Shown here: positions 1 to 64,000 of the stretch, in pieces
Layout: each line of letters begins with the position of its first letter
Position numbering within the stretch: position 1 is the first letter of the stretch
NCBI GenBank assembly: GCA_965242525.1
Contig: OZ251459.1
Span: 992,001-1,056,000 of the forward strand
Origin: an uncultured Candidatus Binatia bacterium
Lineage (GTDB): Bacteria > Desulfobacterota > Binatia > UBA9968 > JAJDTQ01
Direction of reading: 5' to 3'
DNA: 64,000 nt
The notes under the pieces: model-generated
Told to the model about the DNA's origin: nothing
Database searches by the model: none
Seen by the model: the letters and a program-made list of their open reading frames with translations, nothing else
Position numbers and translations under genes: made by a program

Positions 1-178
1 GCCGGAGGACGCCGCGGCCGAACAGGGCGACGATCTCGCGCCAGGCGTCCCGGCCCGGCTCCACCACCTCCCGGGCCAGGCTGTCGGCATCGACCACCGC
101 GGCCCGGTCGCCGAGCAGGGAGGAGACCGTGCTCTTGCCGGTGGCGATTCCCCCGGTCAGGCCGATTACCTTCGCCAT
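1..178 (-). CDS. coaE: Dephospho-CoA kinase, 5' part (runs off the window edge)
   Basis: Manual translation from ATG at 178: MAKVIGLTGGIATGKSTVSSLL...VVDADSLAREVVEPG, the canonical CoaE N-terminus with P-loop. Confidence 0.93.
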   Translation of the reverse strand, partial: MAKVIGLTGGIATGKSTVSSLLGDRAAVVDADSLAREVVEPGRDAWREIVALFGRGVLR

Positions 179-363
179 GTGGCTGCTCGCGGAGACGACG
201 GGTCCGGGAAGCCGCTCGCGTCAACCCGGCCGGCAGGCTTGCAGTCCGAACACGGAGGGAATGGGATGAGACGCGCGAGCCGCGTGCCGGCGCGCCCGGA
301 GGCCATGCATGGGTCTCCTCGTAGCAACTTTCCGTTTGGCCATCAACCGGGCCGGGGAGGCGG

Positions 364-1485
364 ATGAACCCCATGGAAGTGCCGTTGCTGGACCTGAAGC
401 TCCAGTACGAAACCATCCGGGACGAGGTCCGGGAGGCGGTCCTGAGGGTGTGCGCGTCCCAGCGCTTCATCCTGGGTCCCGAGGTCGAGGAGCTGGAAGG
501 GGCCGTCGCCGCCCATGCCGGGACGCGGTTCGCCGTCGGCGTCTCATCGGGCACCGACGCGCTACTGGCGACGCTGATGGCGCTGGAAGTGGGACCCGGC
601 CACGAGGTGGTGGCGCCGGCGTATTCGTTCGTGGCCACCGCGGGCGTGGTGGCGCGGGTGGGGGCGCGCCCGGTCTTCGTCGATATCGAACCGGCGACGT
701 TCCACATGGACCCCGAAGCCGCGGCCGCCCGCATGGGCCCCCGCACCCGCGCCGTCATCCCGGTCCATCTCTTCGGGCGCAGCATGGACCTGGACCCGGT
801 GCTGGAGGCGGCCGGCCCGCGGGGGGCCGCGGTGGTGGAGGACGCCGCCCAGTCCTTCGGCGCCGCGGACTCCGGGGGCCGGAGCGCGGGCTCGGTGGGG
901 GCCGCAGGCTGCTTTTCCTTCTATCCCAGCAAGAACCTGGGCGCCTTCGGCGACGGCGGGATGGTGGTCACCGACCATGAGGAGACGGCGCGGCGCCTCC
1001 GCATGGTGCGGGTGCACGGGGAAGCGCCCAAGTACCACCACCGGCTCATGGGGGGGAACTTCCGCCTGGACAGCCTCCAGGCCGCGGTCCTCCGGGTGAA
1101 GCTCAAGTACGTGCGGGAGTGGACCGAGGCCCGGCGCGAGAAGGCCCGGCGATACCGGGAGCTCCTCGCGCCGGCTGCGTCGGAGGACCGGCTCGTGCTG
1201 CCGGGGGACTGCCCGGGCCACGTGTACAACCAGTTCGTCATCCGCTCGCCCGAGCGGGACCGCCTGCGTTCCTTTCTGAAAGAGCACGGAGTGGCCACCG
1301 AGGTCTATTATCCGGCGCCCCTGCACCTGCAGGACTGCTTCCGGTATCTGGGCCACGGCCCGGGGGACTTCCCGCACGCGGAAGAGGCGGCCCGGAGCTC
1401 CCTGGCCCTGCCCATCTATCCCGAGCTGGCGCCCGCGCAACAGGAATACGTGTGCGACCGCATCCACCGGTTCCTCCGGCGCTGA
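364..1485 (+). CDS. DegT/DnrJ/EryC1/StrS family PLP-dependent sugar aminotransferase
   Basis: Motifs SSGTDAL, EDAAQS, SFYPSKNLGAFGDGG and GNFRLD. Confidence 0.95.
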   Translation: MNPMEVPLLDLKLQYETIRDEVREAVLRVCASQRFILGPEVEELEGAVAAHAGTRFAVGVSSGTDALLATLMALEVGPGHEVVAPAYSFVATAGVVARVGARPVFVDIEPATFHMDPEAAAARMGPRTRAVIPVHLFGRSMDLDPVLEAAGPRGAAVVEDAAQSFGAADSGGRSAGSVGAAGCFSFYPSKNLGAFGDGGMVVTDHEETARRLRMVRVHGEAPKYHHRLMGGNFRLDSLQAAVLRVKLKYVREWTEARREKARRYRELLAPAASEDRLVLPGDCPGHVYNQFVIRSPERDRLRSFLKEHGVATEVYYPAPLHLQDCFRYLGHGPGDFPHAEEAARSSLALPIYPELAPAQQEYVCDRIHRFLRR

Positions 1486-1568
1486 GTCCCCCCGGACCGT
1501 CGCCATCGCCCTGCCCACGCCGCAAGACCCTTACCCGCACGGAAACCGCAAGACCTCGTTTCCGCCAT

Positions 1569-1638
1569 GGAAACCCTGAATTCGACTCCGCTTGCGCTAC
1601 GCTCAGGACGAACGGAGACAGGGGTCAGGGTGAGGGGA
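1569..1638 (+). repeat. Repeat family A, truncated copy (left TIR plus core)
   Basis: GGAAACCCTGAA followed by TTCGACTCCGCTTGCGCTACGCTCAGGACGAACGG. Confidence 0.8.
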
Positions 1639-1707
1639 TCATCACACCGGCAACCGGACCGGTGCAAGCTGTCGGGACGACCGCGCAAGGCCTACCCCGC
1701 GCAAGGC

Positions 1708-4700
1708 CTACCACCGGACGCGCAGGTTCAGGTTGACGCCGTGTTCGGGGCGGGCGGTGCGGCGCTCTCTGCGTTCGGCCTCCAGGTCCAGCGCCAGTGA
1801 TCCCTTCCCCTTCAGGCGGCTTCCCACCCGGTACTTCCGGCCTCCGTCGCCCCAAAGCCCCGCGCCTGCATACGGCGTCCACACCCCGCGGCCCGACAGC
1901 CCGATCCCGTAACCCATCTCCGTCTCCACGCGACCTCCGGGAACCCTGCTCCTGTCCGACCCGGCGTCCGCCAACCTTTCCTCCCACAGACGCCCCACGC
2001 CGCTCCCCGTCTCTCCCCACGAAGGCGCCACCTTCAGCAGCCAACCCAGCCCCTCGGTCCCGGACACCCACGACACCGATCCCCCGGCTCCCCACTCATG
2101 GACCTTGCCGCCGTGCCACGCCAACCCGCGCCAGTTGCCCTCCAACCTGAGGCCCGACCCCGGGAACGCATACGCCAAGGCGCCCCCCGACTCGATCCCC
2201 GCTCCCGTCTGTCCGTCCCCTCCGTCCCACCTGGCCCCGAACTCGCTCCGCAACTCCAGCGCCCCCCACCGCGTGGTCCCTTCCACCGCGGTCCGCAACC
2301 GGTACGTCTCCACCGTCACCCCGGCGATCAACTCCCCGTTGTCGTCCACCTTCAGTTGCGCGACCCGTCCTTCCCCCTTCATCTCCACTCGCGTGCGCCC
2401 GACCTCCAGCAACCCCATCCTCCCGCCCAGCGCCCCGCCCGCCAGACGACTGCCGCTCTTCTGCTCCCCGTACCGCCCCGCCAGTTCCTCGTCCACGATC
2501 CGCACCTCCCCCTCCCCATAGCCCACCGCCGTCCACACCGACCAACCCCCGTCCCCCGACAACCAACCCATGTACGGCTGCACGCTCACCATCCACCCCT
2601 CGTGCCGACCGGGAGCCGCGCCGGCCCCGTACTCCGCCCGGCTCTCGTACCAGGACCCCGACAACCCTCCCAGCAACCGGCCTCCCCACAACTCCTGCCC
2701 CCAGACCCCGTCCATCCCCACGTTCCCGCCGTACACCTCCCCTTCCCAATCCCCCACGTCCGTCCCCTTCACCAGCAGGCTCCGGTAGTCACCGCTCCCC
2801 CACAACCCCAGGTCCGAGACTCCGCCCGTTCCTCCGCCGCCTTCCGACAGCCCCAGCGAAAGCCACCGGCCCGACACCATCCTGTTCCAGTTCAGTTCGC
2901 CCTTCCTCGACGCTTCCTCATGCCCCTCCAGCATCTCCGCCACCCGGTCCAACCCTTCCCCTACGGTCCCGCCGCCAACCCCTTGCGCCATCTCCTCCAC
3001 GCGCCTCGCCACCGCTTCCATGGCCCCGCCCCACATGGCGCGCGACAACTCCGGCAGGATCGCTTCGTTGACCCTCTTCAACCGCGCCCGCGACAGCGTC
3101 TTCGCCGACAACACCTCGATGGTGAACTCCAACTCCGCAGTCTGTCCGTCCCGGTCCGTCGCCGTCCACCGGTAGGCCCTCCGGGGGAACTCCTCCGTGG
3201 GCGTCCCCGACAGGGTCCGCGACGCCGGGTCGAACCGCAGCCCCGGAGGCAACACCTGCGGCTGCGGCAGCAACGCGTGCTCCGTCCCGTCCCCGCCCGA
3301 GGCCGCCGGCAACACCACCCGCACGTCCCGCCCCAACGCGAACACCATCCGCGTCATGGTGAAGTCGGACGGGAACACCGGCCGCGTGTCCTCGTAACCC
3401 ACCGCAAAGAACGAGAAGGACGCGATGCCCGAAGCGCACACCCTCCCTCCGGACTCGCTCGAACCCTCCACTTCCGACCAGGTCTCCCCGTCGTAATGCA
3501 GCAGCAACAGGCGCCGCCCGCCCGCAGCGTCCCGCAGACCCTGCGGCACAGGCAGGCACAGCCGCACGCCCGCGGACGGGACCGTCCCCACCTGCACCGA
3601 CACGTCCACCACCGTCCGGGCCGCGGCCGGCCCCAGGTTGACCCCCTGGCCCGCCGGCGGGTCGGCCACCGGCGAGAAGGTCAGAGTCAGACGCTCGTTC
3701 TCGGTAGCCGGCTCCGGCAGGCTCGCCAGGTCCAGCTCGATCCCTGCCGGAACCCCCTCTTCCACCACCACCGTCACCGTGCGCCCCCTCACCGTATGCT
3801 CCGTCTCGCCCGCATCGCTGCCTACATCGATCAGGGTCTCGGGCCGCGGGGGAACCGGGGAAGGCGGAGGGGGCGGGTCCTCTGGCGTCCCGGTGGCCTC
3901 CGATGAGGGCTGGCTGTCCGGTTCGGTACTGTGGGTGGAGATGACCCGCACCGTGTAGGTCGTGCCCGTGTCCAGGCCGGTGATGACGTGGCTCGTGCCG
4001 GTGGTCACCTCCGCCTCCCGCTCCGCGGGGTCGTATTCCTCGCTCCCGGACTTCCATTGCACCTTGTAGCCGCTCGCGTCCGCCACCGCGCTCCAGGAAA
4101 CCGCGAGGCTGTCGGTGGGGCTGTCCGCCGCCGGCGCCACCGTCACTTGCGCCGGCGGCGGCAGCGTCGGCGTCCCGGTCGCTTCCGCAGAGGCCGCGCT
4201 GTCCGGGGCGTTCGTGTTGGTGGTGATGACCCGCACCGTATATTCCGTGCCCTGGGTCAGGCCGGTGATGACGTGGCTCGTGCCGGTAGCCGTCTCCTGC
4301 CGCGCGGAAGTGTCGTACACCTGGGCCCCGGACTTCCACTGCACCTTGTAGCCGCTCGCGCCGGTCACCGCGTCCCAGGAAACGGTGAGGCTGGTCAGCC
4401 CGGCCGGCGCCGCCCGCACGTTGCTCGGCACGCCCGGAGGCGGCTGCTGGGGTATCCCGGTCTCTTCCGAGGAGGCCGCGCTGTCCGGGGCGTTCGTGCG
4501 GGTGGAGATGACCCGTATCGTGTATTCCGTGCCCCCGGTCAGGCTGGTGATGGTGTAGCTCGTGCCGCTGCTCACCGTCGCCTGCCGGGTGGCGGCGTCG
4601 TACCCCTGGCTCCCGGACTTCCACTGCACCTTGTAGCCGTTCGCGTTGGTCCCGGCAGTCCAGGAGACCGCGAGGCTCTCCACCGCCGGCGTCGCCGTCA

Positions 4701-7224
4701 CCCCGCTCGGCGCCCCCGCGGCCGGCTGCTGGGGCGTCCCGCTCACTTCCCCGGAGGCCGCGCTGTCCGGGGCATTCATGTGGGTGGCGATGACCTGCAC
4801 GTCGTATTCCGTGCCCGCGGTCAGGCCGGTGATGGTGTGGCTCGTGCCGCTGGCCGTCGCCTGCCGGTCGGTGGTGTTGTACACTTGGCTCCCGGACTTC
4901 CACTGCACCTTGTACCCGCTCGCGCCGGTCACCGCGTTCCAGGAAACGATGAGGCTGGCCACCGCCGGCGTCACCGTCACCCCGCCCGGGGCGCCCGGCG
5001 GCGGCGACTGGGCCGTCCCGCTCGTGTCCGATGAGGCCGCGCTGTCCGGGGCGTTCGTGCGGGTGGAGATGACCCGCACGTCGTAGGACGTGCCCCCGGT
5101 CAGGCCGGTGATGGTGTGGCTCGTGCCGGTGGCCGTCGCCTGCCGGGTGGCGGCGTCGTACGACTGGCCCGGGCCCTTCCACTGCACCTTGTAGCCGCTC
5201 GCGTTGGTCGCAGCAGTCCAGGTAACCGTGAGGCTCTCCACCGCCGGCGTCACCGTCACTCCGCTCGGCACGCCCGGCGCCGCGTACTGGGCCGTCCCGG
5301 TCCTTTCCGAGGAGGCCGCGCTGTCCGGGGCGTTCGTGCGGGTGGCGATGACCCGCACCGTGTATTCCGTGCCCGCGGTCAGGCTGCTGATGGTGTGGCT
5401 CGTGCTGCTGGACGTCGCCTGCCGGTCGCCGGTGTTGTACACCTGCATCCCGGACTTCCACTGCACCTTGTAGCCGTTCGCGTTGGCCGCAGCGGTCCAG
5501 GAGACCACGAGGCTGCCCACCGCCGGCGTCACCGTCACCCCGCTCGGCACGCCCGCGGCCGGGTACCGGGCCGTCCCGGTCGCTTCCGAGGAGGCCGTGC
5601 CGTCCGGGGCGTTCGTGCGGGTGGCGATGACCCGCACGTCGTAGGACGTGCCCGCGGTCAGGCCGGTGATGGTGTAGCTCGTGCCGGTGGTGGTCGCCTG
5701 CCGGGTGGCGGCGTCGTACGCCTGGGCCCCGGACTTCCACTGCACCTTGTAGCCGTCCGCGTTGGCCGCGGCGGTCCAGGAGACCGTGAGGCTCTGCACC
5801 GCCGGCGCCACCGTCACGCTGCCCGGCACGCCCGCGGCCGGATACCGGGCTGTCCCGGTCGCTTCCGAGGAGGCCGCGCTGTCCGCGGCGTTCGTGCGAG
5901 TGGCGATGACCTGCACGTCGTAGGACGCGCCCCCGGTCAGGCCGGTGATGGTGTAACTCGTGCCGGTGGTCGTCGCCTGCCGCGTGGCGGCGTCGTACGC
6001 CTGGCCCCCGGTCTTCCACTGCACCTTGTAGCCGTCCGCGTTGGCCGCGGCGGTCCAGGAGACCGTGAGGCTCTGCACCGCCGGCGTCGCCGTCACGCTG
6101 CCCGGCACGCCCGCGGCCGGGTACTGGGCTATCCCGCTCGTTTCCGTGGAGGCCGCGCTGTCCGGGGCGTTCGCGCGGGTGGCGATGACCTGCACGTCGT
6201 AGGACGTGCCCGCGGTCAGGCCGGTGATGGTATGGCTCGTGCCGGTCACCGTCGCCTGCCGCGCGGAAGCGTCGTACGCCTGGCTCCCGGACTTCCACTG
6301 CACCTTGTAGCCGCTCGCGTTGGCCGAGGCGGTCCAGGAGACCACCAGGCTGCTCAACGCCGGCGTCACCGTCACCCCGCTCGGCACGCCCGCGGCCGGG
6401 TACTGCGGCGTCCCGGTCTCTTCCGAGGAGGCCGCGCTGTCCGAGGCGCCCGTGCGGGTGGAGATGACCCGCACCGTGTATTCCGTGCCCCCGGTCAGGC
6501 CGGTGATGGTGTGGCTCGTGCCGGTCACCGTCGCCTGCCGCGCGGAAGCGTCGTAGGCCTGGCTCCCGGACTTCCACTGCACCTTGTAGCCGTTCGCGTT
6601 GGTCCCGGCGGTCCAGGACACCACGAGGCTCTGCACCCCCGGCGTCACCGTTACCCCGCTCGGCGCGCCCGGCGGCGGCGCGTTGGTCGTGGTGGTCACG
6701 GTCGCCCAACCGGTACGGTCGGCCCCGCTATTCTCCAGCCTTACGCGCGTCTCGTAACTCGTGCCGGGACTCAGCCCGGTCCTCGTATATGTGATAGTCG
6801 CTGCCGAGGTAGCGTTGAGACGAGTAATAAAAAGAGTGTCATTCGGGGCGCCGGGTTTGGGCCTGCCAACTCTGTATCGAACCGCACCGCTGGCGCACGA
6901 CGGCCGACCCCAAGAGTATGAGATCGAGGTCTGGGTCTTCGACGTGACCTGGAAGTTCGATACCATTTCCGACTCCAAGCACACCGCCTCGGCGGTGCGT
7001 GGGACGGCGGCGAACGCCGCGGCGGCGAAGACGGTCAGAGCCAGCAGGCTGACGATGCGACGGGACCTCATTGCCTTGCCCTCCCGCGGGGCGCCATTGC
7101 CGCCTCTCCCGGACCTGGGGGGGGGGGGGGGGGGGGGCAAGTTGCGGGAAGGCGCTCCGCGAACGCCTCGTCCCCGGTCGAGACAACCGGCTGTGAGCAA
7201 CGGGTCGGAAGTGGCAAGCATCAT
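1708..7224 (-). CDS. Fibronectin type III repeat autotransporter/adhesin (alternative start at 7071)
   Basis: Signal peptide MRSRRIVSLLALTVFAAAAFAA begins at 7071. One divergent FN3 domain, ten ~94-aa near-identical FN3 repeats (GYKVQWK...YxVxVIAT), Pro-rich linker, putative Ig domain (LPPGLRFDPASRTLSGTP) and a beta-barrel ending LNLRVRW. AGGAGG RBS precedes the ATG at 7224; GGGAGG precedes the ATG at 7071. Confidence 0.88.
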   Translation of the reverse strand: MMLATSDPLLTAGCLDRGRGVRGAPSRNLPPPPPPPRSGRGGNGAPREGKAMRSRRIVSLLALTVFAAAAFAAVPRTAEAVCLESEMVSNFQVTSKTQTSISYSWGRPSCASGAVRYRVGRPKPGAPNDTLFITRLNATSAATITYTRTGLSPGTSYETRVRLENSGADRTGWATVTTTTNAPPPGAPSGVTVTPGVQSLVVSWTAGTNANGYKVQWKSGSQAYDASARQATVTGTSHTITGLTGGTEYTVRVISTRTGASDSAASSEETGTPQYPAAGVPSGVTVTPALSSLVVSWTASANASGYKVQWKSGSQAYDASARQATVTGTSHTITGLTAGTSYDVQVIATRANAPDSAASTETSGIAQYPAAGVPGSVTATPAVQSLTVSWTAAANADGYKVQWKTGGQAYDAATRQATTTGTSYTITGLTGGASYDVQVIATRTNAADSAASSEATGTARYPAAGVPGSVTVAPAVQSLTVSWTAAANADGYKVQWKSGAQAYDAATRQATTTGTSYTITGLTAGTSYDVRVIATRTNAPDGTASSEATGTARYPAAGVPSGVTVTPAVGSLVVSWTAAANANGYKVQWKSGMQVYNTGDRQATSSSTSHTISSLTAGTEYTVRVIATRTNAPDSAASSERTGTAQYAAPGVPSGVTVTPAVESLTVTWTAATNASGYKVQWKGPGQSYDAATRQATATGTSHTITGLTGGTSYDVRVISTRTNAPDSAASSDTSGTAQSPPPGAPGGVTVTPAVASLIVSWNAVTGASGYKVQWKSGSQVYNTTDRQATASGTSHTITGLTAGTEYDVQVIATHMNAPDSAASGEVSGTPQQPAAGAPSGVTATPAVESLAVSWTAGTNANGYKVQWKSGSQGYDAATRQATVSSGTSYTITSLTGGTEYTIRVISTRTNAPDSAASSEETGIPQQPPPGVPSNVRAAPAGLTSLTVSWDAVTGASGYKVQWKSGAQVYDTSARQETATGTSHVITGLTQGTEYTVRVITTNTNAPDSAASAEATGTPTLPPPAQVTVAPAADSPTDSLAVSWSAVADASGYKVQWKSGSEEYDPAEREAEVTTGTSHVITGLDTGTTYTVRVISTHSTEPDSQPSSEATGTPEDPPPPPSPVPPRPETLIDVGSDAGETEHTVRGRTVTVVVEEGVPAGIELDLASLPEPATENERLTLTFSPVADPPAGQGVNLGPAAARTVVDVSVQVGTVPSAGVRLCLPVPQGLRDAAGGRRLLLLHYDGETWSEVEGSSESGGRVCASGIASFSFFAVGYEDTRPVFPSDFTMTRMVFALGRDVRVVLPAASGGDGTEHALLPQPQVLPPGLRFDPASRTLSGTPTEEFPRRAYRWTATDRDGQTAELEFTIEVLSAKTLSRARLKRVNEAILPELSRAMWGGAMEAVARRVEEMAQGVGGGTVGEGLDRVAEMLEGHEEASRKGELNWNRMVSGRWLSLGLSEGGGGTGGVSDLGLWGSGDYRSLLVKGTDVGDWEGEVYGGNVGMDGVWGQELWGGRLLGGLSGSWYESRAEYGAGAAPGRHEGWMVSVQPYMGWLSGDGGWSVWTAVGYGEGEVRIVDEELAGRYGEQKSGSRLAGGALGGRMGLLEVGRTRVEMKGEGRVAQLKVDDNGELIAGVTVETYRLRTAVEGTTRWGALELRSEFGARWDGGDGQTGAGIESGGALAYAFPGSGLRLEGNWRGLAWHGGKVHEWGAGGSVSWVSGTEGLGWLLKVAPSWGETGSGVGRLWEERLADAGSDRSRVPGGRVETEMGYGIGLSGRGVWTPYAGAGLWGDGGRKYRVGSRLKGKGSLALDLEAERRERRTARPEHGVNLNLRVRW
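3880..6680 (-). repeat. Ten tandem ~282-bp FN3-coding repeats
   Basis: CACTGCACCTTGTA (KVQW on the minus strand) or a 1-nt variant recurs about every 282 bp from ~4060 to ~6580. Boundaries approximate. Confidence 0.9.
7117..7137 (-). repeat. Poly-C21 tract (G21 on + strand) in the autotransporter leader
   Basis: Run of 21 G read directly from the sequence. Confidence 0.9.
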
Positions 7225-7292
7225 TGGTTCCTCCTGGTCGTCCGCACGCGCCCCCACGCGAGCACGTCGGAATTTGGCGCTTCAGGATTCGT

Positions 7293-7401
7293 GGAAACTC
7301 TGAACGATTACCCCGTTCGTCCCGAACGTAGCGAAGCGAAGTCGAAGGACGCGCTTTCCCACAGGGAGAGGGGGTTCAAACCGGAATTGTTCAGGGTTTC
7401 C
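7293..7401 (-). mobile_element. Repeat family A, complete MITE-like copy
   Basis: TIRs GGAAACTCTGAACGATT / AATTGTTCAGGGTTTCC around the core CCGTTCGTCCCGAACGTAGCGAAGCGAAGTCGAAGGAC. Confidence 0.8.
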
Positions 7402-7460
7402 TTTCTATTGTACCTGCCTACACCCGAAATTTCCACTTCAAGAATTGTCCAATGGCAAGT

Positions 7461-7709
7461 GGCGCTTCAGGAATTCGTGTGGGTTGCGACACTCCCTATC
7501 CCGTCATTCCCGCGAAAGCGGGAATCCAGACCTTGCGAGCAAACCCCATGGAGCCCTGTATGAGAGGTTTGTACAACGAGAGCGAGGAAAGTGGATGGAT
7601 TCCCGCTTTCGCGGGAATGACGGGGGTGGGCGTTTGCGGAGCAATGACGGCCTGACCTCTGTCCTTCCCCTTTCCCTCCTGCCTTTCCCACACGAATTCC
7701 TGAAGAGCC
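7461..7709. mobile_element. MITE-like element (family C) with 23-bp TIRs enclosing an inverted pair of dRS3-like palindromes
   Basis: GGCGCTTCAGGAATTCGTGTGGG ... CCCACACGAATTCCTGAAGAGCC (22/23 match). Internal GTCATTCCCGCGAAAGCGGGAATCC at ~7503 and its reverse complement at ~7597. Confidence 0.75.
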
Positions 7710-7863
7710 TGGTAAGTGAGCATGGAGGGGAGGGAAGAATCCAACGGTAAGCGAGCACGAGCAGGCCCGGGATGGCGCAGACTGGGGGAATGGGACGGCG
7801 CCGAGATGAGGAAGGCTGAACGGAGCCGGCTCCCCCTCGGGAAGGCGCTCCTTCTGTCGGGTC

Positions 7864-7921
7864 ATTTCTCCTTCTGAAAAGGAGAAATTTCTGCTATATT
7901 CTCCTTCTCGCAAGGAGAATA
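7864..7921. promoter_or_regulatory. Tandem palindromes TTCTCCTT-N5-AAGGAGAA (putative operator pair)
   Basis: Copies at 7864-7888 and 7897-7921, 33 bp apart. The second overlaps the AAGGAG RBS of the next gene. Confidence 0.6.
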
Positions 7922-7928
7922 CAGGATA

Positions 7929-9272
7929 TTGGAAGCAGTCCCGACAACCTTCCGGCAAGTGCTGGCCGAACAGATCGCCGGATCCATGCAAGCGCCGCCT
8001 CCCTCCCATACCCCCCGCCGCGTGCACGGGCTTACGCGGTTCCCGGGCAAGGCCACTGCGGTGGTGGGCATGCGCCGGGCCGGCAAGACTACCTTCCTGC
8101 ACCAGTTGCGGCAGGAGTTCCTGGCGTCGGGCGCGGACCCGTCCCGGGCGCCCTGCGTTTCGTTCGAGGACGAGCGGCTCACCGGACTGGAGGGCCGCCA
8201 TCTGGACTTGCTCCTCGACGAGCACCAGCGCCTTTCGACCGCGGAACCGGGCGCTTCGCCGGTCATGTGGTGCTTCGACGAGATCCAGTTGGCGCCCGGC
8301 TGGGAGCGTTTCGTGCGGCGGTTGCTGGACACCGAGGCCGTGCAGGTGTTCGTCACCGGTTCCTCCGCGGCGCTGCTGTCCCGCGAGATCGCCACCTCGT
8401 TGCGCGGCCGGGCGTGGCAGGTGCTCATGCACCCGTTCGGGTTCGACGAGGCGCTGCGCCATCGCGGCGTGGAGGTCCCGGAACGGACGGACGTCCTGCC
8501 CCGCAAGGAGCGCGTGCGCCTTGAACGGGAGTTCGCGGCGTGGCTGGTTGCCGGCGGGTTTCCGGAAGCCCAGGGGCTGGACGACGCGGCCCGGCATCGA
8601 TTGCTGCGCGATTACGTGGACGTGGCCGTGCTCCGCGACGTGGTGGAACGCCACGGGGTCGGCAACGTTACCGGCCTCCGGTGGCTCGTGCGCCAGTTGC
8701 TCGGGAACGCGGGCGGGTCGTTCAGCGTCGAGAAGTTCCACGCGGCGCTCAGGTCCCAGGGCATCGCCATCGCCAGGGATACGGTGCACCAACTCCTCGG
8801 CTACCTCGAAGACTGCTTCCTCGTGCGCGTGGTCTGGATGGAGTCGCACTCCGAGCGCCAACGCATGGTCAACCCGCGCAAGGCGTATCCGGTGGATGCG
8901 GGCCTGACCCCCGTGTTCGACCGCACGGGCCGCGCCAACGTCGGGCACGCGCTGGAGACCGCGGTGTTCATCGAGCTGGAGCGGCGGCGGCTCGACGTGA
9001 GCTACGTGCGCACTAGGCAGGGATACGAGGTGGACTTCCTGGCCCGCCGGGCGGACGGGCGCCGGGAGTTGATCCAGGTCTGCGCCGACGCGTCGGACCG
9101 GGACGCCGCGGAACGCGAGCTCCGCGCCCTGACCGCGGCCGGGGAGCAGTTCCCCGACGCCGGAATGCGCCTGCTGACCCTCACCCGCGACGGTATTCCC
9201 GACCCGCTGCCGGACGGCGTCGCGGCGCAGCCGGCCTGGGCCTGGATGCTCGATACCGGCGACCGCGGTTGA
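7929..9272 (+). CDS. AAA+ ATPase (AAA_14 + DUF4143 type)
   Basis: Walker A GMRRAGKT, Walker B FDEIQ, then TGSS, GGFPE, KAYPVDAG and C-terminal YEVDFL...IQVC. Confidence 0.9.
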   Translation: MEAVPTTFRQVLAEQIAGSMQAPPPSHTPRRVHGLTRFPGKATAVVGMRRAGKTTFLHQLRQEFLASGADPSRAPCVSFEDERLTGLEGRHLDLLLDEHQRLSTAEPGASPVMWCFDEIQLAPGWERFVRRLLDTEAVQVFVTGSSAALLSREIATSLRGRAWQVLMHPFGFDEALRHRGVEVPERTDVLPRKERVRLEREFAAWLVAGGFPEAQGLDDAARHRLLRDYVDVAVLRDVVERHGVGNVTGLRWLVRQLLGNAGGSFSVEKFHAALRSQGIAIARDTVHQLLGYLEDCFLVRVVWMESHSERQRMVNPRKAYPVDAGLTPVFDRTGRANVGHALETAVFIELERRRLDVSYVRTRQGYEVDFLARRADGRRELIQVCADASDRDAAERELRALTAAGEQFPDAGMRLLTLTRDGIPDPLPDGVAAQPAWAWMLDTGDRG

Positions 9273-9285
9273 CCTGCGTCTTTCA

Positions 9286-9412
9286 GGAGACCCTGAACCA
9301 TCGGGACAGGGGAGGGCATGAGCGCGTCCTTCGACTTCGCTTCGCTACGCTCAGGACGAACGGAGGAATTCGCTTCGCTCGGGACGAACGGGGATAATCG
9401 TCCAGAGTTTGC
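9286..9412 (+). mobile_element. Repeat family A copy
   Basis: GGAGACCCTGAACCAT...CTTCGACTTCGCTTCGCTACGCTCAGGACGAACGG...ATCGTCCAGAGTTTGC. Confidence 0.78.
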
Positions 9413-9418
9413 TATAAT
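9410..9418 (+). promoter_or_regulatory. Extended -10 promoter (TGcTATAAT), probably giving a leaderless fadD mRNA
   Basis: Perfect TGnTATAAT ending 6 nt before the ATG at 9425; no Shine-Dalgarno. Confidence 0.6.
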
Positions 9419-9424
9419 GCTTCC

Positions 9425-11233
9425 ATGACTTACCGAAGCCTCGCCGACCTGTTCCTGTCCCAGGCGGACGCAAGGAAGGACCGCATCCTGTACCGTTTCT
9501 GGCGGGACGGGGCGTGGCGCAGCCAGACCTGGGCGGAAGCGGCCGCGGAGGTCGAGAGCATGGCCCTGGGACTGGTCGCCGCGGGAGTAGGGAAGGGCGA
9601 CCGCGTGGCCCTGTACGCCGCCAACCGGGTGGAGTGGTGCCTGCTGGACTGGGCGAACGTCTGCATCGGCGCCCTGACCGTCCCCCTCTATGCTTCCAGC
9701 ACCCCGGCCCAGGTCTCCTACGTGGTGGAGCATTCGGGGGCGTCGGTCCTGGTGGTGGACTCCCGGGCGAACCTGGAGAAGCTCCATGCGTCCGCGGCGG
9801 TCCCGGCCTCGGTGAAGACCACGGTGCTGCTGGACCCGGAGGCCGAGCCCCCGGGCTCCGACCGGGAGCGGCGCGTGTTCTCCCTGGAACGGTTGCAGGA
9901 GATGGGGCGGGACTACGGCCGGGAGCGCCCCGGCGTCTTCCGCGAGTTGGCCGGGGCGTTGACGCCGGAGGACGACCTCACCATCATCTACACCTCGGGC
10001 ACCACCGGGGAGCCCAAGGGCGTCCTCACCACCCACGGACACTACCTGTTCACCATCGCGTCGTCCCTGGCCGCCATGCCCGTCAGCGAGGACGACGTGG
10101 CCTTGCAGTTCCTGCCCCTGGCCCACTCCTTCGGGCGGCTGGAGCATTTCGTCGTGGTGGCGAGGGGCTACGTCTGCGCCTTCGCGCGGTCGGTGGAGAC
10201 CCTGTCCGCGGACCTGCAGGCGGTGCGGCCCACGCTGCTGTTCTCGGTGCCGCGGGTGTACGAGAACGCCCACCGGCGCATCCTCGGGCGGGTCGAGGGC
10301 AGCAGTCCCCTCAAGCAACGGCTCTTCCGATGGGCCCTCTCCGTGGGCAAACGGTACAACGACGCCGCCCGGAAGGGCTCGAGGCTCGGCCGATGGTTGC
10401 GGCTCCGCCACGGACTGGCGGACGCCCTGGTCCTCTCCAAAGTCAGGGCGGGCCTGGGCGGGCGGCTGCGGCTGGCCATATCGGGGGGCGCGCCGCTTTC
10501 GGCCCCCATCGCGGACTTCTTCCAGGCCCTGGGGGTCTGGATCGTGGAGGGCTACGGGCTTACCGAGACCTCGACAGTGACCCACGTGAACCGGCTGGAC
10601 CGCTACCGCATCGGCACGGTGGGGCTGCCCCTGGACGGGGTGGAGTGCCGCATCGCCGACGACGGGGAGATCCTCATCCGGGGCGCCAACGTGATGAAAG
10701 GCTACTTCAGGGAACCGGACGCCACGCGCGAGCAGGTCGGGGAGGACGGCTGGCTCCACACCGGGGACGTGGGCTCCGTCGAGGACGGGGGGTTCCTGCG
10801 CATCACCGACCGGAAGAAGGACCTCATCGTCACCTCCGGCGGCAAGAACGTCGCGCCGCAGATGGTCGAGAACCACCTGCGCCAGGAGCCGCTCATCAGC
10901 CAAGCCATGGTGTGGGGCGACCGGAGCAGCCATCTGGTGGCCCTGCTCACCCTGGACCCCGACGAGGCGCGTCGTTGGGCCGAGAAGGAAGGGGTCCGGT
11001 GGGAGCGGCCCGAGGAAGCGTCGTCCGACCCCCGCCTGGCCGCGCACCTCAGGCAACGGGTCCGCGAACGGAACCGGGAGCTGGCGGCTTTCGAGGCCGT
11101 CCGCGACTTCCGCATACTGCCGGAGGACTTCTCCACCCGCACCGGAGAGTTGACCCCCAGCCTGAAGCTGAAACGCCGGATCGTGAGGGAGCGCTACGGG
11201 GAGCTGCTCGACGAGATGCTGAAGCAGCGCTGA
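9425..11233 (+). CDS. fadD: Long-chain fatty acid-CoA ligase (AMP-binding)
   Basis: YTSGTTGEPKG, EGYGLTE, GWLHTGDVG, ITDRKKDLIVTSGGKN and TPSLKLKR. Confidence 0.9.
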   Translation: MTYRSLADLFLSQADARKDRILYRFWRDGAWRSQTWAEAAAEVESMALGLVAAGVGKGDRVALYAANRVEWCLLDWANVCIGALTVPLYASSTPAQVSYVVEHSGASVLVVDSRANLEKLHASAAVPASVKTTVLLDPEAEPPGSDRERRVFSLERLQEMGRDYGRERPGVFRELAGALTPEDDLTIIYTSGTTGEPKGVLTTHGHYLFTIASSLAAMPVSEDDVALQFLPLAHSFGRLEHFVVVARGYVCAFARSVETLSADLQAVRPTLLFSVPRVYENAHRRILGRVEGSSPLKQRLFRWALSVGKRYNDAARKGSRLGRWLRLRHGLADALVLSKVRAGLGGRLRLAISGGAPLSAPIADFFQALGVWIVEGYGLTETSTVTHVNRLDRYRIGTVGLPLDGVECRIADDGEILIRGANVMKGYFREPDATREQVGEDGWLHTGDVGSVEDGGFLRITDRKKDLIVTSGGKNVAPQMVENHLRQEPLISQAMVWGDRSSHLVALLTLDPDEARRWAEKEGVRWERPEEASSDPRLAAHLRQRVRERNRELAAFEAVRDFRILPEDFSTRTGELTPSLKLKRRIVRERYGELLDEMLKQR

Positions 11234-11248
11234 ACGCGGAAAGTCCGA

Positions 11249-11324
11249 TGGAGGCGGCGGGCGGATTCGAACCGCCGCATGGAGGTTTTGCAGACCTCTC
11301 CCTTAACCACTTGGGTACGCCGCC
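11249..11324 (-). tRNA. tRNA-Cys(GCA)
   Basis: GGCGGCGTACCCAAGTGGTTAAGGGAGAGGTCTGCAAAACCTCCATGCGGCGGTTCGAATCCGCCCGCCGCCTCCA: acceptor stem, GCA anticodon, TTCGAA loop and encoded CCA. Confidence 0.97.
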
Positions 11325-11411
11325 GGACAGGGGAACGTGTAACACGGGCAGGGGAGGCTTTCAAGCGCCGGGAGGTTGAACAAACCCGGAAAATTGCCTA
11401 TTTTACCTTTC

Positions 11412-11709
11412 GGAAACCCTGAACGATTCAGGTGGCGTGAGCGCGTCCTTCGACTCCGCTTCGCTACGCTCAGGACGAACGGAGGTCTCCGCTTCGCTGG
11501 ACCGGGACGTGCTTTCCCACAGGGAGACGGAGTTCAAGCCGGGATTGTTCAGGGTTTCCCTTTCAGGGCAGAAACCTTTGAACAATCGAGACATCCGGGA
11601 TGGATTCCCAATTCCTTCACCCTGACCTCTATCCCCGTTCGTCCTGAGCGTAGCGAAGCGGAGTCGAAGGACGCGCTCATGCCGCCTGTCCCGATTGTTC
11701 AGAGGTTCC
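11412..11709. mobile_element. Two adjacent family A copies with oppositely oriented cores (11412-11559 and 11570-11709)
   Basis: Each is bounded by GGAAACCCTGAACGAT-type TIRs and carries the core repeat. Confidence 0.8.
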
Positions 11710-11783
11710 GGTAGTCGATTCCGGCCGCAAGGGCGCTCCTTGCGCGGTTGCGGCCGGTGGAACGGGTTGAGGAGCTTTCTTCC

Positions 11784-13163
11784 ATGGCGACGATGATAAC
11801 CAGCGAGTGCATCAATTGCGGCGCTTGCGAACCGGAGTGTCCCAACGAAGCCATCACCCAGAACGATGATATCTACGTCATCGATCCGGTGCTGTGCACG
11901 GAATGCGTCGGTTTCCACGACTATGAAGCGTGCGCCGCGGTCTGTCCGGTGGACTGCTGCGTGACCGACCCCAACAACGTCGAGCCGGAGGAAGCGCTCA
12001 TCGACCGGGCGCGGGTGCTGCACGAGGACGTGGACTTCGGCGACGACTTCGAGTCCCGCTTCCGTACCGGGGAGACCGCTGCCGCGGCGCCCGCCGAGGC
12101 CCCCGCGGCAGCGCCTCCGGACGCGGGCAACGGAGCCGCGGCCCAGGCGCCAATCCCGGCCGCGGCGCCTGCACCCGCAGCCGCGCCGGTCCCGGCCGCG
12201 GCGCCTCCTCCCGCGGCCGCGGTCCCCGCTCCCGCGGAAGAGCCGGAGGAAGAGCCCGAGCCCGCGCCCCGGGCGCCCAAGGTCTTTCCCGACCAGTTGC
12301 CCATGGGGTTCGAGGAGTTGGCGCAGAAGGTCCAGGCCAGCGAATCGCGCTTGGCGCGGCTGTCGCTGTTCCTGCTGCAACCCCTGCTGGGCGCCTTGCC
12401 TGCGGCTTCCCGGGACGCCCTGGCGGAGTTGGCCGGCCGCCCCTACTTCGTGGCGGGGGCCGCGGTCTCCCTCAACATGATCCTCGACATGATCCTCTAT
12501 CCGGTGGCGTTCGTGGCCGCGGGGCTTGCGCTCGAAGGCATGAGCCTCGCCTTCGACAAGGGCGTGAACCTGTACATACTCGCGGGCTTCGTGGCCGCCC
12601 TGGCGGAAGTGCTGTACCGCCTGCGCGAGAGCGTGTTCCGGGCCGTGCCCGCGGAGACCGTCACCCTGGGACCGGCCTTCTACGGCGTCCCGTTGGCGCT
12701 CCTGCTGCAACCCTTCCTGTCCGGCCGGGCAGAGTTGCTGCGCCGGGTCCCGGTGCCGGTGGAGGGTTTCTACGACTCCCGGTTCGTGGAGAAACTGGAG
12801 CGCGAGAGGCGCTACGGCCATGCCTACACGGTGGAGGACCTGGGCAAGGCCTACCACCTGAGGCTGGAGTTCCCCACGCAAGTGCCGCGGCTGGGCATCG
12901 CCATGGCGCCGAGACTGCCCGAGAGGATGCCGGACTACGATTACGACCTGCTGTTGAAGGAAGGCCAACTCATCGTCAAGGGCAAGCTGCCGGACTCCCG
13001 CATCCGGAAGATATCCTCGAGCATCGGCGCCTTCCCGCCCGAGTTCACCACGGTCATCCCGCTCCAGGAGCGGGTCTATGGTTTCTCGCACCACCTGGGC
13101 AGCAAGGTCCTGGACGTGCTCCTGCTCAAGGAGAGCGCGGCGAGGCTGGGGTGGATCACCTAG
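11784..13163 (+). CDS. YfhL-type 2x[4Fe-4S] ferredoxin fused to an Ala/Pro linker, membrane segments and an HSP20-like C-terminal domain
   Basis: CINCGACEPECP and CTECVGFHDYEACAAVCPVDCC motifs; GAGGAG RBS; hydrophobic segments; C-terminal alpha-crystallin-like pattern (tentative). Confidence 0.75.
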   Translation: MATMITSECINCGACEPECPNEAITQNDDIYVIDPVLCTECVGFHDYEACAAVCPVDCCVTDPNNVEPEEALIDRARVLHEDVDFGDDFESRFRTGETAAAAPAEAPAAAPPDAGNGAAAQAPIPAAAPAPAAAPVPAAAPPPAAAVPAPAEEPEEEPEPAPRAPKVFPDQLPMGFEELAQKVQASESRLARLSLFLLQPLLGALPAASRDALAELAGRPYFVAGAAVSLNMILDMILYPVAFVAAGLALEGMSLAFDKGVNLYILAGFVAALAEVLYRLRESVFRAVPAETVTLGPAFYGVPLALLLQPFLSGRAELLRRVPVPVEGFYDSRFVEKLERERRYGHAYTVEDLGKAYHLRLEFPTQVPRLGIAMAPRLPERMPDYDYDLLLKEGQLIVKGKLPDSRIRKISSSIGAFPPEFTTVIPLQERVYGFSHHLGSKVLDVLLLKESAARLGWIT

Positions 13164-13189
13164 CGGTCCCCAGGCCGCCGGAGCCGCCC

Positions 13190-13678
13190 ATGTCCACACC
13201 GGCCGGCGAGGGTTGGCGCTTTCGGGGCATGACCGTGGCCGACATCGACGAGGTCATGGCCATCGAAAGGGCTTCGTTCGCCAGTCCCTGGAGCCGCCAG
13301 TTCTTCCTGGACGAGTTGTGCGCGGACCGCGCCAACTCCGTGTTGTGCCAGGTCGAAGGCAAGCCCGTGGGCTACGTCATCTACTGGGAGCTGCCCGAGG
13401 AGATGGACATCCACAACGTCGCGGTCCACCCGCAACACCGGCGGCGGGGAGTCGGCCGCGCCATGCTCGGCCACGTCATGGACCAGGGCGCGAGGAAGGG
13501 CCTCCGTCGGATGACCCTCGAGGTCCGAAGGTCCAACGACGCCGCCCAGTCCCTCTACCGTTCCCTGGGATTCCAGGTCTGCGGCCTGCGCAAGGGATAC
13601 TATTCCGACAACGCAGAGGACGCCTGGGTCATGGAGCGACGGCTTCGGGAGCCGCGTCCCGAACTTTTCCGAAGCTGA
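13190..13678 (+). CDS. rimI: Ribosomal protein S18-alanine N-acetyltransferase
   Basis: IERASFASPWS, NVAVHPQHRRRGVG, LEVRRSN, GLRKGYY and EDAWVM. Confidence 0.92.
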   Translation: MSTPAGEGWRFRGMTVADIDEVMAIERASFASPWSRQFFLDELCADRANSVLCQVEGKPVGYVIYWELPEEMDIHNVAVHPQHRRRGVGRAMLGHVMDQGARKGLRRMTLEVRRSNDAAQSLYRSLGFQVCGLRKGYYSDNAEDAWVMERRLREPRPELFRS

Positions 13679-13734
13679 CCCAATACATTGAATCAAAGGA
13701 CTCAATCCTATTGAATCGTTAGGGTTTATTTCCC

Positions 13735-13763
13735 TTGACGGCTTCCCCCTGCTACTGTATCAT
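13735..13763 (+). promoter_or_regulatory. Sigma70-type promoter of carD
   Basis: TTGACG-N17-TATCAT with an AT-rich upstream region. Confidence 0.7.
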
Positions 13764-13917
13764 AATGGGGAGCCGCTGATGGTGAAAGAGAACCCTCGTT
13801 GACATACCCACTTCCAATCCCGGCCTCTCCCGCCCTGACCGCCTTCCTCCGGATCCACCGGTTGGCCGCTTCCCATGGCGTTTCGATACACGGGGTCTGA
13901 TTTTCAAGGAGAACGGA

Positions 13918-14403
13918 ATGTTCAAGGTCGGAGAGAAGGTTGTCTATCCTGCGCATGGAGTCGGCGAGATCGAAGCGGTGCGAATCCAGGTGATATCCGG
14001 GACCGAGAGAAAGTTCTACATGCTGCGCATCCTCGACACCGACATGAAGATCATGGTGCCGGTGGACAACGCCATGGCCGTGGGCCTGAGGAAGATCATC
14101 GACAAGACCACGGTGACGCGCGTGTACCGGATCCTGCGCGAGAAGAAGAAGCCTCCCATGGACCAGCAGACCTGGAACCGCCGGTACCGCGAATACACCG
14201 AGAAGATCAAGACCGGCTCGGTCATCGAGATCGCCGCCGTGCTCAGGGACCTGTTCCTGTTGCGGAACGACAAGGAGCTTTCCTTCGGCGAACGGAAGGT
14301 GCTGGACACGGCAAGGAACCTGCTCGTGAAGGAGCTGTCCATCGCGCGGTCCCACACCGAGGAAAAGATCATGGAGGACCTGAGCCACATCTTTACCCAG
14401 TAG
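13918..14403 (+). CDS. carD: CarD/CdnL family RNA polymerase-binding regulator
   Basis: MFKVGEKVVYPAHGVG, WNRRYREY and LSFGERK; AAGGAG RBS. Confidence 0.96.
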   Translation: MFKVGEKVVYPAHGVGEIEAVRIQVISGTERKFYMLRILDTDMKIMVPVDNAMAVGLRKIIDKTTVTRVYRILREKKKPPMDQQTWNRRYREYTEKIKTGSVIEIAAVLRDLFLLRNDKELSFGERKVLDTARNLLVKELSIARSHTEEKIMEDLSHIFTQ

Positions 14404-14426
14404 CGTGTGGTCTCCCGGTCCGTTGG

Positions 14427-14460
14427 AAGAGCCGAGGGAACCCCCTTCGGCTCTTTTTTT
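14427..14460 (+). terminator. Rho-independent terminator between carD and ispD
   Basis: Stem AAGAGCCGAGGG/CCTTCGGCTCTT running into a T-tract. Confidence 0.75.
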
Positions 14461-14479
14461 GCCGCAAGGAGGGCCCCTG

Positions 14480-15169
14480 GTGAGAGTCAACGCCGTCATC
14501 GTGGCCGCGGGGAGAGGGACCAGGGTCGGAGGCGGTGAGTCCAAGGTGCTCCTGCCGGTGGCCGGACAGCCGCTGCTCCTCCACGCTCTCCACCGATTTC
14601 GGCGCTCCCGGGAGGTCCGCAAGGCCGTGGTGGTGGCGCCCCGCGCAGACCTGGGGCGGTACGAAGACCTGGTACGGACGGCGCCGCTGGAGCCCCTGGA
14701 GACGGTGGTGCGGCCGGGCGGGTCCCGCCGCCAGGACTCCGTCCGGGCAGGCCTCGACGCCCTCGACCCGGACTGCGAGTTCGTCCTGGTCCACGACGGA
14801 GCCAGGCCCTTTCCCGCCCCCGACCTCATCGACCGCTGCGCTAGGGAGTCCTGCCGCAACCGTTCGGTCACCGCCGCGGTGCCGGTGCGGTACACCATCA
14901 AGACCGTGGTTCGCGGACGAGTGGAGCAGACCCTGCCCCGGAGCGAGCTGTGGGAGATCCAGACCCCGCAGGCGTTTCCCGTGGGTCTGCTGCGGGACGC
15001 GTATGCGCGGGCGGCCGCGGAAGGCGTGACCGCCACCGATGACGCCATGCTGGTGGAGCGGCTGGGGGCGCCGGTCCGGGTGGTGGAGGGGAGCGCCACG
15101 AACCTGAAGGTCACCTACCCCGAGGACCTGCTCTTCGCGGAGGTCCTCGCGGCCCGGGGGCTGGCGTGA
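14480..15169 (+). CDS. ispD: 2-C-methyl-D-erythritol 4-phosphate cytidylyltransferase
   Basis: AAGRGTR, GGSRRQDSV, VHDGARP, QTPQAF, TDDA and NLKVTYPEDL; GTG start after AGGAGG. Confidence 0.95.
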   Translation: MRVNAVIVAAGRGTRVGGGESKVLLPVAGQPLLLHALHRFRRSREVRKAVVVAPRADLGRYEDLVRTAPLEPLETVVRPGGSRRQDSVRAGLDALDPDCEFVLVHDGARPFPAPDLIDRCARESCRNRSVTAAVPVRYTIKTVVRGRVEQTLPRSELWEIQTPQAFPVGLLRDAYARAAAEGVTATDDAMLVERLGAPVRVVEGSATNLKVTYPEDLLFAEVLAARGLA

Positions 15170-15185
15170 AGACCCCGCGCGGGTC

Positions 15186-16100
<915 letters not shown>

Positions 16101-16138
16101 GGGGTTGCGGGGCGCGCCGGAGCAGGGCGGGAAGCCCC

Positions 16139-17254
16139 TCAGACTCCGGCGCCGCCCGGGGCCCGTTCCAGCCGGTACGGCAGTACGGACATGCCGGCAT
16201 ACGCCTTGGCCGCGGTTCGAGCGCCCCGTTGGACCACCACCTTGAAGTAGCTGATGCCCTGGCGGACCACGTAGATCGCTCCTTCTCCGAGCAGCCGTTC
16301 GACGCCCGGCCAGCGCCGCAGCCCGTCGGCTTTCCCGGGAACGCACCAGCCCTGCTCCGTGACCCGGTCTATGAAGGGGTTCCACCCCATGGGGTCGGCG
16401 TCGAACCATCTCACGGGGCGGTACAGCTCCAGGCCGAGCCGCGGCCCGATCCCCTGCGCGGTGACTTCCAGGCCGACGGCGACGTAGGCGGTCAGGTCCT
16501 CCATGGCGGAGAGCACGGCCGCCGCCGCGTCCGTCGACCCGGGCCACTCCAAGCGTTCCAGCAGGGGGGGGACTTCCTCCTGCGCGGCGCCCCAGACGAG
16601 GATGCGGAACGCCTTGGGGGAGCGCCCCGGGAGGGCTCCCGCCTGGAACACGAAAGCCCTTTCCGGCAGGGCCGCGACGATGCGGTCCACCGTTGGCAGC
16701 ATCTCCCGGTGGCCGCTCCAGCCTGCGGTCAGGGCCAGCGCCTCGAGCAGGGCGGCAGGGTCCCGATGCTCGGTAAAGCCCTCCCGGGACCCGGGGGCGG
16801 AGGCCCGGGGCGGGAAGAAGATGCCCGGGGGCGGCGCCGGCCGGTGCGGCGCGAGCCCCGCCAAGTCGTACTCCAGCATCATCGCGCGCACTCCTCGGGC
16901 CAGGTACGAGTCCGTATCCGCGGCCTGTTGCTCGAGTCCGGCCGCGAGAGCGGCCGCCGGCGACCCGGGTTCGGCGCGCTTTCCCTCGCTGACGTAGTGC
17001 CGCGCCAAGTCCGATCCCGGTACCGCCATCACCACGAGGTCGGCGTCCGCGCTCGGCTCCGCGAGATGGAACTCGAAGCCGAAGTGGGTGTCGGCAACGG
17101 AACGGGGCAGCGGCTCCGCCCCCCGCATGACTCGCTCCCAGCCCCCGGCGTCGAGCAGCGCGGGCGGAAAAAGGGAACGGCATCCCCGGAGGACCGTGGC
17201 AAAGGAGCCGCGCGCGGCTCCTGCCGATGGGTCGTCTCCCGTGCCCACTTCCAT
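16139..17254 (-). CDS. Putative RiPP maturase, ABBA/DMATS-type prenyltransferase-like (371 aa)
   Basis: Directly downstream of the NHLP precursor. Soluble alternating alpha/beta pattern with motifs FGFEFHL, MLEYD, GRSPKAFRI, GPRLGLELY, SYFKVV and AKAY. The fold assignment is by pattern recognition only. Confidence 0.55.
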   Translation of the reverse strand: MEVGTGDDPSAGAARGSFATVLRGCRSLFPPALLDAGGWERVMRGAEPLPRSVADTHFGFEFHLAEPSADADLVVMAVPGSDLARHYVSEGKRAEPGSPAAALAAGLEQQAADTDSYLARGVRAMMLEYDLAGLAPHRPAPPPGIFFPPRASAPGSREGFTEHRDPAALLEALALTAGWSGHREMLPTVDRIVAALPERAFVFQAGALPGRSPKAFRILVWGAAQEEVPPLLERLEWPGSTDAAAAVLSAMEDLTAYVAVGLEVTAQGIGPRLGLELYRPVRWFDADPMGWNPFIDRVTEQGWCVPGKADGLRRWPGVERLLGEGAIYVVRQGISYFKVVVQRGARTAAKAYAGMSVLPYRLERAPGGAGV

Positions 17255-17270
17255 GCCTCGCGCCCCGACC

Positions 17271-17302
17271 GGCGGTCTTGCCGCAGGACGGCAGACCCTG
17301 CC
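17271..17302 (-). other. Stem-loop between the precursor and maturase genes
   Basis: GGCGGTCTTGCCG-CAGGA-CGGCAGACCCTGCC (+ strand). Confidence 0.5.
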
Positions 17303-17318
17303 CCGCGTCAGCGGAACC

Positions 17319-17594
17319 CTACCGCCACCCCACCTCGCCCCAATCGATGCCTCCGGCCACATGCACCAGGTCGGCTTCCCCGAGATTGGCGGAGGGCGGA
17401 AGGACCAGGTGGCTGGTGTCCGCGGTTTCCTCGTGGACCTCGATGTTGAACCCGGAGGGCACGGTCACGCCGGTTTCCGCCTTGATCGCGGCCTTGGGGT
17501 CCGCCATCAATTGGCTGCGGAACTCGCTGTCCACGGTCGACTTTTCGATCAGGTGCTCGCGCAGCTCACTGATGGTCATCGTTTTCTCGTCCAT
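17319..17594 (-). CDS. NHLP (nitrile hydratase-like leader) RiPP precursor, proteusin type; predicted core IDWGEVGWR
   Basis: LIEKSTVDSEFRSQLMADPKAAI...P...IEVHEET...HLVLPP and double-glycine cleavage motif LGEADLVHVAGG; AAGGAG RBS. Confidence 0.92.
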   Translation of the reverse strand: MDEKTMTISELREHLIEKSTVDSEFRSQLMADPKAAIKAETGVTVPSGFNIEVHEETADTSHLVLPPSANLGEADLVHVAGGIDWGEVGWR

Positions 17595-17680
17595 GTCCCT
17601 CTCCTTCGGCAGCCTGCACGCGGCCGCGCAAGCGAAATTCGGACGCGCTGCGCTTCGGGTGCGCAGCACGCCGTTCATGG

Positions 17681-17709
17681 AGAGTACGATACGGCCGACC
17701 CGATGTCAA
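17681..17709 (-). promoter_or_regulatory. Sigma70-type promoter of the NHLP precursor
   Basis: Minus strand TTGACA-N17-TACTCT. Confidence 0.65.
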
Positions 17710-17795
17710 GGTTTCGCACTCACGGAAATGCCTTATCCGGTATTTCCGTGGTCAGTGCGGCGGCGGGTTCCGGCGGCGCCTCGCAACCCTCCGCC

Positions 17796-17824
17796 TTGAC
17801 ACCGGTGGTGGGCAAATCAATAAT
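17796..17824 (+). promoter_or_regulatory. Sigma70-type promoter of the DUF1844-degP operon
   Basis: TTGACA-N17-AATAAT. Confidence 0.55.
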
Positions 17825-17852
17825 GGGGGCAGTACAGGGTGAAGGAGAGCGC

Positions 17853-18293
17853 ATGGCGGAGGAAACAGACACGCAGAAGGGGTTCAAGGTCCACGACAAA
17901 CGCCGGTTCACCGACGAAGGCGAGGCCCGGGAGCAGCAGCCCGCGGGGGAGCCGGCCCCCTCGGAAGAGCAGCAGCCCGCGGAGCCCGGCGCGGAGACGC
18001 GCGCCGTTCCCGTCGGCGATCCCGGGGACCGCCGGGACGAGCTGCCGTCCATCGACTTCTCCACGTTCATCATCAGCTTGAGCACCCAGGCCCTCATGCA
18101 CCTGGGGGAGATGAACGACCCGGTCACGGGCAAGGTGGAGAAGGACGTGGCGGTGGCCAAGCAGACCATCGACATCATCGGCATGTTGAGCGAGAAGAGC
18201 AGGGGCAACCTGGACGAGGCCGAGGAACAGCTCGTGAAGGAAGTGCTGTACAACCTCAGGATGAGGTACGTGGAGGCCGTTCGCACCCCATGA
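17853..18293 (+). CDS. DUF1844 domain protein
   Basis: GFKVHDKRRF, IDFSTFIISL, ALMHLG, AKQTIDII.ML.EK..GNL and LRMRYV. Confidence 0.88.
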   Translation: MAEETDTQKGFKVHDKRRFTDEGEAREQQPAGEPAPSEEQQPAEPGAETRAVPVGDPGDRRDELPSIDFSTFIISLSTQALMHLGEMNDPVTGKVEKDVAVAKQTIDIIGMLSEKSRGNLDEAEEQLVKEVLYNLRMRYVEAVRTP

Positions 18294-19711
18294 CGCGCGT
18301 GCCGCCGCCACGGACGCCCGGGCGCCGGCGGACGCTCCTGTCCGCCGGCGCGGCCGCGGTCCTGCTGCTCCTGGGGACGCCCCCTGCGGCCGCGGGCCGG
18401 GGCATGGACCTACCCGACTTCGTGGCCCTGTCGAAGCAGGTGCGTCCGCTGGTGGTGCACATCTCTTCCACCCCTTCCACGGAAACGGCGCCAGGTCCGG
18501 ACCCCTTTCGGGAAGGGGATCCTTTCGGCGATTTCTGGCGGCGCTTCTTCGGCGAGGGGTTTCCGCGCCATCCGGGAAGCGGGCAGTCCCGCAGCGTCGG
18601 TTCGGGGTTCATCGTGGACGCCAACGGCTACATCCTCACCAACGACCACGTGGTGGAGGAGGGGCGCGAGCTCACGGTCAAGCTCTCGGACGGGGCCGAG
18701 CATCGGGCCAGGGTGGCCGGCAGGGATCCCCAGACCGACATCGCCCTGGTCAAGATCGACGTGGACCGCAAGCTGCCGGTGGCCACCCTGGGCGACTCCG
18801 CGGCCCTGGAAGTGGGGGAGTGGGTGCTGGCCGTCGGCAACCCCTTCGGCCTGGAGCACACGGTGACCGCGGGCATCGTCAGCGCCAAGGGCCGCCGCAT
18901 CGGCGCAGGCCCCTACGACAACTTCATCCAGACCGACGCCTCCATCAACCCCGGAAACTCGGGCGGTCCGCTGGTCAACCTCGAGGGTCAGGTGGTGGGG
19001 GTCAACACCGCGATCTTCAGCCGGGGCGGGGGCAACGTCGGCATCGGCTTCGCCATCCCCATCAACCTGGTGAAGGGACTCGTGTCGCAACTCAAGGACG
19101 AGGGCAGGGTGACCCGGGGATGGCTGGGGGTGGTGATCCAGGACGTGGACGACGAGACGGCCAAAGCCCTGGACCTGGGCGCGTCCGGGGGAGTCCTGGT
19201 GGCCAACGTGACCCGGGGAAGCCCCGCGGAAGCCGCGGGGGTCCGGGTGGGGGACGTCATCGTGGCGTTCGACGGCGCCGCGGTCCGGAAGTCCGGCGAG
19301 CTCCCGATGGTGGTGGCCCGGACCCCGGTGGGGAAGGCCGTCCGCGTGGAGATGGTGCGGGACGGGCAGCCGCTTTCCGTCACGGTGCGGGTCGGGGAGC
19401 TGCGCGGGGACGGGGCCCCGGCGGGGGACGAGCACGGTCTCGGCCTGACCCTCCGGGAGACCCCCCGACGGCCCGGCGGACGTCCGGGAGCGCAGGAAGG
19501 CGTGGTGGTCACGGGGGTGACTCCGGACGGCCCCGCGGACCGTGCGGGCATCCGCGCCGGAGACGTGATCCTGGAAATCGACCGTGAACGGGTCCGCGGG
19601 CTGCAGGACTTCCGGCAGGCGGCCCGGAAACTGGAGAAAGGCAGCGGCGTGCTCTTCCTGGTGCGGCGCGAGGACACGACCATCTTCCTCGCGCTGCGCC
19701 TTCCGCGTTAG
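18290..19711 (+). CDS. degP: DegP/HtrA (Do-family) serine protease with two PDZ domains
   Basis: Catalytic triad motifs TNDHV, DIAL and INPGNSGGPL. Confidence 0.93.
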   Translation: MTRVPPPRTPGRRRTLLSAGAAAVLLLLGTPPAAAGRGMDLPDFVALSKQVRPLVVHISSTPSTETAPGPDPFREGDPFGDFWRRFFGEGFPRHPGSGQSRSVGSGFIVDANGYILTNDHVVEEGRELTVKLSDGAEHRARVAGRDPQTDIALVKIDVDRKLPVATLGDSAALEVGEWVLAVGNPFGLEHTVTAGIVSAKGRRIGAGPYDNFIQTDASINPGNSGGPLVNLEGQVVGVNTAIFSRGGGNVGIGFAIPINLVKGLVSQLKDEGRVTRGWLGVVIQDVDDETAKALDLGASGGVLVANVTRGSPAEAAGVRVGDVIVAFDGAAVRKSGELPMVVARTPVGKAVRVEMVRDGQPLSVTVRVGELRGDGAPAGDEHGLGLTLRETPRRPGGRPGAQEGVVVTGVTPDGPADRAGIRAGDVILEIDRERVRGLQDFRQAARKLEKGSGVLFLVRREDTTIFLALRLPR

Positions 19712-19734
19712 CCGGGGTCTGCCGGGACCGAGCC

Positions 19735-21996
19735 ATGGGAGCCACGTTCAAGCGCCTCTTCATGCGACTGCTCAAGGTCTGCGCAACCCTGTGCCTGCTG
19801 GCGGTCCTGGCGGCCGCGGGATGGACGGGCTGGTACGTGTGGCAAGCCAGCGGCGTGGTGAAGGCCAAGTTCGAGGGGCGCAAGTGGGAGTTCCCCTCGA
19901 AGATCTACGCCGACAGCATGATCGTCTATCCGGGGCTGAAGGTTCCGGCGGACCGACTGCGGGAGAAGCTGCGCCGTCTGGGCTATCGACCGTCCCGGAA
20001 CCGGCCCGCGGCGAAAGGGGAGTACCGCATCCGCGCCAAGGCATCGGTGGTGGAGGTCTTCCTGCACGACTTCCGTTATCCCCTGCGGGACTTCCGGGGC
20101 TTCCCCGTGCGCATCTCCCTCCGGTCGGGGACCATCCGGCGCATACAGCGGCTCGACGACGGCGAGGTCCTTCCGTCCCTGGAGTTGGAGCCCGAGGTGG
20201 TCACGGGTTTCTACGACCGGGTGCGGGAACAGCGGCGGGTCGTGCGGCTGGAAGAGGTGCCGCCCATGGTGAAGAAGACGGTGCTGGCGGTGGAGGACGA
20301 GCGGTTCTACTACCATCGCGGCGTCGACCCGGTGGCGGTGATGCGGGCCTTCGTGGCCAACCTGTTGCGGGGAGGAGTGGTGCAGGGGGGCAGCACCCTG
20401 ACCCAGCAGCTCATGAAGAACTTCTTCCTGGAGAGCGAGCGCACCCTCGAGCGCAAGGTCAAGGAAGCGCTCATGGCCATGGTCACCGAATGGATGTACT
20501 CCAAGGAAGAGATCTTCGAGAACTACCTCAACGAGATCTACCTGGGCCAGAACGGCTCCCAGGGGATCTTCGGCATCTGGGAAGGCGCGCGCTTCTACTT
20601 CGTGAAGGAGCCCGAGCAACTGACGGTGGGCGAGGTCGCCATGCTGGCCGGGCTGATCCGCGCGCCGAACCGCTACTCCCCCTACCGGAACCTGGAGCGG
20701 GCCGTCCGGCGGCGCAACGTGGTGCTGGCCAAGCTGGTGAGGGACGGCCTAGTCACGCGGCCCGCGTACGAACGCGCGAGGCGGGAAGTCTTCGAGAAGC
20801 GGGAGCCGGTACGGGCCAGGAACCATGCCCCTTACTTCACCGACTACGTGAAGAAGGAGCTGGCCGAGCATTACAGCCACGACGCGTTGACCGCGGAAGG
20901 GCTGCGCATCTTCACGAGCCTCGACCTGGAGTTGCAACGGTCCGCGGCGCGGACCCTGTCCCGGGGCCTCGCCAAGCTGGAGAAGGACCACCGGCACCTG
21001 CGGCGCAGGTCCAGGACCGACGACCTGGAGGGCGCGCTGGTGGTCATCCAGCCGCAGACGGGCGAGATCAAGGCCATGGTCGGCGGACGGGACTACGGCA
21101 AGTCCCAGTTCAACCGCGTGGTCCAGGCCAGGAGGCAACCCGGCTCCGTGTTCAAGCCCTTCGTCTATCTGGCCGCCCTGACCCACGGCTCGTCCGAGAG
21201 CCGCGAGCCCTACCACAGCACCACCTACGTGGAGGACTCGCCGTTCACCTGGAGCTTCGGCCGCCAGGTGTGGGCGCCGGAGAACTACAACGACCGCTAT
21301 TTCGGCCAGGTCACCCTGCGCGAGGCCATGGAAAGGTCCCTGAACGCCGCCACCGCGCGCATCGCCCAGGACGTGGGCATCGGGAAGGTGCGCGAGATGG
21401 CTTATCGAATGGGCATCCAGAGCCGCCTTCCGCTGCTGCCTTCCCTGTCCCTGGGCGCGGTGGAAGTGACGCCCCTCGAAATGGCGGGGGCCTTCTCCGC
21501 CCTGGCCAACAACGGCGTCCGCACCCATCTCCTGTCCATCAAGAACGTGGTGGACCGCAACGGGACCGTGCTGGAGAAGGGGAACATCCGGGTGCAGCGC
21601 GTCATCTCCCCCGAAGTCGCCTTCGACATGAACAACATGTTGCGGGGCGTCATCGACCGGGGCACCGCGCGGAGCGTGCGCGAGGGGGGGTTCACCCGCC
21701 CCGCGGCAGGCAAGACGGGCACCACCAACGACACCCGGGACGCATGGTTCGCGGGTTATACCCCGGACCTCCTGGCCCTGGTATGGGTGGGCTTCGACCG
21801 TCAGTCGGAGTTGGGACTCCCCGGGTCCCGGGCGGCCCTGCCCATCTGGACGGACTTCATGAAACAGGCCACCGGCAGGCTGCCGGTCACCGACTTCGTC
21901 CCGCCGCCGGGGGTGTCGCCCCCCGAACGCGAAGCGCGCCGGCGCGCCGGGAGTCAACGGAGGGGACCTCTGAACCATTCCCCCCGTTCGTCCTGA
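19735..21996 (+). CDS. mrcB: Class A penicillin-binding protein (PBP1B-like)
   Basis: Transglycosylase motifs EDERF, GGSTLTQQ and RKVKE; transpeptidase motifs SVFK, SLN and KTG; UB2H-like insert after the TM anchor. Confidence 0.85.
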   Translation: MGATFKRLFMRLLKVCATLCLLAVLAAAGWTGWYVWQASGVVKAKFEGRKWEFPSKIYADSMIVYPGLKVPADRLREKLRRLGYRPSRNRPAAKGEYRIRAKASVVEVFLHDFRYPLRDFRGFPVRISLRSGTIRRIQRLDDGEVLPSLELEPEVVTGFYDRVREQRRVVRLEEVPPMVKKTVLAVEDERFYYHRGVDPVAVMRAFVANLLRGGVVQGGSTLTQQLMKNFFLESERTLERKVKEALMAMVTEWMYSKEEIFENYLNEIYLGQNGSQGIFGIWEGARFYFVKEPEQLTVGEVAMLAGLIRAPNRYSPYRNLERAVRRRNVVLAKLVRDGLVTRPAYERARREVFEKREPVRARNHAPYFTDYVKKELAEHYSHDALTAEGLRIFTSLDLELQRSAARTLSRGLAKLEKDHRHLRRRSRTDDLEGALVVIQPQTGEIKAMVGGRDYGKSQFNRVVQARRQPGSVFKPFVYLAALTHGSSESREPYHSTTYVEDSPFTWSFGRQVWAPENYNDRYFGQVTLREAMERSLNAATARIAQDVGIGKVREMAYRMGIQSRLPLLPSLSLGAVEVTPLEMAGAFSALANNGVRTHLLSIKNVVDRNGTVLEKGNIRVQRVISPEVAFDMNNMLRGVIDRGTARSVREGGFTRPAAGKTGTTNDTRDAWFAGYTPDLLALVWVGFDRQSELGLPGSRAALPIWTDFMKQATGRLPVTDFVPPPGVSPPEREARRRAGSQRRGPLNHSPRSS

Positions 21997-22067
21997 GCGT
22001 AGCGAAGTCGAAGGACGCGCTTTCCCATGGGAGAGCGCGCCTCGAGCCAGAATCGTTCCGAGGTTCC
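21963..22067 (-). mobile_element. Repeat family A copy overlapping the PBP 3' end (supplies its stop codon)
   Basis: GGGACCTCTGAACCAT...core...ATCGTTCCGAGGTTCC. Confidence 0.75.
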
Positions 22068-22078
22068 GGAGGTGGGTC

Positions 22079-23068
22079 ATGATCGTGTTGGGGATCGAGA
22101 CGTCGTGCGACGATACCGCGGCCGCGGTGGTGGAGGACGGCAGGTCCGTGCGGGCCAACCTGGTGTCGTCCCAGGACGCGGTGCACGCGCCCTACGGCGG
22201 CATCGTGCCCGAGATGGCTTCGCGCCAGCACGTCCGCGCCATCCAGCCCATGGTGGACCGGGCGCTGGACCGGGCCGGCGTCGCCGCCGGGGACCTGGAC
22301 GGGTTGGCGGTCACCTACGGCCCCGGGTTGACCGGGTCGCTGCTGGTGGGCCTCTCGTTCGTGAAGGCGTGGTCCTTCCGTTCGGGCATCCCCTACGCAG
22401 GGGTCAACCACCTGGAAGCCCACGTGCTGTCCATCTTCCTGGAGCAGGAGGTGGAGTTCCCCTACGTGGCCCTGGTGGCCTCGGGAGGACACACTCTGCT
22501 CTACGTGGTCCGGTCCTTCGGCGAGTACCAGCACCTGGGCGGCACCCTCGACGACGCCGCGGGGGAAGCCTACGACAAGGTGGCCAAGATGATGGGGCTG
22601 GGTTTCCCGGGCGGGCGCGTCATCGACGAACTGGCCAGGAAAGGGGACCCGGGCGCGGTGGCCTTTCCCCGGGCCCGTCTGCGCAACCCCTACGACTTCA
22701 GCTTCAGCGGGGTGAAGACCTCAGTCTGGCGCTACCTCGGCCGGGACGACCGGTGGCGGGACCGGATGGCCGACGTTGCGGCGAGCTTCCAGGAGGCGGT
22801 GGTGGACATGTTGATGGCGCCCACGCTGCGGGCCGCGGCCGACCTGGGCATCGAACGCATCGTCCTGGGGGGAGGGGTCTCCGCCAACAGCCGTCTGCGC
22901 GGGAAGCTGGGCGAGAAGGCCGCGGAGGCGGGCGCGGAGCTCTACTACCCGTCTCTGGCCTTCTGCACCGACAACGGCGCCATGGTGGCGCTGGTGGGAA
23001 GCCACCGGCTGGAGCAGGGCCGCGGCAGCGGTCCGCGGCTGAACGCCGACCCCGGCCTGATCCTCTGA
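22079..23068 (+). CDS. tsaD: tRNA N6-adenosine threonylcarbamoyltransferase
   Basis: LGIETSCDDT, NHLEAH, SGGHT, DDAAGEAYDK and CTDNGAM. Confidence 0.97.
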   Translation: MIVLGIETSCDDTAAAVVEDGRSVRANLVSSQDAVHAPYGGIVPEMASRQHVRAIQPMVDRALDRAGVAAGDLDGLAVTYGPGLTGSLLVGLSFVKAWSFRSGIPYAGVNHLEAHVLSIFLEQEVEFPYVALVASGGHTLLYVVRSFGEYQHLGGTLDDAAGEAYDKVAKMMGLGFPGGRVIDELARKGDPGAVAFPRARLRNPYDFSFSGVKTSVWRYLGRDDRWRDRMADVAASFQEAVVDMLMAPTLRAAADLGIERIVLGGGVSANSRLRGKLGEKAAEAGAELYYPSLAFCTDNGAMVALVGSHRLEQGRGSGPRLNADPGLIL

Positions 23069-23103
23069 CCGGCGCACCCGCGGGCGGGCGCGGCCGCTTG
23101 CCA

Positions 23104-23955
23104 ATGGCGACCCTTCATCAGGAGGCGAGGACGGCCTGGCGGGTATTGGGCCTCAGGCCGAGCAGGGCCCGGGGCCAGAACTTCCTCGTCCACCAGCGCG
23201 TCATCGACTCCATCCTCCGGCTCCTGGAGCTCGGCGAGGACGACCGTATCCTGGAAGTGGGACCGGGACTGGGCTTCGTCACCCGTTGCCTGGTGGGGGA
23301 GGACCGGGAGGTCTGGGGAATCGAGGTGGACCCCCTGCTGGCCAAGTGGCTGCGCGACGATCCCCTCGGGTCGCACAGGGGGTTCCACCTGGTGCACGAG
23401 GACGTGCTGGACACGGACTTCGACCGCCTCCTGCCCGGAGGCAGGGTCAAGGTGGTGGGGAACCTTCCCTACAGCGTCGCCGGCCCGGTGCTGCTGCGCC
23501 TCTTCGAGGAGGGGCGGCACTTCTCCCGGCTCGTGGTGATGCTCCAGAAGGAGGTGGCCCAAAGGCTCGCGGCCGAGCCCGGCGCCCGCTCCTACGGCGC
23601 CCTGTCCGTGTGGACCCGGCTGTACGGTCGGGTGACCCGAAAGGCGCCGGTGGCGCCGGAAGCCTTCACCCCGCGTCCCAAGGTCCACTCGACGCTGTTG
23701 CGGATGGATCTGTACGAGCAGCCGCTGGTCCCCGCAGAAGAGATCCCGCGGCTGCGCGCGGTGGTGCGGGCGGGGTTCGCCCAAAGGCGCAAGATGCTGG
23801 GCAACGCTCTGGCGCCGCTCTTCGACCGTGAGGCCGAGGCCATATTCGGGAACGCCGGCATCGATCCCCGACGGCGGGCCGAGACCCTGGACCTGCACGA
23901 GTTCGGCCGGCTGGCCAGAGCCTTCGGGGACGCCGCCCGCGAGCCCGGCCGCTAA
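23104..23955 (+). CDS. rsmA: 16S rRNA m6,6A dimethyltransferase
   Basis: GQNFL, EVGPGLG, NLPY, QKEVA.R, F.PRPKVHS and RRAETL. Confidence 0.95.
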   Translation: MATLHQEARTAWRVLGLRPSRARGQNFLVHQRVIDSILRLLELGEDDRILEVGPGLGFVTRCLVGEDREVWGIEVDPLLAKWLRDDPLGSHRGFHLVHEDVLDTDFDRLLPGGRVKVVGNLPYSVAGPVLLRLFEEGRHFSRLVVMLQKEVAQRLAAEPGARSYGALSVWTRLYGRVTRKAPVAPEAFTPRPKVHSTLLRMDLYEQPLVPAEEIPRLRAVVRAGFAQRRKMLGNALAPLFDREAEAIFGNAGIDPRRRAETLDLHEFGRLARAFGDAAREPGR

Positions 23956-23988
23956 GACCCGAAACCGGCGCCCGAAAGGACCCTCCCC

Positions 23989-24810
23989 ATGCCCGAACTG
24001 CCCGAGGTCGAGACCGTATGCCGCACGCTCCATCGGCGGCTCCGCGGTGTGAAGATCCTCCGGGTCCGCGTGGTGGAAAGCCGCTTGCGGCAACCGGTGG
24101 CCGCGGACTTCGCCGCCCGGCTCCGGGGCAGGACCGTGGCATCGGTGACCCGGCGCGGGAAGTACGTCCTGGCCGCGCTGGACCGCGGCTGGACCTGGGT
24201 CTCGCACCTGGGCATGTCCGGCAAGCTCACCCTCCGGGCGCCCGGGGCGCCCCTGGACAGGCACGACCACATCGTGTTCCGGCTGGCGGACGGCGGGGAG
24301 CTGCGCTACCACGACCCGCGCCGGTTCGGGTTGTGCGTGGTCCTGCCGGACTCGGAGGTGGAGGCTTGGCCGCCCCTGGCCCGGCTCGGGCCGGACCCGC
24401 TGGACCCGCGGTTCACCGGGGACTACCTCTATCCGTTCCTGCACCGCTCCCGCCGGAACGTCCGGGACCTGCTGCTGGACCAGCAGGTGGTCGCGGGCCT
24501 CGGCAACATCTACGTGAACGAGGCGCTGTTCCGCATCGGGGTCCGTCCCACCCGCCGGGGCTTGCGGATCTCCAGGGCGCTCACCGGGGAGCTGGTGGGC
24601 GAGGTCACCGCGCTGCTGCGCGAGGCCATCCGATGGCGCGGCTCTTCGGTGTCGGACTACCGCGACGGCAACGACCACCGGGGGGGCTTCCAACTGCGCC
24701 TGCGGGTGTATGGCCGGGAGGGGGAGCCCTGCCGTAGCTGCGGCGCGCTCGTCAAGCGCATGGGGCTGGGGAACCGCGGGGCCTTCTACTGTCCCCGGTG
24801 CCAGGCGTAG
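23989..24810 (+). CDS. mutM: Formamidopyrimidine-DNA glycosylase
   Basis: MPELPEVE, HLGMSG, GLGNIY and a C-terminal zinc finger. Confidence 0.97.
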   Translation: MPELPEVETVCRTLHRRLRGVKILRVRVVESRLRQPVAADFAARLRGRTVASVTRRGKYVLAALDRGWTWVSHLGMSGKLTLRAPGAPLDRHDHIVFRLADGGELRYHDPRRFGLCVVLPDSEVEAWPPLARLGPDPLDPRFTGDYLYPFLHRSRRNVRDLLLDQQVVAGLGNIYVNEALFRIGVRPTRRGLRISRALTGELVGEVTALLREAIRWRGSSVSDYRDGNDHRGGFQLRLRVYGREGEPCRSCGALVKRMGLGNRGAFYCPRCQA

Positions 24811-24823
24811 CGCCGCCGGCGCC

Positions 24824-25351
24824 TCATCCCACCACCTCGTAGTCGCCGCCCAGGTAGCTCCTGCACAGCCCGCGGTAGGTGGAGGATCCCATCTGGATCC
24901 AGTTGAGGGCTTCGCCGCCGATCTCCTTCTTGACCTTCGCCGGGCTGCCCGCGGCCAGGCATCGGGGGGGGATTCGGGTGTGGGGCACCACCACGCTGCC
25001 CGCGGCGATGAGCGACTCCTCGCCGACCTCGGTGTCCTCCAGCAGGGTGGCGTTCATGCCGATGATGGCGGAACGCCGGATGGTGCAGCCTTCCATGACC
25101 GCGGCGTGGCCGACGGTCACGTCTTCCTCGATGACCACCGCCCCTTCGCCGGAATGGAGCACGCAGTTGTCCTGGATGCTGGTCCTCGCCCCGATGACGA
25201 TGGGGTTCCGGTTCTCGTCGGAGCGGAGCACCGCGCCGAACCAGATGCTCGCTTCGGGGCCGACCGTGACGTCGCCGATGAGCACCGCGGTGGGGGCCAC
25301 GAAGGCCTGGGGGGAGACGTTGGGGCGGCGCCCCTTGTACCGGATGAGCAT
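24824..25351 (-). CDS. Gamma carbonic anhydrase family (hexapeptide repeat) protein
   Basis: APTAVLIGDV, IWFGAVLR, IQDNCVLH, VGH and GSPAKV. Confidence 0.88.
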   Translation of the reverse strand: MLIRYKGRRPNVSPQAFVAPTAVLIGDVTVGPEASIWFGAVLRSDENRNPIVIGARTSIQDNCVLHSGEGAVVIEEDVTVGHAAVMEGCTIRRSAIIGMNATLLEDTEVGEESLIAAGSVVVPHTRIPPRCLAAGSPAKVKKEIGGEALNWIQMGSSTYRGLCRSYLGGDYEVVG

Positions 25352-25388
25352 TCACGGCCTCCTTCGGCCCGACGGCCGACGGTCTCGG

Positions 25389-25518
25389 GGAGCCTCCGAG
25401 CGATCGGAGGCGCATGGGCGCGTCCTTCGACCTGGCTCCGCTGCGCTCAGGACCAACGGGGACGGGGACGTCAGGGTGGGGGAATCCATCCCGGACGTCT
25501 CGATGGTCCAGAGGCTCC
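25389..25518 (+). mobile_element. Repeat family A, degenerate copy
   Basis: GGAGCCTCCGAGCGAT...CTTCGACCTGGCTCCGCTGCGCTCAGGACCAACGG...ATGGTCCAGAGGCTCC. Confidence 0.7.
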
Positions 25519-26754
25519 TCATGTGGTTTCGAGGGCGCGCGCCGCGCTCCGGCAGACCTCGTCGGCGATCCCCAGGGACGAGGTGGCGCCCGGAGACGGG
25601 GCGTTGAGGACGTGGACCGCGCCTTCGGACTCGGCGATGACGAAGTCGTCCACGAGCTTGCCGCTGGCCGACACCGCCTGGGCGCGCACGCCGGCGCCGC
25701 GGTACACCAGGTCTTCCGACCGGACCTCCGGGACCAGACGCTGGAGCTCCCGGACGAAGGCGCGCTTGTCGAAGGAGCGGCGGAGCTCCGGCAGCGAGGT
25801 CTTCCAGTGCTTTCGCGCCATGGCCCAGAACCCGCGGTAGGAGAAGATCTCGTACAGGTCCCGGAGGTTCAAGTCGGTTTGGCGGTAGCCTTGCCGCGCG
25901 AACGCCAGGACGGCGTTGGGACCCACCTCCACGCGGCCGTGGACCGTCGGGGTGAAGTGCACTCCCAGGAACGGGAACCGGGGGTCGGGCACGGGATAGA
26001 CGAGTCCCTTGACCAGGGACTTCCGGTCCTCCGTGAGGCGGTGGTACTCGCCCCGGAACGGGACGATCCGGACAGGTTCGTCCACGCCGTTCCGGACGCC
26101 GGAGGCGAACCCCGGGGTCATGTCCGCCACCCGGTCCACGAACAGTCCGGCGCAGTTGACGAGCGTGCGGGTCTCCACTGGGTCCAGGGAGGTCTCCAGC
26201 ACGAACCCCCGGGACGACCGGGCGACGCCGGTCAGCTCGCAGGACGTCCGGATGACGCCTCCGCGGGCGCGGAACTGCCGCGCGTACGCACGGGCCACCT
26301 CCCCGAAGTCGATGATCCCGGTGAACGGGGCGTGGAGGGCGCGCAGTCCGGCGCAGTGGGGCTCGATCTCCCGCAGCTCCCCGGGTCCGATCATGCGGAC
26401 GCCTTCGACGCCGTTGGCCCCGGCCCGGCGGTGCAACTCCTCCAGGCGCGGGACCTCCTCCGGGCGGGTGGCGACGATGACCTTGCCGCAGAGGTCGTAG
26501 CGGATGCCGTGCTCGTCGCAGAACTCCAGCAGCGCCTTCTTCCCGGCCACGCACGTCTGCGCCTTCACCGACCCCGGCCGGTAGTAGATGCCGGAGTGGA
26601 GCACGCCGCTGTTATGGCCGGTCTGGTGCGCGCCGAGCTCCGGCTCCTTCTCCAGCAGGGCGCACCGCAGCCCGGGATGCTCCTGGCCCAGGCGCATGGC
26701 CGTGGCCAACCCGACGATGCCGCCGCCGATGACCGTCAGATCGAACGTTTCCAT
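25519..26754 (-). CDS. lhgO: L-2-hydroxyglutarate oxidase
   Basis: GGGIVG, HQTGHNSGVLHSGIYY, PFLGVH, GVRAQA and NAPSPGATSS. Confidence 0.92.
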   Translation of the reverse strand: METFDLTVIGGGIVGLATAMRLGQEHPGLRCALLEKEPELGAHQTGHNSGVLHSGIYYRPGSVKAQTCVAGKKALLEFCDEHGIRYDLCGKVIVATRPEEVPRLEELHRRAGANGVEGVRMIGPGELREIEPHCAGLRALHAPFTGIIDFGEVARAYARQFRARGGVIRTSCELTGVARSSRGFVLETSLDPVETRTLVNCAGLFVDRVADMTPGFASGVRNGVDEPVRIVPFRGEYHRLTEDRKSLVKGLVYPVPDPRFPFLGVHFTPTVHGRVEVGPNAVLAFARQGYRQTDLNLRDLYEIFSYRGFWAMARKHWKTSLPELRRSFDKRAFVRELQRLVPEVRSEDLVYRGAGVRAQAVSASGKLVDDFVIAESEGAVHVLNAPSPGATSSLGIADEVCRSAARALETT

Positions 26755-26759
26755 GGAAA

Positions 26760-26899
26760 GGAACCCCTGAACGATCAGGCAGAGGGCATGAGCGCGTCCT
26801 TCGACTTCGCTTCGCTACGCTCAGGACGAACGGAAACGGGGGCGTCAGGGTGAGGGAATCGGGAATCCATCCTGGATTTCTTGATCGTTCAGAGGTTCC
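26760..26899 (+). mobile_element. Repeat family A copy
   Basis: GGAACCCCTGAACGAT...core...ATCGTTCAGAGGTTCC. Confidence 0.8.
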
Positions 26900-27073
26900 G
26901 AAAGACCGGGGAGGGGCCGCGGGCGTCCCTGGTCCCGCGGGGACACTAGCAGCTTCTTCCTGTCCGTGTCCAGCGAGAGGATTTCCCCTGTGCCGGGGCT
27001 GCCGGGCCGGACAGGATGACATCCGAACGAAATCCCCCGTTCGTCCCGAGTCCGTCGGTGCGGGCGCCCACGC

Positions 27074-27126
27074 CGTCATTCCCGCGAAAGCCCACGCCGT
27101 CATTCCCGCGAAAGCGGGAATCCAGA
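27074..27126 (+). repeat. dRS3-like palindromic repeat (family B), 1.5 tandem copies
   Basis: CGTCATTCCCGCGAAAGC CCACGC CGTCATTCCCGCGAAAGCGGGAATCCAG. Confidence 0.8.
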
Positions 27127-27297
27127 GATCCCACTCGAAAGCCTGAAGCGCCCTAAAGTTCGACGCCGACCCGTCGATCTACTCTCCTATGGAACCTGAA
27201 ACGACCACTCCTTCCTTCCTGCCGCCGGGGCGCTCCGCCTTTGCTTCGGCATCGGGTGGTTTTGCACATCCGCGTCTCCCGATGGTATCTCTTGGAC

Positions 27298-29325
27298 ATG
27301 CTCAAGGAGAGGAAGGAGGGGCGGTTTCGCCTGGTGGCGGACTTCGAGCCGCGGGGGGACCAGCCCGGAGCCATCGAGCGGCTGGCGGAGGGACTGGAGC
27401 AGGGGCTGCCCCACCAAGTGCTGCTGGGAGTGACCGGCTCGGGCAAGACCTTTACCATGGCCAACGTCATCAGCCGGATCAACCGTCCGACCCTGGTGAT
27501 CGCCCCCAACAAGACCTTGGCGGCCCAGCTCTACAACGAGTTCCGGCTGCTCCTGCCCGACAACGCGGTCCGTTACTTCATCAGCTACTACGACTACTAC
27601 CAACCCGAGGCCTACGTTCCCGCCACCGACACCTACATCGCCAAGGACGCTTCCATCAACGACGAGATCGACAAGCTGCGCCACGCCGCCACCATGGCCC
27701 TGCTGGAGCGCCGGGACGTGGTGATCGTCGCCAGCGTCTCCTGCATCTACGGCCTGGGCTCGCCCGAAGCCTACTTCGACCTGATGGTCTATCTCGAAGA
27801 AGGCATGCGCATCGACCGCGACCGGATGCTGCGGAAGCTGGTGGACATCCAGTACGAGCGCGTGGACTACGACTTCCATCGCGGGACGTTCCGGGTGAGG
27901 GGGGACACGGTGGAGGTGTTCCCGGCCTACGAGGACAAGTCGGCCTTGCGCATCGAGTTCTTCGACGACGTGGTGGAGTCGTTGCTGGAGGTGGACCCCC
28001 TGCGCGGCCGGGTGCGCCGCCGCGTGGACAAGGCCACGGTCTATCCCGCAAGCCACTACGTCACCACCTCGGAGCGCATGAAGGCGGCGGTGGCCGCCAT
28101 CCGCGAAGAGCTCGCCGAGCGGCTCGCAGAGCTCAAGCGGGAGGACAAGCTGCTGGAAGCCCAGCGCCTCCGGCAGAGGACCCTCTACGACTTGGAGCTG
28201 CTGGAGGAGATGGGCTCCTGCCCGGGCCTGGAGAACTATTCCCGGCACCTGACCGGAAGGCGTCCCGGAGAGCCTCCGCCCACGCTGTTGAGCTATTTCC
28301 CGGAGGACTACGTGCTGTTCGTGGACGAGAGCCACGTGACCGTGTCGCAGATCGGAGGCATGTACCGCGGGGACCGCTCCCGCAAGGAGACCCTGGTGGA
28401 GTTCGGGTTCCGGCTGCCGTCGGCCCTGGACAACCGCCCGCTCAACTTCGAGGAGTTCGAGTCCAACGTGAAACAGACCGTCTATGTCTCCGCGACCCCT
28501 GCCGAATACGAGATACGGAAGAGCCGCAACGTCCGGGTGGAGCAGTTGATCCGGCCCACCGGGCTCACCGACCCGGAGATCCGGGTGCGCCCCGCGGCCG
28601 CCCAAGTGGACGACCTGCTGGAGGAGATCCGCAAGCGCACCGCGGTCAACGCCCGGGTGCTGGTGACGACCCTTACCAAGCGCATGGCCGAGGACCTCAC
28701 CGACTACTACCAGGACCTCGACGTCAAGGTCCGCTACCTGCACTCGGACATCGACGCCATCGAACGGGTGGAGATCATCCGCGACCTGCGCAAGGGGGTC
28801 TTCGACGTACTGGTGGGCATCAACCTGCTGCGGGAAGGGCTGGACCTGCCGGAGGTCTCCCTGGTGGCCATACTCGACGCGGACAAGGAGGGCTTCCTGC
28901 GTTCGGAGCGGTCCCTGATCCAGACCATCGGCCGGGCCGCGCGCAACGTGGACGGCACGGTGATCCTGTATGCCGACGTCATGACCGATTCCATGAAGCA
29001 GGCCATCGGCGAGACCGAACGGCGGCGGCGGGTGCAGCAGGCGTTCAACCGGGAGCATGGCATCGTTCCCCGGAGCGTGGTCAAGCAGATCGACGAGCCG
29101 CTGATACAGGTTTACGACGCCGACTACGTGGACGTCCCGCTGGTGGCCGACCATGCGCCGCCCCCGGGCGAGATCCCCCGCATGGTGCAGAAGCTCAGGA
29201 AGGAGATGAAGCAGGCGTCGGACCGACTGGAGTTCGAGAAGGCGGCCGAGCTCCGGGACCGCATCCGGGCGCTGCAAGAACAGGAGTTGTCCGGTCCGTA
29301 CCTGTCCAGGGGCCTGTCCGGGTAG
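27298..29325 (+). CDS. uvrB: Excinuclease ABC subunit B
   Basis: [22 protein letters not shown] and GRAARN. Confidence 0.98.
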
Positions 29326-29375
29326 GCGGGCGCGGCCGTCCCACGTGCGCCCGGACGGCTTCCCGGATTCCAGCC

Positions 29376-31229
29376 ATGAAGATCGCGGAGCTCAGGGACA
29401 AACTCGACACGCTTCCGGCCGGGCCGGGGGTCTATCTGATGCGCGACGCGGCCGGCAAGGTGGTCTATGTGGGCAAGGCCAAGGACCTGCGGTCCCGGGT
29501 CAGGGCGTACCTGAGGGGCGGCGACGGCCGCCCCCACGTGGTGTTCCTCATGCGCCAGGCGGACGACATCGAGACCCTGGTGACCGGCAACGAGAAGGAA
29601 GCCCTGATCCTGGAGAACAACCTGATCAAGCAGTACAAGCCCCGCTACAACATCCGCCTGAAGGACGACAAGAGCTACCTGAGCATCAAGGTCACGGCCG
29701 GGGCCTGGCCCCGGGTGCTGGCCACCCGGAGCATCGTCAGGGACGGCAGCCGCTACTTCGGCCCCTACGCTTCCGCGGTGGCCGTGCGCGACACCCTGGA
29801 AGTCATCGAGAAACACTTCCTCCTGCGGAACTGCACCGACTACAATTTCCGCAACCGGGATCGGCCGTGCCTCCAGTTCCAGATCAAGCGCTGTCCGGCC
29901 CCGTGCGTCCTGCCGGTGGATCCGGAGGAATACGCGGGCAACCTGCGGCAGGCGGTCCTCTTCATCGAAGGCAGGAGCGCGGACCTGCTGCGGCAGTTGC
30001 AGAGCCGCATGCGGGCCCGGGCGGACGCCCTGGAGTTCGAGCAGGCCGCCCGGCTCCGGGACCGCATCCGGGCGGTGGAGAAGACCCTGGAGAAGCAGCG
30101 CATGGTGTCCCACTGGGGCGCCGACCAGGACGTCTTCGGACTGTACCGGGAAGGGGGGTTCATCGAGGTCCAGGTCCTGTTCGTGCGGCAGGGAAAGCTC
30201 ACCGGCAACCAGGCCTATTCCTTCGAGGACCACCGTTTCGACGACCACGAGGTGGTGGCCGCGCTGCTGGCCCAGTTCTACCAGGGCAGCCGCTTCGTCC
30301 CCGACGAGGTCCTGGCGCCGGTGGAGTTGGAGGACCGGGCCGTGCGCGAGGAATACCTGGCCGAGCGGAAGGGCCGGAAGGTGGCCCTGCACCGGCCCCG
30401 CCGCGGGGTGAAGCACAAGCTGCTGGAAATGGCCATGGACAACGCCCGCCAGGGCTTCAGCGAGCGCCACGACCAGGAGCGGGAGCGCGAGAGGATGCTG
30501 CGGGAGCTGCAACGGAAGCTCCGGTTGCGCCGCTATCCCCAGCGCATCGAGTGCTACGACATCTCCATGATCCAGGGGACCCATGCGGTGGGATCCCGGG
30601 TCTCGTTCTTCGACGGCCAACCCGACAAGCGGAACTACCGGCGCTACCGTGTCCGCACCGTGGGGCCGGAGACCCGCGGAGACGACTTCGCCATGATGTA
30701 CGAGGTGGTCAAGCGGCGTTTCCGGCGCGGCCTGCAGGAAATGGACGTGCCGGACCTCATGGTGGTGGACGGCGGCAAGGGGCAGTTGCAGGTGGCCCTC
30801 GCCGCGTTGGCGGACCTCGGGGTGAAGGACGTGGATGTGGTGGCCCTGGCCAAGACGAGGGTCACGGCCTCGCCGCGTCAAGCCGAGGTGGAACGGTCGG
30901 AAGAACGGGTCTTCCTGCCCGCGCGCAGCAACCCGGTGGTGCTCCGGCGCAACTCCAACGCCCTCTTCCTGCTGCAACGCCTGCGGGACGAAGCCCACCG
31001 GTTCGCCGTCGCCTACCACCGGACGCTCCGCACCCGGGGGACCTTGCGCTCCGGGCTGGACCACGTTCCCGGAGTGGGACCCGCCCGCAGACGCGCCTTG
31101 CTGCGGCGCTTCGGCAGCCTGAAACGGCTGCGGGAAGCGTCCCTGGACGAGCTGCTGGAGGTGCCGTCCATCACCCGGCCCCTGGCCCGTCGCATCGTCG
31201 ATGGCCTCCGGCCAGCGGGCCGGGCGTGA
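29376..31229 (+). CDS. uvrC: Excinuclease ABC subunit C
   Basis: GVYLM...YVGKAK, IECYDIS, DGGKGQ, RDEAHRFA and a HhH tail. Confidence 0.97.
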   Translation: MKIAELRDKLDTLPAGPGVYLMRDAAGKVVYVGKAKDLRSRVRAYLRGGDGRPHVVFLMRQADDIETLVTGNEKEALILENNLIKQYKPRYNIRLKDDKSYLSIKVTAGAWPRVLATRSIVRDGSRYFGPYASAVAVRDTLEVIEKHFLLRNCTDYNFRNRDRPCLQFQIKRCPAPCVLPVDPEEYAGNLRQAVLFIEGRSADLLRQLQSRMRARADALEFEQAARLRDRIRAVEKTLEKQRMVSHWGADQDVFGLYREGGFIEVQVLFVRQGKLTGNQAYSFEDHRFDDHEVVAALLAQFYQGSRFVPDEVLAPVELEDRAVREEYLAERKGRKVALHRPRRGVKHKLLEMAMDNARQGFSERHDQERERERMLRELQRKLRLRRYPQRIECYDISMIQGTHAVGSRVSFFDGQPDKRNYRRYRVRTVGPETRGDDFAMMYEVVKRRFRRGLQEMDVPDLMVVDGGKGQLQVALAALADLGVKDVDVVALAKTRVTASPRQAEVERSEERVFLPARSNPVVLRRNSNALFLLQRLRDEAHRFAVAYHRTLRTRGTLRSGLDHVPGVGPARRRALLRRFGSLKRLREASLDELLEVPSITRPLARRIVDGLRPAGRA

Positions 31230-31238
31230 GCCGTTGCC

Positions 31239-32789
31239 GTGGGCCTGGTCGTCCTTCCGCTCCTCTCCCTGCTCACCGGGCAGGCCGCGGCGGGCCTCGT
31301 GGACCGGGTCGACCCGTTCTGGTTGGCTGCGGCGCTGCTGGCGGCGGGGGCGTTGCCCGGCCTCGTGAAACTCCGCTGGGGGCTGCTGGGGACCGCGTGC
31401 GGGCTGGCCTTCCTCTGGGGGTTCACCGCCCATCAGCGGCTGCTCCAGCCGCACTTCCCCCCTGACCACGTCCATCATCTGGCGGAGCGGCAGGGGCCGG
31501 TGCTGGTCGAGGGGCGGCTCTACCGCGAGCCGGAAGGGCAGGGCGCGCGGAGCCGGTGGCATCTCGCCGCGGAGAGGTCCTGGACGCCCAACGGGGCCGT
31601 CCCCGCGGAGGGAAACGTGCGGGTGACCCTGCGGAACGCCTACCGGCCCTGGCGTTACGGCGACTTGGTGCGGATGCCCCTGCGCCTCCGGGCGCCGCGC
31701 AACCGGGGCGAGGGCTTCGACTACGCGGCGTTCCTCGCTCGCCGGGGGATCTACCACGTAGCCTACCTGCACGACGACCGGGAGGTGGAGCTGGTGGGCC
31801 GCGGGCGCGGCTGGCGCGGCCGGATCGAGACCCTGAGGCGGCGCATACGCCGCTTTACCGAACGCCACTTCCAACCGGAGACGGGCGGGCTCCTCAAGGC
31901 GCTGACCCTGGGCGACCGGGGCGGCCTCTCCGCGGAAACGCGGAGCGACTTCGCCGCGGTGGGCATGTCCCACGTCCTGTCCATATCGGGGCTGCACGTG
32001 GGCATGCTGAGCTATGCGGTCTTCCTGCTGCTCCGGGGCGCGGCGTCGCGCAGCACGTGGCTGCTCCTGTCCTGTCCCGTATTCAAATGGACGGCCGCGT
32101 GCTCGCTGGCGCCGGTGATGCTGTACGCCGCCCTGGCCGGCGCCCGGGTCCCCACGGTGCGCGCGGCCATCATGATCGCCCTGTACCAGTTGGCGGTGCT
32201 CACGGGACGCCGCGCGAGCGTGCTCGGGGCCGTGGCCGTCGCCGCGGCCATGGCCGCCCTCTACTGGCCCGGAGCGGTCATGGAAGTCTCGTTCCAGCTT
32301 TCCTTCCTGGCCGTGCTCTCCATCGTCGGCGCCCTGAGGCTGTTCCGGCACACTCCCCTGCTGCAACCCCCCGGCCCGGGGGAGAAGGGAAGGTTCCCGC
32401 GGCTGAAGCGCGGCGTCCTGCTGTCCATACTGGTGCCGTTCTTCGCCACCCTGGGAACCGGACCCCTCATCGCCCACTACTTCGGATACCTGTCGCTGGC
32501 GGGACTCGTCGCCAACCCCGCGCTCGTTCCCCTGGTGGGCTTCGTCATCGTGCCCGGCGGCTTGCTGACGGGTTTCCTGTCCCTGTTCTTCCCCGCGGGG
32601 TCGTTGCTGGTTGCCCGGCTGGTCGAGCCGTTCGCGTCGCTGCTCCTCGGCGCAGTCAGGCTCCTTGCGGACGCGCCCATGGCCGCAGTGCCGCTGCCGA
32701 AACCCGGCTGGGCCGCGGTCGCACTGGCCTACCTCGTGATCCTCTTCGCCCTCTGGCAGGCAAGCCGCATACGGCCGAGAGCAGCGTAG
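31239..32789 (+). CDS. comEC: ComEC/Rec2 competence protein (DUF4131 + competence domain, no C-terminal MBL domain)
   Basis: RNRGEGFDY, HVLSISGLHV and SFQLSFLA. Start uncertain. Confidence 0.85.
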   Translation: MGLVVLPLLSLLTGQAAAGLVDRVDPFWLAAALLAAGALPGLVKLRWGLLGTACGLAFLWGFTAHQRLLQPHFPPDHVHHLAERQGPVLVEGRLYREPEGQGARSRWHLAAERSWTPNGAVPAEGNVRVTLRNAYRPWRYGDLVRMPLRLRAPRNRGEGFDYAAFLARRGIYHVAYLHDDREVELVGRGRGWRGRIETLRRRIRRFTERHFQPETGGLLKALTLGDRGGLSAETRSDFAAVGMSHVLSISGLHVGMLSYAVFLLLRGAASRSTWLLLSCPVFKWTAACSLAPVMLYAALAGARVPTVRAAIMIALYQLAVLTGRRASVLGAVAVAAAMAALYWPGAVMEVSFQLSFLAVLSIVGALRLFRHTPLLQPPGPGEKGRFPRLKRGVLLSILVPFFATLGTGPLIAHYFGYLSLAGLVANPALVPLVGFVIVPGGLLTGFLSLFFPAGSLLVARLVEPFASLLLGAVRLLADAPMAAVPLPKPGWAAVALAYLVILFALWQASRIRPRAA

Positions 32790-32804
32790 CCGAACCGGGA
32801 GGTT

Positions 32805-32833
32805 TTGACCCCTCCCCGGCAAGGGGTTATGGT
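32805..32833 (+). promoter_or_regulatory. Sigma70-type promoter, probably leaderless
   Basis: TTGACC-N17-TATGGT ending 6 nt before the ATG at 32840. Confidence 0.55.
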
Positions 32834-32839
32834 ATCCCC

Positions 32840-34411
32840 ATGAGCCTTCCCGAAGACAGCGCCGCCAAGCGCAAGCTGCCCATCGGCGTCCAGACCTTCC
32901 GCGAAGTCCGCGAAGAAGGCTACTACTACGTGGACAAGACCGCCTGGGTCCGGCGGTTGGTGGACGGGGGCAAGCACTACTTCCTCTCCCGCCCCCGGCG
33001 CTTCGGCAAGAGCCTGCTGCTGGACACCATCAAGGAACTGTTCCAGGGCAGCGAGGAACTCTTCCGGGGACTCGCCATCCACGACCAATGGGATTGGGAC
33101 GCGCGCTTCCCGGTGGTGCGGCTGGACTTCAGCGTGGGACCCTTCGACGAGCCGGGGCTGGCGGACAGGGAGGCCATGATCCAGTTGGACCTCATCGAAA
33201 GGGAGGCCGGGGTCGAAGCCCGCTACGATACGGCGCCGGACCGTTTCCGGCATTTGCTGGAGACCCTGCACAAGCGCAGCGGGCAACGGGTGGCGGTATT
33301 GGTGGACGAGTACGACAAGCCGATCCTCGACGTGCTGGACGCGCCCGAGATGGCCAAGGCCAACCGCAGTTTCCTGCGCAACCTGTACTCCGTCATCAAG
33401 TTCAGCGACGCCCACGTCAAGTTCACCTTGCTCACTGGCGTGAGCAAGTTCTCCAAGGTGAGCCTCTTCTCCGGCCTCAACAACCTGAAGGACATCACCC
33501 TGGACCCGCGCTATTCCGCGGTCTGCGGCTACACCGACCGGGACCTGGACGCCGTGTTCGCGCCCGAACTCCCCGGCCTGGACCGGGACGAGGTACGCCG
33601 CTGGTACAACGGCTACTCCTGGCAGGGCGACGAGAAGGTTTACAACCCCTTCGACGTCCTGCTGCTGTTCGACACCCGCAAGTTCGAGGCCCACTGGTTC
33701 GAGACCGGCTCCCCCAAGTTCCTCATCGACCTCCTGATGGAGCGCCGCGTCTCCACCCTGGACCTGGAACGCATGGCCGGCAACGAGACCCTGCTGTCGG
33801 CCTTCGACGTGGGTGAAATGGCCACCGAGGCCCTCCTGTTCCAGACCGGCTACCTCACCATCCTGGACGCGGATGACCGGAACGGACGCACCCGCTACCG
33901 CCTGGGCTATCCCAACCAGGAAGTGCGCGAGAGCCTCAACGAGCGTTTGCTCATGGCCCTGCTGCCCGACGCCTCGAGGAAACTGGCGGACCAAGGCTCC
34001 CTGCGGGAACTGCTGGCCGCCAACGACTTCGCCGGCCTGGAAGCCCTGTTCCGGTCCATCTTCGCCGGCATCCCCTACGAGTGGCACGTCAAGAACGCCA
34101 TCCAGAAGTACGAGGGCTACTACGCCAGCGTGGTCTATTCCTGTTTCGCCGCCCAGGGCCTGGATCTGATCGCCGAGGAGAGTTCGAGCGCGGGCCGCGC
34201 GGACATGACCGTGCGCTTCGACGGCAGGATCTACCTGTTCGAGTTCAAGACCGTGGACAAGGAACCCACCGGGGAGGCCATGCGGCAACTCAGGGAGAAG
34301 GGCTACGCGGACAAGTACCGCAGCATGGGCCAACCCGTCCGCCTCATCGGCGTGGAGTTCAGCAAGCACGACCGAAACCTCGCCGCCTTCGAGGTGGAGC
34401 AGGTCGCGTAG
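32840..34411 (+). CDS. AAA-ATPase-like domain + PD-(D/E)XK nuclease protein
   Basis: LPIGVQTF, YYVDKT, RPRRFGKS, DEYDKP, YNPF and C-terminal GRAD...FEFK...GYADKY. Confidence 0.92.
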   Translation: MSLPEDSAAKRKLPIGVQTFREVREEGYYYVDKTAWVRRLVDGGKHYFLSRPRRFGKSLLLDTIKELFQGSEELFRGLAIHDQWDWDARFPVVRLDFSVGPFDEPGLADREAMIQLDLIEREAGVEARYDTAPDRFRHLLETLHKRSGQRVAVLVDEYDKPILDVLDAPEMAKANRSFLRNLYSVIKFSDAHVKFTLLTGVSKFSKVSLFSGLNNLKDITLDPRYSAVCGYTDRDLDAVFAPELPGLDRDEVRRWYNGYSWQGDEKVYNPFDVLLLFDTRKFEAHWFETGSPKFLIDLLMERRVSTLDLERMAGNETLLSAFDVGEMATEALLFQTGYLTILDADDRNGRTRYRLGYPNQEVRESLNERLLMALLPDASRKLADQGSLRELLAANDFAGLEALFRSIFAGIPYEWHVKNAIQKYEGYYASVVYSCFAAQGLDLIAEESSSAGRADMTVRFDGRIYLFEFKTVDKEPTGEAMRQLREKGYADKYRSMGQPVRLIGVEFSKHDRNLAAFEVEQVA

Positions 34412-34522
34412 GGTTCAAGTGATCAGCGACATCAACATGCTCTCATTCCGGGGCAAGGCACATCCCCTTGACCCTGCCGCGGCCAGGGGACGGAAAGACG
34501 CGGGAAGGGAGGGAGACACGCA

Positions 34523-34882
34523 ATGACGGAGTTCGAAGCCGCAACACTGGCGCTACAGCAGCAACAGCTTTGGGCCGCTATCGCCATCCCGCTTGTCACC
34601 GGACTGGTGGGCCTTGGTCAGATCCTCATCGTCCACCACGGGATCGGGGTCATGGACAGGGCCAACAGGGACCGCGCCCGCCAAGTCGAAACGCAACGCG
34701 TCGAAGCTGACCAGCGCCACGCCGAAGCAATGGCCGCCCTCCAAGCGCTCATCAAGGGCATGGAGCAGCAAGGCGAATCCTTGCGCGCCGCGGTCAAGGG
34801 CATGGAGCAGCAGGGCGAATCCCTGCGCGCCGTGATCAAGGGCATGGAGACCGTCATCGAACGGACCGTGCCGAAGGGTTGA
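34523..34882 (+). CDS. Small membrane-anchored coiled-coil protein with 14-aa repeats
   Basis: One hydrophobic segment; (I/V)KGMEQQGESLRA repeated by a 42-bp tandem unit at ~34751-34849; purine-rich RBS. Confidence 0.7.
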   Translation: MTEFEAATLALQQQQLWAAIAIPLVTGLVGLGQILIVHHGIGVMDRANRDRARQVETQRVEADQRHAEAMAALQALIKGMEQQGESLRAAVKGMEQQGESLRAVIKGMETVIERTVPKG

Positions 34883-35096
34883 CCGCGCCACCCGGTCCCG
34901 TCTTCGATGGCGGGGCCGGGCCCACTTCCTCCGCCCGCCCGGTCCATCCTGTCCGTGTTCCCTGCAAATGCGGAGCCGGCACAGGGCGGCTTTCGTTGAC
35001 TTTCCCGTGAGCCTCTGTTAGCTCGGATGGACCCCGTTTCCATGCCGTGCGGCGGGTTCTCGCTGCCCGGACAAGCTCCCAGGCGCCCGTGTGCGT

Positions 35097-36389
35097 ATGA
35101 AACTGACTCGAATCAAGGGATTCTCGGACGTTCTGCCCGGCGAGGTCGAGACTTGGCAAAGGATCGAAAGCGCGGCGCAACGGGTATTTGCCTGCTACAA
35201 CTTCAAGGAGATCCGAATCCCCGTGCTGGAGAAGTCGGAGCTCTTCTCGCGCTCCCTGGGGGAGTCCACGGACGTCATCGAGAAGGAGATGTACACTTTC
35301 GCGGACCGGGACGCCAAGGCGACGCTCCTGAGCCTGAGGCCCGAAGGCACCGCGGGAGTCGTTCGAGCCTATGGAGAAGGAAAACTCCACCAGGTCGAGC
35401 CGGTTCGCAAGCTCTACTACCTGGGTCCGATGTTCCGGCGGGAGCGGCCGCAGAAGGGGAGGCTGCGGCAGTTCCACCAGATCGGCGCCGAGGTCTTCGG
35501 GCGCACCGACCCCTTCATCGACGCGGAGCTCCTGCTGCTGCTGCGGGACCTGTTCGAGGAACTGGGGTTGGAGGACGCGGCGCTGGAGCTCAACTCCATC
35601 GGCTGCGGCGAGTGCCGTCCCGGGTACCGCGCCGCCCTGGTGGACTTCCTGGAATCGTGGCGAGGGGAGCTGTGCGTCGATTGCGACCGCCGGCTGGCCG
35701 CCAACCCGTTGCGGGTGCTGGACTGCAAACGGGACTCTTGCGCCGAGACCGTGAAGGCCGCGCCATCCATCCTCGCGCACCTGTGCGCGGACTGCCGGCG
35801 CCACTTCGACACGGTGCGGGACCTGACGCGGGACGTCCGTCCGGAGCCGGTGGTCAACGGCCGCCTGGTGCGCGGCCTGGACTACTATTGCCGCACCACG
35901 TTCGAGTGGAAGAGCGCGGGTCTCGGCAGCCAGAACACCGTGGCCGCGGGCGGCCGATACGACGGGCTGGTGGAGACTCTGGGCGGGCCGCGGGTGGCCG
36001 GAGTCGGCTTTGCCCTGGGGGTAGAACGGCTGTCGCTGCTGCTTTCGGGCGGTGAGGCCGCCGCGGCCCCGCTGCTGTACGTGGCCTGGATGGGGGACGA
36101 GGCGCAACGCTGGGCGTTCTCCCTGGCCCAGCGGATTCGCCGGCGGGGGGTGCGGGTGGACATGGAAGGGGAGGGGAGGAGCCTCAAGAGCCAGATGAGG
36201 CGCGCGGACAAGCTGGGGGCCGCCGCGGTGCTCATGGTGGGCCCCGACGAGACCGCCAGGGGGAAGGCCGCGGTGCGCCGCATGGCCACCGGGGAACAGT
36301 TCGAGGTGGATTTCGCCGACGCCGACGAAAGCCTGGTCGAGCGCTTCGGCCCGCCTCGCCAACCGCAGGCTTCCGGGCGGGACACGTGA
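35097..36389 (+). CDS. hisS: Histidine-tRNA ligase
   Basis: LRPEGTA, FRRERPQKGRLRQF, LVRGLDYY and GGRYDGL. Confidence 0.97.
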   Translation: MKLTRIKGFSDVLPGEVETWQRIESAAQRVFACYNFKEIRIPVLEKSELFSRSLGESTDVIEKEMYTFADRDAKATLLSLRPEGTAGVVRAYGEGKLHQVEPVRKLYYLGPMFRRERPQKGRLRQFHQIGAEVFGRTDPFIDAELLLLLRDLFEELGLEDAALELNSIGCGECRPGYRAALVDFLESWRGELCVDCDRRLAANPLRVLDCKRDSCAETVKAAPSILAHLCADCRRHFDTVRDLTRDVRPEPVVNGRLVRGLDYYCRTTFEWKSAGLGSQNTVAAGGRYDGLVETLGGPRVAGVGFALGVERLSLLLSGGEAAAAPLLYVAWMGDEAQRWAFSLAQRIRRRGVRVDMEGEGRSLKSQMRRADKLGAAAVLMVGPDETARGKAAVRRMATGEQFEVDFADADESLVERFGPPRQPQASGRDT

Positions 36390-36439
36390 ACTTAAAGTAA
36401 TTATTGGAACATAGGAGCAACTACTTGAAATCCGACAGA

Positions 36440-38227
36440 ATGACATTGGATTCCATCGGTGATTGGCGGCGAAGCTGCCGCTGCGGCGAGCCGCGGGAGC
36501 CCGACGTGGGCCGCGAGCTCACCTTGATGGGCTGGACCCAGTCCCTCCGGGACCACGGCGGCTTGCTGTTCATCGACCTTCGGGACCGCGCCGGCGTGGT
36601 GCAGGTGGTGGTGAACCCCGAGGTGACGCCGGAGGCCCACGAAAAGGCCAGGAAGGCGCGTTCCGAGGACGTGCTCGCGGTGCGGGGGCCGCTGGTGAGC
36701 CGTTCGGCCGAGACCGTGAACCCCAACATCCCCACCGGCGCGGTGGAGCTCATGGCCCGGGAGCTGCGCGTGCTCAACGTCTCGCGGGTGCCGCCGTTCC
36801 CCATCGACGACGATGTGGATCCCACCGAGACCAGCCGTTTCCGGTATCGCTACCTGGACCTGAGGCGTCCTCGCAGCCTGCGGCCGCTGGAGGTCCGCCA
36901 TCGCATGCTGGCCGCGGTCCGCCGCCACCTGGACGACCTGTCGTTCCTGGAGGTGGAGACCCCCATACTCACCAAGAGCACGCCGGAGGGGGCCCGCGAC
37001 TACTTGGTGCCCAGCAGGATGCACCCGGGCAAGTTCTACGCCCTGCCGCAATCGCCGCAACTCTTCAAGCAGACCCTCATGGTGGGCGGGGTGGACCGCT
37101 ATTTCCAGGTGGTGCGCTGCTTCCGGGACGAAGACCTGCGCATGGACAGGCAGCCCGAGTTCACCCAGCTCGATATCGAGATGTCCTTCGTGCAGCCGGA
37201 GGACGTCTTCGCAATGGTCGAAGGCATGATGGCCAGGGTGTTCCGGGAGGTCCGGGGGGTCGAGCTGGAGACGCCCTTCCCCCGCCTCGGTTGGGACTCG
37301 GCCATGTCGCGCTACGGGACGGACAGGCCGGACCTCCGCTTCCGCCTGGAGCTGGTAGAGTTGTCGGACCGGTTCCGGGACTCCAAGGTGGGCATTTTCA
37401 CCCGGGCCCTGGCCGCGGGGGGCATCGTCAAGGGATTCAAGGCGCCGGGGGCCGGTGACCTGTCGCGCAAGGAGCTCGACGACCTCACCGGCCTGGTGGG
37501 CCGCTACGGCGCCAAGGGGCTGGCGTGGATCAAGGTGTCGGAGGGCGAATGGCAGTCGCCCCTGGCGAAGTTCCTGGGCGACGGCGAGAAGGACGCCCTC
37601 CGGGAGTTGACCCAGGCCCGGCCGGGGGACGTGATCTTCCTGCTGGCCGACGCCCCGCACGTGGTCAACGAAGGGCTGGCCAACCTGCGCCTGGAGATGG
37701 GCAGACGGCTGGGGCTGGTCGGGGAGGGCCTCCTTGCCTTCTCGTGGATCGTCGATTTCCCGCTGGTGGAATGGAAGGCGTCGGAAGGCCGTTATACCGC
37801 GGTCCACCATCCCTTCACCGCGCCCAGGGACGAAGACCTGCCGCTCCTCAGGGAAGACCCCGCGCGGGTGAGGTCCCGCGCCTACGACCTGGTGCTCAAC
37901 GGCATGGAGCTGGGCGGCGGCAGTATCCGTATCCATTCGCCGGAACTCCAGCGGGAGGTGCTTTCCCTGCTGGACGTGGGGCCGGAGACCATGGACGAGC
38001 AGTTCGGCTTCCTGCTGGAAGCCCTGGAACTGGGCGCTCCGCCCCACGGCGGCATCGCCTTCGGCGTCGATCGCCTGGCCATGCTCCTGAGCGACTCCCC
38101 GGCCATCCGGGACGTCATCGCGTTCCCCAAGAGCCAGCGGGCCGTGTGCATGTTGACGGACGCCCCCACCCGGGTGGACTCTCGCCAACTCTCGGAGTTG
38201 CAGATACGGAGCCTGGCGGACCCCTGA
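36440..38227 (+). CDS. aspS: Aspartate-tRNA ligase
   Basis: [26 protein letters not shown] and PPHGGIAFG. Confidence 0.97.
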
Positions 38228-38252
38228 CCCCCTGCAAGGGAACGTCCGGTTG

Positions 38253-38798
38253 CTAGTCCCTGCCGGCCGGGGCGGCCCGGAAGCGTGAAAGCTCGGTCAG
38301 GTAGGTCAGGGTCGAGAGGTCGGGCATGCGGTCTAGGAAGATCCGGCCCCGCAGGTGGTCCACCTCGTGCTGGATGACCCGGGCATGGAACCCCGAGGCG
38401 GTGAAGTCGAGATCGTTCCCGTCACGGTCCAGCGCGGTCACCCGCAGGCGCCGGTAACGGGGCACCCTGCCGCGCAACTCCGGGATGCTCAGGCATCCTT
38501 CCCAGTCGTCCTCGGTCTCGTCGCCCAGCGGGAAGATCCTGGGGTTGATCAGGACCGAGAGCGGCACCGGCGCCTTTCCCGGATAACGGGCGTTGTCCGC
38601 CACCTCCAGGACCGCTACCTGCCTGGGTTCGTGGACCTGCACCGCGGCGAGGCCCACCCCCTGGTACTCGCGCATGGTCGCCACCATGTCGTCGATGAAC
38701 CGCTGGAAGCGCTCCTCGCCCGCCTCCGCGGCCGGAACTTCCGCCGCGGGCGCACGCAACACCGGATGGCCGAGCCGCGCCACCTTGAGGATGGCCAT
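38253..38798 (-). CDS. def: Peptide deformylase
   Basis: GVGLAAVQ, EGCLS and QHEVDHL. Confidence 0.96.
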   Translation of the reverse strand: MAILKVARLGHPVLRAPAAEVPAAEAGEERFQRFIDDMVATMREYQGVGLAAVQVHEPRQVAVLEVADNARYPGKAPVPLSVLINPRIFPLGDETEDDWEGCLSIPELRGRVPRYRRLRVTALDRDGNDLDFTASGFHARVIQHEVDHLRGRIFLDRMPDLSTLTYLTELSRFRAAPAGRD

Positions 38799-38835
38799 TA
38801 CGGACGGGTAGCATACCGGACTTGCGGTCTTCAAG

Positions 38836-38917
38836 GTGGAGTCGCGGGAACATGTTCCCGGGCAGCATGTTCCCGGATCCATCGTGGAGTCGCAGCAACA
38901 TGTTCCCGGATCCATCG
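38836..38917. repeat. Nested direct and inverted repeats upstream of def
   Basis: CATGTTCCCGG x3, GTGGAGTCGC x2, CATGTTCCCGGATCCATCG x2 and the palindrome CGGGAACATGTTCCCG. Confidence 0.75.
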
Positions 38918-38954
38918 CCGGGCAGCGCCAACACGGGGGACTCCCGATGGGTAA

Positions 38955-39015
38955 TCCTCCCTCACCCTGCCCATCCCCGTTCGTCCTGAGCGTAGCGAAG
39001 CGAAGTCGAAGGACC
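38955..39015 (-). repeat. Repeat family A core without TIRs
   Basis: CCCCGTTCGTCCTGAGCGTAGCGAAGCGAAGTCGAAGGAC. Confidence 0.75.
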
Positions 39016-39920
39016 CCGCTCTCCCTCTGGAAAAGGATCGGGAGAGGGCGCGGGCATGATGTGTAGTGCTTGTATGTGGGGCCGAGCTCGACGACAAAGG
39101 AGACGATGGTAGCAGCCAACGACACGAACCTGACGGCCGCGGCCGAAACGTACTTTGCCGACTTGGGGCGGGTGCGGGCCTCGGGCGGGGCCACCGGGGA
39201 GCGGTCGAGCTACGGACCGCTGGCGAACCTGCTCAACGCCGCGGGCGCGTCCCTCAAGCCCAAGGTGTTCTGCGTCGGCGAACTGGCTGACCAAGGCGCG
39301 GGCCATCCCGACTTCGGCATCTACGCGGCGAAACAGGTTCAGCGGGGCCAACCACGCGAGGGCCAGACGCCGGAGCGTGGCGTGGTGGAAGTGAAAGCCG
39401 CGGACGATGACGCATGGCTCACAGCGGCGGGCGACCAGGTAAGCCGCTATTGGGGCCGCTATCGCTTGGTGCTGGTCACCAACACCCGCGACTTCGTGCT
39501 GGTGGGCGAAGACACCGCGGGCCGTGCTGCGAAGCTCGAAACCTTCCGTCTGGCGGATGGCGCAGACGACTTCCGCCGCAAGTTGGAGCATCCCCGCTCC
39601 TTTGCCCGGGAGGTGGGCGCGGGCTTGGGCGAGTACCTGTGCCGGGCGCTGTCGCACCGGGCAGCGTTGGCCGAACCCAAAGATTTGGCATGGCTGCTGG
39701 CCTCCTATGCACGGGACGGCTTGGCCCGTGTGGAGGCCGCAGGCGACGCGCCCTCGTTGGAGTTGGTGCGCAAGGCGCTGGAAGAGGCGTTGGGCGTGCG
39801 CTTCGAGGGAGAGAAAGGCGCGCGCTTCTTCCGTTCGACCCTGGTGCAGACGCTCTTCTACGGCGTCTTCTCCGCCTGGGTACTGTGGGCAAGGGCCGGC
39901 AGTCCGAACGTCTCTGCCAA

Positions 39921-41778
39921 CCCAGATTCACCACCAAAAAGGGAGCACCTCGTTGGCGCCCGCAGTGGGGCGGGCTAAGATGGAGTTGAAAGAGAGAAGA
40001 ACCATCACCAACGAGGTGCAAGTATTATGCGGCAAGGACTGTTGGGAATCCAGTACCGGGAAGAGAAAAAGGGGTCGGGGACGACAGGGTTGGCGGGATT
40101 GGGGATGTACGTGGAGATGGCAGAGGGGATGGGTTTGGGGAGGATGGTGGACGAGTATGTGGGAATGCGAGCGGGGGGACAGGGTTGGCGAGACAGCGAC
40201 ATGGTGTTGTGGTTGATGCTGCTGAACCTGGTGGGGGGAGAGTCGGTGAGCGATGTGGAGAGGTTGGAGGGAGACGAGGGGTTGAGGCGAGTGATGGAGG
40301 AGGCGGCGGTGTACGGGATGGGGAGGCGGGAGCGGCAGGAGGTGGGGAAGCGGTGGCGGGTGAAGCGAGAACGAGTGGGGCCTTCGGTGTCGGCGTTGTT
40401 CCGTTATCCGGGAGGGTTCCACGAGGAGGAGGAAGAAGGGAAGCGGGAGGAGCACAAGGCATTCCTGCCGAGGGAGAACAAGTGGTTGCGGGGGTTGTGG
40501 AAGGTGAACGCGGGGATGATCGAGTTTGCGAACCGGCATGGGGGTGAGCAGGTAGCGACGCTGGACATGGATGCGAGCGTGGTGGAGACGCAGAAGCGAG
40601 AGGCGCAGTACAGCTACCGGAAGCGGAAGGCGTACCAGCCATTGACGACGTGGTGGCACGAGGCGGACATGGTGTTGCATTCGGAGTTTCGGGACGGGAA
40701 CGTGCCGGCGGGGTATCAGCAGTTGCGGGTGATGCGGGAGGCCATGGGGTATTTGCCGGAGGGTGTGGAGGAGGTACGGCTACGGTCGGACACTGCGGGG
40801 TATCAGCAGGAGTTGCTGAAGTACTGCGCGGAGGGGAGAGACGAGCGGTTCGGGGTGATCGAGTTTGCGGTGGGAGTGGACGTGACGGTGGAGTTCCGGC
40901 GTGCAGTGGTTCGGGTTCCGGAGGAACAGTGGCAACCGGTGGTTCGAGGGAACGGAGAGGAAGGGAGACAGGAGTGGGCGTAGGTGAACTTCGTGCCGAA
41001 CTGGGTAGCGCAGGGGAAGAAGGAAGCAGTGTACCGGTTCCTGGCCATCCGGGAGAGGATGGTGCAGGCGCCGTTGCCGGGCATGGGAGATCAATGGGAG
41101 CTCCCGTTTCCGGCCATGGAGATGGGCAGTCGGGGATGGTACAAGGTGTTCGGGTTGGTGACCAACCGGGAACTTCCCGGAGAAGAGGTCATCGCATGGT
41201 CTCGGCAGCGGTGCGGCAAGGGGGAGGAAGTTCACAGCGTTCTGAAGCGAGACTTGGCCGGGGGACGGCTTCCGTCGGGGAAGTTCGGAGGGAACGCGGC
41301 CTGGTGGGCGATTGCAGTGCTGGCCTTCAACCTGAACTCGATCATGAAGTGGCTGGTGTGGGGTGGGACGTGGCGCCACAAGCGGCTGAAGGCCATCCGG
41401 TTCGGCCTCGTGGCGCTGGAGGGTCGGGTGGTGCGGCACGCTCGCCGGTGGATATTCTGCCTGGCCCGAGGACATCCCTCGTACCCGGTGCTGCTGCGGG
41501 CCCGGGAGAGGATACGGGAACTGGCCGCCACACCCTCTCTCGCATAGCCCTCACCGAGCCTGTTCTCGCTGGTGGAAGGCGACTCCGCAGAGTCGCAAGG
41601 GCCAGGGCTTGCCCCGCACAGCACCCGTTCGCCTGAAAATCGGGCCAAACGCCAGTAACCAGCCCGTCTGTCCTCACCCGACAACCCACTCCTGCCCTGT
41701 CACACCCTGCAACACCACCTTCCTGTCCCGTTTGCCCCTGCCTACCAACCCCCACTTGGATTAGGTGGTGGATTTGGG
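39921..41778 (+). mobile_element. IS1380-family insertion sequence (1858 bp), 4-bp TSD CCAA
   Basis: IRL CCCAGATTCACCACC; IRR reverse complement CCCAAATCCACCACC; CCAA at 39917-39920 and 41779-41782. Confidence 0.9.
40027..41547 (+). pseudogene. IS1380-family DDE transposase with an internal TAG at 40981-40983
   Basis: TLDMDAS, AYQPL, EFRDGNVPA, RSDTAGY, EEVHSVLK and NAAWW; EWA*VNFVP continues in frame. Confidence 0.88.
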
Positions 41779-43957
41779 CCAACGTCCCCCCTGGGAACGC
41801 GGGCATCCCGCCCGCTTCCTTCCACTGGCGCGAAGCGGTTTGGCACCTGCGCGCGCCGGTGCTCCGAGCGTTGTTCCAGCAACTATCCGACCCCGGCCGC
41901 CTGCAACCGCTGGGTCTCGTCGAAGTCCTGGACTGGACCGCGGCGGCGCTGGATCGGGTGGACCACGCGACCTTCTTCGCCCGCTTCCACGAGGGCGAAG
42001 CCGTGCCCTACTTCTACGAACCCTTCCTCGAAGCCTTCGACCCCGAACTGCGCAAGCAACTGGGGGTCTGGTACACCCCTTCCGAAGTGGTGCGCTACAT
42101 GGTGGCGCGGGTGGACCGGGCCCTGAAGGACGACCTAGGCATCCCGGAGGGGCTGGCTGCGGAGAACGTCTATGTGCTGGACCCGTGCTGCGGCACCGGG
42201 GCTTACTTGGCGGAAGTGCTGCGCCGCATCGCAGCCAACCTGGAAGGGAGCGGCCTGGGGGCGCTGTCCGGGGCGCGGGTGAAGCAGGCGGCCACCGAGC
42301 GGGTGTTCGGCTTCAAGATCATGCCCGCTCCCTTCGTGGTGGCTCACCTGCAAGTGGGACTGACCATGCAGGACCTGGACGCGCCGCTGAAGGACGACGG
42401 AGCGGAACGGCCCGGCGTCTTCCTCACCAACGCCTTGACCGGCTGGGAGCCGCACACCACCAAGCCCTTGCCCTTCCCAGAATTGGAGGAGGAGCGGGAC
42501 CGGGCCGAGCGGGTGAAGCAGGAGACGCCCATCCTGGTGATCCTGGGCAACCCGCCCTACAACGGCTTTGCCGGCATGGCGGTGGACGAGGAGCGGGAAC
42601 TCTCGGAGTCCTACCGAAGGACGAAGCGGGTGCGGAGACCGGAAGGGCAGGGACTGAACGACCTGTACGTGCGCTTCTTCCGCATGGCGGAACGGCGCAT
42701 TGCGGAGAAGACCGGTCGGGGCGTGGTCTGCTTCATCTCCAACTACTCGTGGCTGGACGGTCTGTCGTTCACGGGGATGCGGGAACGGTACCTGGAAGCC
42801 TTCGACGCGGTGCGCATCGACAACCTGCATGGCGACCGCATCGTCTCGGAGTACGCTCCCGACGGACGGACCAGCGAAACGGTGTTTGCCCTGCAAGGAC
42901 AATCACCGGGGATCAAGGTCGGAGCCAGCATCGCATTGTTGTCGAGGTCGGGAACCGGCGCGTCAGCGAGGGGACGCATCCTGTACCGGGATTTCCATCA
43001 GGCGCGTGCTGCGGAAAGACGGCAAGCGATGTTGGAGAGCCTTGACGCTCCCGACATGGATTCCGGTTATTCGACGCTGGAACCCGCGCTTCGCCTCGGT
43101 TTGCCGTTCAAGCCGATGGCGGTCAGCGAGGATTGGTTCGACTGGCCATCCCTCCCCGACCTGTTCCCGGTGTCGTTCCCGGGGGTCAAGACCAGCCGGG
43201 ACCCATTCCTCGTCGATGTGGAACTCGACCTGTTGAAAGCGCGGGTCGGGGACTATTTCGATCCGGCTCTCCGCCATGAAGAGATCACGCGGCGGTATCC
43301 ATCTGTCATGAAGGATACCGCACGGTTCGATGCACGAGCAGTGCGAGACGCTTTGCTCTCACGGGGCGGCCCGAATGAAGACGGCTTCGTTCGTCATGCC
43401 TACCGCCCGTTCGACAACCGGTGGCTGTATTGGGAGGCGGATACCAAACTGCTCGACGAGAAGCGCGCTGACTATAGACCGCACGTGTTCGAAGGGAACC
43501 TGTGGCTCTCCACCGCTCAGCATCTACGAAAGGATGCGTCGGAACCTCAGGCCTGCTTCACGGAACATCTCGCATCCCTGCATTTATCGAGCGGGGCGCC
43601 ATGATGTTTCCTGCTTGGCTCCGCGACGAGAACATCGGGATTGAGGAAGACGGCCCCCGAAACCCCGAAACGTGGCCGCTCGCTCCCGCTGCGCGCAGTA
43701 TCGGAAGCGACACCGGCGACCCCCGCAATCGCCCCAACCTCTCGGCCGCCGCCCGGCGCTACCTGGACCGCTTCGGCTTGAGCGTCGAGGACCTGTTCCA
43801 CCACGTCCTGGCTACCTTGCACGATCCCGCCTACCGGGAAGCCAACGCCGGGGCGCTGCGCATGGAGTGGCCGCGCATCCCGCTTCCCGGCTGGCCTGCC
43901 CCCGGGACCGCAAGGGTCTCCTCGGCTTCCACTCGCTCTGCCTTACCCCCCCACCCC

Positions 43958-44063
43958 TGCGGGCGGGACGCCCGCGCTCCCAGGGGGGTCCCTCGCTTAT
44001 GAGGGCCATGAGCCAGCCGTGGATAGCGCCTTTCCCGGGAATGCGGGCGTCCCGCCCGCATTC
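43958..44063. repeat. Pair of REP-like palindromes (family D; third copy at 41791-41815)
   Basis: TGCGGGCGGGACGCCCGCGCTCCCAG and GGGAATGCGGGCGTCCCGCCCGCA in opposite orientations. Confidence 0.7.
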
Positions 44064-44861
44064 GAACGAGGTCTCGCATCCCCCAACAACCACGCGGCGG
44101 ACGCCCTCGCCCGATCGGCCGCCCGGGGCCGCCAACTCGCGGCCCTGCTCGACCCCGATGAGCCGGTTCCCGGCGTCACCACGGGCGCGTTGCGCCCAGA
44201 GATCGCCGCCATCGCCGTGCCTGCCACCACGGACGGGCGCAACATGACTGGCGACGACTTCGCGCTGACCGCAGGCTGGGGCCACTTCGGAGCGGGCGGC
44301 GCAATCATGCCCGGCCAAGGCCGCACCGTCGAACGCGCCCTTGCACCGGACGAACGCGCCGCCATGGGCGATACCCGCCCCGCCCTCGGCAACACGACGT
44401 TCGACGTATGCCTGAACGACCGCGCCTTCTGGCGCAACGTCCCCGCCCATGTCTGGCTCTACAAGCTCGGAGGCTACCAGATCCTCAAGAAATGGCTTTC
44501 CTACCGCGAACGCGGCATCCTCGACCGCCCGCTGCGCCCAGAGGAAGTCCGGCGCTTCACCGATGCCGCCCGTCGCATCGCCGCGATCCTTGCAGCCACG
44601 GCCTGAACTTCCCGTCACCTATCGGGAAAGGCGGGAAATCCCGGAAGCCAAGCATCGGAAACTCTGGCCAGTGGCGGCATCGAGGGATATGCCTGCACTC
44701 AGTCAAAGCGATGGAGTCAATGGCCGGGTTGGGGGGACCTGTGGACCCTTTGACCACCACTGGATAATGGGTTATCCAGTACTTGTTTGGAGAGACCGAT
44801 GAACGGGCCGTGTCGGTCAAAATCGCCACCTGGACAGGGTGGTGACGTTCCGATCGGTAAA

Positions 44862-44971
44862 GGAAACCCTGAACAATTCCGGCTCGAACTCCCTCTCCCT
44901 GCGGGAAAGAGCGTCCTTCGACTTCGCTTTGCTACGCTCAGGACGAACGGGGATAATCGTTCAGGGTCTCC
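44862..44971 (+). mobile_element. Repeat family A, complete copy
   Basis: GGAAACCCTGAACAATT...core...AATCGTTCAGGGTCTCC. Confidence 0.8.
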
Positions 44972-45003
44972 TGAACTGATTTCGTGCCGTAGATGAGGTC
45001 GTC

Positions 45004-46170
45004 ATGGTTGCAGTCGATTCCTTGCATGTTGGCAAAATGGACGTAGATCAAGAAGGGCAAAACAGCGGCGTCGAACCTGAACCGGAGGATACCGACGGCG
45101 AGATCAAAGGGACCTTCGATCCGGAAAAGATCAAGGTCCGCACGGTCAACGTCGTGGTGGACCAGCTCATGTCGCGCGTCGATCATGGCGAAGTCGATCT
45201 GGCGCCGGATTTTCAGTGTATGGCGGGTATTTGGGACGAGAAAGACCAGAGTCGGCTCATCGAATCGCTCTTGCTGCGCATTCCAATACCTGTTTTCTAC
45301 GTAGCCGCGGACGGAAACGACAAATGGTCCGTCGTCGATGGAATCCGGAGAACCTCAACCATCCACGCCTATGTGAAAGGCTGCTTTCCTCTGACGCGAC
45401 TCGAATACCTGACAAGGCTTGACGGCTTGCGCTACGAAGATCTTCCGCGGCCCTTGCAAAGGCGGATCAGCGAGACCCAGCTCGTCGTGAACATCATCGA
45501 ACCTGGAACACCGAAGGAAATAATGTTCAACATCTTTCGGCGTATCAATACCGGTGGGAAGATGCTCAACGGGCAGGAAATCCGCCATGCACTGCATCCT
45601 GGACCGGTCAGGGATTACCTCAAGGAGATGGCTGGCGCCACGGAGTTCCTGGAAGCCACCGATGGATCGATCAGGACAGACCGCATGGCTGACAGGGAGT
45701 GCGTCCTTCGATTCCTGGCCTTTCACATCAATCCCTGGGATGAGTACGCCGCCAATGACCTAGACGGCTATCTTGGCCGTACCATGGAGAAGGTCAACGC
45801 AATGGGTTCGCCTGAACGAACCCGTGTTTCGGAAGACTTCAGGAAGGCCATGGAAGCGGCATTCCGTATTTTCGGAAACGATGCCTTCAGGAAGCGTTAC
45901 GACCGCACCGGCCACCGCCATCAGATCAGTAAGGCGTTGTTCGAAGCATGGAGCGTCGGATTGGCGCGCCGCTCGGGTAACGAGATCGACGTCCTTGCGG
46001 ATAAGCGGACACAGGTCAAGGAGCGGTTCATTTCGTTGATGAACGAGGATCAGGATTTCGATACAGCGATCTCCTATTCCACGGGCAATCCCGTCCGGGT
46101 CAAAAAGCGCTTTCAGGCCATCGACACACTGATAGAGGAATGCCTCCAATGTTCAGGCGACTCAAACTGA
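45004..46170 (+). CDS. DUF262 (ParB/GmrS-like) domain protein, possibly decaying
   Basis: PDFQ..GIW, SRLIESLLLRIPIPVFY, VVDG..R, IFRRINTGG.MLNGQEIRHA; visibly lower GC than the backbone. Confidence 0.85.
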   Translation: MVAVDSLHVGKMDVDQEGQNSGVEPEPEDTDGEIKGTFDPEKIKVRTVNVVVDQLMSRVDHGEVDLAPDFQCMAGIWDEKDQSRLIESLLLRIPIPVFYVAADGNDKWSVVDGIRRTSTIHAYVKGCFPLTRLEYLTRLDGLRYEDLPRPLQRRISETQLVVNIIEPGTPKEIMFNIFRRINTGGKMLNGQEIRHALHPGPVRDYLKEMAGATEFLEATDGSIRTDRMADRECVLRFLAFHINPWDEYAANDLDGYLGRTMEKVNAMGSPERTRVSEDFRKAMEAAFRIFGNDAFRKRYDRTGHRHQISKALFEAWSVGLARRSGNEIDVLADKRTQVKERFISLMNEDQDFDTAISYSTGNPVRVKKRFQAIDTLIEECLQCSGDSN

Positions 46171-46268
46171 CGAACTTCAAGTGCTTCAAGAACGCGGAGT
46201 TGCGTTTTGCCCCGCTGACCCTGCTATGCGGTCTGAACGGGGATGGATTCCCGCTTTCGCGGGAATGA
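46149..46268 (+). pseudogene. N-terminal remnant of an AAA/ABC ATPase (DUF3696/AAA_21-like)
   Basis: MFRRLKLTNFKCFKNAELRFAPLTLLCGLNG, cut mid Walker A by a family B repeat (DGFPLSRE*). Confidence 0.8.
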
Positions 46269-46362
46269 CGGAGGTGGGCGTGCACGGGAATGACGGGGCA
46301 GGCGTCTGCGGAGCAATGCCGGCGTGACCCCTTTCGATCCCCTTTTCCTCCTGCCTTACCCA
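46243..46362 (-). repeat. dRS3-like family B repeats plus the degenerate right half of a family C element
   Basis: ATGGATTCCCGCTTTCGCGGGAATGACGG...GGGAATGACGG...TGCGGAGCAATG...CCTCCTGCCTT, parallel to 7595-7690. Confidence 0.7.
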
Positions 46363-46384
46363 GGCGAAAGCCGGACGAGTCCCC

Positions 46385-46494
46385 CTGTGAACGCCCGTTG
46401 GGATGGCGGGTCTGTGGCACCATCCTGTTCCCAGACATGGACCGAGCCGAAGCCCCGGCTGTGAACGCCCCTTGGGATGGCGGGTCCGTGGCGC
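46385..46494 (+). repeat. Two 36-bp direct repeats with a 38-bp spacer (CRISPR-like mini unit)
   Basis: CTGTGAACGCCCGTTGGGATGGCGGGTCTGTGGCAC and CTGTGAACGCCCCTTGGGATGGCGGGTCCGTGGCGC (33/36 identical). Confidence 0.6.
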
Positions 46495-46506
46495 GGTGGG
46501 GGCGTG

Positions 46507-46536
46507 TTGACAATTCGGATGCTTTAAGTCTATATT
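46507..46536 (+). promoter_or_regulatory. Sigma70-type promoter of the rrf2-suf operon
   Basis: TTGACA-N18-TATATT in an AT-rich patch. Confidence 0.65.
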
Positions 46537-46677
46537 CAAGCTCCGGTCGATCCGAAGACTTGGGTACGCGGGGGACGCGCCGTCCGCGGCCCCGGCAGAG
46601 GCGAGGCCAACGGGGGATACGGCATGCAGGAATCCGCGCTGGGCGCCGTCCGGGCCACGGCGGACCGAAGCTCGCTG

Positions 46678-47118
46678 ATGAACGTGGGCAGGAGGGTGGA
46701 TTACGCGGTGCGCGCCTTGTCCTACTTGGCGGCCCGGCCTCGGCAGTGGGTCGTGGGGAGCAAGGAGATCGCCGGGCGGCAGGACATCCCGACCCACTTC
46801 ATGTCGAAGATCATGAAGGACCTTGCCGCGGCGGGTCTGGTGCGGTCCCACGTGGGCCGCAAGGGCGGCTTCAGCCTGGCGAGGCATCCCGACGCCATCA
46901 ACCTGAAGGAAGTTTACGAAGCGGTGGAGAAACCCCTGAGCCTGATGGAGTGCCTGGACAGGGAGCACAGTTGCTGCCCCTACGACACCGTGTGCAACCA
47001 GATCTCGGTGTGGGAACGGGCCCAGGGGCTGTTGGCGGAATACCTGTCGGGGATCTCCATCGGCAGCATTGCCGACCGGGAAGGCCTCAAGGGGCGGCTG
47101 ACCGGCCTCGACAGTTGA
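46678..47118 (+). CDS. Rrf2 family regulator (IscR-like; alternative start 46624)
   Basis: [24 protein letters not shown] and the Cys cluster [16 protein letters not shown]. Confidence 0.9.
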
Positions 47119-47155
47119 CCTTCCCGTCGGCGCACGCGCGGAGGAACCGGGAACC

Positions 47156-48604
<1,449 letters not shown>

Positions 48605-48620
48605 GGGGCGGGCGCGGACC

Positions 48621-49385
48621 ATGCTCGAAATCCGAAACCTGCAGGCGCGCGTGGACGGCAAGGAGATCCTGCGCGGCATCGACCTGACGGTGGGGGCCGG
48701 CGAAGTGCACGCAGTCATGGGCCCCAACGGCGCGGGCAAGAGCACCCTGGCCCAGGTCCTGGCCGGTCGCGACACCTACCAGGTGACCGGCGGCCAGGTC
48801 CGGTACAAGGGCCGGGACCTGCTCGACATGGCCCCCGAGACCCGGGCGGTCGAAGGCGTGTTCCTGGGCTTCCAGTACCCGGTGGAGATCCCCGGCCTGA
48901 ACAGCCTCTACTTCCTGCGGGCCGCGGTCAACGCGGCGAGGAGCCACCGCGGCGAAGAGGAGTTGGACGCCATGGACTTCATGGCCCTGGCCAGGGAGAA
49001 GATGAAGGCGATGGAGATGGACGAGGACCTGCTTCGACGCCCGGTCAACGCGGGGTTCTCGGGCGGGGAGAAGAAGCGCGCCGAGATATTCCAGATGACC
49101 ATGCTGGAGCCGAGCCTCGCGATCCTGGACGAGACGGATTCCGGCCTGGACATCGACGCCCTCAAGGTGGTGGCCCACGGCATCAACCTCTTCCGCAGCC
49201 CGGAAAGGGCCATCGTCCTCGTCACCCATTACCAACGGCTGCTCGACTACGTGGTCCCGGACGTGGTCCACGTGATCCACAACGGGCGGCTGGTGAAGTC
49301 CGGCGGCAAGGAGCTGGCCCGGGAGCTGGAGGACAGCGGTTATTCGTGGGCGGAGCAGGACGCGGACAGGGGGCCCGCGGCATGA
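48621..49385 (+). CDS. sufC: Fe-S assembly ATPase SufC
   Basis: GPNGAGKS, FQYPVEIPG, FSGGEKKR and DETDSGLD. Confidence 0.97.
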   Translation: MLEIRNLQARVDGKEILRGIDLTVGAGEVHAVMGPNGAGKSTLAQVLAGRDTYQVTGGQVRYKGRDLLDMAPETRAVEGVFLGFQYPVEIPGLNSLYFLRAAVNAARSHRGEEELDAMDFMALAREKMKAMEMDEDLLRRPVNAGFSGGEKKRAEIFQMTMLEPSLAILDETDSGLDIDALKVVAHGINLFRSPERAIVLVTHYQRLLDYVVPDVVHVIHNGRLVKSGGKELARELEDSGYSWAEQDADRGPAA

Positions 49386-50689
49386 CGGACACGGAGCGGC
49401 AGGGCTACGTGGAGGACTTCGAGAAGCTGGCCGCGCGGGCCGCGGCAACCGACGGCGCATGGGTCGCGGACTTGCGCAGCCGCGCCATGGAACGCTTCCG
49501 GTCCCTGGGCTTCCCTTCGACCCGGGAAGAGGAGTGGAAGTACACGAACCTGGACCCGCTTCGGGAGGCCCGCCTGCGGACCGCGGACCCTTCGGCGCCG
49601 GACGGGGCGCCGGACCCGGACCTTCCCGGTCTCCGTAGCTGGGAACGCTACGAGTTGACGTTCCCCCGGGCCAAGGGCGGCGCCGGAACCCCGGTGGCGT
49701 GCGGCGATGACGTCTTCGTGGGGCGTCTGGCGGACGCCATCCACCGCCGGCCGGACTGGCTGGCGTCGCATCTGGGACGCCACGCCGACTACGCGGGCCA
49801 CGCCTTCCGGGCTCTCAACACGGCCTTCCTGGAAGACGGCGGCGCCATCCGGCTGGGTCCCGGCAAGACCCTGGACAAGCCCGTGGAGTTGACCTTCGCG
49901 GCCGTTCCGGGGCGCTCCCGAAACCGGATCCTCCACCCGCGGACCCTGGTGGTGGTGGGTCCCCGTAGCCGGCTCACCCTGGTGGAAACCTACGCCGGGG
50001 CCGGCGACGAAGTGTATTGCACCAACGCCGTCACCGAGGTCGTGCTGGAGGAGGACGCGGCCCTGGACCACTACCGGGTGCAGCGGGAGGGCAGGGCGGC
50101 GTTCCACCTGGCCACGGTCCAGGTGCGCCAGGCGCGGAACAGCCGCTACCGGTCGTGCTCCGTCTCTTCGGGCGGCGCCCTGGCGCGGATCGAGATCAAC
50201 GCGCTGCTCGACGGCGAGGGCGCGGACTGCGAGCTCCACGGCCTCTACGTGGCGGGGGGCCGGCAGCACGTGGACAACCGCACGGCCATCGAGCACGCAA
50301 AGCCCCGCGGGACCAGCCGCGAGCTCTACAAGGGCCTGTTGCACGACCGGGCAAGGGCGGTGTTCAACGGCAAGATCGTGGTGCGCAAGGAGGCGCAGAA
50401 GACCGACGCCCGGCAGTCCAACCGGAACCTCATGTTGTCCCGGGACGCGGAGATCGACAGCAAGCCCCAGTTGGAGATACTCGCCGACGACGTGCGCTGC
50501 TCCCACGGCGCCACCATCGCGCAACTCGAGGAGGACGAGCTGTTCTACCTGCGCTCGCGGGGCCTGGACCGGACCCGGGCGAGGGAGCTGCTGGTCCGGG
50601 GCTTTGCCGGCGAGGTGCTGGACGGCATCGCCATCGATCCCTTGCGGGAAGGGTTGGCCGCGGAGGTATTCTCCGACCTGCGCCTCTGA
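49382..50689 (+). CDS. sufD: Fe-S cluster assembly protein SufD
   Basis: EEWKYT, FNGKI.V, KPQLEI.ADDV.CSHGAT and FYLRSRG. Confidence 0.95.
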   Translation: MTDTERQGYVEDFEKLAARAAATDGAWVADLRSRAMERFRSLGFPSTREEEWKYTNLDPLREARLRTADPSAPDGAPDPDLPGLRSWERYELTFPRAKGGAGTPVACGDDVFVGRLADAIHRRPDWLASHLGRHADYAGHAFRALNTAFLEDGGAIRLGPGKTLDKPVELTFAAVPGRSRNRILHPRTLVVVGPRSRLTLVETYAGAGDEVYCTNAVTEVVLEEDAALDHYRVQREGRAAFHLATVQVRQARNSRYRSCSVSSGGALARIEINALLDGEGADCELHGLYVAGGRQHVDNRTAIEHAKPRGTSRELYKGLLHDRARAVFNGKIVVRKEAQKTDARQSNRNLMLSRDAEIDSKPQLEILADDVRCSHGATIAQLEEDELFYLRSRGLDRTRARELLVRGFAGEVLDGIAIDPLREGLAAEVFSDLRL

Positions 50690-50712
50690 AGACACCGGAA
50701 CCCGGGCATCCC

Positions 50713-51978
50713 ATGCGACCACTCCAGATCCCCGAGCGCGACCGCTCGGACGACCCGTTCGACGTGGCGCGGGTGCGCGAGGACTTCCCCGTCCTCGCGG
50801 AGGAGGTCCACGGGAAACCCCTGGCCTACCTGGACAACGCGGCCACGGCCCAGAAGCCCCAGGCCGTCATCCGGCGTCTCGCCCGGTACTACGAGACCGA
50901 GAACTCCAACATCCACCGCGGGGTGCACCGGTTGAGCGAGCAGGCGACCCGGGCGTACGAAGACGCCCGGGGGACCGTGCGGCGGTTCGTCAACGCCGCG
51001 GAGGACAGGGAGGTCGTCTTCGTCCGGGGCGCCACCGAGGCCATCAACCTCGTGGCCCGCTGCTACGGCGGGGCGCGCCTGCAAGCCGGGGACGAGGTGG
51101 TCATCTCGGCCATGGAGCACCACTCCAACATCGTTCCCTGGCAACTCGTCTGCCGGGAGAAGGGCGCCCGGCTGCGGGTGGTCCCCATCGACGACCGCGG
51201 CGACGTGGTGATGGAGGAATACCATCGACTGCTCGGCCCCAGGACCCGCATGGTGGCCTTGCCCCACGTCTCCAACGCCCTGGGCACGGTGAACCCCGTC
51301 CGGGAGATGATCCGGGCCGCGCACGGAGTCGGCGCGCCGGTGCTCATCGACGGCGCCCAGGGGGCGCCCCACGCGGTCGTGGACGTCCGGGACCTGGACT
51401 GCGACTTCTACGCGTTCTCCGGCCACAAGCTCTACGGCCCCACCGGCGTCGGCGTGCTGTACGGGAAAGCCGACTTGCTGGAGGCCATGCCCCCCTACCA
51501 GGGGGGCGGGGACATGATCCTCTCGGTCAGCTTCGAGAAGACGGAATACAACGTGCTGCCCTACAAGTTCGAAGCCGGCACCCCCCACATCGCAGGGGTC
51601 ATCGGGCTGGGGGCCGCGGTGGAATACCTGGAGGCCCTGGGACTGGACGCGGTGGCGGCCCATGAGGACCGGCTGCTGGCCCATGCGTTGGAACGGCTGG
51701 CCCGGACCCCGGGCGTGCGGTTCGTCGGCACGCCGGAACGGAGGGCGTCCCTGGTCTCGTTCGTGCTCGACGGCGTCCACGCCCACGACGTGGGCACCAT
51801 ACTCGACCAGGAAGGGGTGGCGGTGAGGGCGGGACACCACTGCGCCATGCCGGTCATGGAACGGTACGGCGTGCCCGCCACCGTACGCGCCTCCTTCGCG
51901 TGCTACAACACCGAGACGGAGGTGGACGCATTGGCCGACGGCCTGGAGAAGGCGGGGAGGATATTCCGCGGTGTCTGA
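50713..51978 (+). CDS. sufS: Cysteine desulfurase SufS
   Basis: YLDNAATAQKP, EHHSN, FSGHK and RAGHHCA. Confidence 0.96.
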   Translation: MRPLQIPERDRSDDPFDVARVREDFPVLAEEVHGKPLAYLDNAATAQKPQAVIRRLARYYETENSNIHRGVHRLSEQATRAYEDARGTVRRFVNAAEDREVVFVRGATEAINLVARCYGGARLQAGDEVVISAMEHHSNIVPWQLVCREKGARLRVVPIDDRGDVVMEEYHRLLGPRTRMVALPHVSNALGTVNPVREMIRAAHGVGAPVLIDGAQGAPHAVVDVRDLDCDFYAFSGHKLYGPTGVGVLYGKADLLEAMPPYQGGGDMILSVSFEKTEYNVLPYKFEAGTPHIAGVIGLGAAVEYLEALGLDAVAAHEDRLLAHALERLARTPGVRFVGTPERRASLVSFVLDGVHAHDVGTILDQEGVAVRAGHHCAMPVMERYGVPATVRASFACYNTETEVDALADGLEKAGRIFRGV

Positions 51979-52423
51979 CCTGAGGGACCTCTACCAGGAA
52001 CTGATCCTGGACCGTAACCGCAAGCCCCGGAACTTCGGCCCCCTGTCCGACGCCAACCGGAGCGCCCATGGCGTCAACCCCCTCTGCGGCGACAGGATCA
52101 CGGTCCACTTGCAGTTGGACGACGAACGGGTGGAGGACATCCGTTTCGAGGGGTCGGGCTGCGCCATCTCCATCGCGTCCGCCTCGGTCATGACGGAGAG
52201 CCTCAAGGGGCAGACCGCGAGCGCCGCCATGACCCTGTTCGAGCGTTTCCACTGGATGGTGGCGGCCAACGGTGACGCCCCGGGCGGCGTCTCGGACATG
52301 GGCAAGCTGGCCGCGTTCGCCGGTGTCCGGGACTACCCCGCGCGCGTGAAGTGCGCTACCCTGGCGTGGCACGCGCTGCGCGCGGCCCTGGAGGGCGGCG
52401 CGCGAGCCGTCAGCACCGAGTAG
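51971..52423 (+). CDS. sufU: SufU (NifU-like) sulfur transfer protein
   Basis: [19 protein letters not shown] and RVKCATL. Confidence 0.94.
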
Positions 52424-52452
52424 CCGTCAGGGGCGCCAGGAGGAAGCATCCC

Positions 52453-52776
52453 GTGGAGACCGTTTCGGACCGGAAGGAAATGGAGGGCCGGGTGATCGAG
52501 GCGTTGCAGACCTGCTACGACCCGGAGGTCCCGGTAAACATCCACGAGATGGGGTTGATCTACGGGGTGGAGGTGGACCCCCTCGGCAACGTATCGGTCG
52601 CCATGACCCTTACCGCGCCCAACTGCCCCGCGGCCCAGTCGCTTCCCGCGGAGGTGGAAGAGAAGGTGAGGGCCGTGTCCGGCGTGAACGAAGTCAACGT
52701 CGAGATCGTGTGGGAGCCTCCCTGGGACCCCGGCCGCATGTCGGACGCCGCCAAGCTGCAGCTTGGCATGTTGTGA
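52453..52776 (+). CDS. sufT: DUF59/MIP18 Fe-S assembly protein
   Basis: [17 protein letters not shown] and WEPPW. Confidence 0.88.
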
Positions 52777-52874
52777 CCGACGGGGGCCTCGGCGCCCCGA
52801 ATGCAAGGGGCTGCTCGCCCCTGCCGGCCGCCCCCGCGCCGGCCGCCCCTTGGCCCGGCCATCCGGAACCGAAC

Positions 52875-54356
52875 GTGGACGAGACCAACGAGCAGGACCA
52901 GATCAGGGCGCGCCGCCACAAGATGGCGAAGCTCAAGGCAGGGGGCCGCCCCGCCTACCCCAACGACTTCCGCCCCACCCACACGGTCCGGGCCATACGC
53001 GACCGCTGCGAAGCCCTGACGCAACCGGAACTGGAGGCGTTGCCCGAAGGTTTCTCGCTGGCGGGGCGCATCCGCGCCCTCCGGCCCCACGGCAAGGCCG
53101 CGTTCCTGGAGCTGCACGACGGCGCCGGGAGGTTGCAGGTGTACGCGCGCAAGGACCGGCTGGGGGAGGACGCCTACGAACTGGTCCGCTCCCTGGACGT
53201 GGGGGACATCGCGGGCGTGCGCGGACGGCTGTTCCGCACCCGCACCAACGAGCTCACCGTCGAGGCCGGGGAGGTCCGCCTCCTCAGCAAGTGCATCCGG
53301 CCGTTGCCGGAGAAGTGGCACGGCCTGAAGGACGTGGAGACGCGCTACCGGCAGCGGTACGTGGACCTGATGGTCAACCCCGAGGTCCGGGAGGTGTTCC
53401 GGAACCGGTCGCGGATCATTGCGCTGGTCCGCGGCTTCCTGGACCGGCGGGGTTTCCTCGAAGTCGAGACCCCGATGATGCAGCCCATGGCGGGGGGCGC
53501 CGCGGCCAGGCCCTTCGTGACCCACCACAACGCCCTGGACCTGGACCTCTACCTCCGGGTGGCGCCGGAGTTGTTCCTCAAGCGGCTGCTGGTGGGAGGC
53601 TTCGAGCGGGTGTTCGAGCTGAACCGCAGCTTCCGCAACGAGGGCCTCTCCACGCGCCACAACCCCGAGTTCACCATGCTCGAATTCTACCAGGCCTACG
53701 CCGACTACCGGGACATGATGGATCTCACCGAGGAGTTGTTCGTGATGCTCGCGCAAGAGGTCCGCGGGAGCCTGCGCATCCCTTGGGGCGACCACGAAGT
53801 GGACCTGGAAAGGCCCTGGCAGCGGCTTTCCCTGACCCAGGGCGTGGCCCGGTACGCCGAGGTGGAGGAAGCGGACCTGGACACGACGAAGGGGTTGCGA
53901 GAGGTTGCGGAGAAGCACGACCTGAAGCTCGATCCCAAGCTCGACTACGGCAAGCTGCTGGTGGAGTTGTTCGAGCGCCTGGTGGAGCCGCGGCTGGTCC
54001 AGCCGACCTTCGTGACGGACTACCCCCAGGAGGTCTCGCCCCTGGCGCGCCGGAACGACTCGCGCCCTCGTTTCGTCGATCGCTTCGAGCTCTTCATCGG
54101 CGGAAGGGAACTGGCCAACGCGTTCTCCGAGCTGAACGATCCGGACGACCAGCGGCAGCGGTTCGAGCAGCAGGCCGCGGCCCGGCGCGCCGGGGACCAT
54201 ACGGCCTGCGAGGTGGACGAGGATTACCTGCGCGCGCTGGAGTACGCCATGCCCCCGGCCGCGGGAGAAGGCGTCGGCATCGACCGGCTGGCCATGCTGC
54301 TCACCAACTCCTCCTCCATCCGGGACGTGATCCTGTTCCCGCTCCTGCGCTCCTGA
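52875..54356 (+). CDS. lysS: Lysine-tRNA ligase (class II)
   Basis: [26 protein letters not shown] and GIDRL. GTG start is inferred. Confidence 0.96.
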
Positions 54357-54358
54357 CC

Positions 54359-55603
54359 ATGCGGTACGAGTTCTTCGTGGGGTTGCGCTACCTCCGGGCC
54401 CGGCGCAGCGAACGCTTCATCTCCCTGCTCACCGTCATCGCCGTCCTCGGGGTGATGATCTCGGTGGTGACCCTCAACGTGGTGATCGCGGTGATGACCG
54501 GGTTCGAGGAAGTGTTGCGGGACCGGCTCCTGGGCCTCAACTCGCATATCCTGCTGGTCAAGCCGGCGAGTTACCTCACCGGATACGAGGGGCTCGCCCG
54601 GCGGCTGGAAAGGAGGGAAGACGTCACCGCGGCGGCTCCGTCCCTCAACGGGCAGATCATCCTCACCTCCGGGAACCGGGTGTCCGGCGCGGTGGTGCGC
54701 GGCATCGACCCGAACCGCTCCCACGTGGAGATCGACGAATACCTGAAGCAGGGGACGCTGCGGGACCTCACGCTGCGGACGCAGGTGCAGGTGGACGGCC
54801 GGGACCTGAACCTGCCCGGCGTCATCATCGGCGACCGGCTCGCGGAGCAACTCCGGGTGGACCGGGGCGACCCGGTGCAGGCGGTGTCCCCGGTGGGCAG
54901 CCCCACCGCGGTGGGGATCATCCCGCGCATCCGGCGGTTCGCGGTGGCCGGCATCTTCGATTCGGGCATGCGCGAATACGACAGCGGCCTGGTCTTCATG
55001 GGCCTCGGCGACGCCCAGGGGTTCTTCGGCGTTGCCGACGTGGCCACCAGCATCGAGATCACGGTGGCCGACGCGGCCCGTGCGCGGAGCATCGCCGACC
55101 GCATCCAGGAGGCGGTGGGGTCCGGGTACCGGGTGGAGGACTGGACGCGCCTTTGGCCCAACCTGTTCGCGGCCTTGCGCCTGGAGAAGACCGTCTATTT
55201 CCTGGTGCTGCTGCTGATGGTGCTGATCGCCGCGTTCAACATCGTATCGACCCTCATCATGGTGGTGATGGAGAAGCGCAAGGACATCGCGGTGCTGCGC
55301 TCCCTGGGCGCGTCCCGCGGCGGCGTCCGATGGATATTCCTCCTGAACGGATGGATCATCGGCGCGGTGGGCACCCTGTTGGGGGTGGTCCTGGGCTACC
55401 TCCTGGCCCGCTTGATCCAGACCTACCAGTTCATCGAGCTCCCGGACGACGTGTTCCTGGTCTCCACCGTTCCGGTGAGCATCTCGCCCCTGTACTTCGC
55501 GCTGGTGGGGCTGGCGTCGTTGGCCATCTGCTGCCTCGCCAGCATCTATCCCGCGCGGCAGGCGGCGAAGCTGCATCCCGTGGACGTGATCCGTTACGAG
55601 TAG
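54359..55603 (+). CDS. lolC: Lipoprotein-releasing ABC transporter permease LolC/E
   Basis: GLRYLR, AVMTGF, AAFNIVSTL.M.V.EK..DIA.LR.LGA and YPARQAA. Confidence 0.92.
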   Translation: MRYEFFVGLRYLRARRSERFISLLTVIAVLGVMISVVTLNVVIAVMTGFEEVLRDRLLGLNSHILLVKPASYLTGYEGLARRLERREDVTAAAPSLNGQIILTSGNRVSGAVVRGIDPNRSHVEIDEYLKQGTLRDLTLRTQVQVDGRDLNLPGVIIGDRLAEQLRVDRGDPVQAVSPVGSPTAVGIIPRIRRFAVAGIFDSGMREYDSGLVFMGLGDAQGFFGVADVATSIEITVADAARARSIADRIQEAVGSGYRVEDWTRLWPNLFAALRLEKTVYFLVLLLMVLIAAFNIVSTLIMVVMEKRKDIAVLRSLGASRGGVRWIFLLNGWIIGAVGTLLGVVLGYLLARLIQTYQFIELPDDVFLVSTVPVSISPLYFALVGLASLAICCLASIYPARQAAKLHPVDVIRYE

Positions 55604-55609
55604 CCGCGC

Positions 55610-56332
55610 GTGTCGTTCCTGGTGGAAATACGGGGACTCGGGAAGTCCTACGTGGGCGGCGACAAGAGGGTGGACGTGTTGACGGACCTGGACCTGGCCT
55701 TGCGTCAGGGAGAGCGGCTGGCCATCATCGGCGAGTCCGGCGTCGGCAAGAGCACCCTGCTGTACATCATCGGCACCCTCGACCGGCCGGACCGGGGCGC
55801 CGTGTGCTACGAGGGGGTCGATGTGGCCACCTGGAGCGACGACGAAGTCTCCCGGTTCCGCAACCGGGCCATCGGCTTCGTGTTCCAGTTCCACCACTTG
55901 CTGCCGGACTTCACCGCCCTGGAGAACGTCATGATGCCCGCCCTCATCGCGCGATGGGACCGCGCCAGGGCCCGGGAGTCCGCCCGGGAGCTGCTGGAGA
56001 CCGTGGGACTCGCGCCGCGGTTGACGCACCGTCCCGGGGAGTTGTCCGGGGGAGAGCAGCAGCGGGTGGCCATCGCCCGTTCCCTCGTCCTCGGGCCGCG
56101 GCTCATGCTGGCCGACGAGCCCACCGGCAACCTCGACCCCGCGGCCGCAGGCGAGGTGGAGGACCTGCTCTGCCGCCTCAACGAGACCCGCGGCCTGGGT
56201 CTCATCACCACCACCCACAACCGGCAGTTGGCCGGGCGCATGAGCCGGCAGTTGGAGCTGCGCGACGGCCGGCTCTTCCCCGCGGCGGACCGGGCGGGGA
56301 GGGACGCAGGCCGCCGGGGACCGCCCCCGTGA
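55610..56332 (+). CDS. lolD: Lipoprotein-releasing ABC transporter ATPase
   Basis: [23 protein letters not shown] and DEPTGNLD. Confidence 0.93.
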
Positions 56333-56449
56333 GCGGCGCCGCTCCCGGCTGCGCGCTCTACCCGGATTCCCCGCCGGATGAGAGGGGGACCCTCTGGCAG
56401 TGGCCAACCCCGCGGATGGATGCTATGCACATGGCTGGAACAGCCAAAG

Positions 56450-56543
56450 GAAAAGCGCGTCCTTCGACTTCGCTACGCTACGCTCAGGACGAACGGGGCA
56501 ATTGTTCAGGGTTTCCCTTACCCACACGAAAGCCGGAAGAGCC
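56450..56543 (+). repeat. Family A core plus right TIR, followed by a family C-like TIR
   Basis: Core...AATTGTTCAGGGTTTCC, then CCCACACGAAAGCCGGAAGAGCC. Confidence 0.72.
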
Positions 56544-56562
56544 GGAAAAGCGAATGGAAAAG

Positions 56563-56577
56563 CCCCCCCCCCCCCCC
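56563..56577 (+). repeat. Poly-C15 tract inside a short upstream ORF (56554-56781)
   Basis: ATGGAAAAG-C15-AGTGAA read directly. Confidence 0.85.
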
Positions 56578-56642
56578 AGTGAAACAGGCAGTCTGCTCAT
56601 CGGCACGCCAGCACTCGATGTTCCTGTTCCGGCCCTTCCGTT

Positions 56643-56673
56643 GATGGATTCCCGCTTTCGCGGGAATGACGAG
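56643..56673 (-). repeat. dRS3-like family B repeat
   Basis: GATGGATTCCCGCTTTCGCGGGAATGACGAG. Confidence 0.8.
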
Positions 56674-56777
56674 GCGGGCGCCTCGAACATCCCCTCATTT
56701 TTGAGGATTCGAATTCGGGGAGGGTTCGACCCCGTTCGACCTCGGGCGCTTCGGATCAACCAGCAAGGAGACTTCAC

Positions 56778-58484
56778 ATGATCTCAACCAAAGACCATTT
56801 CCATCCGGAAACCTCCCGAACTCCCGCCTTGAACCGAAGCAAGGAGGATTCGACCCCATTTGGCCCCAAGAACTTCGGATTAAATCCCGCCTTCTGCAGA
56901 GGTCTTCGGACAATGATCCCCGTTCGTCTTGAGCGTAGCAACCCTCCCGTTCGTCCTGAGCGTAGCGTAGCGAAGTCGAAGGACGCCCTTTTCGTCCTCG
57001 CAACCGTCCTGATGATCGTGGCCCTGGCCGGCTGCGGCGGCGGCGGCAAGACCGCGGCGCTGCCCACGCCTGTTGCCATAGAGGAATTGCCTCGGGGTAG
57101 TATGCTGGAACCGGGCACGATCCTTCCGGGTATGAGCCGGACGCTCCAGAATGCCGACGGCACGAGGACCGTCGTTACGTGCCCGGATGAAGGCGATGCC
57201 TGCGTCGTCACCCTTGGCCCGGACGGCGCCCCCCAATCCACCGGCGGCACGCTCACGGTAACCACGTACACCACCCTGTACCTGCCGAGTGGTCATACCC
57301 TGACCGAAGGCACGATCCTTGCCGGTGAGAGGCGGCCGATAGGCTATTCCAGGGGCAGGAGCTACGACCTCGCGTGCCCGTTGGACGGCGAGGACTGTGA
57401 GATCATCCTTGGGGAGTACGACTTCGAATCCACGGGCGGCATGCCTTACCTCGATGTGGCCGCGAGCAACGAGATGGTCTGGCAGGCCAACAACGGCCCT
57501 GACGGGACTTCGAACGGAGCCCATGCCAGAGGCCTCGAAGCGAGGCTGCTGTTGGGCAACTCCCTCAACCCCCTGTACGGAGCAGGGGACGCAGGGGACG
57601 CCAGAAGGCACGGGGCAATCGTGACGAACACCAAGAGCCTCGCATCGGATACCCGTCGGACGGTGAACGCCTCCGCAAGCTGGGCCAGCAGCGACGCCGA
57701 GCCGACGTTGGGGTTGACCGTGTCGGACACGGGGGCCAACACCTTCTCGGTTGACGGGGACAGTGACGTCCCCAGCCTCGGAACGGGTTGGAACGGCGCG
57801 GCGCTGAGCAAAACCATCCCTGTTGGCGGAAGCACCGCGCATGCCGTCCTCTACTCGAACATCGAGAAGCAGCCTGACGGGGGAAACGCGGACGCATACT
57901 ACCTGGTCTTCGGAGCATGGCTGTCGTTGCCCGACGACCCCGCGTCCGCAGCACCCAGTGACTTGGGGGTCTTCGCGAACGGCTATTCATCGAATCCGGT
58001 CACCATAGGCCAAGTCATGAACCAGGCCGGCACGGCCACGTACAGAGGTCCGGCAACCGGTCTCTATTCGACGGCTACCTACACGGGCTCGGGCGGCTCA
58101 CGCACGCTGCAAAGCGCAAAGGTCGGCTCCTTCACCGCAAGAGCCACCATCCGGGTGAACTTCGGCGCCGGCATAGGGTCCTTCAACTCGGTGAGTGGAA
58201 ACGTCGCCAATTTCATGGAGAACGGCGAACCCCTCGGTAATTGGACGCTGAACTTCAACAGTACGTCCTCCCGCGACAGCTCCAGTCCAGCCATCTTCGT
58301 CGGCGCCGCTCGCGGTCAAGCGGACGGCCGCAGTTTTTCGGAGGGACGGTGGGGGGTCCAGTTCTACCGGGAATCGACCAGCGGCCATCCGGACTCGGCC
58401 GTGGGGACCTTCACTGCGTCCACCGCCGCTTCGAACAACGACGCCATGCGCTTGGCCGGCGTGTTCGGCGCCGACCGCCAATGA
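56778..58484 (+). CDS. Surface lipoprotein with a TbpB-like C-terminal beta-barrel (alternative start 56913)
   Basis: Lipobox LAGC followed by GGGG; two CPxxGxxC modules; ATYRGPATG...GSFTA...VNF...WGVQFY...GVFGA. Confidence 0.75.
   Translation: MISTKDHFHPETSRTPALNRSKEDSTPFGPKNFGLNPAFCRGLRTMIPVRLERSNPPVRPERSVAKSKDALFVLATVLMIVALAGCGGGGKTAALPTPVAIEELPRGSMLEPGTILPGMSRTLQNADGTRTVVTCPDEGDACVVTLGPDGAPQSTGGTLTVTTYTTLYLPSGHTLTEGTILAGERRPIGYSRGRSYDLACPLDGEDCEIILGEYDFESTGGMPYLDVAASNEMVWQANNGPDGTSNGAHARGLEARLLLGNSLNPLYGAGDAGDARRHGAIVTNTKSLASDTRRTVNASASWASSDAEPTLGLTVSDTGANTFSVDGDSDVPSLGTGWNGAALSKTIPVGGSTAHAVLYSNIEKQPDGGNADAYYLVFGAWLSLPDDPASAAPSDLGVFANGYSSNPVTIGQVMNQAGTATYRGPATGLYSTATYTGSGGSRTLQSAKVGSFTARATIRVNFGAGIGSFNSVSGNVANFMENGEPLGNWTLNFNSTSSRDSSSPAIFVGAARGQADGRSFSEGRWGVQFYRESTSGHPDSAVGTFTASTAASNNDAMRLAGVFGADRQ
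56918..56986 (-). repeat. Family A core (1.5 copies) inside the lipoprotein signal-peptide region
   Basis: CCCGTTCGTCTTGAGCGTAGC...CCCGTTCGTCCTGAGCGTAGCGTAGCGAAGTCGAAGGACGC. Confidence 0.8.
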
Positions 58485-58520
58485 AGCGGGTCGCCCTTCC
58501 TTCCCTCGAAGGCCCCGCCT

Positions 58521-58603
58521 CGTCATTCCCGCGCGACGAAACCGGATTCCCGCTTTCGCGGGAATGACGGAGGCGAGGCGTCTGCGGGAATGACGAGGCG
58601 GGG
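58521..58603. repeat. Cluster of dRS3-like family B repeats
   Basis: CGTCATTCCCGCG...GGATTCCCGCTTTCGCGGGAATGACG...GCGGGAATGACG. Confidence 0.78.
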
Positions 58604-58796
58604 GCGTCTGCGACGCCAAACCGAGGACGGCATGTTCGGCCTGCACGGAGTTCCCCGCAAGGCCGAAATTCGAACTCGCCCAACCTGCCTGCCGCGGACC
58701 GGGCGGCGGGTCCGGGTTTACAACGGTGCGGGAACTTGTTAGCAGAACGGGGGAGACCCGTGTCTTTCCCGTGTACCGACCGTGTGGACCACTGAC

Positions 58797-61169
58797 ATGA
58801 GAATCGTGGCGGCCGTGGCGACCTGCCTGTGCTGGTTGGCGGGATGGCAGGGGCTCGCCCTGTCGGCCTCCCTCGTCAGCGAAGTCCGTGTGGAAGGCAG
58901 CCTGAGGGTCGAAGAAGACGCCATCCGGTTGAACATCGAGTCCCGGCAGGGCCGACCCTTCGACCGGGAGACCGTGGACCGGGACGTCAAGGCCATCTAC
59001 CGGATGGGTTTCTTCGACGACGTGACGGTGGACTTCTCGGACGACGGGATACTCACCTATACGGTCCGGGAACGTCCGTACGTCAAGCAGGTGGAGATCT
59101 TCGGCAACGACAACGTGGCCACCGAGGACATCGAGGCGGCCCTCGGCGTCCGGCCCCGGACGGCTCTGGACGGGGCGCGGCTCCAGGAAGGGCTGCAACG
59201 GGTCCTGAGGCTCTACGGCGAAGCCGGGCACGTCAACACCCGGGTGGACTATGCGCTGTCTCCCCTGGAGAACAACCAGACCATCGTCACCCTGACCGTG
59301 GTCGAGGGCGAGACCCTGCGCATCAGGACCGTCTCCTTCGAGGGGAACGGCGCGTTCTCGGACGACGAGCTCAAGGACGTCATGGCCACCACGGAGCAGT
59401 GGACCTTTCCGTTCTTCGGCCGGGGCTGGCTCGACCCGGACGTCCTGGCCAACGACGTCACCAAGCTGTCGTTCTTCTACAGCGACAACGGTTTCGTGGA
59501 CGTCAAGGTCGACGAACCCATCGTCCTGACGCGGCGCGACGGGCTGGAAATCGTCGTCCGCATCCAGGAAGGCGAGCGTTACCGGATCGGCGAGGTGCAG
59601 CTCGGCGGCGACCTCGGGCGCAAGCCGGAGCGGCTGCTGGAGCACGTGTCGGTGACCTCGGGCCAGATCTTTCGCAGCAGTCGGCTGCTGAACGACCAGG
59701 CCGCCCTCGAACGGCGGTACGCCGACCGCGGGTTCGCTTTCGTGGAGGTCGAGCCGCTGACCCGGACGGACCGCGAGGAACGCCTCGTGGACGTGACCTT
59801 CATGGTCAACCGCGGACCGGTGGTGTACGTGGACCAGGTGAAGATCGCCGGGAACGTCAAGACCGTGGACAAGGTGATCCGCCGGGAGTTGGAGGTGGCC
59901 GAGAAGGAACGGTTCTCTTCCGACGAGATCCGCGAGAGCCGGAACGCCCTGCTGCGCACCGGATTCTTCAAGGACGTGACCGTGACCACGGAGAAGGACG
60001 AGGATCGGGAGGACCGGATCGACGTCCTGGTCGACGTGGAAGAAGCTCCCACCGGGGTGTTCAGCATTGGGGTCGGGTACAGCACCGCAAGCTCCTTCTC
60101 CTTCCAGACGTCCCTGGAGGAGAGGAACCTGTTCGGGACCGGCCGGCAGGTATCTGCGGACTTCAAGATCAGCAACGTCGATCAGGACATCGTCCTCGGC
60201 CTGGTGGAGCCCCGGGTCTTCGGCAGCCGCGCCGACCTGGGCTTCGACCTCTTCCACACCACCTCCGAGTTCAGGACCTGGACCAACCGGAGGAGCGGGA
60301 TGGCCAGCCGCGTCAGCATACCGCTGCGGTACGTCCACCTGCCTTTCGTCGGCCGCCACGTGGACCGCAGGCGTCGGGAGGACCCGGACTTCGACGACGA
60401 ACCGCGCTTCTCCATACTGGACCACCTCCACGGGGGCCTCGGCTACACGTTGTTCCGCAGCAAGATCACGGACGTGGACGAGGACGCTCCGTCGGGCATC
60501 CGGCCCGGCAAGTCCATTACCAGCGCGGTCACGCCGAGACTGTGGTATGATACCCGCAACCACTTCTTCACGCCCACCGAGGGGACCCACTCGGTCCTGT
60601 CCGTCAAGTTGGCCGGGTTGGGAGGGGACACCCGGTTCATGCGCACCGACGCGTCCGTGACGCGGTACTTCCCGGTGTTCCGGAACGCCACCGACTTCGA
60701 GTGGGCGCAGAAGATCGCGTTGATGGTGGGCGGGCGAATCGGCTATGGGGCGAGCTGGACCCGCGACGAGCTGCCGCTGTTCGAGCGCTACTTCGTGGGC
60801 GGCATCGGTTCGGTGCGCGGGTTCGAGTACCGCACCCTGGGTCCGCGCAGGTGCCCGGACGCCCAGCCGGATTGCACCGACCCGGAAGTGGTGGGGGGCA
60901 ACAAGCAACTCATCCTGAGAACGGAGCTCCACTTCCCGATCCTGGACCAGTGGGGACTCAGGGGCGCCCTCTTCCTCGACCAGGGGCAGGCCTTCGGGCC
61001 GTCGGAGAACATCGCCATCGAGGATCTGAAACGGTCGGCGGGGGTGGCGGCCCAGTGGCTGTCGCCCATCGGCCCGGTCAAGTTGAGTTGGGGGTTCCCC
61101 CTCAACGCCGACGCCTCCGACCACAAGGAGTTGCTGGGGTTCACCATTGGCAGGGTCGGCGAATTCTGA
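58797..61169 (+). CDS. bamA: Outer membrane protein assembly factor BamA
   Basis: POTRA repeats (GFFDDV, GNVKTVDKVIRRE), VRGF motif and WLSPIGP. Confidence 0.95.
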   Translation: MRIVAAVATCLCWLAGWQGLALSASLVSEVRVEGSLRVEEDAIRLNIESRQGRPFDRETVDRDVKAIYRMGFFDDVTVDFSDDGILTYTVRERPYVKQVEIFGNDNVATEDIEAALGVRPRTALDGARLQEGLQRVLRLYGEAGHVNTRVDYALSPLENNQTIVTLTVVEGETLRIRTVSFEGNGAFSDDELKDVMATTEQWTFPFFGRGWLDPDVLANDVTKLSFFYSDNGFVDVKVDEPIVLTRRDGLEIVVRIQEGERYRIGEVQLGGDLGRKPERLLEHVSVTSGQIFRSSRLLNDQAALERRYADRGFAFVEVEPLTRTDREERLVDVTFMVNRGPVVYVDQVKIAGNVKTVDKVIRRELEVAEKERFSSDEIRESRNALLRTGFFKDVTVTTEKDEDREDRIDVLVDVEEAPTGVFSIGVGYSTASSFSFQTSLEERNLFGTGRQVSADFKISNVDQDIVLGLVEPRVFGSRADLGFDLFHTTSEFRTWTNRRSGMASRVSIPLRYVHLPFVGRHVDRRRREDPDFDDEPRFSILDHLHGGLGYTLFRSKITDVDEDAPSGIRPGKSITSAVTPRLWYDTRNHFFTPTEGTHSVLSVKLAGLGGDTRFMRTDASVTRYFPVFRNATDFEWAQKIALMVGGRIGYGASWTRDELPLFERYFVGGIGSVRGFEYRTLGPRRCPDAQPDCTDPEVVGGNKQLILRTELHFPILDQWGLRGALFLDQGQAFGPSENIAIEDLKRSAGVAAQWLSPIGPVKLSWGFPLNADASDHKELLGFTIGRVGEF

Positions 61170-61197
61170 CCGGCCCGCAGGTCTCAGGGAGGTTACG

Positions 61198-61719
61198 GTG
61201 GTTCGAGCATTCATGGCCGTGTTGTCGTTGGCGTTGCTGACGGTCCCCGCCTGGGGCCAGGAGCTCAAGGTCGGCTTCGTCAGCCTCCAGAAGGCCATCA
61301 GCGAGTCGAAGAGCGGACAGAGCGCCCGGGAGAGCTTCCAGACCGCCATCAAGGAAAGGCAGGAGGCGCTGTTGAAGGAGAAACAGGCCATCGAGAGCAG
61401 GCGGAAGGACCTGGAGAAGCAGGCCGTCCTGATGAAGGAGAGCGAGCGCGCCAAAGCCCAGCGGGAGTTCCAGCTCCGCGTGCGCGATTACGAACGCAAG
61501 ACGAGGGACATGCGCGAGGAACTGGCCCTCCGGGAACAGGAAGTGACCAACTCGATCCTCAAGGACCTCCAGAAGGTCATCGCGGAGGTGGGGAAGACCG
61601 GAAGGTTCACCATGATCCTCGAACAGGGCCAGTTGCTCTACACCGACAAGGGCATCGACATCACCGACGAAGTGATCCGGCTCTACAACGAGCGCTTCCA
61701 GAACGACAAGGAGAGGTGA
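61198..61719 (+). CDS. skp: OmpH/Skp periplasmic chaperone
   Basis: Signal peptide, KVGFVS, coiled coil and DITDEVI; synteny with bamA and lpxD. Confidence 0.92.
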   Translation: MVRAFMAVLSLALLTVPAWGQELKVGFVSLQKAISESKSGQSARESFQTAIKERQEALLKEKQAIESRRKDLEKQAVLMKESERAKAQREFQLRVRDYERKTRDMREELALREQEVTNSILKDLQKVIAEVGKTGRFTMILEQGQLLYTDKGIDITDEVIRLYNERFQNDKER

Positions 61720-62771
61720 CGGCCTCGGGCAGACCACTTGCCGACCTGGCCGAGATGGTCGGCGGACGGGTTGTCGGCGATCCCCGCGTGATCATCGAAG
61801 GGGTGTCCTCCATCGACGAGGCCGGCCCCGGAGACATCACCTTCCTCGGCCACCCGCGGTACCGGAAGCACCTGGCGTCGTGCGCGGCGAGCGCGGTGAT
61901 CGTGGGCCCGGGGGCGTGGAGCGGGACCCCCTCGAACCTCCTCCAGGTGGACGACCCCTACCGCGCGTTCGCCCGTGTCCACGGGTGGTTCCATCCCCCC
62001 GCCGCACACGAACCCGGCATCAGCCCCCTGGCCTTCGTGGACCCCGCCGCGTCGGTGGGACCGGACGCCGCCGTCTATCCGCACTGCTACGTGGGGAGGG
62101 GGGCCCGGGTCGGGGAAGCCACCGTGCTCATGCCGGGGGTGGTCATCGGCGCGGACGCGCGGCTCGGCAAGCGCTGCGTGCTGCATCCCAACGTGACGGT
62201 AGGGGAGCGCTGCCGCATCGGCGACGGCGTCGTGCTCCACGCGGGCGTGGTCATCGGAAGCGACGGGTTCGGCTATGCCGGCCAGGGTCCCGGACGGGTC
62301 AAGGTGCCCCAGGCCGGCATCGTGGAAGTGGCGGACCACGTGGAGGTGGGCGCCAACACCACCGTGGACCGGGCCACCATCGGGAGCACCCGCATCGGCG
62401 CCGGCACGAAGATCGACAACCTCGTGCAGGTGGGGCACAACGTCGTCATCGGCGAACGCTGCCTGATCGTCGCCCAGACGGGCATCGCGGGCAGCGCGGT
62501 GGTGGGGGACGACGTGGTCCTGGCCGGGCAGGCGGGCGTCAAGGACCACGTGGAGGTGGGGAGCCGCTCGGTCATCGGGCCCAGGTGCGGGGTGACCCAG
62601 CCGGTCCCGCCGGGGTCGGTGCTGTCCGGGTTGATCCCGGTGGCCCCCCACAAGCAGTGGCTCCGGGTCATGGGGTTGCTGCCGAAGCTGCCGGCCCTGT
62701 GGCAGCGGGTCCGGCGGCTCGAGCGAACGGTCCACGGGCCCGCATCCCGGGGAGACGAGGGAGGCTCGTAG
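61716..62771 (+). CDS. lpxD: UDP-3-O-acylglucosamine N-acyltransferase
   Basis: IGSDGFGY, VEVGANTTVDR and KIDNLVQVGHN. Confidence 0.96.
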   Translation: MTASGRPLADLAEMVGGRVVGDPRVIIEGVSSIDEAGPGDITFLGHPRYRKHLASCAASAVIVGPGAWSGTPSNLLQVDDPYRAFARVHGWFHPPAAHEPGISPLAFVDPAASVGPDAAVYPHCYVGRGARVGEATVLMPGVVIGADARLGKRCVLHPNVTVGERCRIGDGVVLHAGVVIGSDGFGYAGQGPGRVKVPQAGIVEVADHVEVGANTTVDRATIGSTRIGAGTKIDNLVQVGHNVVIGERCLIVAQTGIAGSAVVGDDVVLAGQAGVKDHVEVGSRSVIGPRCGVTQPVPPGSVLSGLIPVAPHKQWLRVMGLLPKLPALWQRVRRLERTVHGPASRGDEGGS

Positions 62772-62775
62772 CGAG

Positions 62776-63204
62776 ATGATGGACACGACCGAGATATGCA
62801 AGCGGATCCCGCACCGGTATCCGATGCTCCTGGTGGACCGGATCCTGGAGGTCGAGCCGGGCCGGCGCATCGTGGGCCTCAAGAACGTCACCGTCAACGA
62901 AGGCTTCTTCCAGGGCCACTTCCCCGGGAAACCGGTCATGCCGGGGGTGCTGATCTGCGAGGCCATGGCCCAGGCGGGCGCCATCCTCGCGGGGTGCAGC
63001 GACGCGGAGACCGACAAGGTATTCTTCCTCACCGGCCTCGACGGGGTGAAGTTCAAGCACCCGGTGGAGCCCGGCGACCAACTGCGGATCGAGATGGAAG
63101 TATCGAGACGGCGCAAGAACTACTGGCGCATGAAGGGTTTCGTGGAAGTCGAAGGGAAGCGGGTGGCGGAGGCGGAGATCTCGGCCATGGAGATGCCCGC
63201 CTAG
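62776..63204 (+). CDS. fabZ: 3-hydroxyacyl-ACP dehydratase
   Basis: PHRYPMLLVDR and GHFPGKPVMPGVL..EAMAQ. Confidence 0.97.
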   Translation: MMDTTEICKRIPHRYPMLLVDRILEVEPGRRIVGLKNVTVNEGFFQGHFPGKPVMPGVLICEAMAQAGAILAGCSDAETDKVFFLTGLDGVKFKHPVEPGDQLRIEMEVSRRRKNYWRMKGFVEVEGKRVAEAEISAMEMPA

Positions 63205-63222
63205 CCGCGGGGCGCGAAGCGG

Positions 63223-63999
63223 ATGGCGCGCAGGCATCCCGCCGCGGCGGTGGACCGGGCCGCGGAGCTCGACGACGACGTGGAGGTGGGCGCCTACTCC
63301 GTCATCGGCCCCGGGGCCAGGATCGGCAAGGGCACCCGGATCCACTCCCACGTGGTGGTGGAAGGCAACACCTCCATCGGCAGGGACAACGTCATCCACC
63401 CGTTCGCCACCGTCGGCTCCAGGCCCCAGGACCGGAAGTACCGGGGCGAGGACAGCCGGCTGGTCATCGGCGACGGGAACACCATCCGCGAGTTCGCCTC
63501 CCTCAACCCCGGCACCGCGGGGGGAGGCATGGTCACGCGGATAGGACGACGGAACCTGCTGATGATGCAGAGCCACATCGCCCACGACTGCACCCTGGGG
63601 GACGACAACATCGTGGCCAACGGGGCCATGCTCGGCGGCCACGTGGTGGTGGGGGACCGCGTCATCATCGGCGCCCTGGTGGGGGTGCACCAGTTCGTGG
63701 CCATCGGCAGCGGCGCCATCGTCGGGGCGGGGTCCATGGTCTCCAAGGACGTGCCTCCCTACTGCAACGCCACCGGCGACCGCGTGAGGCTGCGCGGACT
63801 CAACGTCGAAGGGCTCCGGAGGCTCGGCCTCGACAAGGGCCGGGTCGAAGCCATCCGGCGCGCGTACCGCATACTCTTCCGGTCGAGGCTGCGGCTCGAC
63901 CAGGCCCTGGAGCGGGTCCGCGGGGAAGTCCCCCGGACGTGCGAGGTGGACCGCATCATCGCCTTCGTGGAGAACTCCCGCCGGGGGGTCTGCCGCTGA
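63223..63999 (+). CDS. lpxA: Acyl-ACP-UDP-N-acetylglucosamine O-acyltransferase
   Basis: PQDRKY, HIAHDC, VHQF, DVPPY and GLNVEGLRR. Confidence 0.96.
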   Translation: MARRHPAAAVDRAAELDDDVEVGAYSVIGPGARIGKGTRIHSHVVVEGNTSIGRDNVIHPFATVGSRPQDRKYRGEDSRLVIGDGNTIREFASLNPGTAGGGMVTRIGRRNLLMMQSHIAHDCTLGDDNIVANGAMLGGHVVVGDRVIIGALVGVHQFVAIGSGAIVGAGSMVSKDVPPYCNATGDRVRLRGLNVEGLRRLGLDKGRVEAIRRAYRILFRSRLRLDQALERVRGEVPRTCEVDRIIAFVENSRRGVCR

Positions 64000-64000
64000 T

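What the first reader, a model, noticed from the sequence alone, without database searches (positions are those of the whole stretch)
16139..17709. Minimal two-gene proteusin (NHLP) RiPP locus with a di-tryptophan core and one unannotated maturase
Seen: a 91-aa precursor with a clear nitrile hydratase-like leader and double-glycine site (LVHVAGG), giving a 9-residue core IDWGEVGWR. It has its own TTGACA-N17-TACTCT promoter and strong RBS, then a stem-loop, then one 371-aa ORF; the pair sits between housekeeping genes cysK and DUF1844. Established: NHLP leaders define proteusins, normally matured by radical SAM, YcaO, LanM, halogenase or methyltransferase enzymes and exported via C39-peptidase ABC transporters. 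None of these is here, and the core has no Cys/Ser/Thr, which excludes azole and lanthionine chemistry. Inference: the neighbouring enzyme modifies Trp (prenylation is the leading guess) to give a short lipidated or signalling peptide, with protease and exporter supplied in trans.
Basis: partly seen in the sequence, partly recalled or inferred. Interest (0 to 1): 0.92.

Follow-up and report, generated by a model that had tools for sequence, protein, structure and literature searches.

The report
Tryptophan-peptide precursor with orphan prenyltransferase-fold enzyme
A small secreted-peptide gene sits next to an unnamed enzyme whose predicted shape is that of a lipid-attaching (prenyl) transferase, and the pair probably makes a short lipid-tagged tryptophan peptide, a kind of product known from a few recent studies.

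Summary
A 91-aa NHLP-leader precursor (core IDWGEVGWR after VAGG) lies 64 nt upstream of a 371-aa ORF with no Pfam or NCBIfam match, between cysK and a DUF1844 gene. The claimed promoter is weak (-10 matches 3 of 6) and the stem-loop is no better than shuffled sequence.

- All 45 related loci fetched carry NHLP precursors, and 101 of 108 unique cores contain Trp.
- Enzyme clades track core motifs.
- A distant member is fused to a terpene-cyclase-like domain.
- A class II terpene-cyclase-fold gene sits beside the paralogous locus in this genome.

That second locus, about 612 kb away, holds the genome's only C39-peptidase NHLP exporter, so cleavage and export in trans are plausible.

Closest known systems are PalQ/PalX, MppC and NctPC. 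I rate it a new variant of a known kind. The scan had already reached the same reading for the paralogous locus (e1-781917/8/9). The prenyl donor, the modified Trp, transcription and the peptide's role remain untested.

The parts
17319..17594 (-). Precursor gene, 91 aa. NHLP leader (residues 1-82, ending VAGG) plus the 9-residue core IDWGEVGWR; the stop codon is included.
   Evidence: Translation. TIGR03793 scores 66.8 bits against a cut-off of 50.9. Orthologous precursors have the same or near-same core in L015, L016 and L031.
17601..17606 (-). Shine-Dalgarno sequence AAGGAG, 6 nt upstream of the precursor ATG.
   Evidence: Read directly from the sequence.
17681..17709 (-). Candidate promoter TTGACA-N17-TACTCT. 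The -35 is perfect; the -10 matches 3 of 6.
   Evidence: Read. It falls below the threshold of the consensus scan, which reported nothing on this strand. Function is not shown.
17255..17318 (-). 64-nt spacer between precursor and enzyme. It holds a GC-rich hairpin and no T-run.
   Evidence: Fold z-score is 0.76 against shuffles, which is not significant. No terminator-like site was called in the spacer.
16139..17254 (-). 371-aa enzyme with an ABBA (alpha-beta-beta-alpha barrel) prenyltransferase fold. It is the predicted leader-guided peptide Trp prenyltransferase.

Best explanation
This is a two-gene RiPP cassette. The 91-aa precursor carries a structured NHLP leader and a 9-residue core with two conserved tryptophans.

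The 371-aa protein belongs to a large, unnamed sequence family with the ABBA prenyltransferase barrel, most like DMATS-type indole prenyltransferases. It probably docks on the leader and transfers an isoprenoid from a prenyl diphosphate onto the indole of a core Trp. Chain length is unknown, and the target could be W3, W8 or both.

The leader is then cut after Gly-Gly and the peptide exported by the genome's only C39-peptidase ABC exporter (TIGR03796, with TIGR03797 and a HlyD-type partner). That exporter is encoded about 612 kb away, beside a paralogous enzyme, four more precursors, a JmjC oxygenase and a class II terpene-cyclase-fold protein.

Shown here: the genes, the leader family, the fold, the linkage, the core composition and the trans machinery. 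Inferred: prenyl transfer, the Trp site, leader dependence, co-transcription and any biological role (signal or antimicrobial).
For: (1) Leader. TIGR03793 is above its cut-off.

(3) Conserved residues. Polar residues conserved over 76 sequences at 25-86% identity include E61, D72, K338 and Y352 (invariant) and E128, Y129, D130, R211, R217, E276, K308 and K350 (>=90%). By the DSSP strand ranges, all but R211 and K308 lie on or next to predicted barrel strands, often in an i/i+2 pattern. Most are kept in a 26%-identical relative.

(4) Linkage. 45 of 45 related loci hold at least one NHLP ORF within +-8 kb. In 41 of 45 one lies within 1 kb, and in 29 of 45 within 300 nt upstream on the same strand.

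(5) Substrate signature. 101 of 108 unique cores contain Trp. Trp makes up 8.9% of core residues against 0.09% of leader residues, and 41 cores end in W. All 29 precursors next to an enzyme copy that I aligned share one Trp column.

(6) Co-variation. On a quick ML tree, enzyme clades match core motif classes. The window's clade (SH-aLRT 100) carries x-[D/S]-W-x-x-V-G-W(-R) cores.

(7) Cassette behaviour. The three orthologous loci (L015, L016, L031) share only precursor plus enzyme with the window; their flanks differ.

(8) Isoprenoid context. A 1022-aa relative, P0306, has this domain at about residues 345-684 and a C-terminal part resembling squalene-hopene-cyclase-type domains. A 358-aa protein beside the paralogous locus folds as a class II terpene cyclase (drimenol synthase E 3e-11; MstE E 5e-9). 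It has homologues in 11 of 45 loci.

(9) Trans machinery. TIGR03796 scores 894.7 (cut-off 853.3) and TIGR03797 scores 748.2 (cut-off 709.4). There is one C39 domain in the whole genome.

(10) Predicted enzyme-precursor complex. Weak support only: ipSAE 0.53 against 0.01 for the best of 3 controls, partner pLDDT >=77, runs agreeing in >=59% of contacts. At scores of 0.60 or under, only 7 of 80 solved complexes and both mismatches that passed reached the mark.
Against: There is no sequence-level match to any prenyltransferase family, so the assignment rests on a predicted fold plus context.

I could not inspect model coordinates. Whether the conserved residues line the barrel and form a diphosphate site is therefore unverified.

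TM-scores to solved prenyltransferases are moderate (0.43-0.55).

The window's own clade has no cyclase, JmjC or exporter nearby, so evidence from the larger clusters transfers only by homology. The paralogue is 39% identical.

Seven of 108 cores lack Trp (they carry Tyr), and one clade has a Cys right after the Trp, so the acceptor need not be Trp everywhere.

No RNA data were found. The promoter and stem-loop are unconvincing, and cysK follows after 38 nt, so the transcription unit is unknown.

The tree is the quick search only; the careful search did not finish.
Confidence: 0.72

Rival explanations
1. The barrel protein is a prenyltransferase, but the acceptor in this core is not Trp. Candidates are the C-terminal Arg guanidine, an Asp or Glu carboxylate, or the new N-terminus after cleavage.
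For: Three of the four cores next to the enzyme in this clade end in Arg (window, L015, L031; L016 ends at W), and L030 and L021 hold a further such core each. Cores are rich in Asp (11%), and Trp is often flanked by Asp. [quoted passage not shown]
Against: Trp is the only residue shared by the cores next to the enzyme across clades: 29 of 29 aligned precursors and 101 of 108 unique cores. L016's core lacks the Arg. The best structural matches are indole prenyltransferases.
Confidence: 0.1
2. The protein has the prenyltransferase fold but does not transfer prenyl groups. It could be an inactive relative used as a leader-binding chaperone, scaffold or immunity protein, or a barrel enzyme with other chemistry on Trp such as cyclisation.
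For: No sequence family membership. A shared fold does not show function (note). From memory, not from any call: inactive ABBA proteins exist in RiPP pathways, for example PatF of the patellamide pathway.
Against: Many charged and aromatic residues on the barrel strands are invariant or nearly so across 76 diverse members, as expected for an active site. The family is linked to terpene-cyclase-fold proteins by fusion and by neighbourhood. In two-gene cassettes it is the only candidate maturase.
Confidence: 0.1
3. The two genes are not a functional pair here. The precursor would be matured by the machinery of the second locus, and the 371-aa gene would belong to a cysK operon or act on another substrate.
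For: cysK starts 38 nt after the ORF's stop on the same strand. No significant promoter or terminator features define the unit. No RNA holder was listed.
Against: Precursor plus enzyme recur together in L015, L016 and L031 with unrelated flanks and no cysK. In 29 of 45 loci a precursor lies within 300 nt upstream on the same strand. Enzyme clades co-vary with the adjacent core motif.
Confidence: 0.05

Closest known systems
PalQ/PalX of Paenibacillus alvei (PMC10853753; I read the outline and part 1 of 2 of the Results and Discussion)
   Same: Both have an NHLP-type precursor with a short Trp-containing core in a very small locus. In PalX a Trp is prenylated, the NHLP domain enhances the reaction, and the donors tested were C5-C15.
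   Different: PalQ is an all-alpha, trans-isoprenyl-diphosphate-synthase-like enzyme. It needs a terminal Trp and sits beside a histidine kinase. The enzyme here is an ABBA barrel, its core ends in Arg, and no kinase is adjacent.
MppC, lanthipeptide prenyltransferase of Moorena producens (PMC12715784; I read parts 1-2 of the text, and the supplements are closed)
   Same: MppC is a soluble alpha-beta-beta-alpha prenyltransferase that needs the long structured (Nif11-like) leader and geranylates one specific Trp (indole C5).
   Different: MppC acts on a LanM-cyclised core with a Nif11 leader. Here the leader is NHLP, the core has no Cys, Ser or Thr, and no LanM is nearby. I could not test sequence relatedness, because no tool gave me the MppC sequence.
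NctPC (and ChrPC) prenyltransferase-cyclase fusions (Hubrich et al., Chem 2024). The paper is not held in the library. I know it only through the review PMC13290415, sections 2.3-2.4, and from memory of its abstract.
   Same: [quoted passage not shown] It puts an isoprenoid (C20) on a RiPP Trp, and a class II cyclase domain then acts on it. From memory, the substrate is a cyanobacterial proteusin.
   Different: The enzyme here stands alone at 371 aa, and the cyclase-fold gene is separate and about 612 kb away. Only one distant fused relative turned up (P0306). Homology to NctPC is untested.
Cyanobactin F-family prenyltransferases (PagF, KgpF, LimF and others; PMC13290415 section 2.3)
   Same: They share the ABBA barrel and act on peptide acceptors, including Trp.
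   Different: They are leader-independent and act on processed, mostly macrocyclic cores. Here the enzyme is always paired with leader-bearing precursors. The best structural matches are DMATS-type and Orf2-type small-molecule enzymes, and no cyanobactin enzyme appears among the 50 entries listed (absence from a list does not exclude a relationship).
srp sponge proteusins (SrpE, SrpC, SrpI; PMC10858898 passages; bioRxiv 10.1101/2023.06.09.544420 passages)
   Same: They are NHLP precursors with a C-terminal Trp that is modified in a leader-dependent way, and they are spread across phyla of sponge symbionts. Near-identical copies of the window's locus occur in runs labelled sponge metagenome.
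   Different: The srp cores are LCCCW, processed by a YcaO enzyme and a flavin brominase. None of these is present here.

Membership tests
NHLP-leader RiPP precursors (TIGR03793; 'proteusin'-type leader) | Leader matches the NHLP leader model above its curated cut-off | tested here: met
   66.8 bits against a cut-off of 50.9, covering residues 9-82.
NHLP-leader RiPP precursors (TIGR03793; 'proteusin'-type leader) | Gly-Gly type cleavage site followed by a short core | tested here: met
   The sequence reads ...VAGG followed by a 9-residue core. The Gly column is >=90% conserved in 29 precursors.
NHLP-leader RiPP precursors (TIGR03793; 'proteusin'-type leader) | Dedicated NHLP export system (TIGR03794/03796/03797) with a C39 peptidase | tested here: met
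   Not in the locus. It is present once in the genome, at C1:1613464-1619631. TIGR03796 scores 894.7 (cut-off 853.3) and TIGR03797 scores 748.2 (cut-off 709.4). The HlyD partner scores 86 bits, below its cut-off of 156. There is a single C39 domain in the genome.
ABBA aromatic prenyltransferase superfamily | Barrel of five alpha-alpha-beta-beta repeats | tested here: met
ABBA aromatic prenyltransferase superfamily | Sequence membership in PF11991 (Trp_DMAT) or PF11468 (PTase_Orf2) | tested here: not met
   No hit at E<=1 for the protein or for any of 76 family members. A profile search of PDB sequences found no prenyltransferase.
ABBA aromatic prenyltransferase superfamily | Basic and Tyr residues in the barrel lumen that bind the diphosphate, plus an acidic residue near the acceptor | tested here: inconclusive
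   R211, R217, K308, K338, K350, Y129, Y352, E61, D72, E128, D130 and E276 are conserved. By the strand ranges, all but R211 and K308 lie on or next to predicted strands. I could not map them in 3D or align them residue by residue to solved enzymes.
ABBA aromatic prenyltransferase superfamily | Prenyl transfer activity | not testable with these tools
   This needs an assay with DMAPP, GPP, FPP or GGPP.
Trans-IDS-like peptide Trp prenyltransferases (ComQ, PalQ) | All-alpha isoprenoid-synthase fold with Asp-rich motifs | tested here: not met
   The model is an alpha/beta barrel, and no isoprenoid-synthase family hit was found.
Lanthipeptide prenyltransferases (MppC type) | Acts on a LanM-cyclised core, with Cys plus Ser/Thr in the core and LanM in the cluster | tested here: not met
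   The core has no Cys, Ser or Thr. The immediate neighbours are cysK and DUF1844. Neighbour clustering over 47 loci, with Pfam annotation of 9 representatives of recurrent clusters and 10 flanking ORFs of L015, L016 and L031, showed no lanthionine synthetase. The whole genome was not searched for LanM.
Prenyltransferase-cyclase RiPP maturases (NctPC type) | Prenyltransferase fused to, or paired with, a class II terpene cyclase | tested here: not met
   This enzyme stands alone, and no cyclase lies within +-8 kb. The genome's one cyclase-fold gene is at C1:1611890-1612987, beside the paralogue. One distant fused relative, P0306, exists. Sequence homology to NctPC is not testable here.

The most novel reading that the evidence does not exclude
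The 371-aa protein would be the founding, uncharacterised member of a very large family of DMATS-like, leader-guided peptide prenyltransferases (at least 1453 clusters at 50% identity). This family would define its own RiPP class, 'prenyl-Trp NHLP peptides'. Its minimal form would be a horizontally mobile two-gene cassette exchanged among phylogenetically distant sponge symbionts. The cassette would make ComX-like lipidated Trp peptides that serve as community signals rather than antibiotics.
Probability: 0.3. Interest if true: 0.75.

Novelty: new variant of a known kind. Interest (0 to 1): 0.6.

Why it matters
If the assignment holds, one short gene pair gives a genetically encoded route to a lipidated 9-residue peptide.

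It would also name a large protein family that no database currently describes. The family is common in sponge-associated metagenome genomes, where NHLP peptides are reported to be among the most highly transcribed biosynthetic genes (bioRxiv 10.1101/2023.06.09.544420, passages).

A stand-alone, leader-guided, DMATS-like peptide prenyltransferase with a minimal linear substrate would be a convenient biocatalyst for site-selective Trp lipidation.

The many clade-specific core motifs offer a natural map of enzyme-substrate specificity. One of them is a C-terminal W-C-x-P-[V/I] motif that resembles a CaaX box.

The idea itself, Trp prenylation of long-leader RiPPs, is already established, so this extends a known theme and does not open a new one.

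Tried and rejected
Sequence-level annotation of the enzyme
- Pfam and NCBIfam on the protein, and Pfam on all 76 aligned relatives, found nothing meaningful.
- A profile search of PDB sequences returned only chance-level hits.
- Cluster look-up gave no name other than 'hypothetical protein'.

Fetching related loci
I repeated it with the closer alignment A2.

Distribution in the own phylum
- Only 2 of 401 sampled genomes have a homologue at E<=1e-10, one of them this genome. Relatives had to be sought elsewhere.

Promoter and terminator
- No promoter was called on the minus strand. The spacer hairpin is not significant. A terminator-like hairpin at 17187-17173 (-) lies inside conserved coding sequence, and 3 sites were found against 1.1 expected from shuffles.

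Expression
- No RNA holder was listed, so co-transcription could not be tested.
- Read laying used contigs only. They show presence and arrangement, not transcripts.

Fused forms
- A single-sequence search for longer proteins found none. The profile search found one, P0306. Both searches are weak evidence for rarity.

Predicted complex
- Weak support only; no interface was given.

Literature
- Searches found no paper in the held library describing this stand-alone family.
- Hubrich et al. 2024 (PMC11484575) and Hubrich 2026 (10.1039/d5np00075k) are not held.
- Supplements are closed. Figures S67-S71 of PMC12715784, which list MppC-like clusters, may bear on novelty.

Rejected idea
- That this is an srp-type cluster: there is no LCCCW core, YcaO enzyme or halogenase.

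Other
- The search of earlier findings by sequence returned nothing.
- The careful tree search did not finish; the quick tree was used.
Full report
**1. What is in the sequence**

On the minus strand, window 17319-17594 encodes a 91-aa peptide that ends ...LVHVAGG followed by IDWGEVGWR. It matches the NHLP leader model TIGR03793 at 66.8 bits, above the curated cut-off of 50.9. It gives weaker matches to nitrile hydratase alpha and to other NHLP-clan models. A good Shine-Dalgarno sequence (AAGGAG) sits 6 nt before the ATG.

Sixty-four nucleotides downstream, window 16139-17254 encodes a 371-aa protein. Orthologues align from its first residues, so this start is preferred over the 407-aa alternative that would overlap the precursor.

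The pair is flanked by cysK (15186-16100, minus strand; TIGR01139, 438 bits) and a DUF1844 gene (17853-18293, plus strand).

- The TTGACA-N17-TACTCT motif is present (17709-17681), but its -10 matches the consensus in 3 of 6 positions. The scan called nothing on that strand.
- The spacer hairpin is no more stable than shuffled sequence (z = 0.76) and has no T-run.

cysK begins only 38 nt after the enzyme's stop on the same strand, so the limits of the transcription unit are open.

**2. The enzyme**

The 371-aa protein has no Pfam or NCBIfam match, and neither do any of 76 aligned relatives. A profile search of PDB sequences also found nothing relevant.

It is nonetheless a member of a large family.
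- 182 clusters at 90% identity scored E<=1e-3 in the word-indexed search.
- 1453 representatives at 50% identity scored E<=1e-3 in the exhaustive search, 501 of them at E<=1e-10.
- The only source name found was 'hypothetical protein'.

AlphaFold2, run with a 76-sequence alignment, gives a confident model (pLDDT 93, pTM 0.91). Its elements run helix-helix-strand-strand five times, which is the ABBA prenyltransferase barrel.

Structural comparisons agree.
- Foldseek returns 91 PDB hits at E<=1e-3, headed by PriB, EpzP, IptA, DMATS1 and AmbP3, with TM-scores of 0.43-0.55.
- Independently, ESM Atlas features place it nearest, among named clusters, to Trp_DMAT (0.90), DUF5838 (0.89) and PTase_Orf2 (0.89).

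Across the 76 sequences, E61, D72, K338 and Y352 are invariant. E128, Y129, D130, R211, R217, E276, K308 and K350 are conserved at >=90%. By the strand ranges, all but R211 and K308 lie on or next to predicted barrel strands, often two apart, as expected for residues facing one side of a strand. From memory, this mix of Lys, Arg and Tyr plus acidic residues is the kind that binds the diphosphate and the acceptor in DMATS-type and Orf2-type enzymes. I could not inspect coordinates, so this remains an inference.

**3. Linkage to NHLP precursors**

In the window's genome the enzyme has one paralogue (39% identity) at C1:1620841-1621962. The genome has eight NHLP precursor genes above the model's cut-off. 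Five of them lie next to one of the two enzyme copies.

In public genomes, a pattern scan with a 30-sequence alignment fetched 45 loci. They come from metagenome-assembled genomes labelled Vicinamibacterales, Spirochaetia, Gamma- and Alphaproteobacteria, Binatia and Chloroflexota. I built a leader HMM from the eight own-genome leaders and scanned these loci.
- 45 of 45 loci carry at least one NHLP ORF within +-8 kb.
- In 41 of 45 the nearest lies within 1 kb.
- In 29 of 45 it lies within 300 nt upstream on the same strand.
- Many loci hold two to five enzyme paralogues and up to 18 precursors.

Of 108 unique cores, 101 contain Trp. Trp makes up 8.9% of core residues but 0.09% of leader residues, and 41 cores end in Trp. 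The seven Trp-less cores carry Tyr. An alignment of 29 precursors adjacent to an enzyme copy has one invariant Trp column.

On a quick maximum-likelihood tree, enzyme clades match core classes. (SH-aLRT support only; the careful search did not finish.)
- The window's clade (support 100) contains L015 with the identical core, plus L016 and L031 with x-S-W-D-x-V-G-W(-R).
- A nine-member Vicinamibacterales/Acidobacteria clade has (x)W-C-x-P-[V/I].
- Four Dehalococcoidia/Chloroflexota loci share one 11-residue core (identical in 3, one substitution in L051).
- Three Chloroflexota loci have a 5-residue core ending in W.

The four loci of the window's clade share nothing but precursor and enzyme. 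The pair therefore behaves as a cassette. The family is rare in the window's own phylum: 2 of 401 sampled genomes, including this one.

**4. Isoprenoid context**

I tested this.

The 358-aa protein at C1:1611890-1612987 is single-copy in the genome and has homologues in 11 of 45 loci. Pfam gives only sub-threshold squalene-hopene-cyclase hits, in 2 of 3 homologues tested. Its AF2 model (pLDDT 84) matches class II terpene cyclases: drimenol synthase at E 3e-11, TM 0.69-0.72, and the monodomain cyclase MstE at E 5e-9.

A profile search for longer relatives of the enzyme found one 1022-aa protein, P0306. It carries the barrel domain at about residues 345-684 (26% identity, E 2e-53). Its C-terminal third resembles squalene-hopene-cyclase-type clusters (Atlas 0.91; Pfam E 0.005, below threshold).

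Fusion and neighbourhood with terpene cyclases argue that the family handles prenyl groups. The window's own clade has no cyclase nearby.

Other recurrent neighbours are:
- NHLP/ABC exporters, in 28 of the 47 loci clustered (the 45 plus the two own loci);
- a JmjC protein, in 18 of 45 loci;
- an FAD oxidase with a cytokinin-dehydrogenase-like domain, in 10 loci;
- a family III CoA-transferase, in 9 loci.

**5. Cleavage and export**

The paralogous locus encodes a HlyD-type protein, a peptidase-C39 ABC exporter (TIGR03796: 894.7 bits, cut-off 853.3) and its partner (TIGR03797: 748.2 bits, cut-off 709.4). A whole-genome search finds exactly one C39 domain and one TIGR03796 match above cut-off. 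All eight Gly-Gly precursors, including the window's, therefore probably use this one system.

**6. Binding**

A controlled complex prediction of enzyme plus precursor gave weak support. The score was 0.53 in each of three runs (0.52-0.54), against 0.01 for the best of three controls. Partner pLDDT was >=77 and runs agreed in >=59% of contacts. By the tool's own calibration, a pass at or below 0.60 is more often wrong than right unless the guess was likely beforehand. I treat it as compatible with leader docking and no more.

**7. Occurrence**

Twelve public runs from six studies hold part of the stretch. Several are labelled sponge metagenome. None is on record as RNA.

Contigs in three of four runs laid bridge cysK to the enzyme, and the enzyme through the precursor to DUF1844. 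They differ from the window by about 2%. The same arrangement therefore exists in close relatives.

**8. Mechanism proposed**

1. The leader docks on the barrel enzyme.
2. A core Trp (W3, W8 or both; both are conserved in the clade) attacks the allylic cation formed from a prenyl diphosphate.
3. The C39 exporter cuts after Gly-Gly and secretes a lipidated nonapeptide.

Donor length, regiochemistry, possible action of the distant cyclase or JmjC protein, and the peptide's role are unknown.

**9. Comparison with what is known**

- PalQ prenylates a terminal Trp of an NHLP precursor but has an all-alpha fold (PMC10853753).
- MppC is an ABBA enzyme that needs a Nif11-like leader and geranylates Trp C5, but it acts on a lanthionine-cyclised core (PMC12715784).
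- NctPC is an ABBA-like prenyltransferase fused to a cyclase that geranylgeranylates a RiPP Trp (PMC13290415, section 2.3). The primary paper is not held, and I recall only its abstract.
- Cyanobactin prenyltransferases are leader-independent.
- srp proteusins use a YcaO enzyme and a brominase on LCCCW cores (PMC10858898).

The present system combines an NHLP leader, a linear Cys-free core and a stand-alone DMATS-like barrel from a sequence family with no database entry. My seven literature searches found no description of it. Unheld papers and closed supplements may contain one.

**10. Verdict**

It is a new variant of a known kind. Interest is 0.6, and confidence in the mechanism is 0.72.

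The scan had already reached the same reading on the paralogous locus of this genome (e1-781917, e1-781918, e1-781919).

Noticed in passing
L041, L045-L050, L052, L058 (precursor just upstream of the enzyme at about 7300-7920): Nine Vicinamibacterales/Acidobacteria loci have very short cores ending (x)W-C-[S/C/T]-P-[V/I]. A Cys sits four residues from the C-terminus, as in a eukaryotic CaaX box, and directly follows the conserved Trp. These loci also carry an FAD oxidase with a cytokinin-dehydrogenase-like domain and a family III CoA-transferase.
   Followed up: partly
own genome C1:1611890-1612987 (-) = L060:394-1467: A 358-aa protein with no Pfam family folds as a class II terpene cyclase (drimenol synthase and MstE matches). 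It lies beside the paralogous NHLP locus, is single-copy in the genome, and has homologues in 11 of 45 related loci.
   Followed up: yes
P0306 (1022 aa, metagenome protein): The only long relative found. It has the prenyltransferase-fold domain in the middle (about residues 345-684), with flanking regions that carry Gly-Gly-Trp-type repeats. Its C-terminal third resembles squalene-hopene-cyclase domains.
   Followed up: partly
own genome C1:1623207-1624985 (-) = L011:11208-12986: A JmjC-domain protein (PF08007) lies next to the precursor array of the paralogous locus. Homologues at 62-82% identity occur in 18 of 45 related loci but in none of the window's clade.
   Followed up: partly
own genome C1:1559515-1559832 (+), 2928341-2928640 (-), 721419-721745 (-): Three further NHLP precursors lie far from either enzyme copy. 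Their cores are Trp-containing and 14-23 residues long. They may be substrates in trans.
   Followed up: no
L033:8839-9840 and L036:8866-9975 (+): An NHLP leader appears to be fused to a long (about 250-aa) C-terminal region instead of a short core, directly downstream of the enzyme.
   Followed up: no
L015, L016, L031 compared with the window: The window's enzyme is 78-85% identical to copies in genomes labelled Acidobacteriota and Spirochaetota. L015's core is identical to the window's. This suggests horizontal transfer of the cassette, or mislabelled bins.
   Followed up: partly
window 17796-17824 (+): A strong sigma-70-like site (TTGACA-17-AATAAT, 11 of 12) faces the DUF1844 gene, divergent from the precursor.
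   Followed up: no
window 17173-17187 (-): A terminator-like hairpin plus T-run lies inside the enzyme's conserved N-terminal coding region. It is probably a by-product of the coding sequence.
   Followed up: no
own genome C1:789490-790506 (+): The open frame here gives two sub-threshold matches to the NHLP leader model (42.3 and 33.1 bits). It looks like a genuine nitrile hydratase alpha subunit, not a precursor.
   Followed up: no
L011:13087-13845 (-), and L021, L024, L039: ISL3-family transposase genes lie beside several of the clusters, including the paralogous locus in the own genome.
   Followed up: no
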